Shown here: piece after piece, positions 1 through 64,000 of the stretch
Position numbering within the stretch: the stretch's first letter is position 1
Layout of the letters: the number at the start of each line of letters is the position of its first letter
Virus record (IMG/VR): IMGVR_UViG_2657245091_000008
Origin: a virus
Taxonomy: Duplodnaviria; Heunggongvirae; Uroviricota; Caudoviricetes
DNA length: 64,000 bases
Reading direction: 5' to 3' (one strand)
Made by a program: the position numbers and the translations under genes
Notes under the pieces: model-generated
Database searches by the model: none
What the model saw: only the letters and a program-made list of their open reading frames with translations
Told to the model about the DNA's origin: nothing

Positions 1-546
1 ATCAGCCAAAAATGCCTCCATCTCTGCATGTGGGAAGTAGGGCGCTTTGTATTTGCCATACCCCACGTTGAACTCGCCATTTTGGTTGTACCGCGTTACG
101 CCATTAAAACAGTGCCGATTAAGGTACAAAAAGGCGGCAGCATGATGTAGCTGGTCATACTTTCCTCTGTTAAATGCCTCACGCACTTCGAGGTAAGCGT
201 CAGCGTTGTTGTAATTTTGGAAAAAACTATATGACAGCGTGACGAGCGAATGTCCTTCTCGCTGCAATGTCTGATAGAAGTTAATCAGGTCACCGTTAAT
301 ATCATTAAGCAGGTTGTGGCGAAATCCTGCATTTGTAAATACGGAACCGCCACCAACGAATGGTTCTATTAACCGCTTGCCGTGTGGTAGATGCTCAAGC
401 ACTGTAGGCAACTCTGAGAATTTACCGCCTACCCATTTGAAGATCGGGCGCTCATATTCATCCTGAGTCCGAATGGTGCGCATATAGCTAATTTCAGCCA
501 TCGTATCCTGTTTTTCTATGGCTATGCTTGCTATAGATTTACTCAT
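1..546 (-). CDS. Dam-family DNA N6-adenine methyltransferase, truncated by window edge (start 546 or an internal Met)
   Basis: Minus-strand translation from ATG at 546-544 gives KWVGGK, EPFVGGGSVF and LYLNRHCFNGVTRYNQNGEFNV, closely matching E. coli Dam N-terminal motifs; ORF runs off the 5' edge; not in ORF track because incomplete. Confidence 0.8.
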   Translation of the reverse strand, partial: MSKSIASIAIEKQDTMAEISYMRTIRTQDEYERPIFKWVGGKFSELPTVLEHLPHGKRLIEPFVGGGSVFTNAGFRHNLLNDINGDLINFYQTLQREGHSLVTLSYSFFQNYNNADAYLEVREAFNRGKYDQLHHAAAFLYLNRHCFNGVTRYNQNGEFNVGYGKYKAPYFPHAEMEAFLAD

Positions 547-1189
547 AGAGCACCCCCTTATTCGCTTCGAAAACTGCCTTTGCGAATCCATGCGGAGTAG
601 CACTTCGAAAATTAGCCCTTTCAGGTCCAGGTGGCGCGGTATGGATTCTGTTATCTGGCTTGCCTAATGATTCGTCCATTAGGGCATCAGGCATGACAAA
701 GCCTTGCCCGCTCCAGAGGCATGTTTTTTTGGTGTAATTGTCTTCCTTGCAATATGCAGTGAAGTGGTAAGGATGGAAGATGTGATCAGGTTTACGCCAG
801 AATGTCGATATTTGGCTGACCGGGTTTTCAATCATGTACGGGCAACCAATCATCTTTGCAATATCGTAACACTGCCAGACGACCTGCATCGCTTTGAACT
901 GGAAAAACGGATCTTTGTCAGCCTTATGCGCAAACCAGCGCGCACCGGAAACAGCAAGGTCCGTGCACGGCGGAAAACCAGCTAAAAACACAATACGTTG
1001 TAAATTATTTCGGAGAAAAGCATAAACTTCATCACTATCGATAATCGCACTGATACGTGTCAGAACTGCGCCTGATTGCATCAGCTCATCTCTGGTCTCT
1101 GCGTGTTGTGGATCGACGATAACAGCATCTATACCATGCTCCAGCCAGGGGGCGACCATTTTCCCCGTGAAATCACAAAGACTCACCAT
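539..1189 (-). CDS. Putative DNA (cytosine-5)-methyltransferase-like protein, short form
   Basis: Motifs GFPPCTDLAVSG (like C5-MTase motif IV GFPCQ.FS.AG) and YMIENP (like ENV); likely start is ATG at 1189 (track ORF extends to 1318 across rdgC 3' end); stop overlaps dam start (ATGAGTAAA). Confidence 0.45.
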   Translation of the reverse strand: MVSLCDFTGKMVAPWLEHGIDAVIVDPQHAETRDELMQSGAVLTRISAIIDSDEVYAFLRNNLQRIVFLAGFPPCTDLAVSGARWFAHKADKDPFFQFKAMQVVWQCYDIAKMIGCPYMIENPVSQISTFWRKPDHIFHPYHFTAYCKEDNYTKKTCLWSGQGFVMPDALMDESLGKPDNRIHTAPPGPERANFRSATPHGFAKAVFEANKGVLYE

Positions 1190-1202
1190 CAGAGGTCTAT
1201 TG

Positions 1203-2108
1203 TTAACGTTCTGCTTCACCACCAACGGCCTCCACCAGCGAAGTGAACATCGCGGATAATTCAGCAGTAAACAGGATAAAGTCAGCGTCAAATCGTTGCG
1301 CAACATCCTCTCGATCAATATCGTCGTTCTGGTCGTACAATTCGTCGCTGAACGACAAAGCCTTGATACTCATATCGTCATTCAGTCTGAAAAATGCACG
1401 GTCTTGCCAGTTAACCGCAACTGTGGTTGCAACCTTACCAGCTTCTATATGACTCATGATCTCGTCGGATAGCAGGTCCACTTTTTTGCAGCGGACCGCG
1501 CCGCCATCATCAAGCAATGCTTTTAAGGTCGCTTCCTCACCGGCACGGAAACCGTTCGGGAAGCCATTTTTAATCCAGCCAGTGATGGTCAGTTCTAATG
1601 GGTCTTTCGGAGAGAAGGGGACAACGGGCAAGCTGCCAAGCGATTTCCGTAACAAAGCCAGCTGATCCTCTGCTTTTTTAGCACTGCTGGCCTCGACAAA
1701 AACCAGATGATTGCTTCGGTCTATCAGGATTTTAGCGACTGATTTTCTCGTGAAAGCACGAGGAAGCAGAGAGTGAAGCACTTCATCCTTCAGCGAATCT
1801 TTTTCAGTCTTCTTCAGCTTTCTGTCTTGCTCTTCTTCAAGTGTCAGGATTTTTTTCTGTAACTCTTCTTTGAGCACTTGAGAGGGTAGGATTTTTTCCT
1901 CTCGTTTATGCTGTATCAGAAGAAAACCTTGGTATTCATGGGTGAGGTTGTCGCCAAGAACGGGGGTCCAACCAGCTTTAGCCATATCCTGAGAACCGCA
2001 TGGGGTAAACACAAACTTGCTAAGGGCTGCATTTACTTCTGCAGTATCCCAGCTAACTTCGCGTGAAAGACGATAGATGAAGATATTTTTGAAAGCGACT
2101 GATCTCAT
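1203..2108 (-). CDS. rdgC: Recombination-associated protein RdgC
   Basis: Full-length similarity to E. coli RdgC ([55 protein letters not shown]). Confidence 0.9.
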
Positions 2109-2115
2109 GTCTCAC

Positions 2116-2159
2116 CATTTGTGTTAGAAAATACATATTAATTATCTAACACAAATGGG
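2116..2159. promoter_or_regulatory. Operator-like motif pair (14-bp inverted repeats CCATTTGTGTTAGA / TCTAACACAAATGG) upstream of rdgC
   Basis: Two inverted copies of the recurrent TGTTAGAAAA-type motif. Confidence 0.45.
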
Positions 2160-2167
2160 TGCATTTT

Positions 2168-2821
2168 CTATCCTTTCTTGAAATCGAAGTTGCTAGCAGT
2201 GGCCTGAAAGGTTCCTCCTGCCTTGAAAGCTATGTCTCCGTTAGCGGTGACAGCAATATTTTCCCCTTTAACATTGATGTTGTTGGCTGATTTGACGTTA
2301 ACACTCCCTCCTGCATTCACGATTACATCAGCCGGACCAATGATATATATCTGCCCGGACTCATTCATGCCAATCCTTGAGCCTGCTGCCGTATTGGCAA
2401 TTTCATAGCCGCCACCAGCAGTTCGTACTTCAAGAATATTGTTGCGGTGAATAACGAAGTCTTTCGTTGCTGAGATTTGGGGGCGGGGAGGTGCTCCATC
2501 TACTTCCGGCGGCGTCCAGCCGTTGCCTTTGCCAGATGCTTCTGGTGCAACGTTTGGAATTCCTCCCGGTGCATCCTGAGCGGCACCAACTATCATTGGG
2601 CGTCTGGTGTCTATTCGACCGTTAACATCTAAATAAGGAAACTCTACCCAGACCAGGTCACCTTTGACTGTGGGTACAAAAGCGTTCCCGATGGGTAACT
2701 GGTATTCCGCCCAGGGTAGATCGTCATCAGGAACGCCATTCCAGTCAGGTAAAACACGGACTTGAGCACGCATAAGCCCTGCCGGGTGCACAGTTCCAAC
2801 AATTTGCGCTCTACGCTTCAT
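2168..2821 (-). CDS. Phage baseplate central spike protein (Mu gp45 / P2 gpV-like)
   Basis: N-terminal OB-fold-like pattern (LPWAEYQLPIG...KGDLVWVEFPYLD) followed by Gly/Asn-rich beta-helix-like repeats; last gene of a four-gene operon with overlapping stops. Confidence 0.45.
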   Translation of the reverse strand: MKRRAQIVGTVHPAGLMRAQVRVLPDWNGVPDDDLPWAEYQLPIGNAFVPTVKGDLVWVEFPYLDVNGRIDTRRPMIVGAAQDAPGGIPNVAPEASGKGNGWTPPEVDGAPPRPQISATKDFVIHRNNILEVRTAGGGYEIANTAAGSRIGMNESGQIYIIGPADVIVNAGGSVNVKSANNINVKGENIAVTANGDIAFKAGGTFQATASNFDFKKG

Positions 2822-3798
2822 TTGTTCGGCACTCCCAATATCATTCGTGTTGTGTAGCCTACGCGGTCCTCAAAGTGCGCAACATTTTTTACTATCAGCT
2901 TACGGGGCATTGATTCATCAATGCGGTTTTCCTGGTCATAGCGGTATACGATAATCTCTATTACCATCCCCGGTTTTATATCAGGATTGCCTGCGACTTC
3001 TATATCCATTTTGGGGACGAGAGACAGCTGCATATTGCGAAGAGTTTCCATATCAGAGTCGGATATATAACGCACTGGGAGTGAGCTATCGCCATATTCG
3101 ACGTAGCCATCGGTCATGGAATACCCAACAAAACGATATTGATTCTTTGCTGTTGTCGCATGTTCCTGTTGGAGTAGGCGCATTTTGGACAAAGTGTATT
3201 CTGCTTTAGGGTTATTCCCCTCGTAGGTAAATGATGGCGTTTGCTTCATCAGATCAGCCAGGGTGTAAAAGTTAAATTCCCCCCGGCATACCCAACATAA
3301 TGCACCTTTGTCTCGCGCTATCTCCGAAAGCATTTTTGACGGTTTGTCACCGGCATTCAGATGATATGTAACTGCGCGTTTTAGCACGCTGCTGGTAATT
3401 TTAAGCTTGCCGGAATATGCCTTGAATATAGCGTCTGGTGTTTTGTTGGTATGTAAATTTGTGCGCGGGGAGGGGATCTTAAACCTGCGCACGTCTTCAC
3501 TGACAGCAATAACGGTAACAACATCACCAGCCAGCATTGCAGACGTAACAAAGAAATCTGTTTTAAAAGTGCCTGCATTACCGTTTGGATCGCCCATTTC
3601 AGCCACCAGCGATGCACCGTATTTGGCTTTCCAGTCATCAATTACGGTGCCGGTAGCGTCATGAATTTCCAGTTTTAGCAAAGGGGCTTTGAGGCTGGTT
3701 TTTTCTACATATACTGCGGTAAAAATCCAGTCTCGTGGCACTTTGTTATCGTTAATGAGCACTGACTGTAGAAAATATTGTTGTAACTCCTGGGCCAC
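2818..3798 (-). CDS. Putative baseplate hub-like protein (by position upstream of spike)
   Basis: 326-aa ORF translationally coupled to the spike gene; hub-then-spike order as in Mu 44-45; no motif recognised. Confidence 0.3.
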   Translation of the reverse strand: MAQELQQYFLQSVLINDNKVPRDWIFTAVYVEKTSLKAPLLKLEIHDATGTVIDDWKAKYGASLVAEMGDPNGNAGTFKTDFFVTSAMLAGDVVTVIAVSEDVRRFKIPSPRTNLHTNKTPDAIFKAYSGKLKITSSVLKRAVTYHLNAGDKPSKMLSEIARDKGALCWVCRGEFNFYTLADLMKQTPSFTYEGNNPKAEYTLSKMRLLQQEHATTAKNQYRFVGYSMTDGYVEYGDSSLPVRYISDSDMETLRNMQLSLVPKMDIEVAGNPDIKPGMVIEIIVYRYDQENRIDESMPRKLIVKNVAHFEDRVGYTTRMILGVPNK

Positions 3799-3801
3799 TT
3801 A

Positions 3802-4569
3802 TCACCCCATAGATATCGAGGTTTCGGTAATAATACGTTTTGCGTCCAACTCCCATGCTGTGATCACGTCTGCAATCACACTTATCGGCGCTTGTGTGGC
3901 ATAAATACGCTCTTCTCCAATTGGTGCTGAAACATCCGTAAAGCCGACTTCTTTGGCATCCTGTATCGAGCAAATCAACGGGACCGGGACACGAACAAGG
4001 TGAGTGGTGGCTTCAAATTGTGTACCTGTCATCAGGCGAAGCCGTGCGCCCAGTGAATTACACATCAGACTCATGGTCGCTTTATCAGTTGCCATTAACG
4101 TAACGTCATACGTCAGAATGGCCTGGGTGTATTCCAGTTCTGCTAAAGGCATTCCGGTATCCGGTTCGCAAAAACTGGCTACTTTTTTGCGGTCAATCTG
4201 CTGATCATCGTTGATATAATTGATATCCATAGTGCGTGAGATATTGACCAGGGGGAGAGCATCCCGGTTAATGTTCTGGTTTTCAGGTTTTCTCCCTTGC
4301 CCGGCATTTGCGCGACGAACTGCTTTAAGAAACTCGATCGCATTGTCGAAACGGGCCACATAGACACGCTCTGCTGGTGGACGATTCAGGAATGACGCAA
4401 AGCGTTTTTCTTCCGGCGCGGGGGCCACCAGTAAGATATCAGAAAAAATGTTGCTGATTAGCGTCGCAAACGCGTTATCCACGCTTTCAAAGCCCGTGGT
4501 CTGGAATTTTCCTGTGCGTGAGGTTTGCCATTCACCTGTTCGCGCCAGGAGGGTTTTATTTGAAGTCAT
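3802..4569 (-). CDS. Hypothetical protein (tail/baseplate module?)
   Basis: 255-aa ORF in same operon, stop/start overlap with neighbours. Confidence 0.3.
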   Translation of the reverse strand: MTSNKTLLARTGEWQTSRTGKFQTTGFESVDNAFATLISNIFSDILLVAPAPEEKRFASFLNRPPAERVYVARFDNAIEFLKAVRRANAGQGRKPENQNINRDALPLVNISRTMDINYINDDQQIDRKKVASFCEPDTGMPLAELEYTQAILTYDVTLMATDKATMSLMCNSLGARLRLMTGTQFEATTHLVRVPVPLICSIQDAKEVGFTDVSAPIGEERIYATQAPISVIADVITAWELDAKRIITETSISMG

Positions 4570-5369
4570 TCGATCACTCCGTTTTGAGTCGTATCAAAAT
4601 TCCTGGCAGGTATGCAGTAGTAAAGCGAACCAACATGCTGTGTGCCGTAGCTAAAAATACGGTGCACGTACCACCAGCGGCGGGCTACGCCGTTTACCAT
4701 CTCTTCATTCCATTCAAGAATTGATCCGACGGGGACGTTATTTGCTGCAATACGCAGAATCAGAACATCATCGGTTAAGCCATCCTGCTCACCGTCTGCG
4801 TCAATTGCATGGAAAGAGTCACGCCCGTCCGGGTTATCCAGCACATAAACGATTTCAGGTTCCTGGTAAGTCAGTTCGCGCTGGTTGTTATCCAGTTCAG
4901 TGAATGACTCTTCTCCTGTTTCGTCGCTGACTACCCCATATGTGCCAACATCTGGTCGATATAAGAGAGCCTGAAACGCGTCTGGGCTGGATTCAATAAT
5001 CAGCATCCAGTCTGCGCGGATTTGGTCGTTAAAGGCTTTATGCCCGTTATAGCGTGCTTTTAACTGTGGAGTCGGTTCTCTGCCAGCCAGGGAAGATGGA
5101 AGTATGGCTATATCTGATTCGCCAGCATCCGGAGTAAGGCCACCGTTGCTATCAGCAAAATTATCATGGCTATCAGCTTTGGCGGCGGGTTGCTCTTCCA
5201 GAATGCTGAATGAATCCGAACCTGTATTGCCATGTTCCGGCGCGCCTCCTGCATTCGCTTCAATCGGCGCTGGCGTTTCTCTCTGCGTGCTGTCATGTTC
5301 TGACTCCTTACTTGCCAGGTTTGCATCGTCAGCAAACCATTCGTCAAAACGGCCCATAAGCATCCTCAA
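4566..5369 (-). CDS. Hypothetical acidic protein (tail/baseplate module?)
   Basis: 267-aa ORF, first gene of operon; Asp/Glu-rich N-terminal half. Confidence 0.3.
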   Translation of the reverse strand: MRMLMGRFDEWFADDANLASKESEHDSTQRETPAPIEANAGGAPEHGNTGSDSFSILEEQPAAKADSHDNFADSNGGLTPDAGESDIAILPSSLAGREPTPQLKARYNGHKAFNDQIRADWMLIIESSPDAFQALLYRPDVGTYGVVSDETGEESFTELDNNQRELTYQEPEIVYVLDNPDGRDSFHAIDADGEQDGLTDDVLILRIAANNVPVGSILEWNEEMVNGVARRWWYVHRIFSYGTQHVGSLYYCIPARNFDTTQNGVIE

Positions 5370-5519
5370 AGGTCGATCTGTCAGGTATCGAAAGGAAGAT
5401 TTTCGGGAGATTGTGATTTTGGATGAAGGAGGGGGAATTCATAAAATGCACTTGCGCACAGTGCAACGGTGCGCTATAGTTATGGCATTCGGTAATCATC
5501 ACGGAGGATCAAATGACTA

Positions 5520-5822
5520 ATGACCAAAAAAATTAACATAAAGGATTTCAGGGATGCGTGGCTTGATGATTTTTTTGAATTTTCAACACCACATAGAAAG
5601 ATACCTCCTGATATTCATATGACATTGTCACGGAAGTTGGACATTATCAATGCCGCAACTACCTGTAAGGATTTAAGATCACCACCAGGTAATCGGTATG
5701 AGGAACTGTCAGGGAAGCTAAATGGCTATTCATCAGTAAGGGTGAATAAGCAATATAGGTTAATTTTTAAGTGGGTTAACGGAAAGGCCGAGGACTTGTA
5801 TCTCGACCCTCACAAATACTAA
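5520..5822 (+). CDS. higB: Type II toxin HigB (plasmid maintenance killer protein family)
   Basis: 100 aa; C-terminal YRLIFKWVNGKAEDLYLDPHKY typical of HigB/RelE-fold killer proteins; directly upstream of HTH antitoxin; GGAGGA RBS. Confidence 0.8.
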   Translation: MTKKINIKDFRDAWLDDFFEFSTPHRKIPPDIHMTLSRKLDIINAATTCKDLRSPPGNRYEELSGKLNGYSSVRVNKQYRLIFKWVNGKAEDLYLDPHKY

Positions 5823-5892
5823 AACAGATACCCGGTTACGGACCGGGTTCTGACCAGAGTCCACTTAATACGCACGCTAGTAAGGGCAAAAA

Positions 5893-6231
5893 ATGAAACA
5901 GGCAACCAGAAAACCGACGACCGTAGGTGATATCCTGCTGTACGAATACCTGGAGCCGTTAGAGCTGAAGATCAACGAGTTGGCAGAAATACTTCATGTT
6001 CATCGTAACACCGTAAGTGCTCTTGTTAATAATAATCGTAAGCTAACGATGGATATGGCATATCGCCTGGCAAAAGCATTCGATACTTCTGTAGATTTTT
6101 GGATTAATCTTCAGACCGCAGTAGACCTGTGGGAAGTCGAAAATGATATGCGCGTTCAGGAAGAGTTAAGTCGTATCAATACTGCTGAAAAATTTATTTC
6201 TCAGCGGAACCTGAATAAAAAAGCAGCCTGA
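5893..6231 (+). CDS. higA: Antitoxin HigA (XRE-family HTH, N-terminal HTH type)
   Basis: 112 aa; HTH segment LKINELAEILHVHRNTVSALVNNNRKLTMDMAYRLAKAF typical of HigA/VapI antidote proteins. Confidence 0.8.
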   Translation: MKQATRKPTTVGDILLYEYLEPLELKINELAEILHVHRNTVSALVNNNRKLTMDMAYRLAKAFDTSVDFWINLQTAVDLWEVENDMRVQEELSRINTAEKFISQRNLNKKAA

Positions 6232-6248
6232 TATAGTAAAACACATAC

Positions 6249-6280
6249 AAAAAGCCCACTTAGCAAGTGGGCTTTCCTTT
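6249..6280. terminator. Bidirectional intrinsic terminator-like hairpin after higA
   Basis: Stem AGCCCACT-loop-AGTGGGCT flanked by A-run upstream and TCCTTT downstream. Confidence 0.4.
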
Positions 6281-6287
6281 GTAATTA

Positions 6288-6647
6288 ATGAACATTAAAC
6301 CTATCCGTACAGAACAAGATTATGAGGCCGCACTGCGTGCGGTCGAACCGATGTTCGATAACGAACCGGAAATGAATACTCCGGAAGGTGATTTCTTTGA
6401 GGTTATGAGTCTTCTCATTGAGGAGTACGAGAAAAAACATTACCCAATTGAGCCACCATCACCTATTGAGGCCATTAAATTCCGTATGGAACAGCAAGGG
6501 CTGACCGTGAAGGATCTGGAACCGGCGATTGGTAAGTCAAATCGTGTTTACGAAGTGCTAAATGGGACACGAAATTTGACGTTACCTATGATTCGCCGTT
6601 TACATTCCCAGTTTGGCATTCCTCTTGAAAGCTTGGTTGGTATTTGA
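6288..6647 (+). CDS. HigA-like transcriptional regulator with C-terminal HTH (E. coli HigA / COG5499 type)
   Basis: 119 aa; C-terminal LTVKDLEPAIGKSNRVYEVLNGTRNLTLPMIRRLHSQFGIPLESL aligns with the HTH region of E. coli HigA; no cognate toxin immediately upstream. Confidence 0.6.
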   Translation: MNIKPIRTEQDYEAALRAVEPMFDNEPEMNTPEGDFFEVMSLLIEEYEKKHYPIEPPSPIEAIKFRMEQQGLTVKDLEPAIGKSNRVYEVLNGTRNLTLPMIRRLHSQFGIPLESLVGI

Positions 6648-6709
6648 GTTTGGCGGTCTGGATGACCGCTATTTTCATAAAATAGATATTAGAAATCACG
6701 GTAGTTTAT

Positions 6710-7438
6710 ATGAATACAGATTCATCAACAGAAAAATTGACTGAAAATGATCTAATCAAAGTATCTTTTGGAGATGCCATAAAAGACAAGCTATTTAATA
6801 AAGTGTTTGCATATATATTAATTTCTTTTCTAATTATTAATTGGAAAGATATACTAATATTGATGAAGTCAAAGGATGATATCCTATATACTTTATCTGT
6901 AACATTTGTTGGAGGTAAGATTCCTCTAGTTTATGAAGGCGTTTTGTCTCCTTGGCTTTATCATTTTTGCTTGCCATTTATTTTTGGAATTATTGCATCA
7001 ATTGCAGCTCCGATTGTCACTCTTTGCGTATCAAAGCTAACAAGTAAAATATATACAGAGATAAGGTATTTGGATGCCGACATGGATCAAAATAAAAGAA
7101 AGGCGTTGCAAATAAAAGAGACTGAAATAATAAAAAGCATTAATGATACACAATTCAACAAAAGAATTATGGATGAAAATAAAAATGAACTTGAGAGATT
7201 GCTTAGGCAGCAAAAAGAGATTATGGCGGCAATAAAGTTATTATATGATGATGTTGGAGTTATCATTGAGCTTTTTAAAAGTAGAGGGGTTGGTATTGAC
7301 TCCCCAGAAAAGTTATATGATTTTGTAATGGCAATAAAGAAGACTTCGCTTTATAATGGCGATCATGATTTTAATAAATTGGTTGCTGATATTTCAAATT
7401 TATTTGATAAAACGGAAATTGATTTTTCAAAAAGATGA
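6710..7438 (+). CDS. Hypothetical two-TM membrane protein with C-terminal coiled coil (candidate effector)
   Basis: 242 aa; two hydrophobic segments (FAYILISFLIINW, LYHFCLPFIFGIIASIAAPIVTLCV) then K/E-rich coiled coil; about 30 percent GC by eye. Confidence 0.5.
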   Translation: MNTDSSTEKLTENDLIKVSFGDAIKDKLFNKVFAYILISFLIINWKDILILMKSKDDILYTLSVTFVGGKIPLVYEGVLSPWLYHFCLPFIFGIIASIAAPIVTLCVSKLTSKIYTEIRYLDADMDQNKRKALQIKETEIIKSINDTQFNKRIMDENKNELERLLRQQKEIMAAIKLLYDDVGVIIELFKSRGVGIDSPEKLYDFVMAIKKTSLYNGDHDFNKLVADISNLFDKTEIDFSKR

Positions 7439-7471
7439 AAGCCTAGCCTAGGCAGCTAGGCTATGTGTGGT

Positions 7472-8665
7472 TTATGCTTTTTTTACATACTCCATGAACA
7501 TTTTTTCAGCTTGTGCTGGTGGTGTTCCAGCCATGACAAGCGCATCAATGAACGCCTGCTTCTTCAGTGCGAACTGATCGGCAAGGCGTTGCTGAAGCTC
7601 CTTGTTTTTCTGTTTCTCACGTTGCAAGGCCGCTTCTTTTGCTGCCGCCCGTTTTTTCTGTGCATCTGACAACTTTCTGGCCTTGGTCAATTGGTCACGT
7701 AGTTTGTCGATCTTGCCGTTGTCCTTTGCCAGTTTTGTACTTAAAGCTGCCTGGCGCTTCTGATAGAGCCTCCATTCGCGTTTGGCGGCTTCAACGTTCG
7801 TTTTACTGCTACGATTGCGATTAAACTCCTTCTCGTCTTCTTTTGAGAAGTGTTTGGTTGTACGGCGGCGATCGTCACCAAATGCAATTTGCGTTGCAGC
7901 CTTTTGTAGCGCACGAGCAATACTCATTTGCCAACTGGCGGACTGTAACCGCGTCATTGAGTGGATCACGTGTTTACAGGCGACGCCTTGCAGCTTCGGG
8001 TTGCGAACTTTTGGATAGGCGTATTCTTTTGGCGGTGCCAGGGCAAAGTTACCCGCAGTGGCGATGTAACGATACCAGTATTGATGACGACCACAGTCAC
8101 AATCGAAAGACACTCGCCCGGCGCACAGTGATTTAGTGATTTTGAGAGCTGATTTATCGTCTTCTGCGATGTCATCAACCATCTGATCCCATTCTTCAAA
8201 GCGTATCCGGACGATATGGTGCTGGTGGACGGATATATCCGATGCTTCTACGCGGATATTAATCACATTGTGGCGAAGAGATACGGGTGTAGCTCTTTTG
8301 ATACCAGATCCGTCATCCACGGCGTTATTTGCACGCTTAATATCGATTGCCTGGCTGGATGCCACCAGCTGGGCGTATGTGATGCCAGCCGTCTTGCTGT
8401 CATATTTTTCGCGCGTTTTACTCCGTAGCTTTTCGAAACCTTTCAGGTCGTCTCGCGTGAAGAACGTGCCGCCTTTTTTCTTCCCTAACTTGAGAATATC
8501 TTCGGCGGATTTGTTCCTCAGTCTACCTGGCGTCAGCGTCCGGTGAGCTTGTCGGCGCTTACGGGTTTGTTCTTTCCTGATAAGGTCGAATAAACGCGTG
8601 AAGTCCTTAGAGGACAGGCCGTCAGTGATATAGCGCCCGTCCTGGTTTTTCAGGAAATCAGGCAT
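7472..8665 (-). CDS. Hypothetical protein with SWIM-type zinc finger (CxC...CxH) and Lys-rich coiled-coil C-terminus
   Basis: 397 aa; FDCDCGRHQ...GVACKHVIH matches the SWIM CxCxnCxH pattern. Confidence 0.5.
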   Translation of the reverse strand: MPDFLKNQDGRYITDGLSSKDFTRLFDLIRKEQTRKRRQAHRTLTPGRLRNKSAEDILKLGKKKGGTFFTRDDLKGFEKLRSKTREKYDSKTAGITYAQLVASSQAIDIKRANNAVDDGSGIKRATPVSLRHNVINIRVEASDISVHQHHIVRIRFEEWDQMVDDIAEDDKSALKITKSLCAGRVSFDCDCGRHQYWYRYIATAGNFALAPPKEYAYPKVRNPKLQGVACKHVIHSMTRLQSASWQMSIARALQKAATQIAFGDDRRRTTKHFSKEDEKEFNRNRSSKTNVEAAKREWRLYQKRQAALSTKLAKDNGKIDKLRDQLTKARKLSDAQKKRAAAKEAALQREKQKNKELQQRLADQFALKKQAFIDALVMAGTPPAQAEKMFMEYVKKA

Positions 8666-8987
8666 TTTCTATCTCCGGTTCCGCGCTCGCGTAATCACGG
8701 ATCTTGTTCCTCAGCCATGCCACATCAGGAAGAGTTAACGTGGTCCCGGCGGGCATTTCTTCCATTTCTGACTCATGGCCCACCAGCACCCGGAATACCC
8801 AGCGCAAATCTGCATTGCCATACGCCCTGTAGGCTGCAAGGTCTGAACGATATACTTCATCAATCTTTATCGTGTACTGGAAATTATCAGAGTGATACTC
8901 CGATACCCGCTTAATCATTTCCTGGTGAAACAGCGCACGAAAAATATCGTCTTCAATGTACCTATCGTCGAGTCTGCTATAGCCCAT
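8658..8987 (-). CDS. Hypothetical protein
   Basis: 109-aa ORF overlapping the start of the SWIM protein gene by 8 bp (operon). Confidence 0.45.
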   Translation of the reverse strand: MGYSRLDDRYIEDDIFRALFHQEMIKRVSEYHSDNFQYTIKIDEVYRSDLAAYRAYGNADLRWVFRVLVGHESEMEEMPAGTTLTLPDVAWLRNKIRDYASAEPEIENA

Positions 8988-9180
8988 AACAAAGCCTCTC
9001 AGTCATAACCTGGGGGAAACTGTATGCAGGGTGTGAAATGCGAGAAACAGACAGGCCACCAGTTCAGGGGGATGTGGTTCATAAATCCCCTCACTGGTGA
9101 CAAGTGACTTTCATTAATCTTTATGCGGGGGCCAGCTTCCTTTGCTGGCATTAGATTAAAAATTAAACGGAGTGAATGAC

Positions 9181-9315
9181 ATGGATGTTATCTTCGAATT
9201 ATTAATGCTAATTGATCTGTTTATGAACGCTTCATTGACCACTCAAATACTCGCGTCAATATTTTTGTTACTCTTCTACCTGGTATTGAGGGAGTTAACA
9301 AAGCTACTAATGTGA
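9181..9315 (+). CDS. Small hydrophobic peptide (44 aa), candidate membrane toxin or immunity peptide
   Basis: ATG at 9181 preceded by GGAGTG; translation MDVIFELLMLIDLFMNASLTTQILASIFLLLFYLVLRELTKLLM; AT-rich; below ORF-track size cutoff. Confidence 0.3.
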   Translation: MDVIFELLMLIDLFMNASLTTQILASIFLLLFYLVLRELTKLLM

Positions 9316-9969
9316 TCAAAGTATCACGGTATCTTCATCAACTTCTTTCCCAGCCAGTGACTTTGGCTGGGAGGTGCCTGCTTTAACTTTTTCATGCCCA
9401 ATAATGGAAAGGAACGAAGCGAGTATGCCTGTTTTTTGCTCTTTCTCGACTGTACCGGTCATCTGCTCTACGTAATCCGCACTGGCAACGTTGTGGTATA
9501 CGGTCGCGTAGCAACACAGTATCATCAGAATATGCTCCGGCCTGATATCCTGCCAGTTCACCCTGTAGACTTCTTCTCCGTTACCGTTGTATTCGGTATC
9601 AACGATAGAGTCGGGGATTTCGAAAGCACCTTTGTTATTTTGCGGCAGGGATAATAGCTTCTGGAGTTTTAACTCTCTGTATCTTTCCATCCCGACGATG
9701 ATTGCTGCTCTGCCATCGGCATGACGGGTCTTGAGAGTCACCTGGCTTGCTCCGGTGCCAGCGGAGATCGTTGGCGTAATTTCGTCTACCAGTACCTTAA
9801 ATTTGCTTTTCCGCAGGGCTGCTATAGCTGGAGGAATTTTTTGCTTTTGCTCCAATGCTGACGCGGGAAGGGGTTTTACTTCGTTAATAATGAGAGCGCC
9901 GTCTTTCAGTATTGCAGTGAGCATTTGAGGCTTGCTGGTGGTCAGGCTGAATATTGCGATCTTTTCCAT
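9316..9969 (-). CDS. Hypothetical protein
   Basis: ATG at 9969 (MEKIAIF) preceded by GGAGGAAGG RBS; track ORF extends further to 10011. Confidence 0.5.
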   Translation of the reverse strand: MEKIAIFSLTTSKPQMLTAILKDGALIINEVKPLPASALEQKQKIPPAIAALRKSKFKVLVDEITPTISAGTGASQVTLKTRHADGRAAIIVGMERYRELKLQKLLSLPQNNKGAFEIPDSIVDTEYNGNGEEVYRVNWQDIRPEHILMILCCYATVYHNVASADYVEQMTGTVEKEQKTGILASFLSIIGHEKVKAGTSQPKSLAGKEVDEDTVIL

Positions 9970-9996
9970 TGTCCTTCCTCCACGGATGACGGATAC

Positions 9997-10020
9997 AAAA
10001 AAAGGCCGCACATGGCGGCC
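9997..10020 (-). terminator. Intrinsic terminator-like hairpin (minus strand)
   Basis: On minus strand GGCCGC-CATGT-GCGGCC followed by TTTTTTT; sits directly upstream of the RBS of 9316-9969. Confidence 0.45.
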
Positions 10021-10314
10021 TGCTTTGGCGTTATGACTCCCTACCGCGCTTCGGCTGAAAGTTAATCGTCAAAAGAACCTTCAACGGGAGCCGTTAGCGC
10101 GATGGATTATGTGCAGTTTGTGATTTCAAAAATAGTGTCAACCACTTTTTTTGGATTTTATTTTTTGACAGAAATTTGGCCTAAATCATGTTGATTTGGC
10201 TGATTATTTTTATAACATAAAAGTCATTTTGATTGCATGAAGGACGGTGCAGTGAAGTTAAGGGTTTTAGGGACCGCGCTCGCGGCTAAGATGGTAAAGT
10301 ATGGAGTTAATGAA

Positions 10315-11157
10315 ATGTTTTTTATAAAAAATGGAAAAAGATGTTCCTCAACAATACTTGCTACTGTTGTTGCTCTCTCTGTTCCCACATTTGCCTTTGC
10401 TTATGATTTTAGCAAAATTGACTGCAATGCCCCTAAAACCAGACAGATGTTAATCGATGATTATAATGAACTGCTGAAGGACGATCAGGAAGCAATCTCT
10501 GTAATTGATGCTTATAATCAGATCAATGAGATAAGAGAAAAAAATAAGCTCCAATGCCTGGGAACGTATGAATTCTCAGATGGAAGTGCGCTTAGGGTTA
10601 GATATAAGTTATATTTAAATAGCCTCGGCACACCCATATATGAATTTGCTCCAGTTGAGGAATTAACGCAAGATGACGTAAGTGCATCTATTCATAATTC
10701 CCCTGCAACTCCTGCAACTACAGCGAGCATGGCTGGACATGATAAAAAAAATAATGGTGAAACGTATGCCTGTAAGGTGGCTGTAACTTACAAGGGGGAG
10801 CGTTCTAACTATATGGGGGATTCCGGAACATGGGATCGTGTGATTACTGACTATGGCACTTATTTTTCATGGGATTTGCCACGCGGGAACCGAGGTAACA
10901 GCACAGGTCAGGATGCTTTTAGTGGCATGGACGAATCAAAGCCTGTATTAGAAAATCAGCTAGTGAGAAAGGAAATTGAAAAAGATGGTAGCGTGGTTGA
11001 TGAGTTTAGGACAGAAGTGAGTTATGGAGACAAACAACCGGTACATAAGTTTGTATATGCCCGTAGAATAAAACCTACAGGAACGAGAGAATATTATGTC
11101 ACTGATTTGACGGACAAGCGGGCATTTATGTTTCTGAATTGCCAGCGAGATTCGTAA
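10315..11157 (+). CDS. Secreted/periplasmic hypothetical protein
   Basis: Signal-peptide-like N-terminus MFFIKNGKRCSSTILATVVALSVPTFAFA from ATG 10315 (GGAG RBS); track ORF starts at 10237; AT-rich. Confidence 0.55.
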   Translation: MFFIKNGKRCSSTILATVVALSVPTFAFAYDFSKIDCNAPKTRQMLIDDYNELLKDDQEAISVIDAYNQINEIREKNKLQCLGTYEFSDGSALRVRYKLYLNSLGTPIYEFAPVEELTQDDVSASIHNSPATPATTASMAGHDKKNNGETYACKVAVTYKGERSNYMGDSGTWDRVITDYGTYFSWDLPRGNRGNSTGQDAFSGMDESKPVLENQLVRKEIEKDGSVVDEFRTEVSYGDKQPVHKFVYARRIKPTGTREYYVTDLTDKRAFMFLNCQRDS

Positions 11158-11163
11158 TTGATA

Positions 11164-11196
11164 AAGCAGGCTTAACGACTAAGCCTGCTTTTTGGA
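11164..11196 (+). terminator. Intrinsic terminator
   Basis: Perfect 10-bp stem AAGCAGGCTT/AAGCCTGCTT followed by TTTTTGGATTTT. Confidence 0.6.
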
Positions 11197-11198
11197 TT

Positions 11199-11549
11199 TT
11201 ACTCGGTAATAGTTTTGCAGTTGTTTTGGTTTAAGGCCAATCCAAGTTTGCTGGCGGCTAACTCATTTTCTGTGTGAGAACCAGCAAATACAAATCCTTG
11301 TTTTATCTTATTTACGGTGAAATATTTATTGTATATAAATGCCCAGACAAGTGAAGCTACCCAAGGACCAATTCCTGCAGTGAGAAATGCCAAGATTAGC
11401 ATCACAACGAACACCCCGATGAAAGTTATAAAGTCTTTCCTGAACAAAGCCGGGAAGGCACCAAAAAAGAACGTAGTCCAGGAGAATCCATAAAAGCCTG
11501 AGATGGACTCGCCTGTCCGAGGGTTTTCTAAGTTAATTTTAGTAGCCAA
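11199..11549 (-). CDS. Hypothetical inner-membrane protein
   Basis: 116 aa with two hydrophobic helices. Confidence 0.5.
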   Translation of the reverse strand: MATKINLENPRTGESISGFYGFSWTTFFFGAFPALFRKDFITFIGVFVVMLILAFLTAGIGPWVASLVWAFIYNKYFTVNKIKQGFVFAGSHTENELAASKLGLALNQNNCKTITE

Positions 11550-11717
11550 AGTTATTCATCCTTTAACGTAAAAAAACAAATAATTATAAAGCTGTGTGAG
11601 TGCGCTATTTTACTAATCTACACTATGTTATGCAATTTATTGGTATCAGGCCCCGGCTAGGCCGGGGCAAAAGCTATTAACTAACGATCCAGTCCATAGC
11701 AATAACATCCTCTGGAG

Positions 11718-12617
11718 CTAAATCAATAGCATGGATTTTCCCGTCCCGGATGGTGCGCCAGTGCTTTCGTGATCCACCTTCGGGCCATACCATACACCTT
11801 CAGGCCAGGAAGAACGACGACACACTGTTGCGTATCCAGTCCTGATCTTCTCTCTGGCGGTATGTAGTGACAGATTATCCTTTGGGCTTTCAGGCACAGG
11901 ATGGTGGATTGCCTGAAACATCCCCATCTTTGGATGATACCAGCGTTTATTGCGTGGTTCTGCCTCCGACATCACCTGCTTAAAGGCTTTCCGGAAGGGG
12001 GCCAGGGCCACAATGGAGCGTCGCGCAAGCAAACCATCTGGAGTTAAAAACTCATGCGTATCGGTGGGAATCCGGTAAGCGTTGACCAGGTTTCGGCATT
12101 TGGCTTCAGTCAGGCCGCATTTCGCCGCCAGCTGGCGGTAGCCAATGTAGCCTTCCGGCATATTGCCTTTCTTTATTTGCTCGACGGTTTCAGCGACTTT
12201 GGACACTTGTGCCGATACTTCGGCTACCTGGGCATTAACAGCGTTGATCCGGCGTTCATGCTCAAGATGCATTTGCGCCATTTCAGCCAGGATTTCGGCT
12301 TTTGATTTTAACGGTTCCCTGGCATTCTCCAGTTCGCGCCAGCGGTCCACCAGCCGGGCGGTGAATTCCGGAGAGAGCTGTGCGACGACAATGATACTAT
12401 CGCGCTTGCCTTGTTCGCCTTCGAAGACGTAAGCCTCGACACTACGGCGTAGTCCTAAGTTGTTGATTTTTTCGAAAACCTCAATTTGAGGAAACCGGAC
12501 AACGCCACCTTTGGCTAATGTCTCAATAGTGCGTTTCACATTATCATGACGCTTACCCACCAGTTCCGCGATCTCAATACTGGTCATTGTCGCTTTGCGA
12601 GAGATGGGCAGATTCAT
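11718..12617 (-). CDS. Phage antirepressor-like protein (Rha family N-terminus), copy 1, with aberrant C-terminal extension
   Basis: N-terminal TSIEIAELVGKRHDNVKRTIE (Rha-type); about 80 percent identical to 52798-53505 over shared length; reads on about 65 aa past where copy 2 stops; translationally coupled to icd-like gene. Confidence 0.7.
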   Translation of the reverse strand: MNLPISRKATMTSIEIAELVGKRHDNVKRTIETLAKGGVVRFPQIEVFEKINNLGLRRSVEAYVFEGEQGKRDSIIVVAQLSPEFTARLVDRWRELENAREPLKSKAEILAEMAQMHLEHERRINAVNAQVAEVSAQVSKVAETVEQIKKGNMPEGYIGYRQLAAKCGLTEAKCRNLVNAYRIPTDTHEFLTPDGLLARRSIVALAPFRKAFKQVMSEAEPRNKRWYHPKMGMFQAIHHPVPESPKDNLSLHTAREKIRTGYATVCRRSSWPEGVWYGPKVDHESTGAPSGTGKSMLLI

Positions 12618-12832
12618 CAGTGCACCTCCACGCAGTTCATCGGCAGATTCCAGTAATTGAGGATCTCCATCGCATCAAGAGTGAAGCGAGCAGCAAAAAT
12701 GCAGGGTTCTTCGGGAAGGTATGAGCGCGCTTCTGCTTCGGTTGTAGCCATGACGCAGATATACAGGTGTTTTTGGCAGGAATAGAAACGCCAGATAAAT
12801 TCAGAATGAGTTGGGGTAGGGATAGTAGCCAT
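12617..12832 (-). CDS. Icd-like host cell division inhibitor (immI-type), copy 1
   Basis: 71 aa; EFIWRF...TEAEARSYLP pattern; AAGGAGG RBS; ATGA overlap with downstream antirepressor gene as in P1 icd-ant. Confidence 0.55.
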   Translation of the reverse strand: MATIPTPTHSEFIWRFYSCQKHLYICVMATTEAEARSYLPEEPCIFAARFTLDAMEILNYWNLPMNCVEVH

Positions 12833-13017
12833 ATTGGCAGCCTCCTTTTGCTAAGTTAAGGAGCTACCGCGTGAGGTTCCAATCTCAATGGCGGTAGCAC
12901 TGACTGGGTTGGAACTACCGGCGCAAAAGGGAACCGGCCTGCCTTTCGGCAGCCCAGCCAGCACTACCATTGATCTCTGAGCTAAACGCTACGTATGGCT
13001 GTGCGATGGCATGACAC

Positions 13018-13039
13018 AAAAAAAGACGCTTTCGGCGTC
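13018..13039 (-). terminator. Intrinsic terminator (minus strand)
   Basis: On minus strand GACGC-CGAAA-GCGTC followed by TTTTTTT. Confidence 0.5.
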
Positions 13040-13145
13040 TGTGTCGCCTTTTGCATTATCCGGGGTTCCAATCCCGGCACCCGTTTTTCTAAGGTGCCGT
13101 AGAAATATACCCCACGATAATGCCAGGGCGCAACAGTCAGTATTT

Positions 13146-13313
13146 TATGCTTTGGCGGATTTCTTCCGGGCTTGCTTGCAGGCGTAGGCCATTGCTTTAG
13201 CTTTCACTTCATCCAGCTTCCCGGTAATCACTTCTTTTCCGAGAGTGACAAACCAGTCATAGCAACCGCCAGTAATGTTCTTGATTTGAAAGTTGAGGTA
13301 GCGAACAGTCATT
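13146..13313 (-). CDS. Small hypothetical protein (55 aa)
   Basis: ORF MTVRYLNFQIKNITGGCYDWFVTLGKEVITGKLDEVKAKAMAYACKQARKKSAKA with a minus-strand terminator about 100 bp downstream. Confidence 0.3.
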
Positions 13314-13628
13314 TTGACACCCCCAGCGCGAATAAAGAATGCAGATTATCGCGTGAGTGGTGGACGACGAGTGATGGGAAAAGACTGTAGTTGTTCATAG
13401 TGTAGTGACTCCTTGCTTTCGGAGCCGCCATCGACTGTTCCACGGTCTGGTGGCGGCGCAATAAAGGCTGGAACACCGTGAGTCAACGGGGGCTTTTCAG
13501 CCACCTATATTGCACCGCCATAGGTATGGCGGCGGCAATAATACGAAAAACTAAATAGTTTGTCTCAAAAAGTTGACCGGTGTGCCAATCGGTAGTGAAT
13601 GTACATCGGAGAAATTTTCAATTCAACT

Positions 13629-13650
13629 TAAAATGTTAGAAAACTAATTT
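13629..13650. promoter_or_regulatory. Operator-like motif copy
   Basis: AAATGTTAGAAAACTAATTT. Confidence 0.35.
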
Positions 13651-14222
13651 ATCAATTCAATTGCCATCTGATACAACGCCATTTCATCGGCATTGTGCCG
13701 TATGAAATCTGCTTTTCCGCCTATTTTTCCATCAGCATGAACAGGGACCAGCCAGGGATATTGTTCTCGGACCTCGGCTGGCGCTGCGTACTGGTGGTGC
13801 CATTTACACAAAGGGAGGACATATTTATGCGCGTTCTCTGCCGTTCTCCCGAAGATATGGTGCAGGGATACCACTGGGCTATGTTGCCCGTGAATATGGC
13901 AGGCAATGCAGGGGAGAGTACCGATAGCGGTCTGTATCCGGCGTTCATCGGCTGTGAGTGATCTGCCCTTCAGGCCGCGTGACGTGCGTGTTTTTTTGGG
14001 CGGAGCGGATACAGCTTTATCTTTTCTCCGCTGTTCATATTGCTTTGCTTTTTCAATTTTCTTTTGCCGATATTCAGGCGATGCGGCTTTTTCTCTCGCT
14101 CGCTGCTGCTGGCGTTGAGCTTGTTGAAGGCGCTTTGCCCTTTGTTCCTCTCGCCAGGCCGGGTCAGCCAATTTTTGCATGGCCTTTTGTCTCTGTTTCT
14201 CCCAATAACTCTGTTTCTGCAT
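13644..14222 (-). CDS. ref: Ref-like recombination enhancement function protein (HNH endonuclease)
   Basis: 192 aa; basic disordered N-terminal half and HNH-like core CIACHIHGQHSPVVSLHHIFGR...PLCKWHH; size and architecture as P1 Ref; operator-like motif in promoter region. Confidence 0.65.
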   Translation of the reverse strand: MQKQSYWEKQRQKAMQKLADPAWREEQRAKRLQQAQRQQQRAREKAASPEYRQKKIEKAKQYEQRRKDKAVSAPPKKTRTSRGLKGRSLTADERRIQTAIGTLPCIACHIHGQHSPVVSLHHIFGRTAENAHKYVLPLCKWHHQYAAPAEVREQYPWLVPVHADGKIGGKADFIRHNADEMALYQMAIELIN

Positions 14223-14269
14223 GATGGCTGCCTCTTACTTTTCAGCGATTTTTCTATGATTGATCAAAA

Positions 14270-14310
14270 TGGTTAGATATTCAAAATTGATTTTCTAACA
14301 CAAAACATTA
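14270..14310. promoter_or_regulatory. Operator-like motif pair in ref / 14495 divergent promoter region
   Basis: GGTTAGATATTCAAAATTGATTTTCTAACACAAAAC (two inverted half-sites). Confidence 0.45.
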
Positions 14311-14494
14311 ATATCATTCCTGATAACTGTTTGGAGGACATGATGCTTATAGCTTTAAGTGCGATCCACCAGCCATCTGTGAATGAGATTGGCCTGTTCT
14401 ATGTGTTGTTTTTCGGGGCGTTGGCGCTACTTGAGCTTGGTATTGAGCTTTTCGCAGTGCTTATGTTTTGCGTCACGATTTTGGGGAAATTTTG

Positions 14495-15106
14495 ATGGTG
14501 AAACGTGTTTTGAAAATTTACATCGCGGGGCCGATGACTGGTTATCCAGATTACAACCGTGCGGCGTTTAATGCGAAAGCGAGCGAGCTGATGGCTGAAG
14601 GGCATATCGTTCTGAATCCAGCGGTGTTACCTGGTGGCCTTTGCCAGAGTGAATACATGGATATTTGCCTGGCAATGGTGCGTTCTGCTGATGCGATCTA
14701 TTTGCTCAATCGATGGGAAGAATCGGTTGGTGCTCGTGCAGAGCACGCGCTGGCTGAAAAGCTGGGGCTGACTGTAATTTATGAGTCACCAACCAACATT
14801 GAATGCCAGGTTGCTCCGCATATTTACCGGGAACTGGTCAATGCACTGCGTGATATCGCTGCTGTATATCACGGCACAGAACAGCTTCGTGAGCGTTTAG
14901 CCCATACCATTTCCTATTACCTTTCTTTATCTCATGAGCACAAGCTCCGCCAGAAGGTAATGATCAAATTTATCATGAGGTTATCGAAATCCCTGGCAAA
15001 CGCCGATCCAAAGAATCCATTACCGAAAGAGGCAATGAATTACCTGAAGTCCTGCAACGTTGTTTCTGAAGATGGCGTTCTTTTGGTTAGAAGGAGTTCT
15101 GCGTGA
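14495..15106 (+). CDS. DUF4406 / nucleoside 2-deoxyribosyltransferase-like protein
   Basis: KIYIAGPMTGYPDYN...HIVLNP signature; ATG 14495 with GGGGAA RBS (track ORF begins at TTG 14468). Confidence 0.55.
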   Translation: MVKRVLKIYIAGPMTGYPDYNRAAFNAKASELMAEGHIVLNPAVLPGGLCQSEYMDICLAMVRSADAIYLLNRWEESVGARAEHALAEKLGLTVIYESPTNIECQVAPHIYRELVNALRDIAAVYHGTEQLRERLAHTISYYLSLSHEHKLRQKVMIKFIMRLSKSLANADPKNPLPKEAMNYLKSCNVVSEDGVLLVRRSSA

Positions 15107-15420
15107 GCTGGCGGGGATGGGGAAGGGCAGAAATCATGATACTCCGCCAGTGCGCCGGAACTATGACGGTCGAGAGTATTGGGAAGCTGATCGGTCGTAC
15201 CGGTGATGCCGTCAGGACTAAAGCGCGGGAGTTGGGGATCAGCATGATTCTGAAAGGAGACTTTCATCCGTCAGCCAAATACCGGCAGAGCGATATAGAA
15301 CTGGCACGGCAGCTTCATCAGTGTGGTGTTCCCCGCCGTGAGATCGCGGAAAAACTCGAAATGCCCCTGGGCATGATTAATCAGTACGTTTATTTCGAAA
15401 GGAGAGTGTATGAAGTCTGA
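15103..15420 (+). CDS. Hypothetical protein
   Basis: 105-aa ORF translationally coupled to neighbours. Confidence 0.45.
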   Translation: MSWRGWGRAEIMILRQCAGTMTVESIGKLIGRTGDAVRTKARELGISMILKGDFHPSAKYRQSDIELARQLHQCGVPRREIAEKLEMPLGMINQYVYFERRVYEV

Positions 15421-15805
15421 AGGTTTAACGCCCGCACAACTGGCAGAGCGTAACGCTGAGTATGTAACGGAAATTTCCCGGCTTGAGAAAGCGTGTGCTG
15501 CGCTGGCGGCGGAGAATGCGGCGCTGAATAAATTTATCGCACAGAGTTGCTACGTGTTTGATGGCGAGCAGGATGAAGTATCTGATGCGTATATCTGCGC
15601 AACAGATGGAGGGATGCCGCAAACCCCAGCCACCGACGCTTTTCTGGCTGATGTACGGGCGGTGGCGTTTAACGAGCTTCGCGCGGCGTTTGTCAGGCAC
15701 GCAAAAGTTGCAGGACTGGATGATGCCGATACCGTAACGCTTAAGGAAGTGACAGAAGCATTGTTGCATTGTGCGGAACAGATTCGCAAAGGAGCTGACA
15801 AGTGA
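15410..15805 (+). CDS. Hypothetical protein (shares a domain with 16209-17006)
   Basis: LEKACAALAAENAALNKF...TPATDAFLADVRA resembles ELEGNRAALAAENAKLKA...TPATDTFLDEVKT in the next-but-one gene. Confidence 0.5.
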   Translation: MKSEGLTPAQLAERNAEYVTEISRLEKACAALAAENAALNKFIAQSCYVFDGEQDEVSDAYICATDGGMPQTPATDAFLADVRAVAFNELRAAFVRHAKVAGLDDADTVTLKEVTEALLHCAEQIRKGADK

Positions 15806-16212
15806 AGAAGATGATTTTTGTGGCGGCATTGCTGACCATTACCCAACAGGCGCAGGCTTCAGCAGTTATTGTGGCATCTACCGCCGCGACCACGGCTGCT
15901 GTAGCTGCTGCGAACTCTGCGAATATCGCAAACCAACAGTCACAGCGTGCTGCCAATGCATCAGCCAGTGTTCACCCAATCGCCATTAAGGCCAGCAAGA
16001 AAAATATAGGTTTCATAACATGCGGCAAACGTTCTGACGAGGCTGTAGGTTCGCTTGGATGTACGGTATATGGGGATAGTGAGAGTAGAGAAATTCCATG
16101 GAAAACGTGGCCCGGATACGTTCTCGGCTCGAAGCTTCCTGCCAGCTATGAAGTAAACGCCGTATCGTTTGATCACTATAACGGTGTGGCAACTGTCTAT
16201 TTTGCATATTGA
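15802..16212 (+). CDS. Secreted hypothetical protein
   Basis: Signal peptide MKKMIFVAALLTITQQAQA followed by Ala/Thr-rich linker. Confidence 0.5.
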   Translation: MKKMIFVAALLTITQQAQASAVIVASTAATTAAVAAANSANIANQQSQRAANASASVHPIAIKASKKNIGFITCGKRSDEAVGSLGCTVYGDSESREIPWKTWPGYVLGSKLPASYEVNAVSFDHYNGVATVYFAY

Positions 16213-17006
16213 GGCTCCGCATGAAATTCTCCAAATTTTCTGAGTTGGTGAATCGTATTTTGTCCAATAACCACAGCCATCGTCGCGATATGGATGTAAC
16301 GATCGTTGTTCATTCGCCTGGCAGCATTGGTTCAACACCCTCAGTTGAGGTTCAGTCAATTCACGCTGGTTTTGATTGGGATTCCGGGAAAGTGCTGATT
16401 TTCCCAGCACAGCCACTGACTACGCTAACACCAGAACAGATTACTGATATTACTGATAGTGTGCGCAAAGGTCAGTCCTGGCACGCATATCAGGAATACA
16501 AGAAGCATAAAGAGCGGTTGGAAAAATTATCGATTGAACTTGATACCGCAAAACAGCGCATTGCAGAGCTGGAGGGTAATCGCGCGGCGCTGGCTGCGGA
16601 GAATGCGAAACTGAAGGCGATATGTGAGGATCGCCGCACGTTCATTATGAATGGCGTGCAGCTTGGTTTTATCAAGGTGCCGACAGTGGAAATAGATCCA
16701 GCTCTTGAAACAATTCGTATCGCCCTATCACCACAAAAAACCACTCCTGCGACCGACACTTTCCTGGATGAAGTGAAGACTGAAGCACGCAAGGAGGGCG
16801 CTTACTTTGTGGCGAACAGGATGCTGGCTGCATGGGAAGCTGGTTTTATTGATGATACTGCGAAGAACGCCGCGGATATTGCCCGGATGATTCTTACCTC
16901 TACTGAGTTTATGGCTAATGCGCGGGAAGGCGATTTTGACCGCTCATTCTCTGATGGCGTTCTCGAAGATATCGCCGAACAGCTTCGAAAAGGAGGCAAA
17001 CAGTGA
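16209..17006 (+). CDS. Hypothetical protein
   Basis: 265-aa ORF in coupled operon. Confidence 0.5.
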   Translation: MRLRMKFSKFSELVNRILSNNHSHRRDMDVTIVVHSPGSIGSTPSVEVQSIHAGFDWDSGKVLIFPAQPLTTLTPEQITDITDSVRKGQSWHAYQEYKKHKERLEKLSIELDTAKQRIAELEGNRAALAAENAKLKAICEDRRTFIMNGVQLGFIKVPTVEIDPALETIRIALSPQKTTPATDTFLDEVKTEARKEGAYFVANRMLAAWEAGFIDDTAKNAADIARMILTSTEFMANAREGDFDRSFSDGVLEDIAEQLRKGGKQ

Positions 17007-17251
17007 GTAATTCCGCACGACTACAGCTTGGTTTTTCACCGCTATCAAAAACCATCGTGTTGGCAAAAATGCGTGACTTAGGGGATGGAACAAAACGTCG
17101 TGTCGGCAATGATCGCGGTCGTGATGTAACCAACGAGGCCGCACAACTCGTTTGGCATCTAGTCATGGCTGAAGGCGGTGAAATTAATTGGGAGCTGGAT
17201 GATGGTTCTCGCATGGTATTGAAGGCAGAAAAGCAGGAGCCACCACAGTGA
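17003..17251 (+). CDS. Hypothetical protein
   Basis: 82-aa ORF, stop/start overlaps both neighbours. Confidence 0.4.
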   Translation: MSNSARLQLGFSPLSKTIVLAKMRDLGDGTKRRVGNDRGRDVTNEAAQLVWHLVMAEGGEINWELDDGSRMVLKAEKQEPPQ

Positions 17252-17523
17252 ATATCGACACCACGATAACAATCGATACGGCCCTAAATACCGGTCTGGC
17301 ACTTTTCGGTTGGCTTTACATCATGTCCCGTACCTGGCGATGGCTGGGTTCCATTTTCCTAAAAGAGTGGAAAAAACGGCGCAAACAGGAACTACGCCAG
17401 AAGGCATTAGAAGCGTTCTATGACGCATTTGAGCTTAGCCGCATTGAACCAGGCACAACAGCCAGAATAGCGACAAAAGGCGACCTGATGATAGTGATGT
17501 TCAGACAGGAGAAAACCAAATGA
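17248..17523 (+). CDS. Hypothetical protein with one TM segment
   Basis: 91-aa ORF, overlapping stop/start. Confidence 0.4.
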   Translation: MNIDTTITIDTALNTGLALFGWLYIMSRTWRWLGSIFLKEWKKRRKQELRQKALEAFYDAFELSRIEPGTTARIATKGDLMIVMFRQEKTK

Positions 17524-17744
17524 CAGAACAGACGATGACAAATCGCGAACTTGTTGATGCCGCGATTGAACTTGCTGGCGATTTTTATTCCATGATGGGT
17601 TACGAGCATCGACCTGGTTTTAAGTATTGGGAGTCACCGCATCCGCAAGAACAACAGGTGTTTGAAATGGCCTGCCGTGCTTTTGAGGTTATTCGCGGTT
17701 CTGATGTGATGGAGGCCGTTGCCGACTTGGAGGATGAAGAGTGA
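17520..17744 (+). CDS. Hypothetical protein
   Basis: 74-aa ORF, overlapping stop/start. Confidence 0.4.
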   Translation: MTEQTMTNRELVDAAIELAGDFYSMMGYEHRPGFKYWESPHPQEQQVFEMACRAFEVIRGSDVMEAVADLEDEE

Positions 17745-18052
17745 GCATCATTAAAGAAATGCCGGTAGAACGTGATGAATATGGCTGCTGGACACATCCG
17801 GAGTATGAGAAGTTTTGCGCAGGTCGTGAATATATTTCCACTGAGGAATTTGACGCCTGGATGAAGGAAAATAATCTTCAGTGGACTATTCGCAGTATGG
17901 ATGAAGATGATTTTGATCTGGACGCAGCTGGACCCGATATTGCCGCCTGGGAACCGGAGCGACCAGAGGGTGAAGGCTGGTTTGTTGGCTCTATCCATGA
18001 CACTGAAGATGGTCCAGTTTGTATCTGGCTGCGGGAGAAGGTTGCCGCATGA
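17741..18052 (+). CDS. Hypothetical protein
   Basis: 103-aa ORF, ATGA overlap with phosphatase gene. Confidence 0.45.
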
Positions 18053-18741
18053 TCCAGGCTATGCATGAAGTGAATTTATATAGCCGTATTGATGGTTCTG
18101 GCTACAGAAACATATGGGTTGTTGGTGATCTGCATGGTTGCTACACCAGACTGATGTCCGAACTCCATCGTGTGGATTTTGACCCGGCGCAGGATTTACT
18201 GATATCGGTTGGCGACCTTATCGATCGCGGCACCGAAAATGTTGAATGCCTGGAGCTATTGCAGATGCCCTGGTTTCGGTCAGTTATGGGAAACCACGAG
18301 CGATTAATGATCGATGCGTTAAGTCCTGATGGCAACGTGAATAACTGGCTAATGAATGGCGGACAATGGTTCTTCATGCTGGACGCTGATCAGGAAATAT
18401 TAGCCAGGGCGCTGGTGGAGTTGGTAAGACGTCTGCCCTATATCATTGAGTTGAACACCGGGCATGAAACTATCGTTATAGCCCATGCCGACTATCCAGG
18501 TGGAGAGTACCAGTTCGGTAAGGATGTGTCGCTTTTTGATGTTGTCTGGTCGCGCAGTCGCGTCGGTGATTCGATAGATGGCATTGGTGGAGAAATCACA
18601 GGCGCAGATCGCTTTATCTTTGGGCACACACCGGTACGAAGACCAAAAGCATACTGGAATCAGCACTACATAGACACGGGTGCGGTTTTTTGCGGAAATC
18701 TGACGCTAATGCAGGTGAAGGGAGGGCAGCTTAAAGTCTGA
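18049..18741 (+). CDS. Serine/threonine protein phosphatase (lambda PPase / NinI family)
   Basis: [50 protein letters not shown] closely match lambda phosphatase; ATG 18049 with GGGAGAAGG RBS. Confidence 0.9.
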
Positions 18742-18761
18742 TCAAATCATTTACGCACTCA

Positions 18762-18806
18762 AAATTACGTTAGAACATTGATTTTAGTTTTCTAACATAT
18801 TATTTT
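18762..18806. promoter_or_regulatory. Operator-like motif pair upstream of 18840 gene
   Basis: CGTTAGAACATTGATTTTAGTTTTCTAACATATTATTTT. Confidence 0.45.
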
Positions 18807-18839
18807 ACCGCTCGGAACAAAACAGAGTCGGTATGCATT

Positions 18840-19835
18840 ATGAGTGCAATAATCACCCCATATGTCGTAAATGAAACTGGTGTGGCTGTCTTTCCTGTAG
18901 ATAAGCCCACCAGCAATTACATCGGCGCAGGACGTCGTTTTCTTATATCCCCATTGCCGCGTGAACAGGCTGAAAACACCCCTGATGGTGTCGTTGACCT
19001 GAATTATTCACTGGTTACCAACCAGTCACTGGCACCCTTTTTTCAAAGTGAGCGCGTATTTAACGCGTTAGGTGGTGAGGATTCTCTCGTTCACTGGGTT
19101 AGCACCAACATTCACGATTGCCAGGCGCATGATAAGCGCGATTGCAGCCACCAGCTAACCACCCATTTCTATAACGGTTCTGCCGTTCGCCTGTGCTGGA
19201 AGCATGATGCGGAATACATGATGAAGGGATACGGCAAGCTGGAAGACCAACTGTCACTGAATCGCGCCAACTGGATTATGAACTGGGCTGCCAGCGAGTT
19301 AAAACTTCCGCCAGATCGCGATCTGAGCATGGTTGAACTCACCTTTTGGGCCATTCGCCGGAATCTTAAAGACGAACTGCCTGATGAAGCTGGTCGCATT
19401 GCATTTTGTCAGCCAAAAACTGAAATCCCTACCGGCACTCTGAAAGAGTCGGATATTACCTGGGAGCATAGTACCCGCGAGCTGGTGGATATTTCCGCAG
19501 AGCAGATCGTCAATCTGTCCGTCGATGAAGATTCTGGCCTCCTATATATGCGCCGTCCAAAAACCTTACTCGGAAAAAGCCCGGCTTATCTCCGGTTTGT
19601 GGTGTCTCGCCCGTGTGTAGGCTGCGGCGGTAAGGTTAATCACCCATTCATGTACCGCGCCCGCTCGTTAAACGAACACGACCGCTGGGCTGTTCCTCTT
19701 TGCGATGACTGCGCCAGAAGCGCAGAAAACGATGTCCGGGCATGGGAAAAAGCACATGGCATACGCCTTTACGTAGCCGCTAACCAGCTTTTCGACTTCG
19801 CCATCGAGCGCGGAGTAATCACGTTTAATAACTAA
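18840..19835 (+). CDS. Hypothetical Cys-rich protein (possibly DUF968-like)
   Basis: 331 aa; C-terminal CVGCGG...PLCDDCAR zinc-binding-like pairs; operator-like motifs upstream. Confidence 0.5.
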   Translation: MSAIITPYVVNETGVAVFPVDKPTSNYIGAGRRFLISPLPREQAENTPDGVVDLNYSLVTNQSLAPFFQSERVFNALGGEDSLVHWVSTNIHDCQAHDKRDCSHQLTTHFYNGSAVRLCWKHDAEYMMKGYGKLEDQLSLNRANWIMNWAASELKLPPDRDLSMVELTFWAIRRNLKDELPDEAGRIAFCQPKTEIPTGTLKESDITWEHSTRELVDISAEQIVNLSVDEDSGLLYMRRPKTLLGKSPAYLRFVVSRPCVGCGGKVNHPFMYRARSLNEHDRWAVPLCDDCARSAENDVRAWEKAHGIRLYVAANQLFDFAIERGVITFNN

Positions 19836-19871
19836 TGAGATGGTTCGGATAATTCTTGGCGGGAATAACGA

Positions 19872-20750
19872 GTGACTATGCATCAAGTCGTCAGTTTTTC
19901 AGGTGGACGAACATCGGCCTATCTCGTCCATCTGATGGAGGCACAGCGAAAAGCTGGCGCTAGCGTCCATTTTATTTTTATGGATACCGGCTGTGAACAT
20001 CCTCTGACGTATCGCTTTATTCGTGAGGTTGTGAAGTTCTGGAACGTACCGCTAACGGTGTTGCAGGTCGATATAAATCCAGAACTTGGGCAGCCAAATG
20101 GTTATACGGAATGGGAGCCAAAGGATATTCAGACGCGAATGCCGGTGCTTAAACCGTTTATGGACATGGTTAAAAAGTACGGTACGCCATACATCGGCGG
20201 CGCGTTCTGTACTGACAGGCTAAAACTCACCCCTTTCACGAAATATTGCGATGACCATTTCGGACGAGGGAATTACATCACATGGCTGGGTATTCGTGCA
20301 GACGAACCCCGTAGGCTGAAACCGAAACCGGGCGTCCGGTATCTTGCCGAGCTGTCAGATTTTGATAAGTCGGATGTTATCCGGTGGTGGCGTAAACAAC
20401 CTTTTGATTTGCAAATCCCGGAGCACCTCGGGAACTGTGTTTTCTGCATCAAAAAGTCAACGCAAAAGCTGGGGCTTGCATGTAAAGACGAACCAGGTCT
20501 GATGCGAGTTTTTAATGAGCTGGTTACAGGCAAACACGTCAGGGATGATCATCGCAGAACAGGTAAAGACATTATGTACCGTGGTCACCTGACGCTTGAC
20601 GGAATTGCCAGAATGTCTGCCAACAGCGACTACAGAAATTTGTATCAGGCGATGGTACAGGCCAGGCGATTCGATACCGGCTCGTGTTCAGAGTCATGTG
20701 AAATCTGGGGTGATCAATTGGAATTGAAATTCGAAGAGGTAGTGGCATGA
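19872..20750 (+). CDS. PAPS reductase-like / PP-loop ATP pyrophosphatase family protein
   Basis: N-terminal VVSFSGGRTSAYL PP-loop (SGGxDS-like) and overall PAPS-reductase-like length. Confidence 0.7.
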   Translation: MTMHQVVSFSGGRTSAYLVHLMEAQRKAGASVHFIFMDTGCEHPLTYRFIREVVKFWNVPLTVLQVDINPELGQPNGYTEWEPKDIQTRMPVLKPFMDMVKKYGTPYIGGAFCTDRLKLTPFTKYCDDHFGRGNYITWLGIRADEPRRLKPKPGVRYLAELSDFDKSDVIRWWRKQPFDLQIPEHLGNCVFCIKKSTQKLGLACKDEPGLMRVFNELVTGKHVRDDHRRTGKDIMYRGHLTLDGIARMSANSDYRNLYQAMVQARRFDTGSCSESCEIWGDQLELKFEEVVA

Positions 20751-20950
20751 CAATCGTAAAAACCCATACCGGTACCGTGATCACCAAAGATGGCCCGCAG
20801 GTAAAAAAACTGCACCAAACAGAGCGGATGTGGGTCGTTGGCAAAAACGAGTTTTACCACAAAGAAACTGGACGCCGCCATTTTGCAGAAAATACGCGCC
20901 GCCGACTGCTGTTAGACACCATCAAGCCTATCGAGGTGAAGCATGTTTAA
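20747..20950 (+). CDS. Hypothetical protein
   Basis: 67-aa ORF, overlapping stop/start. Confidence 0.4.
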   Translation: MTIVKTHTGTVITKDGPQVKKLHQTERMWVVGKNEFYHKETGRRHFAENTRRRLLLDTIKPIEVKHV

Positions 20951-21182
20951 ACAGAACGAAAAAGCTATCGCTCAAATTGCTGATTATATCCCGCGTGCGT
21001 GCCGGGGTATGCAGTTGCAGGAAGCCAAAGCGCGCCTGGAGAAAAAAATTGCGCTCTATATTGATGACGGCTGTGATGCCGCCGTTCTTAACGAGGCGTT
21101 CGCACCAGCTCTTAACAGTCATACTCGGGAGTCTTTTTTTTCGTGCATCGCAGCGCAACTCCACCAAGGAGGCATCCAGTGA
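20943..21182 (+). CDS. Hypothetical protein
   Basis: 79-aa ORF, overlapping stop/start. Confidence 0.4.
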   Translation: MFKQNEKAIAQIADYIPRACRGMQLQEAKARLEKKIALYIDDGCDAAVLNEAFAPALNSHTRESFFSCIAAQLHQGGIQ

Positions 21183-21823
21183 GTAACCGTTTTTACATGA
21201 TGTGCTTGCGTGAAACTGTGGGTAATAACGCCTCATTCCATTGCCATAACGGCAATGGTTACAGTTCTGATATCGATCGCGCTCATATTTACACGCTGGA
21301 AGAAGCCCAAAAAGCCTGGAATTGTGGGCGAGATATCGATCAGCCTGTTTGTGCCGATAGTGTGGATGCAATGGCTGTGTGGCACGTTGATTGCCAGTAC
21401 ATCCCTACAGAAAGCCTGATTGAGTCAGATTGCACTGCGTATGTGGCCTACAAAAAAGGTAGCTGGAACGGCAACGATGTTTACTGGCTTCAACACGGTG
21501 GATTGCCAACAGATGACTTCAGTAAAGCGACCATCTTTAGCGTCGCCAACAAAAACGAACCAGGAATAGTTTGGTTGCCATTTTCCATTGCTGATGCAGC
21601 AAAGCGCCGGACGTTCAATATCAATAACTTTAACCGCAGAACAATGGTTCAGGGCGCAGGTTTGGTCATGCCTGACTGGTTGAAAGAGCAGAACAGAAGA
21701 AAGAAGTCGCGAAGCGGGAAGGTGCGTTGGAATTGTCCGCATTGCGGAAAAATAACCTGGCAGTACAGCCCATATGATTTTGAAGGCTGTAGTGATTACA
21801 ACTGTGAAGGATGGCGAGAATGA
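21179..21823 (+). CDS. Hypothetical protein with C-terminal zinc ribbon
   Basis: GTG 21179 preceded by AAGGAGG (GTGA overlap with upstream stop); C-terminal CPHCG...CSDYNC. Confidence 0.5.
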   Translation: MSNRFYMMCLRETVGNNASFHCHNGNGYSSDIDRAHIYTLEEAQKAWNCGRDIDQPVCADSVDAMAVWHVDCQYIPTESLIESDCTAYVAYKKGSWNGNDVYWLQHGGLPTDDFSKATIFSVANKNEPGIVWLPFSIADAAKRRTFNINNFNRRTMVQGAGLVMPDWLKEQNRRKKSRSGKVRWNCPHCGKITWQYSPYDFEGCSDYNCEGWRE

Positions 21824-22398
21824 CAATTGACTATCAAGAACTGCGCGAGGCAGCGGAACAGGCAACTCAAGACGAATGGGTAGCATATATTTTGCCGGGT
21901 CATAACGGCATTTATCCTGCGCGCACGTCTGAGGGTAGGCATTGCGGATACTTTATTGACTGTCCTGGCATTGATGGACAAAGGAATGCTGGTGCTAATG
22001 CCCGTTATATTGCGGCTATCCCACCAAAAGTTGCGCTGGCACTCCTGGGCGAAATTAAGCGCCTGGAAGACACAAATATTGATGCCATGTGCCGAATTGC
22101 AGAACTGGAAGCACGGGAAATAAAACCAGCCAAAGGCGAAGTTCTTGTCGTTGTATCTGGTTTTACTGGTTGCGGAAAAAGCGCCATTGCCGGGGAAATA
22201 GAAATTGCGATGAAGGCTATTGGTGTACCGGTTCAGTGGACTAATGGCGATGCAGAAAAGCGCATGACTGGTGCTGACTGGCTGACAGCAATTGAGATGT
22301 ACAAACCAACTGTGCGCATCGTGGAAGTTAATGTGCCACGCGTCGCTGGCATTCGCATCAAAGGAGACGCAGGAGAGCAAAACGATGAAAAACCGTAA
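21811..22398 (+). CDS. Ead/Ea22-like protein
   Basis: N-terminal ELREAAEQATQDEW...NARYIAAIPPKVALALLGEIKRLE typical of Ead/Ea22-like prophage proteins. Confidence 0.55.
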   Translation: MARMTIDYQELREAAEQATQDEWVAYILPGHNGIYPARTSEGRHCGYFIDCPGIDGQRNAGANARYIAAIPPKVALALLGEIKRLEDTNIDAMCRIAELEAREIKPAKGEVLVVVSGFTGCGKSAIAGEIEIAMKAIGVPVQWTNGDAEKRMTGADWLTAIEMYKPTVRIVEVNVPRVAGIRIKGDAGEQNDEKP

Positions 22399-22574
22399 AG
22401 CAAAGATTCTGTTAGTTCGTAGAAACGCTCCTGGCGTCTGGCAGTGGGTGAGACTCAGCAACCGACGGATGGGGTTGATGAAATATTACGGGATGATGGA
22501 TTGTGGTTTTTGCAAAAAGCCCAGCGCGGCGCAAAACCGCTGGAAAAACCACTTGCGCACTAAAGGAGAGTGAT

Positions 22575-23090
22575 ATGGCGTTAACACACCGCGAACTCTG
22601 TCAGATTGCGTATAAGTTCCTTAAGCGCAACGGGTTCAAGGTTTGTTTTCATGACCGCTTTATAGCTGTAACCAGTACCGGAGAACAGCCAGATGCTATG
22701 GGATTCAGAAATTCAGCATCATGCCTGATAGAGGCGAAGTGTTCTCGTGCTGACTTGTTGGCAGATAGAAAAAAGCGTTTTCGTAAAAATCCATCTCTTG
22801 GAATGGGCGACTGGCGATTCTTTATTAGTGAGCCGGGAATTATTTCAGTTGAGGATTTACCACCTGGCTGGGGATTACTTCACGTTGTTAACGGAAGAGT
22901 ACGGAAAGTACATGGGTGGCCCAAGGGTAATTGCTGTTGGGGTAATCCTGACGATAAGCCATTTACTGGAAATAAGCAGGTTGAATGCGATTACATGTTA
23001 TCTGCATTAAGGCGCATGGAGTTGAGAGGGCACCTTAATGAAATATATGACGGTGTAATTGTTAATAAGAAAGAAGGAAACGCGGCATGA
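22575..23090 (+). CDS. Hypothetical protein, possible PD-(D/E)xK nuclease fold
   Basis: ATG 22575 after AAAGGAGAG RBS; PDAMGF...LIEAKCS resembles a D...E.K catalytic triad. Confidence 0.4.
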   Translation: MALTHRELCQIAYKFLKRNGFKVCFHDRFIAVTSTGEQPDAMGFRNSASCLIEAKCSRADLLADRKKRFRKNPSLGMGDWRFFISEPGIISVEDLPPGWGLLHVVNGRVRKVHGWPKGNCCWGNPDDKPFTGNKQVECDYMLSALRRMELRGHLNEIYDGVIVNKKEGNAA

Positions 23091-23950
23091 TCACTATTAC
23101 CAAAGAGCGACTGCTGACAATCAAGCAGTGGCGCGAAACATACGGACCTGATAGCAACGTTGTACTGCCAGCAGAAGAAGCGGAAGAACTGGCGCGTATC
23201 GTGCTGGCATCGCTGGAAGCAGAGCCTGTTCTGTATCAGTCCTGCACTCGCCCCACCTGGAATAGCGGTGTTCCGTGGACGGAATGGAAAGAACGTAGTC
23301 GTGAGTGCTACGAAGACGATTTGCGTTTTACAGACACGCCTGACCATGCCGGTTGGATATACAAATGTCGAAAACTATATACCACTCCGCCAGCGCCGAT
23401 AGCGTTAGAGGCCATTGAAAACGCAATTGAATACATTCGTAGTATCGCTTTTCACATCGATGAAGACGATTACCACGGCAAACATATTGCGTATTTCATG
23501 CGACAAGCATTGGCCTGGCTGGAAGGGCATTCATGCAGCGACGACAGACTGGGTAAAGCCGACAATCAACCAGTACGCGGCAACCAGGCTGCCGAATCCA
23601 ATCGCGGTAATGAGTGGACCGGCAATCCTGATATTGATAACGCCATCATCATGCTCGACCGCATAGATACGCTGGAAAATTGCGATGATGACCGTATTGA
23701 GGCTGTTAAGGCTGTTTTGCGTAGACTGGCAGGCAACTCTCCGGTAACTCCGGATGGTTGGATAAGCTGTAGTGAGCGAATGCCGGATAAGTTAATTCCG
23801 GTAATGGTCATGTATGAAGACGGTGAGATGTGGTCTGCAATGTGGAATGGTAATCGCTGGGATGATGGCACCGAATATCCGGATCCGCACTCAGTTACGC
23901 ACTGGCGTGAAATGCCAGCAGCACCGAAGCAGGAGGTTAACCGTGGCTAA
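23087..23950 (+). CDS. Ead/Ea22-like protein with C-terminal DUF551 domain
   Basis: N-terminal Ea22-like region; C-terminal DGWISCSERMPDK...VTHWREMPAAP matches DUF551 pattern. Confidence 0.6.
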   Translation: MITITKERLLTIKQWRETYGPDSNVVLPAEEAEELARIVLASLEAEPVLYQSCTRPTWNSGVPWTEWKERSRECYEDDLRFTDTPDHAGWIYKCRKLYTTPPAPIALEAIENAIEYIRSIAFHIDEDDYHGKHIAYFMRQALAWLEGHSCSDDRLGKADNQPVRGNQAAESNRGNEWTGNPDIDNAIIMLDRIDTLENCDDDRIEAVKAVLRRLAGNSPVTPDGWISCSERMPDKLIPVMVMYEDGEMWSAMWNGNRWDDGTEYPDPHSVTHWREMPAAPKQEVNRG

Positions 23951-24242
23951 CCTGCAACTTGCCGTTAAAGGTGAATACTTCGATGCCATGATTCGCGGAG
24001 AGAAAACGGAAGAGTATCGCCTGTGTAATGACTACTGGAATAAGCGAATTATGTTCCGGGAGTATGACCGCCTGATTATCACAAAGGGATATCCGAAGCG
24101 CGACGACTTCAGTCGCAGAATTGACGTCCCGTATAACGGATATGAAATAAAAACAATCACACATCCCCACTTCGGCGATAAACCGGTAAAGGTGTTCGCG
24201 ATAAAGGTAAAATTAACACGGAGTAATTATGTGGCGCGGTAA
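23943..24242 (+). CDS. ASCH/DUF3850-like small protein
   Basis: GTG 23943 after AGGAGG (overlaps upstream stop); KGEYFDAMIRGEKTEEYRLCNDYW resembles DUF3850. Confidence 0.45.
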   Translation: MANLQLAVKGEYFDAMIRGEKTEEYRLCNDYWNKRIMFREYDRLIITKGYPKRDDFSRRIDVPYNGYEIKTITHPHFGDKPVKVFAIKVKLTRSNYVAR

Positions 24243-24522
24243 TAATCATGGCGGAAGCCAGATGATACTTACCGAATATACGTTCGACCACAAAACCAAT
24301 AAATCACGTTCAGTATATTTGCTTCGGCACAATAGCCGCGTAAGAAATACCGTGCTGGAGCAAAATCTGACCGTCGAAATGGATAATTTGGGAAACTTCA
24401 AGCCAACAATATCGCTTGATGATTTTCCGTGTGGTTTAAGCGAAAGAGAAGCAATGCTGAAATTAGCAGAATGGTTACAAAGATTGAGCATTGCTATTGA
24501 AGATAACTGGATTCAACCATAA
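24229..24522 (+). CDS. Hypothetical protein
   Basis: 97-aa ORF. Confidence 0.4.
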   Translation: MWRGNNHGGSQMILTEYTFDHKTNKSRSVYLLRHNSRVRNTVLEQNLTVEMDNLGNFKPTISLDDFPCGLSEREAMLKLAEWLQRLSIAIEDNWIQP

Positions 24523-24546
24523 TGAAAAACAGAAAGAAAGATTGCT

Positions 24547-24756
24547 ATGACAACATTTAGTAAATTCGCAGTAATTATGATTTTATTAATCCCCCTCACT
24601 GTTACAGCAGGGGAACAGCAACATTGCACAAAAGAGAATGAACACCCTTTCATCGTTATTCAATGCGATGACGGAACGGTGACTGTGGTTAATGTAAGAA
24701 ATGACCGTGTAGCTGTTTGCCGTAAAGGCGAACCATGCAAGGAAATAAAACTATGA
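24547..24756 (+). CDS. Small secreted Cys-containing protein
   Basis: 69 aa with signal-peptide-like MTTFSKFAVIMILLIPLTVTA. Confidence 0.45.
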   Translation: MTTFSKFAVIMILLIPLTVTAGEQQHCTKENEHPFIVIQCDDGTVTVVNVRNDRVAVCRKGEPCKEIKL

Positions 24757-25502
24757 CAAGAATCACTAAAGAGCGTATTTCAGATATTATTTCCCGTATC
24801 GAAATGTATGGTCACGGTGCTGGATACACAGCAGATGAAGTATTGGAGCTTGCCAAAATAGCTTTAGCGCCTTGCAAGGATGGTAAAGCTATGACACTGA
24901 TTGACTTGTTAGTGAAGGAATTATCTAAGGGGCGTGGATGGCCTGATGGAAAAGATTTTTGCCATCTATCCATTACGATGCCAGGTAGTAGTCGCGCTAC
25001 GGTTCTTTTTGGTACGCGCCATAAAAATTACCAATCATCAAAGAATTATTCCATTGATGGCATTATTTGCGATATCAGTGACCTTGATCGCAGTGCGTTT
25101 ACATCGGTTGTCACTCGTGAACAGTATGAAGCAGCTCGCATAGCGTCTCAGAAAGTTAAGTCTGAAAGTAAGGCTTACAAGTTAGATTTTGAGCAATGGC
25201 TGGAACAGCAACGCGGGAAAATCGATGTGGACTGCGGTTGTGTGTCTGCGGAAACATTCATGCACTGGTTGCGGGTAGCTTATGAGGCTGGCAACCATCC
25301 GGATTTTCCGGATAGTTCCCAACAATCGCCCAAGAAAAGCGTAAAAACCACTCTGGAAAGAGGCTATCTTGAGGCCGCATTAAAGATTAAGCCGGGCCAT
25401 ACGCTAGGCGTCATTGATGCCATGTTGGTTCATGAAATGGCTAAGGCTTTATTGCCACTGGTAGCAGATCAACATGAGGCGAGTCATGCCAACGAAAGCT
25501 GA
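24735..25502 (+). CDS. Hypothetical protein
   Basis: 255-aa ORF. Confidence 0.5.
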   Translation: MQGNKTMTRITKERISDIISRIEMYGHGAGYTADEVLELAKIALAPCKDGKAMTLIDLLVKELSKGRGWPDGKDFCHLSITMPGSSRATVLFGTRHKNYQSSKNYSIDGIICDISDLDRSAFTSVVTREQYEAARIASQKVKSESKAYKLDFEQWLEQQRGKIDVDCGCVSAETFMHWLRVAYEAGNHPDFPDSSQQSPKKSVKTTLERGYLEAALKIKPGHTLGVIDAMLVHEMAKALLPLVADQHEASHANES

Positions 25503-25770
25503 ACTACAGACGCGTGTAGAGGAACTTGAAAAAGAGAACGCTGGCCTCAAAAAAATGCTGGCCCGGGCAGAAAGGGAGTTGTCCGGCAAACTTCTGCCAG
25601 AAGAACTGCCACCAGCAGATATACCCGAGCGAGTGTCCCGGTGGATGAAATCTTTTTGTTTGCCGTGGGAGACTTTTTGGTGCTACGACCATCGCAGATG
25701 GTGTGATGAGCTTGATAGCAGTTTCCCCTATTTTGCGGAAGGGAACTCTTGCCCTGAATGTAGGAGTTAA
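25474..25770 (+). CDS. Hypothetical coiled-coil / Cys-pair protein (tandem paralog A)
   Basis: C-terminal LPWETFWCYDHRRWCDELDSSFPYFAEGNSCPECRS paralogous to next gene; likely starts at MPTKAEL (25486). Confidence 0.5.
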   Translation: MRRVMPTKAELQTRVEELEKENAGLKKMLARAERELSGKLLPEELPPADIPERVSRWMKSFCLPWETFWCYDHRRWCDELDSSFPYFAEGNSCPECRS

Positions 25771-26075
25771 TGATGACCGGCGAGCTTTATTTTAAAATGG
25801 CACGGGAGCGGCGTGTGCATCTGGATCGGATATTTCATCTCCAGAAGAGAGTAGAAGAACTGGAACGTCGTCTGAACTGTTATCCTGTTGATATGGTGTC
25901 TGCAATACCGCCGATTCCAATAGAAATGCAGATCCGCCTATGGATGGAAGAATATGGAATGCCGTGGGAGATATTTTTCTGCTTCGACCATAAACAGTGG
26001 GTAGATGAGCTGGATAATAGTTTCCCATATTTCACAGAGAACACATGCCCAGTATGCAGGAAGAACGGAATATGA
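25770..26075 (+). CDS. Hypothetical coiled-coil / Cys-pair protein (tandem paralog B)
   Basis: C-terminal MPWEIFFCFDHKQWVDELDNSFPYFTENTCPVCRKNGI. Confidence 0.5.
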   Translation: MMTGELYFKMARERRVHLDRIFHLQKRVEELERRLNCYPVDMVSAIPPIPIEMQIRLWMEEYGMPWEIFFCFDHKQWVDELDNSFPYFTENTCPVCRKNGI

Positions 26076-26596
26076 CAAAATTTGGAAAGCTGGAAGCTCA
26101 TTTGCTAACTCGTAACTACCGCCATGATATACACCCATATAGACAGTGGATCGATGAAAGCGAAGGAGTAGTTACATTCCCTCTATACAGGTTTGATGGG
26201 ATGTTGGCTGGGTATCAGACATATAGACCAGGTGCTCCTAAGCAGCATAGCAATCCGAAGATGGCCCGGTATTTCACGCGATCACACGGCAGACAGTTAC
26301 TTTGGGGAACCTATCTTCCTTTAAAAGATGGCCCAATATGGATAACTGAGTCTATTTTTAAGAGCGCAGCTGTACACAACGCGGGCGGCAATTCGTGGGC
26401 GCTGTTAGGTTCAACTTTCTCCGCAGGATTACGCCGTCAACTTGCGATGCTGCCGTATGACTTTCGTGTAATAGGTGACAATGATGCGGCTGGTGAATCA
26501 CTTGTGAAGTCTTTCGGAAAAGGTTTTGTGGCCCCGGATCTTGACGAGCTACAACCACATGAAGTGTCTCATTTGATTTTTAGCCATAGCCAATAA
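26072..26596 (+). CDS. Hypothetical protein, possible Toprim-like acidic motif
   Basis: 175 aa from MTKFGKLEAH; contains IGDNDAAGE. Confidence 0.4.
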   Translation: MTKFGKLEAHLLTRNYRHDIHPYRQWIDESEGVVTFPLYRFDGMLAGYQTYRPGAPKQHSNPKMARYFTRSHGRQLLWGTYLPLKDGPIWITESIFKSAAVHNAGGNSWALLGSTFSAGLRRQLAMLPYDFRVIGDNDAAGESLVKSFGKGFVAPDLDELQPHEVSHLIFSHSQ

Positions 26597-26804
26597 GCAT
26601 CTCTCCCCTTTGAGGTCACAATTAGTGGCCTTAAACAATGTGTTTTCTACCTCGATTTAGCCTTTATTATCGTTTTGCATTTCTCTAATCCGGGCAACGA
26701 GGTTACGCTGATCCGTTGGTGATGAATAGTAGCAAAGCGCACAAAATCATCAGCGGTGGTTGATGTACGTAACGCGTTTGCACCAAAGGTGTCTCTTTAA
26801 TGTA

Positions 26805-26824
26805 TACTGTATAAATGAACAGTA
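26805..26824 (+). promoter_or_regulatory. LexA (SOS) box upstream of humD
   Basis: TACTGTATAAATGAACAGTA = CTGT-N8-ACAG, 20 bp upstream of humD start. Confidence 0.65.
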
Positions 26825-26843
26825 TCATTGAGGTGAAAACGCT

Positions 26844-27233
26844 ATGGGCTTCCCTTCTCCTGCGGCGGATTATGTTGAAAGCCGAATTTCTCTTGATCAG
26901 CAACTAATCAGGCATCCATCAGCAACCTACTTCATGCGGGCGGCAGACAGCCATCACCGTGAGGGAATATTGCAGGGTGCTTTGCTGGTGGTTGATTCTT
27001 CGCTTACTCCAGTTGATGGTTCGCTGCTTGTGTGCGCTATGGAGGGTGAATATCGCATAAAGAGATACCGAAAGTATCCGCGCCAGCACCTGGAGGATTT
27101 AAGCACCGGGAAGAAAGAGGCGTTACCAGTAGATGACGATGGTTACACGGGTAGTAATGCTGTTTTTGGTGTGATCACTCATGTCATCAATGATGCCCGA
27201 AGTGGGGAGTTTGATGATTGTCCGGTCATTTAA
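26844..27233 (+). CDS. humD: HumD, UmuD'-like translesion polymerase accessory protein (LexA/S24 peptidase fold)
   Basis: 129 aa starting MGFPSPAADYVE (UmuD' form without N-terminal cleavage segment); adjacent to phd-doc as in P1. Confidence 0.85.
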   Translation: MGFPSPAADYVESRISLDQQLIRHPSATYFMRAADSHHREGILQGALLVVDSSLTPVDGSLLVCAMEGEYRIKRYRKYPRQHLEDLSTGKKEALPVDDDGYTGSNAVFGVITHVINDARSGEFDDCPVI

Positions 27234-27305
27234 GCTGCAAAGTGCTGGTGCTTTATGCCTGTGAAGTTTATGATTGTGTACACATAACGAGTACACGAGG
27301 TGTTT

Positions 27306-27527
27306 ATGCAGTCCATTAACTTCCGTACCGCGCGCGGCAACCTTTCTGAATTGCTCAACAATGTTGAAGCCGGGGAAGAGGTTGAAATCACCCGCAGAGG
27401 CCGTGAACCAGCAGTAATTGTCAGCAAGGCTACTTTCGAAGCCTACAAAAAGGCGGCGCTGGATGCTGAATTTGCATCCCTGTTTGACACCCTGGACTCC
27501 ACCAACAAGGAACTGGTTAACCGATAA
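27306..27527 (+). CDS. phd: Phd antitoxin (prevent-host-death)
   Basis: [49 protein letters not shown]... essentially matches P1 Phd as I recall it. Confidence 0.9.
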
Positions 27528-27907
27528 TGAGGCATATATCACCGGAAGAACTTATTGCGCTTCATGATGCGAATATAAGCCGCTACGGCGGCCTGCCGGG
27601 AATGTCAGATCCGGGTAGGGCAGAGGCCATTATCGGGAGAGTTCAGGCCAGAGTTGCCTACGAAGAGATCACCGACCTTTTCGAAGTCTCCGCAACCTAC
27701 CTGGTGGCTACTGCGAGAGGGCATATATTCAATGATGCCAATAAGCGTACCGCGCTAAACAGTGCGCTGCTATTTCTACGCCGTAACGGTATACAGGTAT
27801 ATGATTCTCCCGTGCTGGTGGAACTTGCGGTGGGGGCTGCAACTGGTGAAATCCCCGTATCTTCAGTAGCGGAAAAACTACGTGAACTATATGGTTCCAA
27901 TATTTGA
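27527..27907 (+). CDS. doc: Doc toxin (death-on-curing, Fic fold)
   Basis: [39 protein letters not shown]...[23 protein letters not shown] matches P1 Doc; ATGA overlap with phd. Confidence 0.9.
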
Positions 27908-27936
27908 AAAGAAGCCCGCTCAACCAGGCGGGCTTC
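27903..27936 (-). terminator. Intrinsic terminator ending the 31822-to-27943 minus-strand operon
   Basis: On minus strand GAAGCCCGC-loop-GCGGGCTTC followed by TTTTCAAAT. Confidence 0.55.
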
Positions 27937-27942
27937 CTACTA

Positions 27943-29049
27943 TCACTCAATGATTTTTTCTGCTGTCAGCCAGCTAATTTCTTGCCTGTCTTTCGGCGGT
28001 TTTAGCATGTGGGCGTATTCAGCAACATTCTCCCACGGAATTGTTTTTGCCCACTCAACGATAGCATTGTGATCTGCAGTGAAGAGTGGAATGGTGTGCG
28101 ATTTCAACCACTCCAATGTTGTAACGCCATGTTTTTTGGCGTGGTGCTGTGCATGATGCCGGGCTATCACTCGTAATGGCATTATCCATTCACTACCATC
28201 AGGCATCGAAAAGCGCATTGTCTTCGGCATATCTGATTCAAGAACAGCCTCCCTAATACCAGGAAACTCACCAAGAACCATACGACGGTAGTAATCGCTG
28301 TTTTTACCACCATATATTTCTGCAATGTTATCAAGATAACCTTGAGAAATAATGGGGGTATCTTCTGCGTTCAGCTTGATGGCTGTATAAATACCACATG
28401 GATTTTCTTCTGATTTAGCACGACCATGATGGGAATCGTAAAAGTGTCCATGCTCCTCCTCTGAAGGAGCGGACATTAAAAGTATACGTGAATCGTCACT
28501 TACTAACGATGCTCTTAACATGCTGAATAGCCGATCGCCAGCAAGAGCCGCCTCCGTAACAATGATTAAAAGATGTTCAGCATAATATCCACCGAAACCT
28601 TCCTCATAATTTCGGTGATATGGCTTAATTTCGCAGCCCCAATATTCCCGGTAACGATGATTGATGCCGTTTCCATCGACTTTAAAATATTCTCCCAGCA
28701 ATGGGATTCTGTTACTGACTCTATCCCAATACGTACTTATGTATTGGATAACTTGCCTGCGACAATTATAGAACTTTGGGGAAACAATAACCGTTTTAGA
28801 CTCAGGCATCAGGATTGTATAAAGAATACTAATTATAGCGATAACCGTCTTTTGGCCTATCCCTTCAGGAGTGGTGACGCTGACTGCTGAACCTTTTTGT
28901 TGAATCGCCTCAACAATTAGCTTTTGCTGGTGGGTTAACTTAACACCCATCAACTCTTCTGCTGCTAATGCCCAGTCATGGCTATATTTGCTTACCAGCT
29001 CTCTCCACTCTGGTAATTCGGTGATGTTTTTAGGCGTCAGCATCAGCAT
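27943..29049 (-). CDS. Terminase-large-subunit (PacB) ATPase-domain paralog, degenerate, no nuclease domain
   Basis: Aligns with the PacB ATPase domain encoded at 34384-35892 (HQQKLIVEAIQQKGS...; FYDSHHGRAKSEENPCGIYTAI vs FYDSHHSQAKTPDNPKGIWTAI); Walker A becomes EGIGQKT, Walker B LDE becomes VTE; 368 aa vs 502 aa. Confidence 0.6.
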   Translation of the reverse strand: MLMLTPKNITELPEWRELVSKYSHDWALAAEELMGVKLTHQQKLIVEAIQQKGSAVSVTTPEGIGQKTVIAIISILYTILMPESKTVIVSPKFYNCRRQVIQYISTYWDRVSNRIPLLGEYFKVDGNGINHRYREYWGCEIKPYHRNYEEGFGGYYAEHLLIIVTEAALAGDRLFSMLRASLVSDDSRILLMSAPSEEEHGHFYDSHHGRAKSEENPCGIYTAIKLNAEDTPIISQGYLDNIAEIYGGKNSDYYRRMVLGEFPGIREAVLESDMPKTMRFSMPDGSEWIMPLRVIARHHAQHHAKKHGVTTLEWLKSHTIPLFTADHNAIVEWAKTIPWENVAEYAHMLKPPKDRQEISWLTAEKIIE

Positions 29050-29836
29050 CCTCCGCTACCTCTGCCTCCACATCTGCCGCGACTTCATCGGACTGTTCTT
29101 CTTTGGCCTGTTCTGCAATCGCCGCACGGCATTTGGCCCTTGCTGTGGCGATTGCTTCAGCACGCACATCATCAGGAATCGTTGACGTGATATACATATC
29201 CAGTTCTTCGGCGCGGAACACTGTTTGGTCCAGATATTCGCGTAGCATCCAGGTAAATTCGAAATCACACGCGATAATCTCTGCGCTACCTTCTGCACCA
29301 TTTGGGAAATGAATAAATGCCTGTTTAGCCAAACCGATAACACGACATGCGGTTGCCAAAACAGCGACAACCAGATTTACATTTTCACACGCTACGGGCT
29401 GATTAACGCCGGAGATTACTCCATTTAACTGTCGGTTATATGGAAGGTAGTTTGAGATGCGTTCTACGCGCCATGTGCCAGTCAGGCTGCCATTTTTAAA
29501 GATAATTGGTGTAACGGATAGCCCAAGCTCGCGTATAAGTCGTTGCGCTATAGCAGGATCATTAAACAGGTCTAATGCTACACATTCGAAAGACTGCGCA
29601 AGGGCAAACAGTTCTTCCAGAGAGTAGTCTTTGCCCCTGGCGGTGATGTAACGACGAACGCCGCTGTCTGCATCACTCCATATAGCTACGCCATGCTCTT
29701 CATTCAGTTCTTCATTAAAGCCGAGATACGTCATGATAGTGCGTTCAATCGTGTCAAACGGCAGTGACATGTCGGCGTTAACAGCCACCAGCAGGCCATT
29801 ACGCAAGCGGTATTGAATTGTTTTGGTGCTTTCCAT
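29030..29836 (-). CDS. Hypothetical protein with acidic C-terminal tail
   Basis: 268-aa ORF in same operon; C-terminal Asp/Glu/Ala-rich tail. Confidence 0.5.
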   Translation of the reverse strand: MESTKTIQYRLRNGLLVAVNADMSLPFDTIERTIMTYLGFNEELNEEHGVAIWSDADSGVRRYITARGKDYSLEELFALAQSFECVALDLFNDPAIAQRLIRELGLSVTPIIFKNGSLTGTWRVERISNYLPYNRQLNGVISGVNQPVACENVNLVVAVLATACRVIGLAKQAFIHFPNGAEGSAEIIACDFEFTWMLREYLDQTVFRAEELDMYITSTIPDDVRAEAIATARAKCRAAIAEQAKEEQSDEVAADVEAEVAEDADADA

Positions 29837-29842
29837 GTCAAA

Positions 29843-30499
29843 TTACTCCACTACAAACCAGTCACATGCCAGTAAATCAGCAACAGACGGCAACCAAACG
29901 TTGTCTATATTTTGCGCATCCTTCAATACAAAATGGTCGCCATAAGGAACCTGAATGTCGTGGAAATTGACGCACCCAGCTAGAACTAACCAGCAGCATT
30001 GCTTTTCGCCTTTCCACCCGCGTCGAGATACCTTTCTTCCTTCTTTCAACCACGTCAGCGCGACAGAAAAGTCGGCTGCTTCAAGGTCGATTTCTTCTTG
30101 TTGGGTAGTGATACCACCAGCAGAAATAGTTACGTCCCTGGCTGTAATGAATGTCACCCCATTGTGACCTTCAATCCTGAGCGATACCCCATTTTCGAAG
30201 ATGTCGTTAGTTCGACTAAAGCCATCTTTAAATTTCTTTTCTGATAAACAGGACAGATGACCTTCTTCATCAACGACAAGATAGCCGCCAACTTGTGGTA
30301 GGTGTTTTTGCAAAAACATTGCATCAACATAGATTCTTACTCCTTTGGGTTCTGTGACCTCGATTTCACCACAATTAGGCATCACAGGAGTAATACCACC
30401 GATGTATTTGATATTCTTGATTTTCGATGCACTAACGTTTTTGTGAGCTTTGTATTTGGGAAGGAACTTAAAAAGCTCTTTCGTTGCCATGTTATTCAT
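29843..30499 (-). CDS. Hypothetical protein with C-terminal DUF2829 (Tad2-like) domain
   Basis: C-terminus ALTWLKEGRKVSRRGWKGEK...VWLPSVADLLACDWFVVE fits the DUF2829 pattern as I recall it. Confidence 0.5.
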   Translation of the reverse strand: MNNMATKELFKFLPKYKAHKNVSASKIKNIKYIGGITPVMPNCGEIEVTEPKGVRIYVDAMFLQKHLPQVGGYLVVDEEGHLSCLSEKKFKDGFSRTNDIFENGVSLRIEGHNGVTFITARDVTISAGGITTQQEEIDLEAADFSVALTWLKEGRKVSRRGWKGEKQCCWLVLAGCVNFHDIQVPYGDHFVLKDAQNIDNVWLPSVADLLACDWFVVE

Positions 30500-30513
30500 A
30501 GTCTTTTCTCTGC

Positions 30514-31008
30514 TTATAACTTTTCGTACTGAAGCGGTGAACGCTTAATTTCAAAGTGGCCTTCCGATGTGCTACCAAAGCCACCAGCACCACGTTCCGT
30601 TTCGTTGAGTTCCTCAACCTCGACTAGTGAGACTTGTTCAACACGCTCAAAAATGCCTTGCATGACAGCCATTCCAGGCTTGAGACAAACGCCTTCCCCG
30701 CCGGGATCAGTAATCAGTTTTGCCATGATTTCACCGCGATAATCGGAGTCGATAATTCCTACGCAGTTAGCCAGGCGAGTATGTTTTTTGCAGCCCAATC
30801 CGGATCGCGGATAGAGTTTCAGACACCAGCCGGGCGGGATCTCCATAGCCAGTCCGGTATACACCCACCAGCTTGAGGAAATTGCACCATTGCTATCGAC
30901 GCATGGTTTTATTTCAACAGCCTCAAAATCCATCGCCGCCGATCCGGAGGTGGCATAAGCTGGAAGTTTTGCTGCCGGATGTAGGCGTTTCACTTTTACG
31001 TAAATCAT
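30514..31008 (-). CDS. dut: dUTP diphosphatase (trimeric dUTPase)
   Basis: dUTPase motifs: GSAAMD, PRSG, GIIDSDYRGEI, RGAGGFGST. Confidence 0.8.
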   Translation of the reverse strand: MIYVKVKRLHPAAKLPAYATSGSAAMDFEAVEIKPCVDSNGAISSSWWVYTGLAMEIPPGWCLKLYPRSGLGCKKHTRLANCVGIIDSDYRGEIMAKLITDPGGEGVCLKPGMAVMQGIFERVEQVSLVEVEELNETERGAGGFGSTSEGHFEIKRSPLQYEKL

Positions 31009-31481
31009 TGTTTTTTAGCTCTCTGCGTGAAGGTGTAAACCCGACGTTTGATATGTGGAACGGTAGGAACAGGAAGACAGGAACTTTCAATAACTCCTTG
31101 CTCCTCCAGCGATCGCACCGCCCGCAAGAACTGCGACGTGTCGCCGCCAAACTGGCGGGCATAGGTGCTGCCGTTATGAAGTATTTGAGCTATTACCCGA
31201 GCTTTTGTCTGGCTGACACGATATGCGAATAGCCGCACGGCCTCTTCTGGCGCAATCGCTAACTGATAGCCTTTCCCGGCACGGTGTCGAATGAATCCAT
31301 GCGCCAGTAGGTTTTTGAGTTCGTTACGAGTGCGAACAGATCCGTAATCCAGGAAGTGTGGATTGATAACGACTGGCTTAAACCATTCCGTAGGTGCTTT
31401 AGCTAATAGAGCTAACAGCTTCCCGGATAATTCTGGATAGGAAGACGGGTAACAATTCAGAGATGGGTAATAAGTTTTCAC
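31005..31481 (-). CDS. Hypothetical protein
   Basis: 158-aa ORF, overlapping stop/start in operon. Confidence 0.5.
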   Translation of the reverse strand: MKTYYPSLNCYPSSYPELSGKLLALLAKAPTEWFKPVVINPHFLDYGSVRTRNELKNLLAHGFIRHRAGKGYQLAIAPEEAVRLFAYRVSQTKARVIAQILHNGSTYARQFGGDTSQFLRAVRSLEEQGVIESSCLPVPTVPHIKRRVYTFTQRAKKQ

Positions 31482-31822
31482 CGACGCCCCCTTGCAGGAT
31501 ATCGACCTGCATTAGTATCCGGTGCAATAAAGCCGGTAGTGGGGCGAGTGAAAGCGAGATTAATCTTCTCGACCATAGTGCGATAATTTTCCTGATAGTG
31601 GGCCAGGAGTTTTTCGGCGGCAATGATGGTTACTTTCCGGACGTAGCTTTCTGCTTCCTCCAGATTTCGCCAGTTTTTTTCGAGGGTAAACACAGGGACG
31701 GCCTCAAGCCCGGTCATGATGCCGAACACAACGACAGCATGACTGTTCTTAACACCAGCGGCGAAGGTTACGGTGTAACCATCCACCTTGAAGCGTCTTG
31801 ATTCCGTGATTTGACTCTGCAA
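31478..31822 (-). CDS. Hypothetical protein (first gene of operon)
   Basis: 114-aa ORF; operator-like motif about 55 bp upstream. Confidence 0.5.
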   Translation of the reverse strand: MQSQITESRRFKVDGYTVTFAAGVKNSHAVVVFGIMTGLEAVPVFTLEKNWRNLEEAESYVRKVTIIAAEKLLAHYQENYRTMVEKINLAFTRPTTGFIAPDTNAGRYPARGRR

Positions 31823-31876
31823 AGCACCCTCCTAAATAGGCGAGGGTACTTTACAGCAAAGGCGTTAATCTAAAAA

Positions 31877-31897
31877 GATGTGTTAGAAATTTAATTT
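31877..31897. promoter_or_regulatory. Operator-like motif upstream of the 31822-to-27943 operon
   Basis: GATGTGTTAGAAATTTAATTT. Confidence 0.45.
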
Positions 31898-32924
31898 ACG
31901 AATCCATCAGGCGGCTATTAGCCCCCACAGACACGCCGCCACGGCGAAGATACCGCATAAGTGTTTCCGGTTTCTTCCAGGTTCCTTCCTGCATGATCTC
32001 CACCATAGACACCTGCTTTTCAGCCATATCAATAGCGGCCCCGACGCGTGCACTATGCCCGGTCCACGTCCGGTATCTTCCTTTGTTTGGCGTAGCATCT
32101 CTTTTATTCAGCAACACCCAGGCGTCGCTGAATATTTTCTCCATTGCAGGTGCAGTAAGGGGTGTTGTCGTGATCCTGGCCTTATTGCTACGGTGTATCG
32201 GCGGGAACAGCACTGCGTCAGGATGTTCGCGAAGCCCGGAAACATCCAGCCAGTCATTCAGCACAGCGGTAGTGCGACGGGAAAGCACCTTATCAAGCCC
32301 GGCGGCGGTCGTTATTGTCTTCGTGTGTGAAATATGTAGCGTGACAGTGTCACCTGTTTGATCCAGATCTCCTACACGAATACGCGAGATTTCCGACATA
32401 CGCATCAGCGTATTGTATGCAACAAAGAGAAAAGCCCGGTTGCGCAGGTCCACCAGCCGTTCTGACCTGGACAACAGGACGTCGAGCAGTTTCAGATCGT
32501 CCCACCGAAGCGGTATAGCCTGGCCTGTTCGTTCGCCTTTTTCAGTTGCCGCTTCGCGCCGGATGCGCCGCATAGCCAGAGAAACACTTTTATCATCCGA
32601 AAGTGGCGGAAGACCACAATGCGAAAGCAGCATGTTCAGCATGGCGTAGTGCTTATCAATGGTGGTCGAAGCCAGATCGGCATCATGCAGCTGAAGAAAA
32701 TACTCGCGGGCCATTTCTGGTGAGATCGGAAACCAGGCAAGCTGGCGAGCGTGACACCAGCGCGCCCAGGAATGAAACACCAACCGGAGGTCGCGCAGAG
32801 TATTCGGCGCATAAGCCCCCTGGTCATTCATGAACCGCATAAAGTTTTCTGCGGCTTCCTGGTACTCTTTGCCAATGTTGCGCAGAAAACCACCGGAACT
32901 GCCAGAGATAATTAATTCACTCAT
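31896..32924 (-). CDS. cre: Cre-like tyrosine site-specific recombinase
   Basis: Collinear similarity to P1 Cre (SWARWCHARQLAWFPISPE, VSLAMRRIRRE, AYNTLMRMSEISRIRVGDL, WTGHSARVGAAIDMA); R-H-R-Y-type catalytic residues present; divergent, not identical. Confidence 0.85.
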   Translation of the reverse strand: MSELIISGSSGGFLRNIGKEYQEAAENFMRFMNDQGAYAPNTLRDLRLVFHSWARWCHARQLAWFPISPEMAREYFLQLHDADLASTTIDKHYAMLNMLLSHCGLPPLSDDKSVSLAMRRIRREAATEKGERTGQAIPLRWDDLKLLDVLLSRSERLVDLRNRAFLFVAYNTLMRMSEISRIRVGDLDQTGDTVTLHISHTKTITTAAGLDKVLSRRTTAVLNDWLDVSGLREHPDAVLFPPIHRSNKARITTTPLTAPAMEKIFSDAWVLLNKRDATPNKGRYRTWTGHSARVGAAIDMAEKQVSMVEIMQEGTWKKPETLMRYLRRGGVSVGANSRLMDS

Positions 32925-33076
32925 GAAACTATTTGACCTCTATATACAGATGACGCTACGCGAAAAATATAAAAATGACAGGGTAGCTATAAGTTAATTT
33001 TCAAAATACAAGCCTTTGATTCGAGGCACGTATTTTCAGTGATGTCAACACTGTTCATCTACACATGATTATAGCC

Positions 33077-33108
33077 TAACTTTAAATAATGCCAATTATT
33101 TAAAGTTA
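33077..33108. other. lox-like recombination site candidate
   Basis: TAACTTTAAATAAT-GCCA-ATTATTTAAAGTTA, perfect 14-bp inverted arms (or 12-bp arms with 8-bp spacer ATGCCAAT); arms share TAACTT and ATA with loxP arm ATAACTTCGTATA; about 150 bp upstream of cre-like start. Confidence 0.5.
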
Positions 33109-33285
33109 CAGAATGGCGATTTTTTTTAATCCATCATAGATTGATTTTGACCAGTAACACGTTGCCTTCATGGTCTTTAATTTGCGAAGTGTGGTTTATA
33201 CAGTTGGTTTTCTAAAATTGATGACAAAAAATCACAGTTCGATCCTTTACTCACTCTGTTATTCGACATAAATTTGTCATAGTAA

Positions 33286-33307
33286 TTTTATGTTAGAAAA
33301 CTAAATC
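33286..33307. promoter_or_regulatory. Operator-like motif upstream of 33319 gene
   Basis: TTTTATGTTAGAAAACTAAATC. Confidence 0.45.
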
Positions 33308-33318
33308 GAGTAGGAATA

Positions 33319-34356
33319 ATGAGTAAGAAGTCGATCGAGAAAGAGTACAAACGGTTCCTGCAAACCGCTGAACGGTGGAAAGAGCTGGTGGTCGCAAACT
33401 CTGTTTTCCATGATACCAGTTATGCTGGCGAGGAATTCCGCCATGTTGCATTAACGCATGACCAAAACATATTAGAAGAAGCTGAAAAATGTCTTGCTGA
33501 ATGGAAAGCCTTCGTTGACATGTGCCGCGATGCCGACGGCAAAGCGTCGAACATTGTTGAGTCTGTATATTCTCCGATCCCATTCATCATTGAGGACACC
33601 AATCAAAGCACGCATGTTGTTGTGCAAAGCGCTACAACAACACGTACATTTACACGTGAACAATTGCTCAAAAAATACGACAAAATCATAAAGAAAAGCC
33701 TGAAAAATAGGGTTTTTTCTCAAATTGTAGGTGCTCTTGAAGAAGAACAGCGCTTCTTTGAAGCTGAGCCTGAAGGCGAGATCTACCGGGCGCGTAAAGA
33801 GGCATATACAGATGTTGTGCTGACAACAAACATCGAAGGCAGCAATGCCCTTTCTCGCTTTAGAGTTGGCGCACATGGCGCATTGGTTTTCGCAAGACTA
33901 CCGAAGACAACGATCCCCGTTGTCAATAATGTTGGTGAACGCCGGAGCATTACAATTTATTCAGGCGTCGAATCGGTACCTTGCAGCCTTCTCGGCGATT
34001 TTAACTTATATCGTGTTCGTGACCTGGAAAAACACCAGCCAAGCTACGTTGCGAAGTCGTACATCTTAAGGAACATCGATATTCGCAATGAAAGCCTTAA
34101 GCAGAAATCCGCTAAGATGCTGGAGGATGCCGATCCGGCTATTCGCCATATCATTGAGCGTAAGATACGTACATCACGTGAAGCAATGGCAAGGCTGGAT
34201 AAAATGGATCTGGAATTGTTAGACGTAATGATGGCCTCTGGAGACGACCTGACCGGCATTAAACTGAATGAAGCTCGTAAAAAATACGGCAAAGCAATCG
34301 AAGAACGTTACGGATACACATTCCCCCAAACGCAGTACGCCGCGAAGCTCTGGTAA
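33319..34356 (+). CDS. Hypothetical protein occupying the c1-like position (convergent with pacB)
   Basis: 345-aa ORF; operator-like motif overlaps its promoter region; no HTH recognised. Confidence 0.5.
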   Translation: MSKKSIEKEYKRFLQTAERWKELVVANSVFHDTSYAGEEFRHVALTHDQNILEEAEKCLAEWKAFVDMCRDADGKASNIVESVYSPIPFIIEDTNQSTHVVVQSATTTRTFTREQLLKKYDKIIKKSLKNRVFSQIVGALEEEQRFFEAEPEGEIYRARKEAYTDVVLTTNIEGSNALSRFRVGAHGALVFARLPKTTIPVVNNVGERRSITIYSGVESVPCSLLGDFNLYRVRDLEKHQPSYVAKSYILRNIDIRNESLKQKSAKMLEDADPAIRHIIERKIRTSREAMARLDKMDLELLDVMMASGDDLTGIKLNEARKKYGKAIEERYGYTFPQTQYAAKLW

Positions 34357-34364
34357 TCACAACC

Positions 34365-34390
34365 GGCCCCGCATCGCGGGGCTTTATATA
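34365..34390 (+). terminator. Intrinsic terminator after 33319-34356
   Basis: GGCCCCGC-ATC-GCGGGGC followed by TTTATATAT. Confidence 0.5.
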
Positions 34391-35892
34391 TCCAGATCTG
34401 GCATTTCGATATCCGCCAGAACCTGATCTCGGAAAGTTGCCATTTCGGCACCAATATCTTCATTAGCAGGCACATAGTCCACCAGCATAGTGAAGCAGTA
34501 GGTATCCCATCGGTCAGGCGATTTGATGTTTAGCTTTTGCCGCATGTGCTCTTTGCGCATCATCGCCATTTTCCCTTCCTCATTCAGTAAAAAGGGGATT
34601 TTTGACGCTTGCTCTGCCGTTTTAGGGTCACTGTCTATCCGCATACGCCCTGACTTTATGGCATCACGCGCCATAATATTTGCGTAGGCACGCTGATTAA
34701 CAAATCGCTCCCTGTCTTTGTTCGCAAACATGGGTTTTCCCCACCGAATACGTACCGGGTTCGCACCACGACGCACCAACTGCGCACACGTATCAGAACC
34801 AAAACCATCGGCATCAACCGCGATTGTTATATTCGGGTATTTTTCCGGCGTACATTCGTTATATATAAAGTCAGCAAAGGCCAATGGGTCCATAGTGCCA
34901 GGCATCTCCATTACCTTAAAGTTAACAACGCGCCGCTTATCCCTGTGACCAGATACCTTGCAGATGTTGAGGACCGACTTATCTCGCCCATTACCAACGT
35001 CAGCCGTTGCCACCCATCCCCAGTTTTTCTCCAACAACACCTTGCGGCGAGCAGCGCGATCGCATTCATCACGACCAAGCAAATAGCCGTTAATTTCTCG
35101 TGGGAACTGACCAAGCACCTTGACCATATACTCAATAGAATCGCGCCCACCATATTCCAGAAGCTTCTGCTTGATGAATTGTGGTGTGACGAACGGTGAT
35201 TCTTCCGAGTTAAGAACAATTGCTGTCCAGATCCCTTTCGGGTTGTCTGGGGTTTTTGCTTGAGAATGGTGCGAATCGTAGAAATAACCACTTGGCCTTG
35301 TTGGCTGGGATAGCATCAACATCCGGTTATCTTCTTCAGTAAGAGCACCGGTCATTACGCCGATCGCCTTATCAGATATACCAGATGCTTCATCCAGAAT
35401 TAGAAGCAAATGTGCCGCGTGTTCCCCCGCCAGCGCTTCTTCGTTGCCGAGTCGATAACCTTTGCAGAGAACTTCCCAAATCCCCTTACGGGAGCGCTCA
35501 TAAAACATGGTGTCAGAGAGGACAAAATAGGTCTGCAACCACCCATGACGCTTAACTGCATTCGCCCAATACTGTTTAACGTATTTGAATACGCCTGTTT
35601 TTACCTGGCCTATCTTGTTAGCAACAATGATGACACGGGCATCGGGGAACAGGATCATAAAAATCAACAGCAACATCGCGGTAAGGGACGACTTCCCCGT
35701 TCCGTGTCCGGACGTGACGGTCGTCCTACTCCCCGTTTCCTGCACTGACTGAATGATCTGCTGCTGCTGGTGGGAGGGGAACATCCCAAAAATATCGACA
35801 ACAGCCTGGGTAAAGTTGTAGCGGTATTTGATTACCATATCGCGCCAGCGTGGATCGCTGGTGACGCATTTAATCTTGCGCCCGCCAGCCAT
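34384..35892 (-). CDS. pacB: Terminase large subunit (PacB-like)
   Basis: 502 aa; Walker A VTSGHGTGKSS, Walker B LLLILDEAS, C-terminal acidic nuclease-like residues; directly follows pacA-like gene. Confidence 0.8.
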   Translation of the reverse strand: MAGGRKIKCVTSDPRWRDMVIKYRYNFTQAVVDIFGMFPSHQQQQIIQSVQETGSRTTVTSGHGTGKSSLTAMLLLIFMILFPDARVIIVANKIGQVKTGVFKYVKQYWANAVKRHGWLQTYFVLSDTMFYERSRKGIWEVLCKGYRLGNEEALAGEHAAHLLLILDEASGISDKAIGVMTGALTEEDNRMLMLSQPTRPSGYFYDSHHSQAKTPDNPKGIWTAIVLNSEESPFVTPQFIKQKLLEYGGRDSIEYMVKVLGQFPREINGYLLGRDECDRAARRKVLLEKNWGWVATADVGNGRDKSVLNICKVSGHRDKRRVVNFKVMEMPGTMDPLAFADFIYNECTPEKYPNITIAVDADGFGSDTCAQLVRRGANPVRIRWGKPMFANKDRERFVNQRAYANIMARDAIKSGRMRIDSDPKTAEQASKIPFLLNEEGKMAMMRKEHMRQKLNIKSPDRWDTYCFTMLVDYVPANEDIGAEMATFRDQVLADIEMPDLDI

Positions 35893-37256
35893 TAATCATC
35901 CTCCGGCGGTTCTATCGCGATATCATCATCTCCGGCGTCATACCCTGCATCAGATGCATCATAATCACCGTAAATTTCAGCCGTTGCCGAAGGGTCAATA
36001 TCCAGCTCTTCGTCGTTGGCCTCGAATTCTCCAGCTTTACGCTCGCCATTGCGGTCGTAATCTCCGCACCCCAATTCTTCAACAATGGTTGCCACATCCG
36101 CCCGGCGCTCTGCCAGCCATTGCGGATGGTTAGCCTGAAGCGTTGCAAACTCCCTTGCCTCTTTGTCCAGCTGTTCATCATCAACATCATTGACGTCAGA
36201 AACAGGTGGTTCGAGAAGAGTGATAGCTTTCGCCGCGCGCGCCGCGAGGATAGCCGGGACGCTGACCCCCTGGCGCTCGATGTATTCAGCAACACCGATA
36301 TCATCCAGTTCCTCGCGCTCACGCATACGTATAGCGGCGGCGATAACTCTGGCAGCGCGTGCGTCAGCGCCAATGCGATATTCAATCTCTTTGCCACGCT
36401 GTTCGGCCTGTAGGCGTGCTAATTCGAGTTTTTCTCTGGCCTCAGCCTCTTTGAATGCTTGCTGGCGAGCGCTCTGACGAAGCTTTTCATCCCCCTGTCG
36501 CAGCTTTTGTTCGGACTGATATATAGCTGCCAACCTACTGATAAAATCATTCATGTAGTAGGCCGCGTCACTGATTAGACCGAGAAGGCGCTGCCCAGGG
36601 TGCATTCCTTCTGGCTCTTTATCGCCCAAGGCGTCTATTTCCGCCTGTAGACGTTCGGCCTCCTGATCAACAATGCTTTGATACTGAAGTGCGCGCTCTT
36701 GCGCCATTTGAATTGCTAACCGCAGGTGTTCTTCTGCGCCGTTCTTCATCATATCGCGAGCCACATTCGTAGTGGGCAATGTGGCACGCTGCACAGCACC
36801 GCCAGGGATCATTGCTGAAGATCCCTCAATTTTTGGGGCGCTTTTATCTTCTTCGGGGATCATTTTCGCCATTTTTTCGCGCAATGATCTCCTGACAGAT
36901 TCTTTTATCTCATTGTTATTATTGGTATTACTTTCATGATCCGAAGTTTTCTTTCTTGGCATACTTCGGAAAGAACCTGCACCCTGCGAATTGTCAATTT
37001 CTGTAAATTTTGTTTTTTCTGCACCCTCTTCCAGCTTTTTTGTTGCTCTTCCCGCCCGTTTTTTTTCAGGTGATTTGGTGCTTTTTTTTGTTGTCTTTAC
37101 CTGCGACCGCACCTCATTTTTTTTCATATTGAGATGCTTTCTGGCTGTATTGAAGCTAAGACCATGCTCCTCACAGTATTCCTTTACAGTGATCCCTTTT
37201 TCTTCACGCAACGCTATAAAGCGGGCGCGGTGCTCCTCCCAATTAACCAGACTCAT
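35892..37256 (-). CDS. pacA: Terminase small/pac-recognition subunit (PacA-like)
   Basis: 454 aa; N-terminal HTH-like region, highly acidic C-terminus; GATC-rich pac-like cluster inside 5' part; ATGA coupling with lpa-like gene upstream. Confidence 0.7.
   Translation of the reverse strand: MSLVNWEEHRARFIALREEKGITVKEYCEEHGLSFNTARKHLNMKKNEVRSQVKTTKKSTKSPEKKRAGRATKKLEEGAEKTKFTEIDNSQGAGSFRSMPRKKTSDHESNTNNNNEIKESVRRSLREKMAKMIPEEDKSAPKIEGSSAMIPGGAVQRATLPTTNVARDMMKNGAEEHLRLAIQMAQERALQYQSIVDQEAERLQAEIDALGDKEPEGMHPGQRLLGLISDAAYYMNDFISRLAAIYQSEQKLRQGDEKLRQSARQQAFKEAEAREKLELARLQAEQRGKEIEYRIGADARAARVIAAAIRMREREELDDIGVAEYIERQGVSVPAILAARAAKAITLLEPPVSDVNDVDDEQLDKEAREFATLQANHPQWLAERRADVATIVEELGCGDYDRNGERKAGEFEANDEELDIDPSATAEIYGDYDASDAGYDAGDDDIAIEPPEDD
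36800..36945. other. pac-like packaging site candidate (cluster of GATC-containing hexamers)
   Basis: Five GATC within about 140 bp (36807, 36820, 36858, 36886, 36938), four in TGATC(C/T) hexamers, inside the 5' region of pacA as in P1. Confidence 0.4.
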
Positions 37257-37645
37257 AAAGCAACACCACGCTTTTTAACGGCGGCATTCCACAGCTTATT
37301 CGCCATGTCCACCAGCTCTCGTTGCTCTTTTCGCGCCTGTTCGACTGATTTCCTGCTACAGTTTTTAACCAGTAAGCTACCGTATTCAGGCGTGCGCCCG
37401 CGCACCTTGAACTGATATCCGTTCAGACCATGTAGCCAGTATTTTCGTGGATACACACGATCATCCAGCTCACAGATTGCCCTGCTTGAACGAACAAAAT
37501 GACGAATGATGTTAGTTACACTTACTCGTGAAACATGGAGATGAGGGTATTTTTCTTTGGCGAGAGTGGTAATTTCAGTGACTGTCAGATAGCAGTCAGC
37601 CCTGATCATGATATCCGCAATTTCTGCGCTGCTGATTTGTTCCAT
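37253..37645 (-). CDS. Lpa-like late promoter activator (by position upstream of pacA)
   Basis: 130-aa ORF immediately upstream of and overlapping pacA; operator-like motif upstream; assignment by synteny only. Confidence 0.45.
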   Translation of the reverse strand: MEQISSAEIADIMIRADCYLTVTEITTLAKEKYPHLHVSRVSVTNIIRHFVRSSRAICELDDRVYPRKYWLHGLNGYQFKVRGRTPEYGSLLVKNCSRKSVEQARKEQRELVDMANKLWNAAVKKRGVAL

Positions 37646-37718
37646 TAATCCCCCGGGCAGGAAATGACCGAGGGGATGATAATGAGAATGTTAAAACTGT
37701 ATAGACTGGTAAAAAGAT

Positions 37719-37740
37719 GATTGTATTAGAAAATTAATAT
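37719..37740. promoter_or_regulatory. Operator-like motif upstream of lpa-like gene
   Basis: GATTGTATTAGAAAATTAATAT. Confidence 0.45.
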
Positions 37741-37753
37741 TAAACACCTAATG

Positions 37754-38146
37754 CTACCAGCGAGACAAACGAACAACATGTTTCACTTTTGCGATCCACT
37801 TTCCGCGATAACTATTGATTACGGCCTGTGCCAGCTTCAAATTGGCTTCAAAATCAGCCTTACTACCATCAGACTCCACCAGCATTCCTCCATCTATTTC
37901 TGGTAAACATAGATAATCCTGCTCAACCTGCAGCGGCATTGATGGCTCTCTGAATGGCGTTACTTGCTCTGCTTTCCAGCGAAATCTAACCCTCATCCCC
38001 CTGGTGGTCATTACTAGATAGCCTGTTATAGTGCTTTTATGGCCCACATCAGTACGCGTGGCATTGCATGACACGATCTTACAGTTAGCGATAGACCACT
38101 CCATATTGGTGGCCTGTTGAGTGCTTAATTTGGTAGTCCCGTACAT
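37754..38146 (-). CDS. Hypothetical protein
   Basis: 130-aa ORF, ATGA overlap with upstream gene. Confidence 0.45.
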   Translation of the reverse strand: MYGTTKLSTQQATNMEWSIANCKIVSCNATRTDVGHKSTITGYLVMTTRGMRVRFRWKAEQVTPFREPSMPLQVEQDYLCLPEIDGGMLVESDGSKADFEANLKLAQAVINSYRGKWIAKVKHVVRLSRW

Positions 38147-38721
38147 CAGAAAGCCTCCCAGTCAGTCGCGATAATATCCACACCAGTTGCAAACCAGTCT
38201 GTCTGCGCCTGTAAATCCCCATTCATCATTACCAGGCGAGGCATCACCATCACATCGCACCCTTCCACAATATCGAATGCCTCTTCCGGCAAGAATTCGA
38301 AGAGCTTTTCTTTGCTGCCAATGCTGCCACGGAACATCGATATATAGCTCCCTTTAGGCCATGATGTCCGCCGGGCATCAAGCCCTTTCATCATCCAGTA
38401 AAAAGCCGAGGAAAAAGGGATATTCTTTTTGCCAATGATTACATTATTCGCTTCTGTGTACTTCAGGAACTTAACTAACCTTACCATTGACTCGGATAAC
38501 GCAACGTATGGCTCATGATTGATTGCTGACACGCTTACACCGTGCAATCCAACGCTTACCACTGTCATATCGCCGCTCTGTGCGGTTTCGATATTGACGC
38601 CTTTGCGAACTAATGAGGCGTAAAGTTCCTCTCGCTTTTGGGTCCAGCGTTCCCGCTTCCCTATGAAGTCACTCAAAATGAGATCTTCTTCTGCATATGC
38701 GTTATCGTTCGCCATTAACAT
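38146..38721 (-). CDS. Hypothetical protein with C-terminal DUF2829 (Tad2-like) domain
   Basis: C-terminus FYWMMKGLDARRTSWPKGSYISM...MPRLVMMNGDLQAQTDWFATGVDIIATDWEAF fits the DUF2829 pattern. Confidence 0.45.
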   Translation of the reverse strand: MLMANDNAYAEEDLILSDFIGKRERWTQKREELYASLVRKGVNIETAQSGDMTVVSVGLHGVSVSAINHEPYVALSESMVRLVKFLKYTEANNVIIGKKNIPFSSAFYWMMKGLDARRTSWPKGSYISMFRGSIGSKEKLFEFLPEEAFDIVEGCDVMVMPRLVMMNGDLQAQTDWFATGVDIIATDWEAF

Positions 38722-39175
38722 AACGTCTCCTTTTTTACGCGCGCGACTATCCCCCGGAAGTACCGGTAGTGATGTCGTAACTTCGTATTAATTAAGGGGT
38801 ACAGCCTGAGCGGCTATATGATGAATTGAAAGGAGTTGTGGCGGTGGTGCCTCCACCTGCCAGGTTAGCCACTCCTGGCGACGTCACTTATCAGAACGTA
38901 GTGAATGAAAATGGCTTCGTCACGAGCGCATAGCCGCAATTACCACAACGGAAACGGCGCTCGCATTAATTAAACGCCTTTTCCTGTTGTGCGCCGTACT
39001 CTTCCGGCTGTCACACCGAATCGCCAGGATGGTGAGTCCCTGAGTCCGCTATCCCTCCAGCGGTGACTTGCACATTCCGGCTACCTGATGTGCCCATGCA
39101 GTGTTAGTAAGGTACCTAACAGCTACACCAGACCGCTAACGACGCATGTGCCATACGTCGTGTTACAACCAAATA

Positions 39176-39251
39176 TGGTGGCCCCTACCGGATTTGAACC
39201 GGTGACCGTGCGATTATGAGTCGCCTGCTCTAACCACTGAGCTAAAGGGCC
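39176..39251 (-). tRNA. tRNA-Ile2 (anticodon CAU, ileX-like; elongator Met not excluded)
   Basis: GGCCCTTTAGCTCAGTGGTTAGAGCAGGCGACTCATAATCGCACGGTCACCGGTTCAAATCCGGTAGGGGCCACCA; canonical cloverleaf, near-identical anticodon arm to E. coli ileX. Confidence 0.8.
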
Positions 39252-39388
39252 AGATTACTGTTAATTCCGCTTACGCTTTTTGCCAGAACCGCGTAAGGCT
39301 TTTGCCGCTTGCTCGACCCCATATGCAACCACCAGCAAAAATAAAAATGTCCAACCAGGGTTCTTATCGGCAAACGCCCAAAAATTCA

Positions 39389-39712
39389 TCACTTACAGCC
39401 ACCTTGCATTTCCTCGGATAATTCATTGATTTTAGTGCTCAATAAGTAATCAAAGTAAAGATAAAACACAAAAGTAACGATAGTGCTTAAAGTGTCTGAA
39501 ATTGCGTATTTCAGCTCAGGAAGCATGACAAAGCAGACAAATAGCGGAAGAAATAACTGCACTATGCACAGGCTCTCCTTCCACAACCATCTATATCTGA
39601 AGTCTGACAACAAAAACTCCATTGCTTGAAACTTTATTAGATTGCGGTGCCTGGTGCCTCCAGGTGACGTTAACCAGTTAACAATTAACGCCGGGATGTT
39701 TGACTTAACCAC
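39389..39712 (-). CDS. Hypothetical small membrane protein
   Basis: 107-aa AT-rich ORF between tRNA genes, hydrophobic. Confidence 0.3.
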   Translation of the reverse strand: MVKSNIPALIVNWLTSPGGTRHRNLIKFQAMEFLLSDFRYRWLWKESLCIVQLFLPLFVCFVMLPELKYAISDTLSTIVTFVFYLYFDYLLSTKINELSEEMQGGCK

Positions 39713-39872
39713 TAAGGAGGATTGTTTTAACTGTTCCGCGTGCGCTTAGCCGCATTCACCGCAATGGTAAGAGCACTTGGCTGGCTGGGCGGCGATGACG
39801 CCTGTACGCATTTGGTGATCCGGTTCTGCTTCCGGCATTCGCTTAATTAGCCAAATACTCTTAACGTTGCGC

Positions 39873-39959
39873 TGGCGGAGAGTAATGGAATCGAACCATC
39901 ATCGCTTGCGCAATGGGACGGTTTTCAAGACCGCTTGAGCACCATGCTCCCTACTCTCC
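39873..39959 (-). tRNA. tRNA-Ser-like (anticodon UGA), type II with atypical D-arm
   Basis: Acceptor GGAGAGT/ACTCTCC+GCCA, anticodon arm CGGTCTTGAAAACCG as in E. coli tRNA-Ser(UGA), long variable arm, T-loop GGTTCGATTCC; D-arm non-canonical. Confidence 0.55.
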
Positions 39960-40323
39960 CGTTATTGTGGCGACCGGTGCTGATCTCCGGCTTGCGGTTA
40001 TTTCAGACTCTCACGGGCGTTTAATTGCCCCGCCGAACAGCTCTTTTCCGCAATAGCTGCAATGTCTTTCGCGCATCAGCCTGCGCATTCACCACAATGT
40101 TGAGAACACTGGTTGTCACGCTGCAACGCAACATTTATTCGTAGATTGGGATATGACCCCGTTACGCCAGTGTTCTCAACGTTGTAGTGCCGGTTACGGT
40201 TCCGGCCAGGCCTCTTCCTCAACGGGGTGTTCTCCATACGGACTACCGTTTATTGGTCGTTCCTGCGGTTTATGTTGTGAAGCCAGATGCTTATCTTCTG
40301 GTTGCTTCAAAGAGCTGCACTTC

Positions 40324-40412
40324 CTCACAACGGTAAGGGTACTTCGTAGGGATTCGAACCCTCTGCCAAGCTCGGCGATCTCCGACGTCGCAAAATACCC
40401 TTACCTGTTGTG
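40324..40412 (-). pseudogene. tRNA-like remnant (acceptor, D-arm and T-arm but no anticodon arm)
   Basis: T-loop signature AGGGTTCGAATCCCT and pairing acceptor-like stem, only about 65 nt core, enclosed by a 16-bp extended stem. Confidence 0.3.
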
Positions 40413-40413
40413 C

Positions 40414-40489
40414 TGGTGCCGATTAACGGACTCGAACCGCTGACCATTCGCTTACAAAGCGACTGCTCTACCAACTGAGCTAAATCGGC
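40414..40489 (-). tRNA. tRNA-Thr (anticodon UGU)
   Basis: GCCGATTTAGCTCAGTTGGTAGAGCAGTCGCTTTGTAAGCGAATGGTCAGCGGTTCGAGTCCGTTAATCGGCACCA; canonical cloverleaf. Confidence 0.8.
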
Positions 40490-40493
40490 AATT

Positions 40494-40580
40494 TGGTGGG
40501 GAGTGATGGAGTCGAACCACCCGAGTCGCAATGACAGTAGATTTACAGTCTACCCCGCTACCCCTACGGACTAACTCCCC
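40494..40580 (-). tRNA. tRNA-Tyr-like (anticodon GUA), type II with atypical D-arm
   Basis: Acceptor GGGGAGT/ACTCCCC+ACCA, anticodon arm GTAGACTGTAAATCTAC, long variable arm, T-loop GGTTCGACTCC. Confidence 0.55.
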
Positions 40581-40585
40581 TAAAG

Positions 40586-40662
40586 TGGCGATGGTGGGTG
40601 GATTCGAACCACCGACCGACAGCTTAGAAGGCTGCTGCTCTATCCTACTGAGCTACACCATC
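40586..40662 (-). tRNA. tRNA-Arg (anticodon UCU)
   Basis: GATGGTGTAGCTCAGTAGGATAGAGCAGCAGCCTTCTAAGCTGTCGGTCGGTGGTTCGAATCCACCCACCATCGCCA; perfect acceptor, D and T stems. Confidence 0.8.
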
Positions 40663-41883
40663 ACTTGCCGGGTACGTCTCCGGCGAGGGCTTCCACCTCC
40701 GTATGCTTTTCGGCGCACCGCGCCCTGGCTGCAATTCGGTAACAGGGGATGCATAACCCTGGCTTCCAGCGTGATTAGCGCCTTCAGCATGACGGGATAT
40801 ACCCGTTACAAGAAATTCCCCCAGGATGCCATTAAGCAATGGCTGTTACGCGGGAGGGACGTAACAGGTAAGGGCGCTGACCAGAAAGACCTGACCCTTC
40901 TCATTCATCTGGTTAATCACACCAGCGCCCTTGCCTGTTATGCCTCCCCGTTCCCTAATACACAGACGGGGACACTCTGCGGTCGATTTTTTGACGGGGG
41001 ACGACTCATACCCCGTGGCGTCTGGCTTCTTAGGCCGCTACCATCATCAGATCATCGTTTGCATTTACTTTAATGGTCGGTTTCTAAACCGCCGCAAAGT
41101 CGCTAACCATGACGAAAACCCTAAAAAAGCCCACCCGAAGATGGGCAAATACGCTACATCTCACACAAGAAAGAAGCCGACTGCCTGAGCTGGATTCACT
41201 TTCAAATGCCCGCAGAAAGGGATCACAAGTCGGCTTCTTTCTTGATGCGGCACTCTCTCCGCCCGTCACCGCTCTGTCTCGGTTGTCGCGTTTGCCACGC
41301 CAGCCGTAACGAGGTTTAAAGTCTTTGCACGTTTCCATCACTCGACTGCCGTCTGTGGCTGTTCGTTGCAGCGGGGGTGCCTCCCCCTGGGGATATCCCC
41401 GGCCTTACCCCATTCTTTCAAGACACAATGCAAGGCCACATCCGCATAGGTGCATTACCGCAACATTAAGGAGACTCAGGGCAAAAGGTAACCGCCACAA
41501 AAATCCCTATGCCTCCTTAATGTTGAAGATGTGCATTGATGATTAGATGCAGCATGTACTGTTACTCTCTGCCGGACCATCATCAATGAACACCTTAAAA
41601 AGACCTTCCGTGGCTCAACATGTATTGTCGTTTACTCCGCAAAGTGCTCTCTCTGAAACCACTTTCCGCACTAAACCTGTTGAACTTTGGTCAGCTCGGT
41701 GCCAAAGCGTGCTTTTGCTTTACTATACTTTTCTAACACTTTAATTTGTTAACAGCCGGTGGGCAAACAATAACCAATAAGTGACTATCAAGCCCAGCAA
41801 GCGAAACGTGGGTGCCGCCCACCAGCAAGGAAAATTCTATGTTAAGTTATCATCACAATCAATACATTCGAATTGTGATTTTA

Positions 41884-41900
41884 GATTTCTAACACATTAC
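41884..41900. promoter_or_regulatory. Operator-like motif copy
   Basis: GATTTCTAACACATTAC. Confidence 0.3.
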
Positions 41901-43120
41901 TTCCCGTAAAGATCTTCTACGCCCCCATTCTTCTTATCCCATTCGTTCGCCCATACCCGGCAAGCGTCAATGATTTCCTGACGACGATCTCCTTGCATGA
42001 ACGGGATGCTTTCATGGAAACAGCTTGGAATGCAGGCCACACTGAATACGGTATCAAACTCCGTCTGCTTGATTGCCTCCAGCGTCTCTGGACGCATTTT
42101 TAATTCATCGATTGGCGCATCCTTAGAGTCCATAATCCGGCGATATAAGCGCGGAAAATCCGTCTCCAGGTACGCCATAATTTTATCTGCGAGACATTCG
42201 TCTATGTCGGTATTCCAGTCCTTTTCGAAGCCCGGCAGGCGATAGTAAAGCGGCGTTCCCCATACCGATGGGATCACATCCATCGTTAACAGGCGATTGG
42301 TTCTGATTTGTTGATGGTAATTAGCCGTCAGCAGTGCTTCGCCACGCTGCCCAGTTTCCGCAACCAGGCCGTGCGGATACTCATGGATGTAGGCAATGGC
42401 ATCCCTTCCATCATACATAAGTGGAAATGTCTCTGGTCTTTGTCCCATGCCACAAGCACGGTTCAGATCGTGACCAAGCTGTGAGCACTCTCGCTTTAAT
42501 GTTTCGATAATGCTCTGCGCTGTAGCCAACTTTTTACGCAGTGTGACGCCTTCGCCTTGATAATCAATGCATTGCTGATTGAGCTTGGTTAAACGCTCTT
42601 TTAGTTCCCGGCGCTCTCTTTTCAGCGTGCGGTTATCCTTCTCCGCAACATCCAGCCGCTTTGTCAGGCTGGGCGGATAGTCTTTTTTGTAACGGTTCAA
42701 ATCGGCTTCGGCAGATTTACGCAGTGTATTTGCCTGTTCAAGACGCGCTTCCAGATTGCCGATCTCATTACGCATATTCGCGGCAAATTGATTAACTGCA
42801 TCACCCAGGCTTTCAACTGTCGCTGATACGCCTGTGACTTGTGAAAAACGGATCAAGCCATCATTAACGGCTTGTTGGTATTCCTCAAACTGATCCACCA
42901 GCTTATTGTAATCAACTGCCCCATCATCAAGCAGCTTGTTGATTTCCGCCACCAGGTTATCTGTAGTGGCAATGACACTCTCGTGCAGTCGCTTTGACAG
43001 GTCATCACCCGGATTCCGTTTCTGTATAAGAGCGATTTGTGTGCGCAGCGTTTCAATTGCTGTCGAGATAATTTCCAGATTAGAAGTATCAGTGTGTTGA
43101 CTCATTGCTGTTCCCGTCAC
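41897..43120 (-). CDS. Hypothetical protein (N-terminal coiled coil)
   Basis: 407-aa ORF; operator-like motif just upstream. Confidence 0.55.
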   Translation of the reverse strand: MTGTAMSQHTDTSNLEIISTAIETLRTQIALIQKRNPGDDLSKRLHESVIATTDNLVAEINKLLDDGAVDYNKLVDQFEEYQQAVNDGLIRFSQVTGVSATVESLGDAVNQFAANMRNEIGNLEARLEQANTLRKSAEADLNRYKKDYPPSLTKRLDVAEKDNRTLKRERRELKERLTKLNQQCIDYQGEGVTLRKKLATAQSIIETLKRECSQLGHDLNRACGMGQRPETFPLMYDGRDAIAYIHEYPHGLVAETGQRGEALLTANYHQQIRTNRLLTMDVIPSVWGTPLYYRLPGFEKDWNTDIDECLADKIMAYLETDFPRLYRRIMDSKDAPIDELKMRPETLEAIKQTEFDTVFSVACIPSCFHESIPFMQGDRRQEIIDACRVWANEWDKKNGGVEDLYGK

Positions 43121-43126
43121 CTTGTT

Positions 43127-43153
43127 AAATTAGTTTTCTAACATATTTTATTA
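43127..43153. promoter_or_regulatory. Operator-like motif upstream of 41897-43120 gene
   Basis: AAATTAGTTTTCTAACATATTTTATTA. Confidence 0.45.
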
Positions 43154-43218
43154 GTTTGATGGCGGTATCGGAAGATGCAATAAACAAAAAACCCGCTAAT
43201 TGGCGGGTTTTTATGCAA

Positions 43219-43533
43219 TTACTGTGTTGCAGCCTGATAAATAAGATACGCGATAAATACAGGTACGATGGCCCATTGCAGCAATGAAAGTAGCCTCATT
43301 ACTGTTATTGGGGTAACTCCATCCACGTATTGTTTCTCTGACATTTTCCCGAACCAACTAACCGACAACAGTGCCGAGTTTTCCCCCAATTCCAGCTCTC
43401 TGAGAGCTTCACGGATTAACGGCGCTGTCACAGCCTTAACCGGTGTGCTCAACGTGATACTCCGCGTCCTCCCCGCATCGTCAGCGAACGCCAGACTCAC
43501 ATAATATTTTTTGCTCAATGTACAAACTCCCAA
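43219..43533 (-). CDS. Hypothetical small protein with C-terminal TM helix
   Basis: 104-aa ORF. Confidence 0.4.
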   Translation of the reverse strand: MGVCTLSKKYYVSLAFADDAGRTRSITLSTPVKAVTAPLIREALRELELGENSALLSVSWFGKMSEKQYVDGVTPITVMRLLSLLQWAIVPVFIAYLIYQAATQ

Positions 43534-43715
43534 TCATCAGCGCTTGCACTTTCCGGGGTTATGTGAACCTTATCGCCAGTAACAATATTGCGAGCTTCAA
43601 AACTTCCATTGATACGTTTCGAGATCTCAATACATAGAGCCTGCTGCCATGAGCGACGACGAGCGATAGCATTAGTTCCTGCAGGGATAAGTTCTGCCAC
43701 GTTAAGTAAACGCAA
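43515..43715 (-). CDS. Small DUF2829-like protein (stand-alone Tad2-like candidate)
   Basis: 66 aa; NAIARRRSWQ...ESASADDWEFVH fits the DUF2829 pattern (basic-W motif and terminal DWE). Confidence 0.35.
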   Translation of the reverse strand: MRLLNVAELIPAGTNAIARRRSWQQALCIEISKRINGSFEARNIVTGDKVHITPESASADDWEFVH

Positions 43716-43729
43716 AACGATTTCTCCGT

Positions 43730-44224
43730 TTAATCAAGACAAACATACTCCGTGATAGCTTTTATGGCTTCAGCGGCACTGCGCGCCTCAAAGCAGTAGT
43801 AACCGGCTTCAGTGAGGCGAGTCATCCAGACGAGTTGTTCGGGAGTCAGGCGATTTCTCCCATGTTTCATCTCAATGCGCATTCCGTGGTATCCCCCACA
43901 AGCAAGGTCTATAGAAAGATCGGGATATCCCTTCTTTTGGCCCTCTGCCACCATTTTTATTGCCGTCCTTATGCCTCGCAGGCCACCGTTTGGAGTGGCG
44001 TGAGTATGCTCATACACATAACGCATATTGCGATACAACCAGTCCAGGACGCGAACCTGCTCGTAATGCTCATGGTTCCTTTTGATTAGATCTGGGTTTT
44101 TCTCCAGTTCTCTAAGAGCTGCGGCATGTGGGGATGTTTCAGAATATTCACTGCGACGCCTTCTCTTTCGCGCTATTTTTCTAACACACCCATTGATAGT
44201 AAATGTGCGAAATAATAACAACAA
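43730..44224 (-). CDS. VRR-NUC domain nuclease-like protein
   Basis: EHYEQVRVLDWL...GYPDLSIDLACGGYHGMRIEMKHGRNRLTPEQLVWMTRL matches VRR-NUC; track start is TTG and overlaps an operator-like motif, true start probably further downstream. Confidence 0.6.
   Translation of the reverse strand: MLLLFRTFTINGCVRKIARKRRRRSEYSETSPHAAALRELEKNPDLIKRNHEHYEQVRVLDWLYRNMRYVYEHTHATPNGGLRGIRTAIKMVAEGQKKGYPDLSIDLACGGYHGMRIEMKHGRNRLTPEQLVWMTRLTEAGYYCFEARSAAEAIKAITEYVCLD
44174..44194. promoter_or_regulatory. Operator-like motif at 5' end of VRR-NUC gene
   Basis: TATTTTTCTAACACACCCATT. Confidence 0.4.
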
Positions 44225-44360
44225 CGTTAGATTTGTAAAACAAGAGAGATACTACTCAAGGATGGTCTATATGCAACAGGTCGGATTTGCTTTTAGAGTA
44301 AAGAGTGACCTTAATCAACAAGGAGGGTAAATCGCATGGCATTTACCCAACCTGTTATTT

Positions 44361-44621
44361 TTAAAGGGTTATTTTATCCTGTTCGGATAATTCTTTGATT
44401 GTCTTGTCGATTGCGATCAACCAACCTTCATAGGTTAAATCATCAACAAGTTCTACCAACTTATCATCGGTGTGAGGAAAGTATATCCAGCTCCAGTTCG
44501 CAGGGTTTTCTGCTTTTCGCAGCGTAAAAACCTTCTTGTATCGGTGGAACTCAAGGATATACCCCTTCGATATGGAATATTCCTTTAGGTCTTCGACCGT
44601 AAACCTACGATTCTTTCGCAT
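44361..44621 (-). CDS. Hypothetical protein
   Basis: 86-aa ORF. Confidence 0.45.
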   Translation of the reverse strand: MRKNRRFTVEDLKEYSISKGYILEFHRYKKVFTLRKAENPANWSWIYFPHTDDKLVELVDDLTYEGWLIAIDKTIKELSEQDKITL

Positions 44622-44623
44622 GG

Positions 44624-45058
44624 CTACCCCATGATTCGATATTTCTCTATAGACTCGTCGTAACTTGTGTACACGTATGGCTCTGTATCATCGGCATAAG
44701 GTGCGACTTCCAGAGCATGAACAGGATTGTATACCGCGTCATTTTCCAGGCGATCGCTCGAATACAGATGCCCAGCCAAAACCGTAAGCGCCGGGCGACT
44801 CATTTTGTAGATCTCTGCCACATCACTATCTACAACTTGTCCAAATGATATGTCGCCGCGCTCCAGCAATAACGTTTTAAGCGCAGGCCACCACGGCCCA
44901 TAAAGGTGATAAAGCTGTGGATCTCGTTTCAGCCTTTCCACCATGCCATTCAGATATGCATCCAGAAACGCCTCTTCACTCCTGCCATTGAGCGCCTGCG
45001 GCAAAATGTCCTCAAGGTAGGATTCCGTCGGTTTTACAGTGTCAATTAATGTCGTCAT
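44624..45058 (-). CDS. Hypothetical protein
   Basis: 144-aa ORF immediately downstream of darB. Confidence 0.5.
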   Translation of the reverse strand: MTTLIDTVKPTESYLEDILPQALNGRSEEAFLDAYLNGMVERLKRDPQLYHLYGPWWPALKTLLLERGDISFGQVVDSDVAEIYKMSRPALTVLAGHLYSSDRLENDAVYNPVHALEVAPYADDTEPYVYTSYDESIEKYRIMG

Positions 45059-45094
45059 TCAAATTCGGCCCCGGTTGGGGCCGCTCCTTATCTG

Positions 45095-48000
45095 TTAGGC
45101 CGCATCGGCGATTATTTTACGCAGTTCATCTACCGAGTAACGCGTAGATACCATCCATGCAGGACGGTCAAAGTTCACATCAGCAACCGGGTTTGCTTCA
45201 AAATTCCAGAAACGCCCGCCAATCTTCTTAATCGCGTCTTTGGCGTTCCGTATTGTCGAGGAACCTGGTTGGTCGGCAATGAGATAAACCGCGCCAACGT
45301 CCTCGCTGACGCTCCACCAGCGCCCGCGAACACGCGCCTTAGCGCGAATCGGCTTATCATTAACCACAATGATATAGTCATCATTCGCCGCTTCATCAGC
45401 TCTGGCTTCAGCCACTGCCGCCTGCTCTTCTCTTTTGCTTTCAGCCTGCTCAAGCCTTTCCGCGATCTCTGATTCAGTGGCCCCGCCGTTTTTCAGCGAT
45501 ACATAGTCCTGCCACGTTGCCGATTTGAGCGCATCCGGCAACTCATTCACATAGTCGCCGTCTTTCAACTCACGGGCGCGACGGGTAGCCATTTCTACCA
45601 GGCGATTAACAGAAACAGCATCAGCAAAATCGTCCTTACTAATGTATTTTTCATCAAATGCATTGATGACAGCCCCCACCTTAATCCACTGTGCTGCCGG
45701 TGATTCCAGGGGGTTATCAGCCTGAACAATGGCTAGTTTTGCTCCATCTACCCCATTATTCGCCAGCTGTTCCAATGCCGCCCATCCATCTGCATCACTG
45801 AGTGATTTATATTGCTCAAACAATGCATCGCGCCAGGCCACCAGCGCAGAACGTGTTTTTTCGATCTTCGTCTTAATTTTCGCTATCTTGACCTGATTAA
45901 ACATCCGTTCAATATCATCGATATTGCTAAAGGCTTTCATCCTGCCCTGGAATAAACGGTATGCCAGCACGGTCCTCCAGAATGATTCCAGACCTTCTCC
46001 GGACGGTTTGCGGAACAAGCTAAGAATATCTTCAGAAGTGACTTTATTAAGCGAACGACCTGACAGACCACGCCCAGCCATCCAGTTTTCGAACTCCTGG
46101 GCAACATCATCCATCGTTGCCTGTGCGCCCCATGCCTGCATTCCCTGGATGTAATCATACCCATACAATGCCTGGAGGAATCCCTCGCCGTCCACGATAT
46201 TCAGCGGGTTATCACTGGCTTGTATTTTTGCCACTTCACGCTTCAGCGCCTCGTCGTTGCCATCAGGATATATCCATCGCTCAGGTGCTATATCCGATGC
46301 TCGCCCGATTTTTTGGCCTATCACGCCATCATAGGTCGATGACAGTGCGATCTGACCATCATCTGTGCGATAAGCCCAGTATTTAATAGCTGACCCACCG
46401 CCCCATGCATTACCAGGTTTACCAGCAATAACATTCATTACCCCATTACGAATAGCATCATAGAACTGATCGCGAGTAAGTATTGTTGATAGCTGGTGGC
46501 ACTGAACACCACGCGCAGCCGTTGCGCGCGATTCAGCAACCCCCTCTTCAAAAGTTACCGCTTCAATCACAGAGTCAAACGGCAATGTAACGATTGACCC
46601 CGGTGATCGAGCGTAACGACTTGCTCTATCCAGCCAGGCGATACGGCAGATGTATTGTGCTTTTTCACCGTCAATTTTTTCCACCCGGACAATCGCTGTT
46701 GTTTCGCGATCATCAATGACTGCACGGTAATAACTACCTTTATGCAACAGGATATTCTTGTCAGTGCGCATATATTCCTGTGGGTTCTGAATAACATCGA
46801 TACTGATATCCAGCACACCAGACTTAATAGCGCGCTCCACATCACCACGAGAGCGTTTCATTATGGTATCCGCGTCTTTTGCCCTGGTGATCGCAAACCG
46901 CAGCACCCGCGCACGTTTTCTGTAGCTACTCAACTGCTCAAGCGCGTATTTTTGCCCATTCCTGTTCGTACCCGCTTTTATCAGGTCGTCAAGATTGCGC
47001 TGGTAATACTCTATCTGTTCCATCGCGCTTTTCAGTTCTGTCTCCATCATGCCGATATCTTTTCCGGCGGCGTTTGCCGCTTTCAGGTAGATATCGAGAG
47101 CATTGTTGGCCTCGCGCTGTGCTTTCAGTTTCAGACGTTCTTCACGCTCTTGCGCCTGGCGAGCCATGATTGCGCGGCGTTCTTCCGGGTTTGCCGCCAG
47201 CATAATGGCGCGTTCATCAGCATCATCCGCATCACCATTGGCGATCTCTGACATGTCGGAGGTCATCACCATCTTGATCCAGTCTTTCTTACGTTTCAGC
47301 GTATCCAGACGGAAGTCGTCGAATGTGCCTTTGCCACAATAGTAGTGAACATTGACCTTTTCTTGCGGTGAACCTACGCGCGCACCGCGCCCATTTCGTT
47401 GGTCGATACTGGCTGGCGTCCAGGGCAGTGTCAGGTGGTGGATATCGGTTGTCCCGATGTGCAGGTTAATACCTACTTCAGCCTTCTTGTTACAGATTAT
47501 GATGCGCGTGCGACCTTCGTTATAGTCGGCGGCAATACCTTCCATGCCCTCAAGGCCAGCATCATTTTTAGCGGAGAGATAATCCTCATATTGGGCAAGT
47601 TTGCTGTAGTAGGTTTCCCATGCCCCTTCTTTGTATTCACCGTTTTTGTTTGGAGTAGGTTCGGTCGGCTTATTCACCTTCTTCAGCTTGATGCCGCCAG
47701 CCTGGCTAACTGTCGTTGCATTGATAATGCCAATCTCCTGCTCCGGCATTTGCAGTGCACTGGCGATAATACGGCGCAGCTTCTGGTGCTGGGCTTTTTC
47801 ATCAATAAAGACGATCTGCTTACCGTTCTTCAGACCTTCACGAAGATTTTCGATCAGCGCGGCATACTTCGGCGGGATGGGGTGCGATACCTGCTGCATA
47901 TCAATACCGGCAGCCGCAATGGCCTTAAGTATTTCAGCTTCCAGTTCAATGCTGGCACGTATTTCAACATGCGTCGGATGTTCACTAAAAGCGGTCTTCA

Positions 48001-51000
48001 CTACCTTGCTGGTACGCGTACTGACCAGCCCGCCAGCGCCGTCTTCCTCGGCCTCATCAACATCATCTGCCACTTTACCGCCAGCTACTTTTGGCAAGGC
48101 ATCAGCAATAGCTTTTACCTGGTCTGCAAGCTCAACGGGGAACTGGAATGTAATCGCACTGGCATACAGATCCGGGTCTATAGCAACCTTGTCCATGTCA
48201 CGGATGATGGAGAAGATGAAATCATCCGGTTTGTCGTTAGTGATATGCCCGTTTTCATCGACTGTCAGCTCATCATTGCGACTTAACTCCTGAGCACGCT
48301 TACGAAGCTCTTCATAAGCAGTCTCCTGCTCCCCTGTCATCGGGATCTGCAAGGTGTTCTCAATGATGTCGGGAATTTTAACCGTTGCTCCGACATCTGC
48401 AGCAGTCTTCAGAGTGGTCCAACGATGGAAAATACCACGCAGGCCGTCAAGGTTCTGGAAGCCCACCAGCCCCTGCTTCTCTTCCACTTCCCCGGAAATT
48501 TTCTGGACCTGAACTGTGGCTGTTTTGCCAAACACACGAACGAAATCATCAGGCGTAATGATGCCCATGCGCATCCACTCTTCCTGCGGAATGACAGTAG
48601 ACAGCATGTTGAAGGCATCAATCGGACTGTTCACCAGCGGAGTTGCCGTCAGCATGACTACACCACGCCCGTTGTTGCGTTTCATCATGTACGCAGCTTT
48701 TACAGCCATGTCGCGGGCCATCTTGGATACTGCCGGGTTAGGCAAATATGCCAGTTGTCCCGCTTCACGCCCGGCATTAAAGGAGTTGCGGTAGTTATGC
48801 CCCTCGTCGGCAATCACGCTATCGAAGTTCATATCCTCAAAGTACGGGATATTCTGCTTCTTCGTTGTACCGGTATTCGCGGCCTGATCCTTAATCTTGT
48901 TCTTCTTCTGCGCATCACGGTGTTTACCGGACGCCAGGTCAAGACGCCCCATTTCCACAGCATTAAAGACAGCTTGCTGTGAGTTCTCCTCGATGGTTTT
49001 TTCTCGTAGCGGGATAGACGCGAATTGTTCTTTTGTCATGATGACCGTTCGCCAATTTGACGACGGGATCATGTTCATGCGCTGAACGATAACGGCGCTG
49101 GCGGACTCTTTCACAACATTTCTGGTAAGAGGCTGCCCGTTACTGTCGAGGCGTGGTTCGCCATTTTCATCAAGCACCGGCGCGGTCAGAATATTTCCGC
49201 TGTCATCACGAACTTCATCCAAACCGATAAACATCATATTGGCGAAGGCATCAGCACTGTAGAAACTCTGTGCCTCGTGATACCAGTTCTGATAAACCGC
49301 CTTCGGAACAACAATACACGTGCGTTTAGTGCGACCTGTTTCGAAGTTATACGCCTCAAGCGCAAGCGCGGTCGTGGTTTTACCCAGCCCGGTACCAAAT
49401 CCCATGATGCCGCGCCCATCTTCTGACAAGCGCCGAACTTCTTCATTCTGATAAGTCAGAGGAATGCGCTTTCCACTAATCCCTTCCAGGCCAAGCGGTG
49501 CGTCAGAATGCGTGAACGGAATGAAACCATTGAATGCGTCGTTATACTCGCGGGCTATCTGATCAGCCTGCGGGTGAGTGCGTAACCAGTCGTTAAAGCT
49601 AACTTCCAGTTGAGCAATTTTATCCAGGTACTCGTTAGCGTTCTGCCCACGCGGTTTAACACCGTTCAGGTAGTTTTCTAACTGGTTCAGGAAGCCGTCT
49701 TTATTGTTGGCCTTCTTGAACTCATTCCCGTTTTTGCCGTTTACGGTTCGTAGCTGATAGCCGGTAAATACACCGTCCTTACCTTCGTAATCGTCCGGAG
49801 ATACCAGAATGCCATCGACGACCTTCAGATCAGGTTCAGTGTACTTAAACTCGTCATAGCCCTGCTCTGCCAGGAACTCTTTTATCAAGCGGCGATCCAG
49901 CCAGCGGGCATTCAGATTAACGGTGACTTTATTTAGTGGCGTGAAAATACGTTTCTCTTCGATTTTCGCCAACTGACGCTCAAAGTTGGCTTTCTGCTCA
50001 CCTGTTGACGCATCACGCCAGCTCATCAGCAAAGCTGTTTTGGTTGCAATATCGCCGCTGGTGGCGCGGTCCATCGGCAGCAGGCAGCCATACCCATCAA
50101 TAGCGATATCATCAAATTTCGCCAGGTATTCAAGGGCCGCGTCGTCGTCCTCTGGCAGTTCACCAGCAAACGCCTCACGAAAGTCTCCCAGCGTTATAGG
50201 ATTAAGGGCTACATCACTGAAAAGATGTGCTATCACTTGTTCAGGACGTGTAAAGTCAATACCGGCAGCACCATCCGTTACATCAAGTCGCCCTGCCAGA
50301 AGGTCAGAAGTGGAACCATCCTGTTTCACATTGCCAGTGAACGTCATCCAGTTTTTAGCGCCAGCTTCAGCAAGCCCATTCAGCTTAATGGCGTGCGGTG
50401 GCCCATACTTCGCAACTTCTGCTGCCGCCAGGCGGGATGCATCTGCCAGTTTGTCATCAACGTTCACACCCAGGTTACGCAAATCAAGTGCCTTGTTGAT
50501 CAACTGACCTATCAGCGCACCGCGCATAACGCGCTCCCTGTCTTTTTCTCGCTGCTTGCCAGCAAAGCGAATCATTGCTGCCACTTCATCACTGACAACC
50601 GATGGATAGTCGGACGCGATCGCCGATATCTGGTCCCATGACAAAGCCAGAATCCCGTTTGTTGACTGGAACGCGATCTGCAGATCGCCAAACGTCGAAA
50701 CACCATATCGACTTACATCAAGCGCGGAGGATTTGGTTGTCGTGTCCTTAACCCATTTCAGACCATCAAACTCATGCCAGATACCGCCTACAAGGCGTTT
50801 ATCGCCCACTTTCGCGCCCTGCCATGCCTGAGTAGTTACGCCGAGCAAATCCCAATTGATGCGACTATCAAAGCGACGAGATAGCGCGGTTTTCATCGAC
50901 TCATTGGATACACGACCGTCTTTTTTCACCACCAGGGTATTGCGGAAGCTGGTACGTTCCATGTCGCCGTAAACAAATCGCTTCCCTTCGGTTGTAAACC

Positions 51001-51931
51001 ATTTTCCTTTGAGGAAGGTATCCCAAAGGACGTTTGCCGATTTGAGTGTTGAATCATCCGTGTCGGGGATCATCTCCAGGAAGGTTTCCGGGTGTTTACG
51101 CAATACCCATACGTCCACCACGGTATCTGTACCGGATTCGCTGAACGTACCAGAAGGCATACGATGTGCGCCCAAAAATTCCGCTTTACGGCTGACTTTA
51201 TCGCGCAATTTTTTATATTTCGCACCATCGGTCATGCCATTCGGCACCACCAATACGATAAGCCCACCAGGCTTAACCTTGTCGATCGTGCGCAGCACAA
51301 AGTAATTGCCAACGTTCTTCTCGTTTGCATATGCCGGATCAAGCCCGGCGACACCGGAACGCCCTTCACCAAACGGTACGTTACCAACAGCGTGATCATA
51401 CATTGCGTCTTTCGCCGCCAGCGCCTCAAACGCCCCGATATTCACATCGTCTTCCGGGTGCAAAAGCTGGTTTATTCGACCGGAAATCGGAGACAGTTCG
51501 GCGCTGGTCATTATCATGCCCTGCCGTTTTGTCTCCTGGAAAATACCTGTGCCCGCTGATGGTTCCAGTACGTGCCCGCCATCAATACCGTAGTCAGCAA
51601 ACAGATCCCATATACCTTCAGCCATAAACTGTGGCGTGTAGTATTCGTATTGGCTGCCCTCACCATCTGTCAGGCCGCCTTCACCGGTATACCCGGCAAG
51701 AATCTGACGTTGTTCGTCAGTTAATTTCGCCCCATCGAAGCCGGGCGGAAGGGAATTAAGAAGATTTACTGCGGCATTATTTGCTGCCCGGCGTGTTTTC
51801 TGAATACTGACGCCATCGGCTTTCCTGACGCCAAAGGTCGCAACAGCACGTAATTTATGCAACCGACTAACAATTTCAATCAGTTCGCCTAAGCTGGAGG
51901 CTTCACTGATTGAATGAAGTAGTTTGTCCAA
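45095..51931 (-). CDS. darB: DarB-like giant antirestriction protein (N6-adenine methyltransferase plus DExH helicase domains)
   Basis: 2278 aa; MTase motif I LEPSAGTGIF and motif IV NVPFG; helicase Walker A GFGTGLGKTT and VIADEGHNYRN; size matches P1 DarB (about 2255 aa). Confidence 0.8.
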   Translation of the reverse strand: MDKLLHSISEASSLGELIEIVSRLHKLRAVATFGVRKADGVSIQKTRRAANNAAVNLLNSLPPGFDGAKLTDEQRQILAGYTGEGGLTDGEGSQYEYYTPQFMAEGIWDLFADYGIDGGHVLEPSAGTGIFQETKRQGMIMTSAELSPISGRINQLLHPEDDVNIGAFEALAAKDAMYDHAVGNVPFGEGRSGVAGLDPAYANEKNVGNYFVLRTIDKVKPGGLIVLVVPNGMTDGAKYKKLRDKVSRKAEFLGAHRMPSGTFSESGTDTVVDVWVLRKHPETFLEMIPDTDDSTLKSANVLWDTFLKGKWFTTEGKRFVYGDMERTSFRNTLVVKKDGRVSNESMKTALSRRFDSRINWDLLGVTTQAWQGAKVGDKRLVGGIWHEFDGLKWVKDTTTKSSALDVSRYGVSTFGDLQIAFQSTNGILALSWDQISAIASDYPSVVSDEVAAMIRFAGKQREKDRERVMRGALIGQLINKALDLRNLGVNVDDKLADASRLAAAEVAKYGPPHAIKLNGLAEAGAKNWMTFTGNVKQDGSTSDLLAGRLDVTDGAAGIDFTRPEQVIAHLFSDVALNPITLGDFREAFAGELPEDDDAALEYLAKFDDIAIDGYGCLLPMDRATSGDIATKTALLMSWRDASTGEQKANFERQLAKIEEKRIFTPLNKVTVNLNARWLDRRLIKEFLAEQGYDEFKYTEPDLKVVDGILVSPDDYEGKDGVFTGYQLRTVNGKNGNEFKKANNKDGFLNQLENYLNGVKPRGQNANEYLDKIAQLEVSFNDWLRTHPQADQIAREYNDAFNGFIPFTHSDAPLGLEGISGKRIPLTYQNEEVRRLSEDGRGIMGFGTGLGKTTTALALEAYNFETGRTKRTCIVVPKAVYQNWYHEAQSFYSADAFANMMFIGLDEVRDDSGNILTAPVLDENGEPRLDSNGQPLTRNVVKESASAVIVQRMNMIPSSNWRTVIMTKEQFASIPLREKTIEENSQQAVFNAVEMGRLDLASGKHRDAQKKNKIKDQAANTGTTKKQNIPYFEDMNFDSVIADEGHNYRNSFNAGREAGQLAYLPNPAVSKMARDMAVKAAYMMKRNNGRGVVMLTATPLVNSPIDAFNMLSTVIPQEEWMRMGIITPDDFVRVFGKTATVQVQKISGEVEEKQGLVGFQNLDGLRGIFHRWTTLKTAADVGATVKIPDIIENTLQIPMTGEQETAYEELRKRAQELSRNDELTVDENGHITNDKPDDFIFSIIRDMDKVAIDPDLYASAITFQFPVELADQVKAIADALPKVAGGKVADDVDEAEEDGAGGLVSTRTSKVVKTAFSEHPTHVEIRASIELEAEILKAIAAAGIDMQQVSHPIPPKYAALIENLREGLKNGKQIVFIDEKAQHQKLRRIIASALQMPEQEIGIINATTVSQAGGIKLKKVNKPTEPTPNKNGEYKEGAWETYYSKLAQYEDYLSAKNDAGLEGMEGIAADYNEGRTRIIICNKKAEVGINLHIGTTDIHHLTLPWTPASIDQRNGRGARVGSPQEKVNVHYYCGKGTFDDFRLDTLKRKKDWIKMVMTSDMSEIANGDADDADERAIMLAANPEERRAIMARQAQEREERLKLKAQREANNALDIYLKAANAAGKDIGMMETELKSAMEQIEYYQRNLDDLIKAGTNRNGQKYALEQLSSYRKRARVLRFAITRAKDADTIMKRSRGDVERAIKSGVLDISIDVIQNPQEYMRTDKNILLHKGSYYRAVIDDRETTAIVRVEKIDGEKAQYICRIAWLDRASRYARSPGSIVTLPFDSVIEAVTFEEGVAESRATAARGVQCHQLSTILTRDQFYDAIRNGVMNVIAGKPGNAWGGGSAIKYWAYRTDDGQIALSSTYDGVIGQKIGRASDIAPERWIYPDGNDEALKREVAKIQASDNPLNIVDGEGFLQALYGYDYIQGMQAWGAQATMDDVAQEFENWMAGRGLSGRSLNKVTSEDILSLFRKPSGEGLESFWRTVLAYRLFQGRMKAFSNIDDIERMFNQVKIAKIKTKIEKTRSALVAWRDALFEQYKSLSDADGWAALEQLANNGVDGAKLAIVQADNPLESPAAQWIKVGAVINAFDEKYISKDDFADAVSVNRLVEMATRRARELKDGDYVNELPDALKSATWQDYVSLKNGGATESEIAERLEQAESKREEQAAVAEARADEAANDDYIIVVNDKPIRAKARVRGRWWSVSEDVGAVYLIADQPGSSTIRNAKDAIKKIGGRFWNFEANPVADVNFDRPAWMVSTRYSVDELRKIIADAA

Positions 51932-52082
51932 AGGATTTCCCCCTCTAAACCGTAAAAAATTCCGCTATGCGGTACGGTTGAGAGGGTATGGAGAATGTTA
52001 TTTTCAGGGGGACGATACTACCGTCAAAATCACATACTCCCCATAGTTTGCCTACTTATTAACCCATGACCGGGAGAAAAAT

Positions 52083-52568
52083 ATGGCAAACATTGAACCT
52101 CGCTGGCTAATTGAAGCCCGTAAGCACATTGGCCTGACTGAAATAAAAGGCGCTAAACACAACCCTGAAATCGTTCAGTTCTGGCGCGACATCAAGCGCG
52201 GCGGAATTAAAGACGATGAAACGCCGTGGTGCGCAGCATTTGTCGGTGCAATGCTGGAACGTGTAGGCATCCGCTCAACAAGATTTGAGTCGGCAAAATC
52301 CTATCTGGATTGGGGCGAGAAATTAGATACACCGGCATACGGATGTATCGTTGTATTTACCCGCGTAGGCGGTGGACACGTAGGCTTCGTTGTCGGACGC
52401 CGCGCCAATGGCGATCTGCTTGTCTTGGGTGGGAACCAGGGGGATGCGGTTAATATTCGCGCATTCCCAACATCAAGAGTGTCTGGCTATCGCTGGCCTG
52501 CTGGCGAACCACGCAATACCGCTCTGTTACCAGTCGGAGACGCAGCAACCTCAACTAATGAGGCATGA
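52083..52568 (+). CDS. Putative cell-wall peptidase-like protein (TIGR02594 / CHAP-NlpC-P60-like); possibly Ulx-equivalent
   Basis: 161 aa; PWCAAFVGAML and GGGHVGFVVG Cys/His signature; divergent from darB. Confidence 0.5.
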   Translation: MANIEPRWLIEARKHIGLTEIKGAKHNPEIVQFWRDIKRGGIKDDETPWCAAFVGAMLERVGIRSTRFESAKSYLDWGEKLDTPAYGCIVVFTRVGGGHVGFVVGRRANGDLLVLGGNQGDAVNIRAFPTSRVSGYRWPAGEPRNTALLPVGDAATSTNEA

Positions 52569-52592
52569 AAAAAGCCCCGGCCAGGCCGGGGC
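52567..52592 (-). terminator. Intrinsic terminator (minus strand) ending the icd/ant copy 2 operon
   Basis: On minus strand GCCCCGG-loop-CCGGGGC followed by TTTTTTC. Confidence 0.55.
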
Positions 52593-52600
52593 ATCACGCT

Positions 52601-52801
52601 TCAAGTCACGATCCAATCATTACCGACTATATCAGCCGTCGATAAATCAACTTCCCGGATCTGGAGTCCATTAATACAAAACCATCCGGTAGTAGAGTAA
52701 TTATCAGGCCAGGCCCATACACCAACACTCCATGCTTTACGGCGGCACACTTCAGCCTGTCCTTCCCTGATTTTTTTTACCGCCTGCATGATGTCCATCA
52801 C
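52601..52801 (-). CDS. Small DUF2829-like protein downstream of antirepressor copy 2
   Basis: 66 aa; VKKIREGQAEVCRRKAWSVGVW...ADIVGNDWIVT fits the DUF2829 pattern; terminator follows. Confidence 0.4.
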   Translation of the reverse strand: MMDIMQAVKKIREGQAEVCRRKAWSVGVWAWPDNYSTTGWFCINGLQIREVDLSTADIVGNDWIVT

Positions 52802-53505
52802 TCACCTCCCCAACCGATCACCTGGAATTGCCCCATTTTGGGGTGATACCAGCGTTTTCCTCGGTGTTCAGCCTCCGACATCATCCGGTTAAAAGCATTC
52901 ATGAAGGGATATAAGGCCACGATGGAACGACGCGACAATACCCCCTCTGGAGTTAAAAACTCATGCGTATCGGTGGGAATCCGGTAAGCGTTGACAAGGT
53001 TGCGGCATTTGGCTTCAGTCAGGCCACATTTCGCCGCCAGCTGGCGGTAGCCAATGTAGCCTTCCGGAATATTGCCTTTCTTTATTTGCTCGACGGTTTC
53101 AGCGACCTGGCTAACCTTTGACTCAACAGCATGAATCCGCTTTTGCTGCTGAACTGCATTCGCAGCCATTGCAGCGATCATCTCTATTTCGGTCAACGGC
53201 TGGCGTACTTGTTCTTCCAGTTCGCGCCAGCGGTCCACCAGCCGGGCGGTGAATTCGGGAGAGAGCTGCGCGACGACAATGATGCTGTCTCGTTTGCCTT
53301 GCTCGCCTTCGAAGACGTAAGCCTCAACGCCACGACGCAATCCTAAGTTATTGATTTTTTCGAAAACAGCCATTGGCGGTTTTCGGATAATGCTTCGAGC
53401 AACCATACGCTCAATACTACGTTTAACGTCAGAGTGTTGGCTTCCCACCAGCTCCGCAATCTCAATGCTGGTCATTGATAGTTTTTCGAGAATGCAGATA
53501 CCCAT
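52798..53505 (-). CDS. Phage antirepressor-like protein (Rha family N-terminus), copy 2
   Basis: MTSIEIAELVGSQHSDVKRSIE; paralog of 11718-12617; ATGA coupling with icd-like gene. Confidence 0.7.
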   Translation of the reverse strand: MGICILEKLSMTSIEIAELVGSQHSDVKRSIERMVARSIIRKPPMAVFEKINNLGLRRGVEAYVFEGEQGKRDSIIVVAQLSPEFTARLVDRWRELEEQVRQPLTEIEMIAAMAANAVQQQKRIHAVESKVSQVAETVEQIKKGNIPEGYIGYRQLAAKCGLTEAKCRNLVNAYRIPTDTHEFLTPEGVLSRRSIVALYPFMNAFNRMMSEAEHRGKRWYHPKMGQFQVIGWGGE

Positions 53506-53729
53506 CAGTGAGCCTCCGCAATGCCGGGATTGGTAATATTGCGATACCAGGGATTAGTGTTTGGTTGTGGGGAAGTAGAGAAACGACCAGTAAGAACACC
53601 ATGCTGATCAGGGATCAGAGAACGGGCTTCTTTTTCGGTTGCGGCAATTGCGAAGTGATCGCAGCGTTTTTGCAGGGAGTGGAAACGCCAGATGAATTCT
53701 GGACGTGAACAAGGATTGGCATTAACCAT
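53505..53729 (-). CDS. Icd-like host cell division inhibitor, copy 2
   Basis: 74 aa; EFIWRFHSLQK...TEKEARSLIP paralog of 12617-12832. Confidence 0.55.
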   Translation of the reverse strand: MVNANPCSRPEFIWRFHSLQKRCDHFAIAATEKEARSLIPDQHGVLTGRFSTSPQPNTNPWYRNITNPGIAEAH

Positions 53730-54057
53730 AGTTACGGCCTCACTAACAGGTTTAACAACCTGCCACCCGCTGTCAAACAGGTGGCAGGACGTGACAGGGT
53801 TGACAGACTGGCGTTAGTGAAACCAGCAGGCCGAAGCCTCCCCATCACGCCCCACCATAATTCGGGCGTAACGCGGTTTACGGACACAAAAATACCGCAA
53901 TATCGGAAATCTGCGGTTGTCCGCACTAACATTCAGGCTGTCAAACCCGGTCGCAGAATTTGCTACGACGGCATGAATATAAGCCTGAAAACATGGAAGA
54001 TCAACTAAAAATTTCAGCAATGGATGACTTCAGTCGATGATGCAGATCATACATTCC

Positions 54058-54096
54058 GTTTTAGAAACAGCAAATTAATTTTCTAACATAAATCAT
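54058..54096. promoter_or_regulatory. Operator-like motif pair
   Basis: TTTTAGAAACAGCAAATTAATTTTCTAACATAAATCATC. Confidence 0.4.
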
Positions 54097-54142
54097 CGGC
54101 CGAGCATTTTCCGATCATTGGGATGTTTTGTAGACACACAGG

Positions 54143-55105
54143 TCATCCCCTAAATCCCGCAGGGATTGACCAATCCTCACGGTCAAATTCAGACCGATAG
54201 CCACGCTGTTTCATCAGGTCAAAGGCTTCACCAATGGTTGCACACCCCTGGGAGCCAGAATAATCCATTGAGAAATCTAGGGCACTGGATTGTTTAGGCT
54301 TATTCACTGCGGTAGCGGCACTACGTATCCATGCAAATTTTTTTGCCAGCTTTTCAGCGGTACGATACAGAGCCTGCCGTTTTGCGTGCCCCTCGTCTGA
54401 ACGACGCTTTGCAGCTCTCGCTTTTGCCGCCGCCAGGCAGTGGTTGGTATGTTCTTCCCTGATTACTGGTTTTTTATCCAGTACCACGTTATCCGTTTGA
54501 GAACTATCTGCTGGTGAAGCCTTTGGCTGAACCGCGCATGATCTTTCTCTTCTTTTGGCTATAGAGTGACTCTTATTTTCTATTGGCTGTTCATTTTGAA
54601 CATGGGGGGACTTGTTCAATTTGAACAGGGGGTTCCCAGTTTCAAAAAAATAACGAACCTTTGAAATCAACTGCTTAACCAGTTTTGTGGCGTTGGCAAA
54701 TTTGATGCCCTGCTTACCCCCTATCTCCATTGCTACATGAATGAAGTGGAGAAATTGTGTCGTAAACCGATATACGTTACACACCTGGGCATTGTTATTC
54801 GCTACCTGATGTTGCTTAACAAGCATTCCGCACTTCGTCGCTTCAGCAAATGCCCGGCGCACAGTAGAAATACTGCGTCCTGTAATCTCGGACATATCAG
54901 CATATGAGCGACGGATCATGTATTCATCGGTAGACCCTGCCAGGTTAGCGAACTCGGCAATAATGGCGCTATGTGAAGGGGAAAGAAGACCGCTATGACG
55001 AGCAAAAAAACTCAACTGATGACCTTTGATTTTTTTGTGGTATTCAGTGTTGTTTTTATACTCAGAAGTGTTGAAAGTTACTGAAACTGAATTTAAAATA
55101 CTCAC
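54143..55105 (-). CDS. Hypothetical HTH-containing protein (possible RepL-type replication/regulatory protein)
   Basis: 320 aa; HTH-like MSEITGRSISTVRRAFAEATKCGMLVKQ; operator-like motifs flank the gene. Confidence 0.45.
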   Translation of the reverse strand: MSILNSVSVTFNTSEYKNNTEYHKKIKGHQLSFFARHSGLLSPSHSAIIAEFANLAGSTDEYMIRRSYADMSEITGRSISTVRRAFAEATKCGMLVKQHQVANNNAQVCNVYRFTTQFLHFIHVAMEIGGKQGIKFANATKLVKQLISKVRYFFETGNPLFKLNKSPHVQNEQPIENKSHSIAKRRERSCAVQPKASPADSSQTDNVVLDKKPVIREEHTNHCLAAAKARAAKRRSDEGHAKRQALYRTAEKLAKKFAWIRSAATAVNKPKQSSALDFSMDYSGSQGCATIGEAFDLMKQRGYRSEFDREDWSIPAGFRG

Positions 55106-55274
55106 CAGATAGTTCCGTGAAAAAATCTATCTACCGTATAAATCTATGGCAGTGGATTTATACACCCAAAAAGCCGCTTCTCAGCGGCTTTTGCTTTTTT
55201 GGCAGTCGCTACCGGAGCAGTGACCGCGATCCTACTCGATCCCATCCACCAGGATCAACAGTGTATATAAATAC

Positions 55275-55295
55275 ACTATGTTAGAAATTTAACTT
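55275..55295. promoter_or_regulatory. Operator-like motif upstream of 54143-55105 gene
   Basis: ACTATGTTAGAAATTTAACTT. Confidence 0.4.
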
Positions 55296-55305
55296 AACAA
55301 GGCGA

Positions 55306-56304
55306 TTACCCCCTTCTAGAAACGAAGAGTAACGGGGTGGTGTTTTTGTTCTCTTTCGGTGATAACTCTGGTTCTTTCTTGCCTGATACCGGTAAGCCAT
55401 AAGTAGCATTTGCCCCAAGAGATTCAAGCATCGCAGCCACTATGCGGGCATCATCTTCAGACTGCATACGGCAGAGCGCCCGGCGCTGTTCTGCGCTGAT
55501 AAAAACAGGCATTTCCTGGATAGCGTCACGCAAAATCCGGCGGCATTGCTTTGCATTTTCCCCCTGGCTTTCCATCATCGCTGTTTGAGCGCGCAGCTTA
55601 TCTCGAAGCTGTATGTTTTCCACTTCAAGGAGCATCAATTCTGATTCCAGGGCTTCACGATGTGCAGATTCGAGCATGGCTTGCTGATTTTTCATTGCTG
55701 AAAAGTGGTGAACCAGATCCGTAGCAGCGTTATCAGTAAAACCTTGTTCGATAAGTGCTGCATGAATAGCCGCATCGCGCTCTTCTGCTGATTCAAGCAT
55801 CAGGCTTTTCTTGTCGAGGCTGATATAGTTAGGCACAGTTACGTAATCAAAGCCGTGGAAAGACTTTACCAGGGATACCGATGAATCTGGACCAGATGTA
55901 GCCCACGACCAACCACCAGCACCAGAATTAATCATGCCCTGAACAATACGCCCGGTGTCTGTATCCAGTATTTCCTGCGTATGCGTAACAATGCCGTTGT
56001 CGTCAATCGAAATGTCGATAGTCCTGTTTGACGGCACGTTCTCCAATACAACAGGCTTCCCATCTACCATCACAACAGAGACTTCCGGCAAGTTCAGGCT
56101 TTTCGTTTTGTTATAGTGCATCGCCCGGCGACCATGACCGTAATAACCATACATCTCACCCAGCGCGATACGCTCTTTTGTTTCTGGCGAGTTGAATGTG
56201 TCTCGTACCGACTGAATGACGTAATTTCGGTTGTTCTGCGGTGTGTGTTTGCGGATTTTCTCTACCAGGGAGAAGCGATCCGTAACAGTATTCAGTGATT
56301 GCAT
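55306..56304 (-). CDS. Putative head morphogenesis protein (prohead protease/scaffold-like, pro position)
   Basis: 332-aa ORF directly downstream of portal-like gene; C-terminal coiled coil; by synteny. Confidence 0.4.
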   Translation of the reverse strand: MQSLNTVTDRFSLVEKIRKHTPQNNRNYVIQSVRDTFNSPETKERIALGEMYGYYGHGRRAMHYNKTKSLNLPEVSVVMVDGKPVVLENVPSNRTIDISIDDNGIVTHTQEILDTDTGRIVQGMINSGAGGWSWATSGPDSSVSLVKSFHGFDYVTVPNYISLDKKSLMLESAEERDAAIHAALIEQGFTDNAATDLVHHFSAMKNQQAMLESAHREALESELMLLEVENIQLRDKLRAQTAMMESQGENAKQCRRILRDAIQEMPVFISAEQRRALCRMQSEDDARIVAAMLESLGANATYGLPVSGKKEPELSPKENKNTTPLLFVSRRG

Positions 56305-56317
56305 TATTTCCCTCCGG

Positions 56318-58000
56318 TTAATTGCTCATCACAAATTTTGCAAAGTTTATTAACTGTTCTGGCGTCCAGTTTTCCGGATCGTCACCGGACGACAACGGCG
56401 CGGATTCGTACATACCATGCTCGTTGTTTTGCTCTGATTCATTCGCCTTAAACTCTTTGATCATGGTGTTGAGAGTGTCATCGTCGATGTGCAACTGCTC
56501 GATGAACAGATAACGCATAAACGCGTCACTACCAGCCAGTTTCGGGTTGTTCTGGATCTGGTCCATAATTTGGGAGATGACAGCAACAAAGTTGGCGCGT
56601 GCATCCAGTTCCCGGTTTTCCTCTTCCTGGATAGCAGTGTTCATTGAGTTGAATTGCACGTCATAAGGACGGTTTTTTTCGGTGTAAACCTTCCCGTATT
56701 TATAAGCGAGGTGAATATCATGAAGCCGATAAATAGTTCGCTGGGCGGCCTGTCTGATCCAGTTCGCACGTAATGCGGCCTGGATAGCTGTTTGCTGCCA
56801 ACCGCCTTCCCCAAGTCCACCACTCATCTGATCAGCCCAGCCAAGCATTGTTGCGTCAATGCCTAGGCTTGCAGCAAGCTGCCGGAGGTGAAACATAACG
56901 TCTTCGATACCACTGATATCTGCGGGTATGGATTGCGTATCAATGGTGATGCCATTCTTCCCATCCCCCATAACAGGTATCAGGTGGTTTAGCACCGTCG
57001 GAATAGCGTTGGCATTAATCGACCTTTGCGCCACCAGGTCACTATGACGCTTCAATGCCTGACTGACGCCACGCGTATAGTTCGCCGCATTAACCGGGTC
57101 CAGTGTATTCGTCGTAAGAGCAATCAGGCGGTCAATTTTGGCTGCATTATTTCGCGTTGATTTCAGCGCGGCGAGCGCAGCACATAAATTCAGGTAAGGT
57201 TCATAGCTGTATTCAAGGAATGAAGTTCCGTAATTCTGCGTCTCCATTAACGGCTTATCAGCCTGCTCACTTAACAGTGAGTACCCTTTTGTGCCGTAGC
57301 TAACCGGAATAACTTTATGCTGCGGCGTCCAATAGGGATTTTTCATGGAAACCAGATTCCACGGTTCGGTTATTACTCTGCGCAAACTATGCGTATCCAG
57401 GATGTAATCACCACTGAAACCTACCAGCTGGCTACCACGATAAAACTCCTGGACGAAGTGTGGCAGAGTGTAATAACTGGACTCAATGCCTGTTATCCCC
57501 CTGCCCTGTTCAGCATAAGGGCGGACATAAGACACCCCAAAGATCGCCATAATCATGGCCCATGAAGGAAGTCCGTCATTAATCATCGCCCCCAAATCAG
57601 CGGTTAACTCTTCACATCTACTTACTGCCTCGGCATCGGAACCATCCTTTGGCGAAAGGATGAATGCTTGTCCGGTTTTTTTTGAAGGCGCAAGCGCATG
57701 TGCAATGTGAATGTTTAAAGCCGTCGAGATAGTCGGGCTTTTAGCCATCGTTTCCAGGATGTTGTACTTTTGCAGGCGCTCGCCGGGCAGTTCAGCGGAT
57801 AAAGAAATTGAATCTGCTGCACTCGTCATGCCATCGCTGTTGCTCCCCAGTATACCTGGACGTAAAGCAGACAGGCCGGAACGAGCAACGACACTATGCC
57901 CGCTCGTAAAAACGACCGGATCGGCGGGCGTAACATCACCACCGTTGAAGGCTTTCTTCAATGCTGACAGAAAGCCTTTATTTTTGTCTTTCGTTGCCAT
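56318..58000 (-). CDS. Putative portal protein (prt position)
   Basis: 560-aa ORF in head gene block between Dar-like genes and pro-like gene; by size and synteny. Confidence 0.45.
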   Translation of the reverse strand: MATKDKNKGFLSALKKAFNGGDVTPADPVVFTSGHSVVARSGLSALRPGILGSNSDGMTSAADSISLSAELPGERLQKYNILETMAKSPTISTALNIHIAHALAPSKKTGQAFILSPKDGSDAEAVSRCEELTADLGAMINDGLPSWAMIMAIFGVSYVRPYAEQGRGITGIESSYYTLPHFVQEFYRGSQLVGFSGDYILDTHSLRRVITEPWNLVSMKNPYWTPQHKVIPVSYGTKGYSLLSEQADKPLMETQNYGTSFLEYSYEPYLNLCAALAALKSTRNNAAKIDRLIALTTNTLDPVNAANYTRGVSQALKRHSDLVAQRSINANAIPTVLNHLIPVMGDGKNGITIDTQSIPADISGIEDVMFHLRQLAASLGIDATMLGWADQMSGGLGEGGWQQTAIQAALRANWIRQAAQRTIYRLHDIHLAYKYGKVYTEKNRPYDVQFNSMNTAIQEEENRELDARANFVAVISQIMDQIQNNPKLAGSDAFMRYLFIEQLHIDDDTLNTMIKEFKANESEQNNEHGMYESAPLSSGDDPENWTPEQLINFAKFVMSN

Positions 58001-58064
58001 GAATCACCGCAAATTGTTTCCAGTTTTGCGGCAGCATAATCAGTATGTGATTTCAGCGGTTGGT

Positions 58065-59462
58065 TTAGTTTTCCGTACGGCAATTATTTAAATCTGTAGA
58101 ATTTTCAAACATAGCAAAGTTCAGACCTTTCCCTTCGCCAAATTCACCCTCAATTTCATCAGATACAGCAGACAAAATACGACGCAGATCAACATCGCCA
58201 CCGCCGAACATATCGCCTAATGCCTGTTGTTTATGAGTCAGCTCGTCGTTGATTTTTTGCGCCATTTTTTTGAATGCTGCCCCCATACGCTTCGCACTGC
58301 GATTATTTGCTACGATGAATAACGCCAATGCCTCAGCTTCCGGTGTACTGTCGCCGAATAACCCCCTTTGGGCGATCACTTCTTCAACGGCCTGACCGTT
58401 GTCTTTGGCTTCACGTACAAGATTAATTGCTTCCTGGAGTGCTGCTATCGCCTGTGTATCCAGGCTATTAACCTGCTCTATACCGTCCACTAATCCTGTT
58501 ACTGCGTCATGGTGAGCGTCGCCAGACAGCGACTGCATTTGCGCAAAATCGCTGGCTGCCGTATTTAATGCGGTCAGGATATTACGCATTTCCGGATCTG
58601 GCTCTTCCGACACCAGCCGAACAAGCCTTTCATCCTTGTACGCTTTGGCAAAAATTGCATTCTGAATGCGATCGATAAGCTGTTTCGTGGGACGCCCATC
58701 GGCAGTAAGCAAGCCTGCCGTCGCTGTATCGCCAATTTCACGCAAAAACGCACGAATAAACGCATCATTGGATCGCGCCAGCAGATTTCCATCATCTGAA
58801 GGATTAAATAGCGCCATGACGCTCTCAGTGAGAAATTGCGCATCCGCATACGCTTTTTCACTTGCTGCCATCTCTTGCAGATCGCTAATGTTTGAATCGC
58901 GGGCAAATTGAGCGCGGTCTACATCTGTGAGTCTTTCTCGCACCAGTACGGGCATAGACATTTGCGAAATTTCGTCAGGATTCAGACCAAACTCTTTCGC
59001 ATGGTCGATCAGGTACTGGCGATACTCATCCGCCTGTCCCTGCTCATAGGCACGCCAGATACCCATACTCCTTCCGTTGCCGGATTCAACAACGTTGTCC
59101 GGACCGACTATCGGCGCTCCGTGGCTGCTCATACCGGAATCCGTTAATTGTGCCGGGCGTAAATTAGAGGCAATACGGTTAACCTGGAGTTTGCTGGATA
59201 GCCGGGTACGATCTCGTGGTTGGAGTTCTTCCGGGAAGGCCGGGTTAATCGTACCGTCAAGGTTGTTCGAAATGATCAGACTGCTGGCATCAACGACCTT
59301 AAAAGCCGTCTTTACCTCTGCACCTTTGCTGGTGACTACGTAGCTACTTCGCCCCAGACGTGTTTCTTCCCTTTCTAATGAAGAAACCAGAGCAATGACG
59401 CTGTTAATATCTGCGGCCTCGGAAAGCGCAGAAGTAACTGATTTGTTCAAAATACACTCCAA
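58065..59462 (-). CDS. Hypothetical head-associated protein (Ddr-like position)
   Basis: 465-aa ORF downstream of darA-like gene. Confidence 0.4.
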   Translation of the reverse strand: MECILNKSVTSALSEAADINSVIALVSSLEREETRLGRSSYVVTSKGAEVKTAFKVVDASSLIISNNLDGTINPAFPEELQPRDRTRLSSKLQVNRIASNLRPAQLTDSGMSSHGAPIVGPDNVVESGNGRSMGIWRAYEQGQADEYRQYLIDHAKEFGLNPDEISQMSMPVLVRERLTDVDRAQFARDSNISDLQEMAASEKAYADAQFLTESVMALFNPSDDGNLLARSNDAFIRAFLREIGDTATAGLLTADGRPTKQLIDRIQNAIFAKAYKDERLVRLVSEEPDPEMRNILTALNTAASDFAQMQSLSGDAHHDAVTGLVDGIEQVNSLDTQAIAALQEAINLVREAKDNGQAVEEVIAQRGLFGDSTPEAEALALFIVANNRSAKRMGAAFKKMAQKINDELTHKQQALGDMFGGGDVDLRRILSAVSDEIEGEFGEGKGLNFAMFENSTDLNNCRTEN

Positions 59463-59544
59463 CTATAGAGAAAGCTGTGAGTGTAAAAAGTGTGTGATTT
59501 ATGTGAGAACAGATAAGTGAAAGGGGCATTTCAGCCCCTTTTGA

Positions 59545-59913
59545 TTACCCGGCATAACCGTTAGCTTTCACCCAGCTTATGGTCTGCTCTTTAGCCTGCT
59601 CCAACGTAAGGAACTCGCCAACATAGTTTGAGATCCCACGCAGCGCATCAATAAATTCCATTTGTGTGGACTTTGTGAAGACACCGCCCAAGAAGTCAGT
59701 CACTATCTTAGGGACTTCATCTACAACAGGATCAGTCTGTTGTTGCGGTTCCGCTACCGGTTGCGCGGCAGTCCCCAGGCCCAATTTCAGCATCACATCA
59801 ACAATCTGCTTACCAATGGTGACGCGTTGCAATACTGGCGCAGTTTTCTGCGCCTGCATTAGATCTGATAGCTCTTTACCTAATTTCAGGCGGTCTAAAA
59901 CAGATATGGTCAT
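59545..59913 (-). CDS. Hypothetical small protein (DdrA-like position)
   Basis: 122-aa ORF coupled to darA-like gene stop. Confidence 0.4.
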   Translation of the reverse strand: MTISVLDRLKLGKELSDLMQAQKTAPVLQRVTIGKQIVDVMLKLGLGTAAQPVAEPQQQTDPVVDEVPKIVTDFLGGVFTKSTQMEFIDALRGISNYVGEFLTLEQAKEQTISWVKANGYAG

Positions 59914-61871
59914 TAAGCACCTCCCTGCTGAATTTCAGCCAGAATGTTGATCAGGTAGTCAACTGCTGCACCCACAGTGGCTTCGTTCTCGTCGTATCGA
60001 CCTGCACTGATTAGAGCGTTTGCTGCTTCCTGCACATGATCAAGTTCAGCACTGATGACCGTCAGATCGCGGGATGTAAACTGCTCCGGCACGGATTTCA
60101 GGTACTCCAGCGCTTTATCTGCCTCCTGATCAGCTTCACTTGCTGATTCACCCGTTTCTTCTGGCTCCTGTTCTGGTGCTGGTTGTGGTTGTGATTCTGG
60201 CTCAACCATATGCTCTGTTTTTACTTCGCTTGAATGATTTTGAAGGGCGTTATACACGTCCATAATGAAAAGGTTCTCCCCATCACTAAGTGGATACGCC
60301 ACGTTTGGAAACGCTTTGCGGAAAAGAATTTTCACTTGCGCCTTGAATGTTTTCAGGTCACTGCCAAACAGGTCCACATAGCCATCAATATGTTTCGACA
60401 TGCTGGACGCAACCAATTGGCCTGCAAAATCTTTCAGCTCATCTTCATCAGGAAGATAGAGCAACTCGTACTGGCTGACTTCTTCATCTGTCAGTTTACG
60501 GTCATACGTAATGATACCGTGACGAGCATATTCGTAATACTGATCAGCCTGGTCAGGACGATCAAGCACGGCTTTATTTCCATCCGGAACAGCACCAACA
60601 CCAGCCGGGCGAGATTGAAGTGCATAGTGGTATTTACCTACATCTTGGCTCTCTGGTTGTAATACTGGGTTCGTTTCGGGGTCTGTCTGTGGTGGTTCGG
60701 AGTCTTCCAACTGGCCTGGTAACACATCAACTTTATATTTATCTGCGTTATGCTCTCGGTAGGCTTTAAGTAATTTGGTTGCAGCATCTGCCAAACTGCC
60801 TCCTTTGACAGCACTGGCATCAATACTGAATTTACCTTCAGGTGCTACTATCGTAACGAAATTGTCACTGCCGGACGTGACATAATTAACTTCAGCGCCA
60901 TTATCCAGCACTGTTTTTCCGTCAATGGCAAGATTATGTTTTACATGTCGCAGCTGGTCACTAAACGCTCGTTCTTTCGTTTTTTCACCTTTAGCAGACA
61001 ACAATTTATCGCGTTTTGCTTGTAATTCCTCGTTGATGGCTTTCTGGGCATCAAGTTTTTTTTGCATCTCCGTAAGAGCAGCACGCTTTTCAGTCAGCCC
61101 ACGTTGCGCAACTTCCACCTGATCAATCATTATTGACCGTTCTTCTGCCAGTTTATCTGCTTCATTGAGATAACTCTCAATATCTGCCTTCATTTTGTCC
61201 TGGCGCTCTTTTGCTTTCTTAAATTTTTCGCTGTTACGCTCAATCAAATTAGATAGCGCCTGGCATACCTGGCTTAAAGAAACATCTCTCCCACCAATCG
61301 GGGCGACAACGTGAGTTACGTTACGTTTATTAAGTAAAAACTGAAATGCAACAAGCTCGTCGTTACTCTTTATTTTTGCCCCGTCAGCTGTTGGAGAGTG
61401 GAAAATTATGCTTGTACTCTGCCCGTCAGTAAGCGGTATCTGCGCGGTCAAAACAGGGATATTAGCTACCCGACGTACACGACCGATAATCGCACCACCA
61501 ATACAATTACGTCCATTTTCATCGGTCCCAGCTTCATCAGTCCCTGCCATAATATTCGTACCATTCAGGCCACGATTCAGCGCACGGACGAAAGCTCGCA
61601 TTGTTTGAGCTAACCGAATTCTGGTTGTAGTTATGGACTCAAACATAGCTTCGTCAGACACAACCAGAATTTCATTGCCCATATAGGCAAGCTCAATATC
61701 TTCTAAGGTCGCCGCCTCAAAAATCAGGTCATCTTCGCTTAATTCTTCTGAAGACCAGCGACTTGGCATATAGCCGGGGATCGTATCAGCAAAAGTAGAC
61801 TGAATATTAATTCGTAAAGGATTGTTAATCATGCTCATCCTCCAGGCGCGCGATTTCTTCTTTAAGAGCAC
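59913..61871 (-). CDS. DarA-like internal head/antirestriction protein
   Basis: 652-aa ORF with central coiled coil and acidic C-terminus; flanked by hdf-like, lydA/lydB-like and cin as in P1 darA operon; by synteny and size. Confidence 0.45.
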   Translation of the reverse strand: MLLKKKSRAWRMSMINNPLRINIQSTFADTIPGYMPSRWSSEELSEDDLIFEAATLEDIELAYMGNEILVVSDEAMFESITTTRIRLAQTMRAFVRALNRGLNGTNIMAGTDEAGTDENGRNCIGGAIIGRVRRVANIPVLTAQIPLTDGQSTSIIFHSPTADGAKIKSNDELVAFQFLLNKRNVTHVVAPIGGRDVSLSQVCQALSNLIERNSEKFKKAKERQDKMKADIESYLNEADKLAEERSIMIDQVEVAQRGLTEKRAALTEMQKKLDAQKAINEELQAKRDKLLSAKGEKTKERAFSDQLRHVKHNLAIDGKTVLDNGAEVNYVTSGSDNFVTIVAPEGKFSIDASAVKGGSLADAATKLLKAYREHNADKYKVDVLPGQLEDSEPPQTDPETNPVLQPESQDVGKYHYALQSRPAGVGAVPDGNKAVLDRPDQADQYYEYARHGIITYDRKLTDEEVSQYELLYLPDEDELKDFAGQLVASSMSKHIDGYVDLFGSDLKTFKAQVKILFRKAFPNVAYPLSDGENLFIMDVYNALQNHSSEVKTEHMVEPESQPQPAPEQEPEETGESASEADQEADKALEYLKSVPEQFTSRDLTVISAELDHVQEAANALISAGRYDENEATVGAAVDYLINILAEIQQGGA

Positions 61872-62460
61872 GTGTCTTAGCTACTTCCTGAGACAAGGCA
61901 GCTTTAACATTACCCGTATCTTGCATTACTTTGTCTGACTTGCTCTGGAGTTTAGACAGTTTGTCGTTAGCATTAGCGATATCTTCACGGAGTGCATCAC
62001 GTGATTCTTTCGCTTCAGCTAATTTCTGAGCGTTAGATTTAACTCCCTGCCGCTTCTTATTTCCGTCATCAATATTTTTTGCTGCACGAGCAAGTTTTCG
62101 AGCTAATGACTTCTGGAAAGAAGTTGCTCCACGATTAAATAAAGCCGCAAGAGATTGCCCCAAAGCCGACATTGTTTTTACTGGCTTGAACGGTACTGTT
62201 TTACCATTCAGTTTGATCCCAGATATATCACCGGTATCGTTAACCTGAACTTCCATTGTCTGTTCATCAATACCAATAAGGGTAAACGTGCGCGTCATGA
62301 TCCCATCTTTCTTCCTGCCATTACTTGCAGGGATCACCCTCGCTATCTTGTAACCACCTTTGCTGATTTCTTTGACGAGTTTTGCCAGCCCCTTTTCGTT
62401 TAACTCATCATAATTAAGAAGAACATAATTATTCTTATTTGACATCCCAGTCTCCTTCAC
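61825..62460 (-). CDS. Hdf-like protein (coiled-coil homolog of a DarA fragment)
   Basis: 211-aa ORF; C-terminal coiled coil resembles the central coiled coil of the darA-like protein. Confidence 0.4.
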   Translation of the reverse strand: MKETGMSNKNNYVLLNYDELNEKGLAKLVKEISKGGYKIARVIPASNGRKKDGIMTRTFTLIGIDEQTMEVQVNDTGDISGIKLNGKTVPFKPVKTMSALGQSLAALFNRGATSFQKSLARKLARAAKNIDDGNKKRQGVKSNAQKLAEAKESRDALREDIANANDKLSKLQSKSDKVMQDTGNVKAALSQEVAKTRALKEEIARLEDEHD

Positions 62461-62881
62461 GCTTTTCGATCGTAAACTGGCGCTCTATGCAGTCATTGAT
62501 AGGGAAAATGCGATAAAGCGGATTCAGTCGACAGTTACCGTTAGTCAATGTGACTTTCAGATCCCACTTCGTTGGCTCAAGATATTTCGTATCGATGAGC
62601 AAATACTCTTCTCTCTCACCGCGTTTTGAGGCGTCAACTGGTCGCGTTTTCCCTGAAATAACCACAGATGGATTTTTCAGGTCTTGCAACCAATATTCGA
62701 TTTGAGCATTGCTGACCCAGCTTCGCTTAACACGTAGCGAAACAGGAAATGCTATAGCGGATTCTTTCACTACAGCGTCACCAATACTCAAAATCTCAAC
62801 ACTCTTGCGACGAAAAATGAAACGGTCAATGATGGCAACAAATGCCATGATAAAAATGAAATAATTTCCAAAGTTACCCAT
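62435..62881 (-). CDS. LydB-like antiholin candidate
   Basis: 148 aa with N-terminal TM helix, immediately downstream of holin-like gene. Confidence 0.4.
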   Translation of the reverse strand: MGNFGNYFIFIMAFVAIIDRFIFRRKSVEILSIGDAVVKESAIAFPVSLRVKRSWVSNAQIEYWLQDLKNPSVVISGKTRPVDASKRGEREEYLLIDTKYLEPTKWDLKVTLTNGNCRLNPLYRIFPINDCIERQFTIEKREGDWDVK

Positions 62882-63207
62882 TATTTCTCTCCACCTTTTC
62901 CCCCATTCGCTATTACGCTTAAGAGATTCAAGACGTTACTAGCTCTGGACTTCAAGCCCTGTAAAATTTCACTACCGTTGTTACTGGCAATCAGAACAAC
63001 GCAGAAAATGATACCTTCAGGCCATTCTTGGCTAACCGCCACCCCATACCCCGCAAGCCCGGCTGTTACCGCAGTAAACAATTCACTCGCAAGATTGAGC
63101 AGGGACGCAGAAATGCGCCCGTCTCTAACTCCGAGAAGGAATACGCCGGTTCCACTTAGTAGGGATGTTATGACTACTACAGCCAGATTTTCATAATCTG
63201 CAAACAT
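62881..63207 (-). CDS. LydA-like holin candidate
   Basis: 108 aa, two to three TM helices and charged C-terminus; first gene of the dar-like operon. Confidence 0.45.
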   Translation of the reverse strand: MFADYENLAVVVITSLLSGTGVFLLGVRDGRISASLLNLASELFTAVTAGLAGYGVAVSQEWPEGIIFCVVLIASNNGSEILQGLKSRASNVLNLLSVIANGGKGGEK

Positions 63208-63312
63208 ACCCCTCCAGAAATAACATCTAATGCGCCACTAACTTAGTCAGTTTGTTATTTCCTTACAGGACATCTTCTAAAATCTCCCCCCTTAACATAC
63301 AAGGGGGGACAT

Positions 63313-63873
63313 ATGCTTATTGGATACATTCGCGTATCAACTAATGACCAAAACACCGCTTTACAACGAAACGCCCTTGAAAGCGCAGGATGTGAGCTAA
63401 TTTTTGAGGATAAGGCGAGCGGCAAAAAGGCTGAACGCCCAGGGTTAAAAAAGGTTCTGCGTATTCTTTCCAGAGGTGACACCCTGGTCGTATGGAAGTT
63501 AGATCGTCTTGGGCGCAGCATGCGTCACTTGGTTGTGCTGGTGGAAGAGCTGCGTGACAGAGGCATTAACTTCCGAAGTCTCACTGACTCCATCGACACC
63601 AGTACACCAATGGGGCGCTTTTTCTTTCACGTAATGGGGGCGCTGGCAGAAATGGAACGTGAGCTTATCGTTGAACGTACACGCGCTGGACTTGATGCAG
63701 CTCGCGCAGAAGGTCGTATAGGTGGGCGTCGGCCTAAATACAAAGAAGAAACATGGCAGCAAATGCGGCGATTGCTGGAGAAGGGCATCCCCCGTAAGCA
63801 GGTTGCAATCATCTATGATGTGGCTGTTTCCACGCTTTATAAGAAGTTTCCGGCGTCATCATTTCAATCCTAA
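63313..63873 (+). CDS. cin: Cin/Gin/Hin-family serine DNA invertase
   Basis: MLIGYIRVSTNDQNT...LVVWKLDRLGRSM...FFFHVMGALAEMERELI...GRIGGR; near-full-length similarity to P1 Cin. Confidence 0.85.
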   Translation: MLIGYIRVSTNDQNTALQRNALESAGCELIFEDKASGKKAERPGLKKVLRILSRGDTLVVWKLDRLGRSMRHLVVLVEELRDRGINFRSLTDSIDTSTPMGRFFFHVMGALAEMERELIVERTRAGLDAARAEGRIGGRRPKYKEETWQQMRRLLEKGIPRKQVAIIYDVAVSTLYKKFPASSFQS

Positions 63874-63890
63874 ACCTTGGTTTAAGAGAA
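63865..63890. other. cix/hix-like inversion crossover site at 3' end of cin
   Basis: Reverse complement TTCTCTTAAACC-AA-GGTTTAGGATTG closely resembles hixL TTCTTGAAAACC-AA-GGTTTTTGATAA. Confidence 0.5.
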
Positions 63891-64000
63891 CTCGGTACCA
63901 GCGGTGAAAAGATCCCCCTGTTGAGCACGGCTAACACATGGAGTGCGCGCCAGACTTTCAACGGCGGGATCACCGGGGCGCTGACAGGGAACGCCGACAC

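Follow-up and report, generated by a model that had tools for sequence, protein, structure and literature searches.

Two paralogous immI-type operons in a D6-like phage-plasmid and the status of an antirepressor fusion in one of them

The 64,000-nucleotide stretch of viral DNA analysed here, which we refer to as the window, carries two modules on its minus strand (12832 to 11718 and 53729 to 52798) in which an icd-like gene precedes an antirepressor gene (ant). In the first of these, copy 1, the antirepressor reads about 64 residues beyond the end of its counterpart in copy 2, where a separate small gene follows, and the question raised by this locus is whether the extension is a product of decay or the native form of the gene. 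Taken as a whole, the comparisons presented below very probably describe a D6-like element with two paralogous and independently regulated immI-type operons, a copy 1 fusion that is native, and a one-nucleotide lesion that is private to the window and its sibling FWSEC0003.

The element and its two modules

The window is 91-94% identical in DNA sequence to phage D6 and 99.9% identical to the plasmid NZ_CP031917.1, and by these measures it is a D6-like phage-plasmid of the P1 family. Phage D6 (MF356679) likewise has two modules, orf82/orf83 and orf17/orf18/orf19, in matching neighbourhoods, and a second c4/icd region in D6-like plasmid prophages (e.g. pYU39_89) has been mentioned before (PMC6799933); both modules are thus already known, being annotated in D6. 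A difference from D6 lies downstream of copy 1, where the pmgF-like orf81 is missing from the window. The match to D6 starts at window position 11650 (position 151 of the query 11500-13400), just beyond the stop of the ant/domain frame at 11677, and the window's list of open reading frames has none of pmgF size between the copy 1 ant and a 116-aa gene.

That these are two immI-like modules of c4, icd and antirepressor, as the first-pass annotation had proposed, is borne out by matches to Rfam, NCBIfam NF033153 and Pfam Phage_pRha models. The parts of copy 1 are as follows.

13019..13097, minus strand: leader with an IsrK-like RNA element (Rfam isrK RF01394, terminator scan, complementarity to the C4 loops)
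12887..12974, minus strand: C4 antisense RNA (Rfam C4 RF01695, 76.7 bits, gathering score 45, model positions 1-87 of 87)
12844..12882, minus strand: target sites a2 and b2 (exact complementarity to the copy 1 C4 RNA)
12617..12832, minus strand: icd-like gene, 71 aa (NCBIfam NF033153, 49.7 bits, cutoff 25; phrog_1426, E 1e-40)
11718..12617, minus strand: Rha-type ant as read in the window, 299 aa (Pfam Phage_pRha, 35.9 bits, gathering score 29.9)
11789..11790, minus strand: position at which one G has been lost (GGG to GG, codon 276, in comparison with all in-frame relatives)
11677..11793, minus strand: open frame holding the final 37 codons of the fused domain (VWPEGGSRKHWRTIRDGKIHAIDLAPEDVIAMDWIVS), out of register with ant
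11650..11668, minus strand: 3' hairpin GCCCCGGC-CUA-GCCGGGGC (blastn match of 11694..11650 to 52618..52574)

The copy 1 leader matches the isrK model over its full length (62.5 bits, gathering score 50, positions 1-77 of 77), contains the sites a1 (13065-13071) and b1 (13047-13054) and, according to the terminator scan, ends in an intrinsic terminator formed by a stem at 13024-13040 and a T-run; a consensus scan detected no promoter for this copy. In the C4 RNA the loop b' reads CCUUUUGC and a', which is single-stranded, reads GUUCCAA. Their downstream targets are a2 (12876-12882, UUGGAAC) and b2 (12844-12851, GCAAAAGG), the latter overlapping the icd ribosome-binding site AAGGAGG. The 3' hairpin is homologous to the terminator of copy 2 but has no U-tail.

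An IsrK-type leader is found in copy 1 only, and the parts of copy 2 are the following.

53976..54004, minus strand: promoter-like site TTGATC-17-TATATT (aligns with the P1 promoter P1c4/P51b)
53930..53982, minus strand: c4-a1b1 element (Rfam RF03163, 55.2 bits, gathering score 46.7)
53777..53862, minus strand: C4 antisense RNA (Rfam RF01695, 68.8 bits, gathering score 45)
53740..53776, minus strand: target sites a2 and b2 (complementarity; identity with the annotated P1 a2 and b2)
53505..53729, minus strand: icd-like gene, 74 aa (above the NCBIfam NF033153 cutoff)
52798..53505, minus strand: Rha-type ant, 235 aa (Pfam Phage_pRha, 30.5 bits, gathering score 29.9)
52601..52798, minus strand: small gene, 65 aa from its ATG (65 or 66 aa; 52601-52798 or 52601-52801)
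52574..52592, minus strand: intrinsic terminator, GCCCCGGCCUGGCCGGGGC then U6

Here a1 (53938-53944) lies inside the c4-a1b1 element, and b1 (53924-53930) begins at its 3' edge and extends 6 nt past it. The C4 RNA has b' UCACUAAC and a' CUGUCAA; a2 is at 53770-53776, and b2 (53740-53747, GUUAGUGA) covers the icd ribosome-binding site. The proteins of this copy are widespread: the exact Ant is present on several hundred public contigs and the exact small-gene sequence on at least 1000, and D6 orf17 is an identical 65-aa small gene.

The two copies are paralogous in their coding parts, with Ant 71% identical (E 8e-122, far above chance) and Icd 41% identical (E 4e-14), while upstream of icd blastn found no similarity between them, in agreement with the earlier remark that the leaders differ. 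All three gene junctions (icd/ant in both copies and ant/small gene in copy 2) read TGATG, a 1-nt overlap of stop and start behind a GGAGG. The coupling of icd to ant that had been proposed from the first reading therefore stands as far as the stop/start overlap is concerned; its description as ATGA does not, that being the junction found in P1.

Regulation, and comparison with P1 immI and Gifsy-1

The a' and b' sequences of each C4 RNA match exactly two sites of 7 and 8 nt in their own leader, located upstream and downstream as expected, and the complementarity test returned no match of either C4 RNA to the leader of the other copy. The suggestion that the copies answer to different antisense RNAs is accordingly upheld, each C4 matching its own a1/b1 and a2/b2 only, and to judge from their recognition loops, which are unrelated, the two operons are probably regulated independently.

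The layout is that of the immI region of P1 and P7, where promoter, a1/b1, C4, a2/b2 (with b2 covering the ribosome-binding site of icd), icd and an overlapping antirepressor gene follow one another, and the P1 annotation includes C4, a1/b1, a2/b2 and an icd described as 'required for expression of ant'. The relationship is closest for copy 2. In its four target sites and its C4 RNA this copy does not differ from P1 (77/77 positions of the 77-nt core of the annotated P1 C4 RNA, which is distinct from that of P7), and its Icd shares 59% identity with the P1 protein. DNA homology to P1 ends inside icd, and P1 Ant1/Ant2 have no detectable similarity to the window Ant (E 0.36 in a BLASTP comparison with P1 Ant1), which belongs to the Rha family; the description of the modules as organised 'as in P1 immI' thus holds for c4 and icd but not for the antirepressor. 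P1 also differs in having a single module rather than two, in its position before kilA-repL (the window module comes after repL), and in lacking the small extra domain or gene that comes after ant in the window. The P1 Op51/P51a segment is absent upstream of copy 2, where the P1/P7 alignment breaks upstream of P51b, and so promoter control may differ from that of P1; the P1-type C1 operator ATTGCTCTAATAAATTT has no match in the window with up to three mismatches.

A second point of comparison is the isrK-orf45-anrP region of Salmonella Gifsy-1, for which coupling of IsrK, orf45 and AnrP has been described (PMC4825925). As in copy 1, it has an isrK-type leader with an intrinsic terminator, and as here, it has a short upstream ORF translationally coupled to the antirepressor and a processed RNA between IsrK and the antirepressor. 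In the published model IsrK acts in trans as an activator that pairs with orf45 (PMC4825925). The IsrK-like element of copy 1 differs from that model in bearing a1/b1 sites complementary to the neighbouring C4 RNA, as would suit a decoy, and the coupled ORF of copy 1 is, in contrast to Gifsy-1, a clear icd homologue.

In the mechanism that we propose, each operon would be read as one transcript consisting of the decoy a1/b1, the C4 RNA, a2/b2 (b2 at the ribosome-binding site of icd), the icd-like gene, a Rha-family ant overlapping the icd stop, the roughly 65-aa small domain and a conserved GC hairpin. By analogy with P1 genetics, C4 would pair with a2/b2 in a lysogen and block translation of icd, and this block would extend to the antirepressor and the small domain through translational coupling. 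The likely target of the antirepressor would be the C1 repressor. It is predicted from this arrangement that P1-type ant genes entering a D6-like lysogen should be kept silent there, and that an entering D6-like phage could evade the P1 C4 by way of its second module; the prediction is unremarkable in kind.

The copy 1 fusion and its one-base lesion

The first-pass annotation had taken the copy 1 extension to be the equivalent of the copy 2 small ORF, and had named a pairwise alignment as the means by which the two could be found unrelated. That alignment shows homology: once its frame is repaired, the extension aligns with the small ORF without gaps over 65 residues (42% identity, E 1e-19). 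The fused form is also the rule among relatives. D6 orf82 is an in-frame fusion of 313 aa, AR_0119 and ETEC1732 have intact 313-aa ORFs, 47 of 48 complete Escherichia coli plasmids are in frame at the site of the lesion, and fused ORFs of 308-313 aa occur at 18 IMG/VR loci. Over the fused part (residues 238-313) dN/dS is 0.08-0.10; D6 is separated from the others there by about 20 synonymous and 7.5 non-synonymous changes. This pattern of substitution indicates purifying selection on that stretch and, taken with the distribution of the fusion, marks the 313-aa protein as the standard conserved form in D6 and its relatives and not a form of decay.

The window nevertheless departs from this form. 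Residues 1-276 of its copy 1 Ant are native and comprise the antirepressor core, the linker and roughly 25 residues from the start of the small domain, the native-frame extension running as ...REKIRTGYATVCRRSSWPEGVW up to residue 276. The last 23 residues (277-299, YGPKVDHES...MLLI) are out of frame, and the real C-terminus is encoded in the ORF at 11677-11793. The 1-nt deletion between them, which was overlooked in the earlier reading, is the only pseudogene-like lesion in copy 1, and D6 orf82 does not have it. The 299-aa product is found on one contig only, whereas the 313-aa protein restored by adding one G (P0012) is present, exactly, on three other E. coli contigs. Among the 48 complete E. 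coli plasmids the 91-nt allele occurs in one, that of the sibling FWSEC0003, and by this distribution the deletion is private to a strain lineage, E. coli O45:H2. The antirepressor core, which is equivalent to the entire copy 2 protein, is intact in the window, and our guess is that the 299-aa protein would keep its antirepressor activity and lose only the contribution of the C-terminal domain.

A sequencing or assembly error, with an intact 313-aa gene in the real plasmid, is the alternative to a genuine deletion that survives best, although we regard it as improbable. The deletion sits in a G-run, the sequence repaired by one G matches proteins found elsewhere exactly, and the downstream frame is fully open with one synonymous difference from an intact relative. 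In a 50-kb comparison with the window, NZ_CP031917.1, which is the sole other record to carry the allele, shows 127 single-base deletions, and a homopolymer site combined with an error-rich, MinION-based second record leaves room for residual sequencing error. Against this, the allele is shared by two separate deposits, the draft JXVZ01 (JXVZ01000026.1) and FWSEC0003, the latter a hybrid MinION and Illumina assembly (PMC6787312), and a MinION error coinciding at precisely the same base is unlikely. At every indel between the two assemblies, moreover, it is the window that is longer and open (darB of 2278 aa, ref and a simB-like gene), as would be expected of a clean assembly.

A slightly smaller chance attaches to the idea that copy 1 ant is repeatedly inactivated, a second antirepressor being costly to a plasmid prophage. 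Independent lesions at other sites do exist, namely the loss of 2 nt at codon 160 of the gene in IMG/VR locus L028 and a C5 to C6 change at codon 206 in L030-L032 and L034, and the copy 2 ants were intact in all 16 examined. These loci are, however, few and not independent (L031, L032 and L034 share a set of gaps relative to the reference), and the lesions are all small indels, at two of three sites in a G- or C-run, on contigs of uncertain quality. In most copies the gene is intact and purifying selection acts on it, and the lesion in the window leaves the antirepressor core alone.

The reading from which the question arose, in which the ant stop was lost so that translation runs into the remnant of a decaying small gene and the fusion is a step in pseudogenisation, is very unlikely and is contradicted by the conservation described above. 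It is true that copy 1 of the window has a disabling lesion, and that the standalone small domains (copy 2, P0043 and P0044) are more diverse than the single cluster of fused ones, from which the fusion probably derives from a two-gene ancestor. Against it stand the strong purifying selection on the fused frame, the intact fusions in D6, the complete plasmids and the IMG/VR loci, and a linker that has been remodelled and is 13 residues longer, with no mutated stop in it. Programmed ribosomal frameshifting that still yields the full-length protein, for which the openness of the downstream frame as far as the native stop might speak, can be dismissed, since no slippery heptamer lies at GUAUGGUAUGGCC, every relative encodes the protein in a single frame and the allele is confined to one lineage.

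What appeared to be a decaying fusion is thus best read as a conserved two-domain antirepressor with a private one-base lesion, a correction that has practical value. Two further candidates for natural disruption of copy 1 were considered and set aside. Many RefSeq plasmids carry a 'None' annotation at the site, which could be taken for widespread pseudogenes; AR_0119, the single record checked, has an intact ORF, and its 'None' is an annotation artefact. P0004 (81 aa), which could pass for a natural 'split' variant of copy 1, is a 3' remnant beside an integrase and an IS element. Separately, PGAP applies the label 'missing C-terminus' even where the 313-aa ORF is intact, and it calls a protein across the C4 RNA gene.

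The small domain and its resemblance to Tad2

The small gene of copy 2 had been labelled DUF2829-like; the domain does match the Tad2/DUF2829 model (Pfam PF11195), but only below the gathering score of 25 bits. The copy 2 ORF scores 15.2 bits and the D6 C-terminus 12.2 bits, the repaired C-terminus of the window has no match to this model, and the best relative, P0043, reaches 23.9 bits (E 6e-5), so that no member of the family attains the 25 bits. Matches at E <= 1 are found for six of nine small-domain members. Among members for which ranks are shown, Tad2-like is the top Pfam match for P0043, P0005, P0003, the D6 C-terminus and the copy 2 ORF, and the second for P0044. These matches span nearly all of the 73-position model and include the motif pattern ...G..v.RR.W... 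near the start and ...D....DW.v at the end.

Tad2 is an anti-defence protein that acts against Thoeris as a gcADPR sponge (bioRxiv 10.1101/2023.05.01.538930). The small domain is shorter than Tad2, and its predicted order of elements, taken from low-confidence models, is compatible with the published Tad2 order of helix, four strands, short helix and strand. The two AlphaFold2 runs gave pLDDT values of 63.6 and 52.5, and a Foldseek search of the PDB with these low-confidence models returned nothing at E <= 0.001 and only noise. Sequence and profile searches of the PDB gave no Tad2 match for the small domain, and the PADLOC and NCBIfam libraries gave nothing for the small protein. Two genuine Tad2-like proteins are encoded elsewhere in the window, and hhalign comparisons of the small domain with their Tad2 domains gave probabilities of at most 2%.

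Members of the small-domain family are few and enterobacterial. From 1.84 billion representatives a profile search returned six small-domain hits only, and two word-indexed searches returned 9 and 15, all of them near relatives or fragments. Three arrangements of the domain are seen within this family: it stands immediately after a C4 RNA, forms a third, coupled gene (copy 2) or is fused to Ant (copy 1). We suggest, tentatively and as the less probable reading, that it may be a payload of C4-gated switches in its own right rather than an adjunct of the antirepressor, either a minimal Tad2-like sponge or some other early effector. If this were true, D6-like elements would use an immunity antisense RNA to silence an anti-defence function in the lysogen, and that function would be freed along with the antirepressor at infection or induction.

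The one lead here that could grow is this recurrent small, possibly Tad2-like protein under predicted direct C4 control. The first of the three arrangements, for which PLSDB gave no match, is found in a plasmid of Raoultella ornithinolytica and in contigs related to it, about 90-110 kb long, where the small protein lies directly behind the C4 RNA without icd or ant, and b2-type pairing falls immediately upstream of the small-protein start codon.

Anatomy and kinship of the two immI-type modules

Both modules lie on the minus strand and are built from the genes listed here, whose ORF coordinates bear out the positions proposed for them in the first-pass annotation.

Genes of the two modules
12617-12832, -, copy 1 icd
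11718-12617, -, copy 1 ant, 299 aa, with the small domain fused
53505-53729, -, copy 2 icd
52798-53505, -, copy 2 ant, 235 aa
52601-52798, -, copy 2 small ORF, 65 aa counted from ATG

The dual-module feature is real and had been described largely accurately. The Ant proteins share 71% identity over 238 residues (E 8e-122) and both pass Pfam Phage_pRha, while the Icd proteins share 41% (E 4e-14) and both pass NCBIfam NF033153. DNA similarity between the copies is limited to ant, part of icd and a 3' hairpin, with none in the leaders. The genes had been described as coupled by ATGA, which is the P1 arrangement; all three gene junctions here instead read GGAGG-N(5-6)-TGATG, so that stop and start share one base. 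Within copy 1 ant, codons 32-62 (window ~12430-12525, in the Rha domain) form a hypervariable cassette among relatives otherwise 90% or more identical, whose alignments are interrupted or gap-filled there, and this cassette may be a specificity determinant.

The dual locus is of D6 type and is already known and annotated. Phage D6 (MF356679), a plasmid prophage related to P1, is 91-94% identical to both immI regions, and in its GenBank record orf83/orf82 and orf19/orf18 are each annotated as an icd/anti-repressor pair, the second followed by orf17. The copy 1 region is 99.9% identical to the Escherichia coli O45:H2 FWSEC0003 plasmid (NZ_CP031917.1). That record (45229-95228) lacks 127 single bases over 50 kb relative to window 3335-53461, which explains its fragmented darB and its many false 'frameshifted' pseudogenes, copy 2 ant among them; darB is whole in the window (2278 aa), which is the cleaner sequence. 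Rfam also places a cluster of four tRNA genes at window 39179-40662 (-).

Cognate C4 switches and comparison with P1

Each module contains a C4 antisense RNA, with a further RNA element upstream and complementary sites on either side of the C4 RNA.

RNA features and sites (all minus strand)
12887-12974, C4 antisense RNA, copy 1 (Rfam 76.7 bits, gathering score 45)
53777-53862, C4 antisense RNA, copy 2 (Rfam 68.8 bits, gathering score 45)
13019-13097, isrK-type element upstream of copy 1 (Rfam 62.5 bits)
53930-53982, c4-a1b1 element upstream of copy 2 (Rfam 55.2 bits)
Copy 1 unpaired segments: b' CCUUUUGC, a' GUUCCAA
Copy 1 sites: b1 13047-13054; b2 12844-12851, covering the icd AAGGAGG; a1 13065-13071; a2 12876-12882
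Copy 2 unpaired segments: b' UCACUAAC, a' CUGUCAA
Copy 2 sites: b1 53924-53930; b2 53740-53747; a1 53938-53944; a2 53770-53776

Through its unpaired segments, each C4 RNA is complementary to its own leader only; neither set of loops matches the leader of the other copy, cross matches being confined to stem sequence. The sequences thus give good support to the earlier suggestion of a different antisense RNA for each copy. The copy 2 C4 is identical to the annotated P1 C4 RNA at 77 of 77 positions and its four sites are those of P1, while P7 differs from it at known specificity positions. The copy 1 leader is closed by an intrinsic terminator, as is IsrK of Gifsy-1, after which come a small coupled ORF and AnrP, an antirepressor (PMC4825925). 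Copy 2 has a strong terminator 3' of its small gene, to which the copy 1 hairpin is homologous but without a U-tail.

By analogy with the P1 annotation and established P1 genetics, C4 would pair with a2/b2 and block icd translation; through coupling to icd the block would extend to everything downstream, and in a lysogen both antirepressors would be silent. The likeness to P1 has limits, as homology stops within icd and P1 Ant1 is unrelated to the Rha-type antirepressor (E 0.36). The Op51 operator and P51a segment are absent from the copy 2 upstream region (window 53976-54142), although a promoter-like site aligning with P51b is kept, and a search of the whole 64 kb for the P1-type C1 operator (ATTGCTCTAATAAATTT), allowing up to 3 mismatches, gave no match. 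With two non-cross-reacting modules, a D6-like lysogen would be expected to silence incoming ant genes of either C4 type, and an incoming D6-like phage could evade a resident P1-type C4 via copy 1.

A 39-aa ORF at window 12851-12970 (-), called 'ash family protein' in RefSeq and matching Pfam Phage_ASH, shares its strand with the copy 1 C4 RNA gene and is almost wholly enclosed by it; this is probably a protein call over an RNA gene. The P1-like phages RCS47 (103405-103819) and JL22 (96407-96736) have a second region 88-94% identical to window 12684-13098, the isrK/C4/icd-5' leader of copy 1, so a second C4-type element is not limited to D6-like plasmids. The region is without a named gene in RCS47 and is only a 'hypothetical protein' in JL22.

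A conserved fusion with a recent one-base deletion

The copy 1 fusion had been read as stop loss or decay, a reading that an extension unrelated to the copy 2 small ORF would have refuted. In the window, copy 1 ant reads ...SSWPEGVW and then YGPKVDHES...MLLI, while the native continuation VWPEGGSRKHW...DWIVS lies in another frame (ORF 11677-11793). Alignment to an intact relative places the loss of one G from a GGG run at codon 276 (window 11790/11789), so that the extension is native to residue 276 and the final 23 residues are a frameshift product. With the G put back, the last 65 residues give an ungapped alignment with the copy 2 small ORF (42% identity, E 1e-19); the two are related, and that refutation does not hold.

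The fused protein is conserved. D6 orf82 is an uninterrupted 313-aa ORF whose last ~65 residues (...ARERIKTGYAIVCRRASWPEGVWVWPEGGSRKHWRTIRDGKIHAIDLAPEDVVATDWIVS) are the counterpart of the copy 2 small gene; three further E. coli contigs encode precisely the one-G-repaired 313-aa sequence (P0012), and 18 IMG/VR loci have intact fused ORFs of 308-313 aa. Over residues 238-313, the linker and domain, D6 differs from three other alleles by ~20 synonymous and 7.5 non-synonymous changes (dN/dS 0.08-0.10, against 0.25-0.39 for the antirepressor core). The fusion is therefore the native form rather than decay, the only lesion being the single-base deletion. Nor did it arise from a stop lost recently: the fusion is old and has been remodelled, with a linker HHPVPESPKDNLSLHT that exceeds the copy 2 junction (GWGGE*M) by 13 residues. 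Since the small domain falls at 50% identity into three standalone clusters and one fused, the two-gene state is probably ancestral.

Among public contigs, only JXVZ01000026.1 of GCA_000948555.1 (64,839 bp), evidently the one from which the window comes, encodes exactly the 299-aa product. A survey of the 91-nt site in 5,426 complete E. coli genomes found it on 48 plasmids, at 92 nt and thus in frame in 47 of them; only FWSEC0003, assembled from MinION and Illumina reads with Pilon polishing (PMC6787312), has the window allele. Both separately deposited assemblies have the deletion and share few other indels in this way, and we consider it likely to be a real, lineage-private mutation, a residual sequencing error being a good deal less probable. 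Mutation or error, it is recent: the displaced frame has stayed open, with a single synonymous change separating it from an intact relative. The truncated Ant holds everything present in the 235-aa copy 2 protein, so it is expected to remain active as an antirepressor, the loss being confined to whatever the C-terminal domain does.

PGAP labels the FWSEC0003 gene a pseudogene and gives the same label to an intact 313-aa copy at NZ_CP021537.1 (locus L004, 1428-2369; 'incomplete; missing C-terminus'). Many RefSeq D6-like plasmids have no feature over the C-terminal domain at all, and the pattern looks like an annotation artefact from the fused domain. Copy 1-type ant is frameshifted at other sites in five IMG/VR loci (L028, L030, L031, L032 and L034), by a 2-nt deletion at codon 160 or by growth of a C5 run to C6 at codon 206, the latter on two different sequence backgrounds. 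All 16 copy 2-type genes examined are intact. The two lesions, one of them in a C-run, could be either sequencing noise or repeated inactivation of the gene.

The small domain, C4 and Tad2

Two divergent standalone members, P0043 (Raoultella ornithinolytica plasmid) and P0044 (contigs of ~90-110 kb), are both encoded directly 3' of a c4-a1b1 element and C4 RNA, with C4-loop complementarity immediately 5' of the ATG; neither type of locus has icd or ant.

Loci with a standalone small-domain homologue (96 or 68 aa) behind a C4 RNA
L009, 2752-3291
L011, 2746-3207
also L010 and L012

The sequence context thus gives three arrangements in which C4 would control the small protein: on its own, as the third of three coupled genes, or as part of a fusion with Ant. 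The pattern suggests that the protein's function is linked to the switch, perhaps as an early-acting anti-defence factor or regulator, and the recurrent association with C4 is the sole fresh part of the locus.

The family is tiny (six representatives among 1.84 billion), and members with a named host come from Enterobacterales. Pfam Tad2-like (PF11195, previously named DUF2829) ranks first or second among the matches of all members with ranks shown, covering nearly the whole model yet below the gathering score in every case: the copy 2 ORF scores 15.2 bits, the D6 C-terminus 12.2 and P0043 23.9 (E 6e-5), with a match at E <=1 in six of nine members. The predicted helix and strand order is consistent with the Tad2 fold as published; no decision came from structure prediction, Foldseek, sequence searches of the PDB or hhalign against the window's two Tad2-like proteins, and homology to Tad2 is plausible but unproven. 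Those two proteins, of 218 aa (window 29843-30499, -) and 191 aa (38146-38721, -), have C-terminal Tad2-like domains that clear the Pfam cutoff comfortably (E 6.6e-17 and 1.1e-9), and the element therefore already has two likely anti-Thoeris genes beside the immI-linked domain.

Follow-up and report, generated by a model that had tools for sequence, protein, structure and literature searches.

C4-type antisense RNA modules upstream of two icd-like genes in a D6-like plasmid prophage

Organization of the copy 1 locus

The window analyzed here, a single stretch of 64 kb, is a D6-like plasmid prophage of the P1 type. It carries two icd-like genes, and an initial annotation had proposed a C4-like antisense RNA in the leader upstream of the first of these (copy 1), with a possible second one at 53730-54000 upstream of the other (copy 2). 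The Infernal/Rfam scan with the C4 model that it had suggested was positive at both places, with matches of 76.7 bits at 12887-12974 (-) and 68.8 bits at 53777-53862 (-). The functional unit of copy 1 was found to reach past the interval first proposed (12833-13017), as far as approximately 13133. Its features are given below, from 5' to 3' on the minus strand.

13128-13133 (-): predicted promoter -35, TTGCGC, from alignment to P1 and other loci
13104-13109 (-): predicted promoter -10, TATATT, aligned with the annotated -10 of P1, TATAGT
13019-13097 (-): leader element of the IsrK / P4 seqA type, with two hairpins, a linker and a terminator (Rfam isrK, RF01394)
13065-13071 (-): a1, UUGGAAC, in the loop of hairpin 13060-13077, perfect complement of a'
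13047-13054 (-): b1, GCAAAAGG, perfect complement of b'
13018-13040 (-): intrinsic terminator of the leader, AGACGC-CGAAA-GCGUCU followed by U7, from a terminator scan; 3' hairpin of the isrK model
12887-12974 (-): C4 antisense RNA copy 1, Rfam span (RF01695)
12890-12968 (-): predicted mature C4, 79 nt, with ends set by analogy to P1
12923-12930 (-): b', CCUUUUGC, in the 12-nt loop of C4 hairpin 2
12909-12915 (-): a', GUUCCAA, single-stranded, at the joint that links hairpin 2 to the basal stem
12876-12882 (-): a2, UUGGAAC, 7/7 complement of a'
12863-12870 (-): segment GCGGUAGC of the leader, a complement of the basal-stem 3' arm of C4 (12891-12898)
12844-12851 (-): b2, GCAAAAGG, 8/8 complement of b', overlapping the icd Shine-Dalgarno sequence
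12841-12846 (-): icd Shine-Dalgarno sequence, AGGAGG, overlapped by b2
12617-12832 (-): icd-like gene copy 1, 71 aa (NCBIfam NF033153 phage_ICD_like, E = 2.8e-13; PHROG 1426, E = 1e-40)
11718-12617 (-): Rha/Roi-family anti-repressor candidate copy 1, 299 aa (Pfam Phage_pRha, E = 1e-8; PHROG 63 'anti-repressor Ant', E = 3e-45)

The Icd-like open reading frames were identified using NCBIfam and PHROGs, while a Pfam search of these frames gave no match at E <= 0.01. The protein encoded downstream is a candidate anti-repressor on the strength of its family labels, and at both loci its start codon overlaps the stop codon of icd (UGAUG).

The C4 RNA and its recognition segments

The match of copy 1 to the Rfam C4 family extends over model positions 1-87 of 87 with an E value of 3e-13, its 76.7 bits comparing with a gathering score of 45. 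The 79-nt core was predicted to fold at -46.6 kcal/mol, against -28.7 +/- 3.4 kcal/mol for shuffled sequences (z = -5.3), with 0 of 200 shuffles being as stable. The C4 form is that of a long basal stem enclosing two hairpins, and the predicted fold agrees with the model at both copies.

Both recognition segments of the copy 1 RNA, a' (7 nt) and b' (8 nt), have perfect complements on the upstream and on the downstream side. Shuffling the C4 sequence 20000 times never gave both target complements in both flanks. Apart from the two predicted b sites, the minus strand of the 64-kb window has no occurrence of GCAAAAGG. Complementarity between leader segments and the icd ribosome-binding region, a check that had also been proposed, was likewise found, with b' perfectly complementary to the GCAAAAGG that overlaps the icd Shine-Dalgarno sequence. 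The AGGAGG concerned stands 7 nt before the icd AUG. With regard to the hairpins named in the initial annotation, CTGCC-TTTC-GGCAG is present at 12939-12952 (+). The sequences GGTTCCAA (12875-12882, +) and TTGGAACT (12909-12916, +), which had been put forward as the two arms of another, are both present but do not make up a structural hairpin; they correspond to the downstream target a2 and the antisense segment a', respectively.

At the 5' end of C4, an invariant A-U is found just before the G-G with which mature P1 c4 starts, and at the 3' end there is a 3-nt overhang beyond the stem, both of which are consistent with processing. RNase P processing of the C4 precursor is listed in PMC11143913, the 5' end in P1/P7 being made by this enzyme, and by analogy the copy 1 C4 would be excised from a longer precursor. 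On the 3' side of C4, segment GCGGUAGC can form a helix that is an alternative to the C4 basal stem and mutually exclusive with it, and which across 12 loci is 96.9% paired, with 5/8 pairs changed on both sides. A stretch overlapping this segment, GGUAGCUCCUU (12858-12868), is predicted to pair instead with the Shine-Dalgarno region once the leader has been processed.

Promoter and leader of copy 1

Upstream of the copy 1 leader a generic consensus scan gave no promoter call, and the promoter was placed by alignment to the annotated P51b of P1 and 15 other loci. The position of its -35 matches that of the annotated P1c4/P51b promoter of P1 and of the other 15 aligned loci, across which the -35 pattern is TTGNNN with a spacer of 17-18 nt, and the TAnnnT pattern of the -10 is invariant in all loci. 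Transcription of copy 1 is expected to start near 13097. The -35 hexamer TTGCGC is itself a weak one.

The leader gave a full-length match to isrK of 62.5 bits (gathering score 50), with an overlapping match to c4-a1b1 (RF03163) of only 22.4 bits, below the gathering score of 46.7. It is the same kind of element as c4-a1b1, but one that falls under the isrK model. An isrK element was found directly upstream of C4 in all 11 copy 1 relatives that were fetched, P4 among them. The minus-strand terminator reported in the initial annotation is real, at 13018-13040, but the role of upstream insulator assigned to it does not hold, as it sits inside the transcribed leader, 3' of the promoter. It lies between the a1/b1 sites and C4, is the positional counterpart of the IsrK terminator and has a predicted stem probability of 0.8-1.0.

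The copy 2 module

The second locus is organized as follows.

53976-54004 (-): promoter, -35 TTGATC (53999-54004) and -10 TATATT (53976-53981), homologous to P1 P51b
53887-53982 (-): leader, c4-a1b1 element plus terminator-like hairpin
53930-53982 (-): c4-a1b1 element (RF03163, 55.2 bits)
53938-53944 (-): a1, UUGACAG
53924-53930 (-): b1, GUUAGUG
53887-53916 (-): terminator-like hairpin and U run
53777-53862 (-): C4 antisense RNA copy 2 (RF01695, 68.8 bits)
53780-53856 (-): mature C4, 77 nt, 77/77 identical to the annotated P1 c4
53813-53820 (-): b', UCACUAAC
53800-53806 (-): a', CUGUCAA
53770-53776 (-): a2, identical to the feature of the P1 record
53740-53747 (-): b2, identical to the feature of the P1 record, adjoining the icd ribosome-binding site
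53505-53729 (-): icd-like gene copy 2, 74 aa (NF033153, E = 1e-9)
52798-53505 (-): Rha-type anti-repressor candidate copy 2, 235 aa (PHROG 63, E = 5e-45), with stop/start overlap with icd

Copy 2 is a module of P1 specificity. Its leader scored 44.5 bits against isrK over 53888-53969, under the cut-off of 50, and the fold of its C4 has a z score of -4.6. Between the two copies the Icd-like proteins share 41% identity and the anti-repressor candidates 71%. The recognition code of copy 1 differs from that of copy 2, and orthogonal, mutually independent action is predicted for the two modules. Non-cognate antisense/target pairs match at 4-5 of 7-8 positions, which is fewer than for P1 versus P7 (5+1 of 7; 6/8). 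These counts of complementarity at the a and b sites were used in place of full-length RNAduplex energies of the C4s with the leaders, which gave no discrimination because intramolecular structure is ignored.

Co-variation of the antisense segments and their targets

Co-variation was counted on 12 isrK-type loci, the P1-type loci being left out because a2 is misaligned in a mixed alignment. The three internal helices of C4, comprising 27 pairs, are 100% paired across these loci and 11/27 pairs are changed on both sides. The helices formed by a' with a2 and by b' with b2 are also 100% paired, with 5/7 and 7/8 pairs, respectively, changed on both sides. Over all of these helices 23/42 pairs are changed on both sides, a result matched by 0 of 500 shuffles, and slid controls were 28-48% paired. 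On the leader side, a1 with a' is 97.6% paired (5/7 pairs changed on both sides) and b1 with b' 95.8% (6/8), or 96.6% for the two combined.

The targets also follow in a wider sample of 77 distinct IMG/VR sequences, in which 19 a' alleles and 22 b' alleles occur in 50 a'/b' combinations. Pairing of a' with a2 is perfect in 64 of the 77, and a1 is perfect in 71.

Proposed mode of action

From these results we consider, with a probability of about 0.9, that 12833-13017 forms the central part of a full C4-type antisense-RNA immunity module, of the class of phage P1 immI and phage P4 CI, and that there are two of these modules in the window. By analogy with the systems already described, both would be transcribed and processed and would confer repression and immunity, the sources for the C4 mechanism being the annotations of the P1 record and PMC8198154.

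In copy 1, the promoter at ~13104-13133 (-) would drive a transcript consisting, in order, of the leader, C4, a2/b2, the icd-like gene and the anti-repressor gene. The leader, of the IsrK/seqA type, would hold the decoy sites a1 and b1 together with the intrinsic terminator. Read-through past this terminator would be followed by processing and release of C4, whose exposed a' (GUUCCAA) and b' (CCUUUUGC) would then pair with a2 and b2 on the icd-ant mRNA. This pairing would keep the ribosome off icd and, through translational coupling and polarity, would prevent synthesis of the anti-repressor. The prophage would in this way stay repressed, and an incoming phage of the same specificity would presumably be held in check. 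By also pairing with the leader sites a1 and b1, C4 probably exerts feedback on its own synthesis.

Alternative explanations

One alternative concerns the mode of action of copy 1 and not its identity, and is compatible with a translational block. It holds that the module is mainly P4-like, with C4 pairing with the nascent leader (a1/b1, akin to seqA) and with a2/b2 (akin to seqC) to bring about premature transcription termination, including at 13018-13040. The CI RNA of P4 pairs with seqA and seqC to cause termination, and IsrK is a structural homolog of SeqA (PMC4825925). The isrK model that matches the copy 1 leader also matches upstream of the P4 C4, and an intrinsic terminator directly follows b1. 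Furthermore, the copy 1 C4 is closer to P4 CI (64/88 identical) and to phiP27 (68/88) than to P1 c4 (53/88), and P4-style termination may therefore matter as much as a P1-style block. However, b2 lies exactly on the icd Shine-Dalgarno sequence and, as in P1, icd and the gene that follows it are coupled. In addition, when b1 was blocked in silico as a test for an anti-terminator switch, the predicted terminator-stem probability moved only from ~0.8 to 1.0, folding giving no clear sign of such a switch. A mainly P4-like mode is possible, although we lean against it.

It is rather unlikely, but conceivable, that the short terminated leader RNA (~80 nt, 13097-13019) is a trans-acting regulator like IsrK of Gifsy-1, in which case it could, by means of a1 and b1, bind either C4 or the transcript that reads through, and counteract C4 by turning on synthesis of the anti-repressor. 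The leader is a full-length match to isrK that ends in the terminator, and its a1 and b1 not only are perfect complements of a' and b' but also co-vary with them. In Gifsy-1, IsrK acting in trans raised anrP translation >100-fold, and an ~80-nt RNA with complementarity to IsrK is processed from the stretch 3' of it (STnc1160; PMC4825925). However, accumulation of the short isrK RNA, its binding to Hfq and trans activation of downstream translation are known for Gifsy-1 only, and accumulation or trans action of the copy 1 leader would be by analogy with that locus. The wiring also differs, the Gifsy-1 locus having no icd and being coupled via 'orf45'.

That the stretch encodes a small protein and not an RNA is hardly credible. 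The candidate is a 39-aa 'ash family protein', a PGAP call corresponding to 12851-12970 (-) and the counterpart of Gifsy-1 orf45, which is annotated as a CDS in near-identical plasmids and whose translation matches PHROG families labeled repressors or regulators (E = 1e-8). A frame from an invariant AUG (C4 positions 5-7) continues in frame into the downstream gene in 46/65 loci, and tagged orf45 is translated in Gifsy-1. Against this, the frame in the window ends 19 nt before icd, an NCBIfam search gave no match at E <= 0.01, and the invariant A-U-G-G also fits the mapped 5' end of P1 c4. No coding signature was seen, variability per codon position being flat (5.31, 5.75 and 5.93) and amino-acid identity (0.58) lower than nucleotide identity (0.73), while all helices of the RNA model are 100% paired with compensatory changes. 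As the sole function of the stretch, a small protein is contradicted by this RNA co-variation.

Finally, the notion that the hairpins arose by chance as inverted repeats, or are relics of a decayed element without function, found nothing in its favor and can be dismissed, given the covariance-model E value of 3e-13, the fold z score of -5.3 and the co-variation of the helices, along with a perfect a or b site at each of the four positions where one is expected, at least 99% identity in 27 plasmid records (with matches in 437) and intact downstream open reading frames.

Building on the identification of two C4 modules, a wider joint reading can be put forward, though as a speculation that we think improbable as a whole. 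There would be two orthogonal antisense 'locks', a C4 with the P1 code and a C4 of the P4/lambdoid type, each guarding one of the two Rha-type anti-repressors, which are 71% identical. Close relatives would come to differ in recognition code through concerted change at three sites (a1, a' and a2, or b1, b' and b2), with mixing of a and b alleles giving new immunity specificities. The short terminated IsrK-like RNA would act in trans as a C4 sponge, setting the threshold for induction. In the literature searched, there was no statement that IsrK, the a1/b1 element of P1 and seqA of P4 are one class of element, nor that what has been named 'ash family protein' and 'orf45' is the C4 RNA gene in translation.

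Implications

The C4 system is already known and Rfam families exist for it, and two c4-icd regions have already been noted in a D6-like plasmid in a 2019 paper. Current understanding of the system is unchanged by the present results. For the window, their main outcome is a correction of annotation, with two C4 RNA genes, each with its leader and target sites, to be annotated. In the public records of close relatives there is either nothing at the C4 site or the 39-aa 'ash family protein' CDS. It is also possible to assign immunity specificities, namely the P1 code to copy 2 and GUUCCAA/CCUUUUGC to copy 1, and these assignments predict which P1-like, D6-like or lambdoid phages would be cross-repressed. 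The 50 matched a'/b' combinations represent a resource for orthogonal RNA repressors or for the study of how phage immunity diversifies.

Comparison with known systems

Compared with immI of P1/P7, copy 2 has the mature C4 of P1 and the same a1, b1, a2 and b2 sites. Copy 1 is alike in layout, with a promoter, a1/b1, a hairpin and U run, C4, a2, b2 over the icd ribosome-binding site and a coupled icd, and alike in the lengths of its recognition segments (7 and 8 nt). It differs from P1 in the sequence of its C4, with a' and b' sequences of its own, and in having a leader that scores as isrK instead of c4-a1b1. The Op51-type C1 operator, which in P1 immI overlaps the promoter upstream of c4, was not found, a search of the whole window for the P1-type C1 operator ATTGCTCTAATAAATTT with <=3 mismatches giving no match, and control by the primary repressor can therefore not be assumed. 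The similarity of the window to P1 starts only at the -10 region. The Rha/Roi-type (Phage_pRha) proteins of the window also have no significant similarity to the first 198 residues of P1 Ant1 (BLASTP E = 2.0). The position of repL, upstream of copy 2 in both the window and D6, is unlike that in P1, where it lies downstream.

The Rfam C4 and isrK models match P4 as well, in the same order. Complements of a' and b' are likewise present on both sides of the P4 RNA, and a U-rich terminator follows the upstream sites. The spacer between leader and CI is ~85 nt longer in P4 than here, and the genes controlled are those for replication and derepression, not icd and an anti-repressor. The mechanism in P4 is described as transcription termination, whereas in copy 1 b2 lies on the Shine-Dalgarno sequence.

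In the isrK-orf45 (STnc1160)-anrP region of Gifsy-1 (RF01394), the likeness by description extends beyond the leader with its terminator to a structured RNA of ~80 nt to which the leader is complementary, followed by a gene of the anti-repressor type. Copy 1 differs in having a separate icd-like gene between C4 and the anti-repressor gene, and in its orf45-like frame being closed 19 nt before icd.

The closest relative is Escherichia phage D6, which, with D6-like plasmid prophages such as pYU39_89, shares ~93.5% DNA identity with the window at both loci and has the same gene order. The GenBank record of D6 has no c4 RNA annotated at either locus. The recognition sites have changed in concert between the window and D6, in copy 1 within the a series (a', a1 and a2) and in copy 2 within the b series (b', b1 and b2). 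D6 has a' GUCUCAA where copy 1 of the window has GUUCCAA, and the a1 and a2 of D6 match its own a'. At copy 2, D6 has b' CGUAAGU in place of the CACUAAC that the window shares with P1, and both copies of the target are changed to match.

Identification of two C4 RNAs

The whole window was scanned against Rfam at the curated thresholds, which gave eight matches.

Rfam matches in the window (all minus strand)
12887–12974, C4 antisense RNA of copy 1 (RF01695), 76.7 bits (cut-off 45), E = 3e-13, full model length
53777–53862, C4 antisense RNA of copy 2 (RF01695), 68.8 bits
13019–13097, isrK leader (RF01394), 62.5 bits (cut-off 50), immediately 5′ of the copy 1 C4
53930–53982, c4-a1b1 leader (RF03163), 55.2 bits (cut-off 46.7), immediately 5′ of the copy 2 C4
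39179–40662, four clustered tRNA genes, three at 68–72 bits

The candidate C4 antisense RNA of the initial annotation is thereby borne out at both loci, and its interpretation of these leaders is supported. The predicted cores of 79 nt (copy 1) and 77 nt (copy 2) fold as in the C4 model, with two hairpins within a long basal stem (z-scores −5.3 and −4.6, respectively; no shuffle was as stable). The stem-loop CTGCC-TTTC-GGCAG, noted earlier as one of several stable hairpins, lies at 12939–12952 and is hairpin 1 of C4. The weakest of the tRNAs (40497–40580, 84 nt) scored only 41.9 bits.

In a permissive scan, c4-a1b1 scored 22.4 bits within the copy 1 isrK match and isrK scored 44.5 bits across the copy 2 c4-a1b1 match. 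The two models overlap at 13019–13110 and 53888–53982 (−), one being sub-threshold wherever the other passes, so that both leaders represent one type of element split over two Rfam families. C4 and c4-a1b1 share clan CL00128, while isrK is listed without a clan in the scan output.

Anatomy of the modules

All elements of interest at the flagged stretch read on the minus strand. They include the exposed antisense segments of C4 (a′, b′), the upstream leader sites (a1, b1) and the downstream target sites (a2, b2). Promoters were placed from an alignment of 16 loci, at the position of the annotated P1c4 promoter of P1; conserved among these are TTGNNN, a 17–18 nt spacer and a TAnnnT hexamer.

Elements of the C4-icd modules (all minus strand)
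13128–13133 and 13104–13109, predicted copy 1 promoter, −35 TTGCGC and −10 TATATT
13065–13071, a1, UUGGAAC, within a hairpin loop
13047–13054, b1, GCAAAAGG
13018–13040, intrinsic terminator, AGACGC-CGAAA-GCGUCU followed by seven U
12923–12930, b′, CCUUUUGC, loop of C4 hairpin 2
12909–12915, a′, GUUCCAA, single-stranded joint of C4
12876–12882, a2, UUGGAAC
12844–12851, b2, GCAAAAGG, overlapping the AGGAGG Shine-Dalgarno (12841–12846)
12617–12832, icd-like ORF, AUG at 12832
11718–12617, 299-aa ORF, start codon overlapping the icd stop
53999–54004 and 53976–53981, predicted copy 2 promoter, −35 and −10

Sites b1 and b2 are the sole occurrences of GCAAAAGG on the minus strand of the 64-kb window, and none of 20,000 shuffles of the C4 sequence had both complements in both flanks. 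Complementarity between a leader segment and the icd ribosome-binding region, which the initial annotation had suggested looking for, was found in the pairing of b′ with b2. The segments GGTTCCAA (12875–12882, +) and TTGGAACT (12909–12916, +) are present as described, but site mapping shows that the hairpin they were thought to form is the a′/a2 antisense-target pair. The minus-strand terminator is likewise real; the role of upstream insulator given to it does not hold, since the predicted promoter maps upstream and the terminator thus lies within the transcribed leader. This layout predicts that expression of C4, icd and the anti-repressor gene depends wholly on transcripts that read past the leader terminator. 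The IsrK promoter and terminator of Gifsy-1 have been described with the same read-through arrangement (PMC4825925).

Co-variation and alleles

Beside D6, ten relatives of copy 1 were compared (JL22, RCS47, six Stx or other lambdoid phages, phiP27 and P4), and in all of them C4 is directly preceded by a leader of the isrK type. Co-variation was counted on an alignment of 12 isrK-type loci. Pairing was complete (100% over 504 cells) for the three C4 helices together with a′·a2 and b′·b2, with double-sided changes in 23 of 42 pairs, a level reached by none of 500 shuffles; slid controls were 28–48% paired. The upstream pairings a1·a′ and b1·b′ were jointly 96.6% paired, 11 of 15 pairs varying on both sides. 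A search of viral contigs for the invariant C4 scaffold, in which a′ and b′ could be any sequence, yielded 77 distinct sequences with 19 a′ alleles and 22 b′ alleles in 50 combinations. Pairing at a fixed offset was perfect for a′·a2 in 64 and for b′·b2 in 59 of the 77, and a1 was perfect in 71. Taken together, these comparisons are strong evidence for functional complementarities.

The 3′ arm of the C4 basal stem (12891–12898) can also pair with a segment of the leader that lies between a2 and b2 (12863–12870, −), which gives a third co-varying helix; this helix is 96.9% paired, with both-sided change in five of eight pairs (12 loci), and it and the basal stem are mutually exclusive. Its copy 2 counterpart is CCUGCCACC with 53759–53767. 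In the predicted fold of the processed leader, 12858–12868, which overlaps this segment, pairs instead with the Shine-Dalgarno region. The third helix may be a switch within the precursor.

Downstream proteins and the 39-aa ORF

The small ORF of each copy is Icd-like by NCBIfam NF033153 (E = 2.8e-13 for copy 1 and 9.7e-10 for copy 2), and the two share 41% identity. The candidate anti-repressors downstream share 71% identity; both possess a Phage_pRha domain and match PHROG 63 'anti-repressor Ant' at E about 1e-45. Compared with residues 1–198 of P1 Ant1, neither shows significant similarity.

In near-identical plasmids a PGAP CDS for a 39-aa 'ash family protein' (12851–12970, −) exactly covers C4 and a2. 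Its frame begins at an invariant AUG in the C4 stem (C4 positions 5–7), is unusually open (81 loci) and, among the 65 loci having a recognised downstream start, continues in frame as far as the downstream gene in 46; its translation matches PHROG families labelled repressors or regulators. No coding signature was found in this frame, variability being flat by codon position, and identity is lower for amino acids (0.58) than for nucleotides (0.73). What PGAP calls a protein here is probably an RNA gene, as for 'orf45' of Gifsy-1, a stretch which yields a processed RNA of about 80 nt (PMC4825925).

Relatives and specificity

Escherichia phage D6, a P1-like plasmid prophage, is about 93.5% identical at both loci and has its genes in the same order: Ref-like nuclease, small ORFs, icd and anti-repressor candidate at copy 1, and repL, icd, anti-repressor candidate, peptidoglycan hydrolase and darB at copy 2. 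The D6 record annotates icd and anti-repressor at both loci and c4 RNA at neither. An immI-like region with c4, icd and anti-repressor homologues has already been reported in a D6-like Salmonella plasmid (2019 paper). Matches to the 341-nt leader of copy 1 occur in 437 plasmid records, 27 of the matches at ≥99% identity; these plasmids are mostly non-mobilizable, of E. coli and ~90 kb. The element is already known, since the family is well described, a standard Rfam scan finds C4, many sequenced plasmids hold near-identical copies and the duplication is published. What remains of value is the annotation and the catalogue of matched antisense/target alleles.

The P1-group phages JL22 and RCS47 carry a copy-1-type module between pacB and c1 (about 1545–3140), comprising isrK leader, C4, icd-like ORF and Roi/Ant gene and unannotated as RNA in either record; some Punavirus genomes therefore hold a second C4 module. 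An IMG/VR contig (UViG_2671181028_000005) has two C4 scaffolds on one strand, separated by ~1.3 kb (9726–9792 and 11038–11104), so tandem or duplicated C4 modules exist beyond D6-like elements. In two Stx-type phages, sRNA-Xcc1 (RF02221, 79.6 bits) matches strongly just 3′ of the Rha-type regulator gene located after C4 (L007, 2244–2327; L010, 2215–2298). In the window, ~330 nt (13313–13643, −) separate the Ref-like nuclease gene (13644–14222) from a 55-aa ORF (13145–13312); this stretch has GC-rich inverted repeats, a terminator-like site (13575–13590) and no Rfam match, and its D6 counterpart holds only a small ORF (orf86).

Window and D6, 93–97% identical around a′ of copy 1 and b′ of copy 2, differ precisely in the recognition bases of both modules. 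The a′ of copy 1 is GUUCCAA in the window and GUCUCAA in D6, and the b′ of copy 2 (53813–53820) is CACUAAC, the P1 code, as against CGUAAGU in D6; in each case both target copies are altered to match. Judged from sequence, the pair offers a clear-cut case of immunity-specificity replacement among close relatives. Within the window, copies 1 and 2 match each other's targets at only 4–5 of 7–8 positions, below the P1/P7 pair (5+1 of 7 and 6 of 8), and on this basis the two modules are predicted to act independently of each other. P1 and P7 were reportedly found to be heteroimmune at immI by Citron and Schuster in 1990.

Comparison with P1, P4 and Gifsy-1

The P1 record gives the order C1 operator, promoters P2c4 and P1c4 (formerly P51a and P51b), a1, b1, the 77-nt C4, a2, b2, icd and ant1/2; no P1-type C1 operator was found in the window at ≤3 mismatches. 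Copy 2 has a mature C4 identical to P1 c4 at 77/77 positions and the same a1, b1, a2 and b2, whereas copy 1 shares the plan with differing sequences. In P1, full repression of ant requires C4 (PMC8198154), a2 and b2 being described in the record as sites of C4 repression of icd/ant translation, and the C4 precursor is listed among the substrates of RNase P (PMC11143913). By analogy, C4 would be released from read-through transcripts and mask the icd ribosome-binding site, silencing icd together with the anti-repressor gene coupled to it, and its pairing with a1/b1 would provide feedback on its own synthesis. The CI RNA of P4 pairs with seqA and seqC to give termination, and IsrK of Gifsy-1 has been termed a structural homologue of SeqA (PMC4825925). 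As the copy 1 C4 is nearer to P4 CI (64/88) than to P1 c4 (53/88), a termination component in its action is plausible.

Follow-up and report, generated by a model that had tools for sequence, protein, structure and literature searches.

A probable non-catalytic paralogue of the PacB terminase ATPase domain encoded by P1/D6-type phage-plasmids

Gene Organization of the Locus

The window analysed here is a 64,000-nucleotide stretch of Caudoviricetes DNA (IMG/VR record IMGVR_UViG_2657245091_000008), in which an ORF of 368 amino acids occupies 27943..29049 on the minus strand. From the ORF list, BLASTP and PHROG 5902, it was assigned as a paralogue of the N-terminal part of PacB ("pseudo-terminase"). 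Translation likely begins at the ATG at 29043, giving a product of 366 amino acids, because a GGAGG lies 6 nt upstream of this codon and the homologues in databases are 366 amino acids long. Immediately upstream lies an isaA homologue of 268 amino acids (29030..29836, minus strand), identified by PHROG 2326 and by sequence comparison, whose product shows 48% identity to P1 IsaA and 95% identity to D6 orf113. Direct reading of the sequence revealed that the stop of the isaA homologue overlaps the start of the paralogue, which suggests translational coupling between the two genes. The same order, isaA and then the paralogue, was found in P1-type elements.

The minus-strand genes from cre through the paralogue are tightly packed or overlapping in the ORF list, and the cre-dut-isaA genes are probably co-transcribed with the paralogue as the last gene. 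A scan detected a sigma-70-like promoter upstream of cre (TTGGCA-16-TATAAT, 11/12 matches; 33068..33095, minus strand), which is a candidate, by consensus match only, for the promoter of the cre-orf117-orf116-dut-DUF2829-isaA-paralogue operon. Just past the stop codon of the paralogue, scanning and sequence reading showed an intrinsic-terminator-like hairpin (GAAGCCCGC-loop-GCGGGCTTC, then TTTT; 27907..27936, minus strand) that would mark the end of the operon. The P1 C1-operator consensus had no occurrence within the window, and thus the regulation of the paralogue could not be inferred by that route.

The catalytic parent-type gene of the window encodes an intact PacB of 502 amino acids (34384..35892, minus strand), in which GHGTGKS, LDEAS and a nuclease domain are all present. 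It is 56% identical to P1 PacB, matched terminase PHROG 2, and gave a sub-threshold match to Pfam Terminase_6N (19.6 bits; cutoff 22). The pac-recognition subunit PacA (454 amino acids; 35892..37256, minus strand) was located from the ORF list and is annotated as "DNA pacase A subunit" in a 99.8%-identical plasmid; it is a possible binding partner of the paralogue. An earlier note on this DNA had described the paralogue as lying next to pacA/pacB, which does not hold: in the ORF list the distance to pacB is about 5.3 kb, and the cre operon and a c1-like gene intervene.

Homology to PacB and Predicted Fold

To the PacB of the window, the paralogue showed 88/258 identities by BLASTP (34%, E=2e-52), in agreement with the identity of about one third to the PacB ATPase domain that had been estimated by eye. 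The aligned span was restricted to residues 7-263 of the paralogue and 8-264 of PacB. Blocks common to both proteins comprise the N-terminal helices, motif III S-x-P, FYDSHH, (A/S)E(D/E)SP and YGG...G.FP, and the FYDSHH...NP.GI.TAI block pointed out in the earlier note was seen in the BLASTP alignment. The paralogues were 34-36% identical to P1 PacB and D6-type PacB alike over about 260 amino acids, and therefore no target specificity is visible in them.

The AF2 model of the paralogue had a mean pLDDT of 87.7, with values of 93-99 over most of the N-domain, and fits solved large-terminase ATPase domains. The top PDB matches by Foldseek were the TerL ATPase domains of P74-26, Sf6, D6E, HK97 and T4 gp17 (probability 1.00; target-normalised TM-score of 0.64-0.68 to P74-26), all of the top 30 PDB matches were TerL proteins or TerL ATPase domains, and the Avs3-bound terminase 8dgc was among the fold matches. 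The N-terminal domain (aa 1-265; 28255..29049, minus strand) thus has the terminase-large-subunit ATPase fold of the ASCE/RecA-like type, according to AF2 and Foldseek, combined with non-catalytic motifs.

Profile searches, which the earlier note had proposed along with structure prediction, gave a divided answer. No Pfam profile matched the paralogue at E<=1, the gathering threshold of Terminase_6N / TerL_ATPase was not reached, and neither Pfam nor NCBIfam supplied a functional label. Terminase PHROG 2 matched at 1.9e-10, and PHROG 5902 ("unknown function") matched at E=1.7e-133, with aa 7-367 aligned to profile positions 3-358 of 359; PHROG 5902 was also matched by the PacB of the window, so that this profile is not specific to the dead clade. 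Against the defence-protein models of PADLOC-DB, neither the paralogue nor IsaA nor the DUF2829 protein gave a match (E<=0.1).

Loss of Catalytic Residues

The altered Walker A and the lost Walker B Asp claimed from the letters alone were both confirmed in the alignments. The Walker A-equivalent TPEGIGQKT (aa 60-68; 28846..28872, minus strand), which stands opposite SGHGTGKS of PacB, has Gln at the position of the P-loop lysine, and the Walker B-equivalent LLIIVTEAA (aa 160-168; 28546..28572, minus strand), opposite LLLILDEAS, has Thr for Asp. When 12 paralogues were compared with 34 PacB-type proteins, GK[ST] was missing at the Walker A site in 12/12 paralogues (GIGQKT in the window; GIGRPQ, GVGTTT and similar in other family members), whereas G.GK[ST] was kept in all 34 terminases. 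Likewise, the acidic pair of Walker B was gone in every paralogue (12/12; IIVTEAA in the window, and VDSA, LNAS, PNAN, LHAA and similar elsewhere), whereas [DE]E was present in 34/34 PacB-type proteins.

The positions conserved in PacB only were S60, G61, H62, K66, H156, D165, E166, S168 and T196; D165 and E166 are thus conserved in the PacB-type proteins but not in the paralogues. The conservation comparison showed that the loss of residues is restricted to the ATP site and that other conserved positions are retained; of the 29 positions that both groups conserve, 13 fall in the lid segment (aa 200-265). With none of the conserved ATP-site residues left and no nuclease domain, the paralogue can serve neither as a packaging motor nor as a pac nuclease. 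Taken together, it is very probably a non-catalytic paralogue of the PacB ATPase domain.

C-Terminal Domain X and Domain Shuffling

The C-terminal nuclease domain is absent, as the earlier note had stated, but the protein is not a simple truncation, because a separate conserved domain of about 100 amino acids, unmentioned there, occupies this position. This domain, termed X (aa 266-368; 27946..28254, minus strand), carries the motif MPDGSxW...PLF...W and is unrelated to the nuclease domain: BLASTP revealed no similarity to the PacB nuclease domain past residue 264 of the paralogue, and the possibility that X is a shrunken nuclease domain was ruled out by hhalign of the C-domain profile (probability 0.6%). 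No sequence relative of domain X was found in the PDB, and no significant match in Pfam (DUF5076 only, E=0.065, 13.6 bits; cutoff 25). Domain X matched positions 399-486 of phrog_17928, and its pLDDT in the AF2 model was just 52-80.

The two domains occur in several combinations. Domain X follows the dead ATPase domain in the window, P0004 and P0007, and precedes it in P0025; the dead ATPase domain stands alone (about 263 amino acids) in P0008, P0009, P0011, P0014 and P0016, and is joined to a different domain of 180 amino acids in P0012. Stand-alone homologues of domain X, of 100-158 amino acids, were found in P0077, P0120, P0130 and P0135, where their genes lie in strings of small ORFs, close to an H-NS-like gene; these contexts were uninformative.

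Distribution and Genomic Contexts

The family was revealed by an exhaustive search of representatives; a word-indexed homologue search gave few matches. A full-length paralogue was present in 163 plasmid records, compared with 455 that carry isaA and 790 with any PacB-like match. About a third of the isaA-carrying plasmids have the paralogue and two thirds do not. Among 5426 complete E. coli genomes, it was found in 94, on plasmids only.

The lack of such a paralogue in P1, to which the earlier note pointed, is true of laboratory P1; among natural elements, however, a 49%-identical version lies between isaA and hxr in about 120 P1-type plasmids and in two P1-like phage records. Natural P1 and reference P1 cease to be homologous exactly at the isaA stop and become so again at hxr, and in reference P1, which has one PacB-like locus only, IS1 and isaB occupy precisely this slot. 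P1 isaB was ruled out as a remnant of the paralogue, since tblastn and blastn gave no match. The paralogue is also absent from phage D6. The isaA-IS1-isaB segment is one of eight hypervariable regions in P1-like phage-plasmids, together with res-mod, sim and the tail fibres (PMC9603915).

The neighbours of the paralogue are always non-packaging genes: it lies downstream of isaA, dnaB/ban, ref or a radical-SAM gene, and some family members are directly downstream of a DnaB helicase gene or overlap a RecA-dependent-nuclease gene. Placement in a packaging operon beside the recognition subunit was not encountered, the gene lying outside lpa-pacA-pacB. Wherever this could be checked (the window, the P1-type records and L009), a pacB-type terminase is encoded on the same element. 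The paralogue is an optional, polymorphic accessory gene of P1/D6-type phage-plasmids.

Selection and Allele Diversity

In the comparison of 12 paralogues with 34 PacB-type proteins, 11 paralogues formed a single clade, and this PacB-N-like clade is so far known only from P1-like phage-plasmids. In at least five lineages the ORFs have stayed intact while synonymous sites diverged to saturation (dN/dS 0.06-0.3), and dN/dS of the paralogue was 0.27 in the N-domain and 0.06 in the C-domain, with dS saturated. In the phage record vB_EcoM-813R1 the C-terminal domain is frameshifted. By these sequence comparisons the family is old, intact and under purifying selection, with the loss limited to the ATP site, so the word "degenerate" in the earlier note does not apply in the sense of a decaying gene.

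Between the window and pS143-4, the identity of the paralogue was 53% in the N-domain and 97% in the C-domain, whereas PacB was 97.8%, PacA 93.8% and the flanking genes 97-100% identical. Variation in the N-domain does not track that of PacB and PacA on the same element and so gives no indication of tight binding to the resident machinery, and the contrast between 53% for the N-domain and 98% for PacB speaks against a regulator devoted to the element's own PacA/PacB.

Possible Functions

The best explanation as a whole, which is tentative and falls a little short of an even chance, is that the protein is a non-catalytic paralogue of the PacB ATPase domain that functions by binding only and modulates or interferes with packaging. 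It would act through surfaces inherited from PacB, and its target would be a component of pac-type packaging, namely PacA, PacB subunits, pac DNA or the portal, such binding modulating or poisoning the process. The most likely setting would be competition among related elements sharing one host, and the variable C-terminal domain may add a second activity. Interference with packaging as the actual mechanism is possible, although somewhat doubtful. The packaging decoy, inhibitor or regulator that the earlier note put forward would fit a gene that is accessory and polymorphic and whose domains have been shuffled. A broader reading, in which a polymorphic pseudo-terminase serves as a weapon or shield in conflict, either poisoning the packaging motor or pacase of rival P1-like elements in a shared cell, so that they are excluded at the packaging step with a specificity set by the N-domain alleles, or blinding Avs1-3 and Upx, is rather unlikely.

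The shield alone, an anti-defence decoy or sponge, would be a look-alike that binds the terminase-ATPase sensors Avs1-3 and Upx without activating them. It would be made before or without the real terminase, and with neither bound ATP nor a nuclease it would leave the sensors inactive. The terminase ATPase domain by itself suffices to trigger EcAvs2 and Upx, Avs2 and Avs3 sense terminase-bound ATP and the active site, and vs.8, Ksap1 and Ksap2, which are terminase-like non-terminases, may be anti-defence factors (bioRxiv 10.64898/2026.04.30.721860). Exactly these sensed features are gone from the paralogue while the fold is kept; the match to Avs3-bound 8dgc and the accessory, polymorphic nature of a gene located in a hypervariable region are likewise consistent with a decoy. 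However, loss of the ATP site should also abolish the contacts with Avs2 and Avs3, and a protein that does not bind cannot be a sponge; the loss could equally reflect selection just to avoid triggering Avs. A decoy is unlikely.

The genomic contexts point to DNA metabolism at least as much as to packaging, the neighbours being ssb, dut, ban, ref and isaA. Accordingly, the paralogue could be a neofunctionalised, non-enzymatic DNA-binding or scaffold factor that takes part in replication, recombination or plasmid maintenance together with IsaA and, in other lineages, DnaB/Ban or Ref. The apparent translational coupling with isaA, found in P1-type as well as D6-type elements although the genome position differs, would fit such a role, as would the presence of cre and dut in the same operon and the DnaB helicase and RecA-dependent-nuclease genes adjoined or overlapped by its relatives. 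On the other hand, IsaA does not need the paralogue, as two thirds of the isaA plasmids are without it; the family has been seen only in elements that have a PacB-type terminase, a restriction not expected of a generic DNA factor, and a housekeeping accessory protein would not usually show such allele diversity in its N-domain. This possibility was also considered improbable.

A dedicated regulator of the element's own pacase, for example one that holds PacA or caps PacB to time pac cleavage, would explain the conservation of the PacB-like N-terminal helices and lid segment. In addition, the P1-type gene follows ssb, whose promoter has a C1 operator (P1 annotation), and would be switched on with the early lytic genes. 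Such a regulator is nevertheless very unlikely considering the divergence of the N-domain beside nearly identical PacB and PacA, the fact that most P1/D6-type elements, among them the plaque formers P1 and D6, do not carry the gene, and the finding that P1 isaA and isaB are non-essential in knock-downs (PMC10695390). Finally, a functionless, decaying copy of pacB, as the missing catalytic motifs and nuclease domain and the frameshift in vB_EcoM-813R1 might imply, is hardly tenable and already contradicted by the intact ORFs under constraint, a monophyletic clade with its own conserved positions, the confident AF2 model, and the preserved Shine-Dalgarno sequence, coupled start and terminator.

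Significance

Large terminases are usually seen as single-copy, essential motor-nucleases, and here a clade of their ATPase domain has long been kept after catalysis was lost. Domain shuffling and divergent alleles in near-identical phage-plasmids point to a binding function under conflict-type selection. Literature searches on isaA/PacB, terminase decoys, terminase-like paralogues and D6 found no description of the gene or the family; laboratory P1 lacks the gene because IS1 and isaB are in its slot, which may explain why the family has gone undescribed. Since terminase ATPase domains are major targets of Avs1-3 and Upx, the tractable P1/D6 system could reveal the roles of look-alikes. Interference with packaging, if true, would bear on transduction and on competition among P1-like plasmids with resistance genes. 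A conflict role, if true, would make this the first terminase-derived pseudoenzyme with such a role and would suggest a function for terminase-like accessory proteins such as T4 vs.8.

Comparison with Known Systems

The likeness to PacB of P1 and D6 consists of homology over the ATPase domain (34-36% over about 260 amino acids) and the same fold. The paralogue differs in lacking the Walker A lysine, the Walker B Asp/Glu pair and the nuclease domain, in its extra, unrelated C-terminal domain, in its optional status and in its location outside the lpa-pacA-pacB operon. P1 PdcB has a similar place downstream of phd-doc and a similar length (347 amino acids), but its orientation relative to doc is opposite; identity with P1 pdcB, suspected because the paralogue follows doc, was ruled out by the lack of similarity to PdcB or PdcA (BLASTP, E<=0.01) and by the single PacB-like locus of P1.

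SaPI Ppi and PICI Rpp are proteins of mobile elements that bind a terminase component and block or redirect packaging. Their targets are small terminases, and they are not themselves homologous to terminases; the likeness lies in the concept of interference that the earlier note invoked. Packaging ATPases of the phi29 gp16 type likewise combine a terminase-like ATPase domain with a small C-terminal domain and have no nuclease domain, but they are active motors with intact Walker motifs and are essential for packaging.

Ksap2 is a KpAvs2-stimulating protein of Stephanstirmvirinae (PMC11564622); it, too, is an accessory phage protein restricted to one lineage, and it bears some structural likeness to a terminase ATPase domain. 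The nearest analogue, as compared by description, architecture and context, is T4 vs.8, a so far uncharacterised stand-alone protein that is paralogous to the gp17 terminase ATPase domain (bioRxiv 10.64898/2026.04.30.721860); it is also a lineage-restricted, TerL-ATPase-like non-terminase. However, T4 vs.8 keeps Walker A and Walker B, activates EcAvs2 and derives from another terminase lineage, whereas the P1/D6 paralogues have lost both motifs (12/12), are of the PacB type and often carry an added domain.

Homology, fold and ends of the ORF

The ORF at 27943-29049 (minus strand), which the earlier note had described as a degenerate terminase paralogue without a nuclease domain, was present in the ORF list, and its likeness to the ATPase domain of PacB (34384-35892, minus strand), the intact large terminase of the window, was confirmed by BLASTP with 34% identity across 258 residues (E=2e-52; residues 7-263 only). 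In the alignment, both altered Walker motifs were recovered, PacB SGHGTGKS standing opposite TPEGIGQKT (Walker A) and LLLILDEAS opposite LLIIVTEAA (Walker B). Beyond residue 264 no resemblance to PacB was detected. The claimed loss of the nuclease domain therefore held, but not a simple truncation, because the C-terminal part forms a separate domain of approximately 100 aa (domain X). The protein probably starts at the ATG at 29043, with GGAGG 6 nt upstream, and in the window sequence a strong hairpin and T-run follow the stop codon.

A Pfam search with the paralogue found no family; PHROG 5902 ('unknown function') matched it end to end, and terminase PHROG 2 at 1.9e-10. The AlphaFold2 model, built from an alignment of 51 sequences, had a mean pLDDT of 87.7 (93-99 for most of the ATPase-like domain), and its top solved-structure matches were all large-terminase ATPase domains (P74-26, Sf6, D6E, HK97, and T4 gp17). 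Database entries label the family 'hypothetical protein' or, wrongly, 'terminase large subunit'.

Domain X (27946-28254, minus strand; MPDGSxWxVP...T.PLF...DWA.NNMNW.DV) is an uncharacterised independent phage domain that showed no relationship to the PacB nuclease domain and is also known as stand-alone proteins of 100-158 aa, the small proteins P0077, P0120, P0130, and P0135 being examples. It also forms the end (~400-505 of 511 positions) of phrog_17928, a PHROG family of unknown function. On a GCA_024867085.4 contig (10001-10741), one ORF carries domain X first and then a dead ATPase-like domain, which ends after ~140 aa, interrupted by unrelated DNA. It seems that the two domains move as a pair, whichever comes first.

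Loss of the ATP site in the paralogue family

An exhaustive HMMER search revealed 905 relatives. The nearest were non-terminases in several architectures: ~263-aa proteins terminating directly after the ATPase-like domain, 364-366-aa proteins built like the window paralogue, a single 444-aa protein with another C-terminal domain, and a single protein with domain X ahead of the ATPase-like domain. When paralogues and PacB-type terminases were placed in a neighbour-joining tree by their ATPase regions, 11 of the 12 paralogues grouped in one clade. None of the 12 had the Walker A lysine or the Walker B acidic pair, in agreement with the proposed loss of catalysis, whereas G.GK[ST] and [DE]E were present in 34/34 PacB-type terminases. 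Column statistics showed that the positions conserved only in PacB were S60, G61, H62, K66, H156, D165, E166, S168, and T196; the loss of conservation in the paralogues is restricted to the ATP site. The last third of the domain, with its FYDSHH, (A/S)E(D/E)SP, and YGG...G.FP blocks, accounts for 13 of the 29 positions conserved in both groups.

The term 'degenerate' was not borne out. Between lineages the paralogue ORFs are intact although synonymous sites are saturated, and the sole non-saturated comparison gave a dN/dS of 0.27 for the ATPase-like domain and 0.06 for domain X; the paralogue is a maintained pseudoenzyme rather than a decaying copy. In phage vB_EcoM-813R1 (ON470617.2, 6778-7052), the paralogue is frameshifted inside domain X (tblastn gave two pieces, each in its own frame), possibly by sequencing error or early decay.

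Distribution and genomic slots

Full-length copies were found by tblastn on 163 plasmid records (about 10 at ≥80% identity, 34 at 60-80%, and ~120 at ~49%), compared with 455 records for isaA and 790 with any PacB-like match. Among 5426 complete E. coli genomes, 94 carried the paralogue, on plasmids only. In P1-type elements, such as MH422554.1 (5971-7096), the ~49% clade immediately follows isaA in the ssb-hxr interval; in reference P1 (NC_005856.1, 4033-5744), IS1 and isaB fill exactly this slot, and no paralogue remnant was found there. Homology between natural and laboratory P1 is lost at the isaA stop codon and regained at hxr. Laboratory P1 lacks a gene that ~120 P1-type plasmids have, and phage D6 has a pdcA-like fragment in its place. 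The gene may have gone unnoticed because both model phages lack it. More remote members of the family follow a DnaB/Ban-like helicase gene, overlap a gene for a Ref-like RecA-dependent nuclease (the element concerned also encodes PacB, C1, and a Cre-like integrase), follow a radical-SAM gene, or lie within a long accessory-gene run; no family member was located in a packaging operon. P1-like phage-plasmids have eight hypervariable regions, of which isaA-IS1-isaB is one (PMC9603915).

Host element and gene neighbourhood

The window belongs to a D6-type phage-plasmid of the P1 family. Across 26800-31500, it shared 99.8% identity with E. coli plasmid NZ_CP031917.1 and 95.6% with phage D6, the latter over only 65% of the length. 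The plus-strand genes humD-phd-doc are followed by a minus-strand block of cre, orf117, orf116, dut, DUF2829, isaA, and the paralogue, with a c1-like gene, pacB, and pacA (35892-37256, minus strand) on the far side of cre.

The DUF2829 gene of this operon (29843-30499, minus strand) is also hypervariable, encoding 218 aa in the window and 146 aa in D6 and plasmid pS143-4 (68% identity across the common part), despite flanking genes of 97-100% identity; PGAP names its NZ_CP031917.1 counterpart 'MW1434 family type I TA system toxin'. Two adjacent small ORFs (25474-25770 and 25770-26075, plus strand; 98 and 101 aa), apparent tandem paralogues, share the C-terminal sequence W..F.C.DH..W.DELD.SFPYF.E...CP.CR, which may bind zinc. 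Between cre and pacB, at the position of c1 in P1, a 345-aa ORF (33319-34356, plus strand) had no Pfam match at E≤0.01; a similar 344-aa protein, in an element with PacB and a ref-linked paralogue, carries Phage_P7_repressor_C1. The 17-bp P1 C1-operator consensus was found nowhere in the window with 3 mismatches allowed. In pS143-4 (NZ_OY757108.1, 1533-2741), an insQ-type (IS200/IS605 family) transposase gene, absent from the window, lies between the c1-like gene and pacB.

Allele polymorphism

Between the window and pS143-4, the proteins were nearly identical for Cre (99.7%), orf117 (100%), Dut (99.4%), IsaA (96.9%), PacB (97.8%), PacA (93.8%), and domain X (97.1%), in contrast to 53.3% for the ATPase-like domain. 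The dS was 1.4 for the latter and 0.2 for domain X, and therefore the N-domain alleles are old and were exchanged by recombination. D6-type backbones carry at least four of them (overall identity 99, 88, 81, and 65%). P1-type and D6-type PacB are equally far from the paralogues, and the polymorphism is uncoupled from the resident terminase.

Proposed role

The paralogue cannot hydrolyse ATP in the manner of PacB or use a terminase nuclease domain to cleave DNA. Its fold and conserved non-catalytic surfaces are preserved, and selection maintains the gene, which is optional, modular, and polymorphic. The protein would act through binding. The most economical partner would be a pac-type packaging component (PacA, PacB subunits, the portal, or pac DNA), since the family has been seen so far only in elements with PacB-type terminases and the lid region is most conserved, and the result may be packaging that is modulated or poisoned. 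We tentatively favor such interference in competition between related elements, at somewhat below even odds; this is preferred to a housekeeping regulator, as the ATPase-like domain does not vary in step with the resident PacA and PacB.

A sponge for terminase-sensing immune receptors is unlikely. The idea is attractive, since the ATPase domain is what Avs2, Avs3, and Upx detect, but it is weakened because the ATP-site features read by Avs2/Avs3 are exactly those that the paralogue lost. Rather improbable, too, is a DNA-metabolism factor working with IsaA, Ban, or Ref. The paralogue start codon overlaps the isaA stop codon in the window, an apparent translational coupling found in P1-type and D6-type elements alike. 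IsaA as partner is only hinted at: isaA is 3 times as widespread, and Foldseek gave no PDB counterpart for the IsaA model (pLDDT 82.8). Regulation of the resident pacase by the paralogue appears quite improbable. A pseudogene can practically be discounted, given the intact ORFs.

Comparison with known systems

The paralogue is a homologue of the PacB N-domain and shows only one of the five features that define large terminases. Satellite proteins that interfere with packaging act on the small terminase and are not homologous to terminases. No description of the paralogue family was found in the literature. Its nearest functional analogue there is the functionally uncharacterised T4 vs.8, which is a stand-alone gp17 ATPase-domain paralogue, activates EcAvs2 and, unlike the paralogue family described here, retains the Walker motifs (bioRxiv 10.64898/2026.04.30.721860); Ksap2 weakly resembles the terminase ATPase domain (PMC11564622). 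We assign the paralogue to the terminase-ATPase-like accessory proteins, here as a conserved pseudoenzyme with shuffled partner domains.
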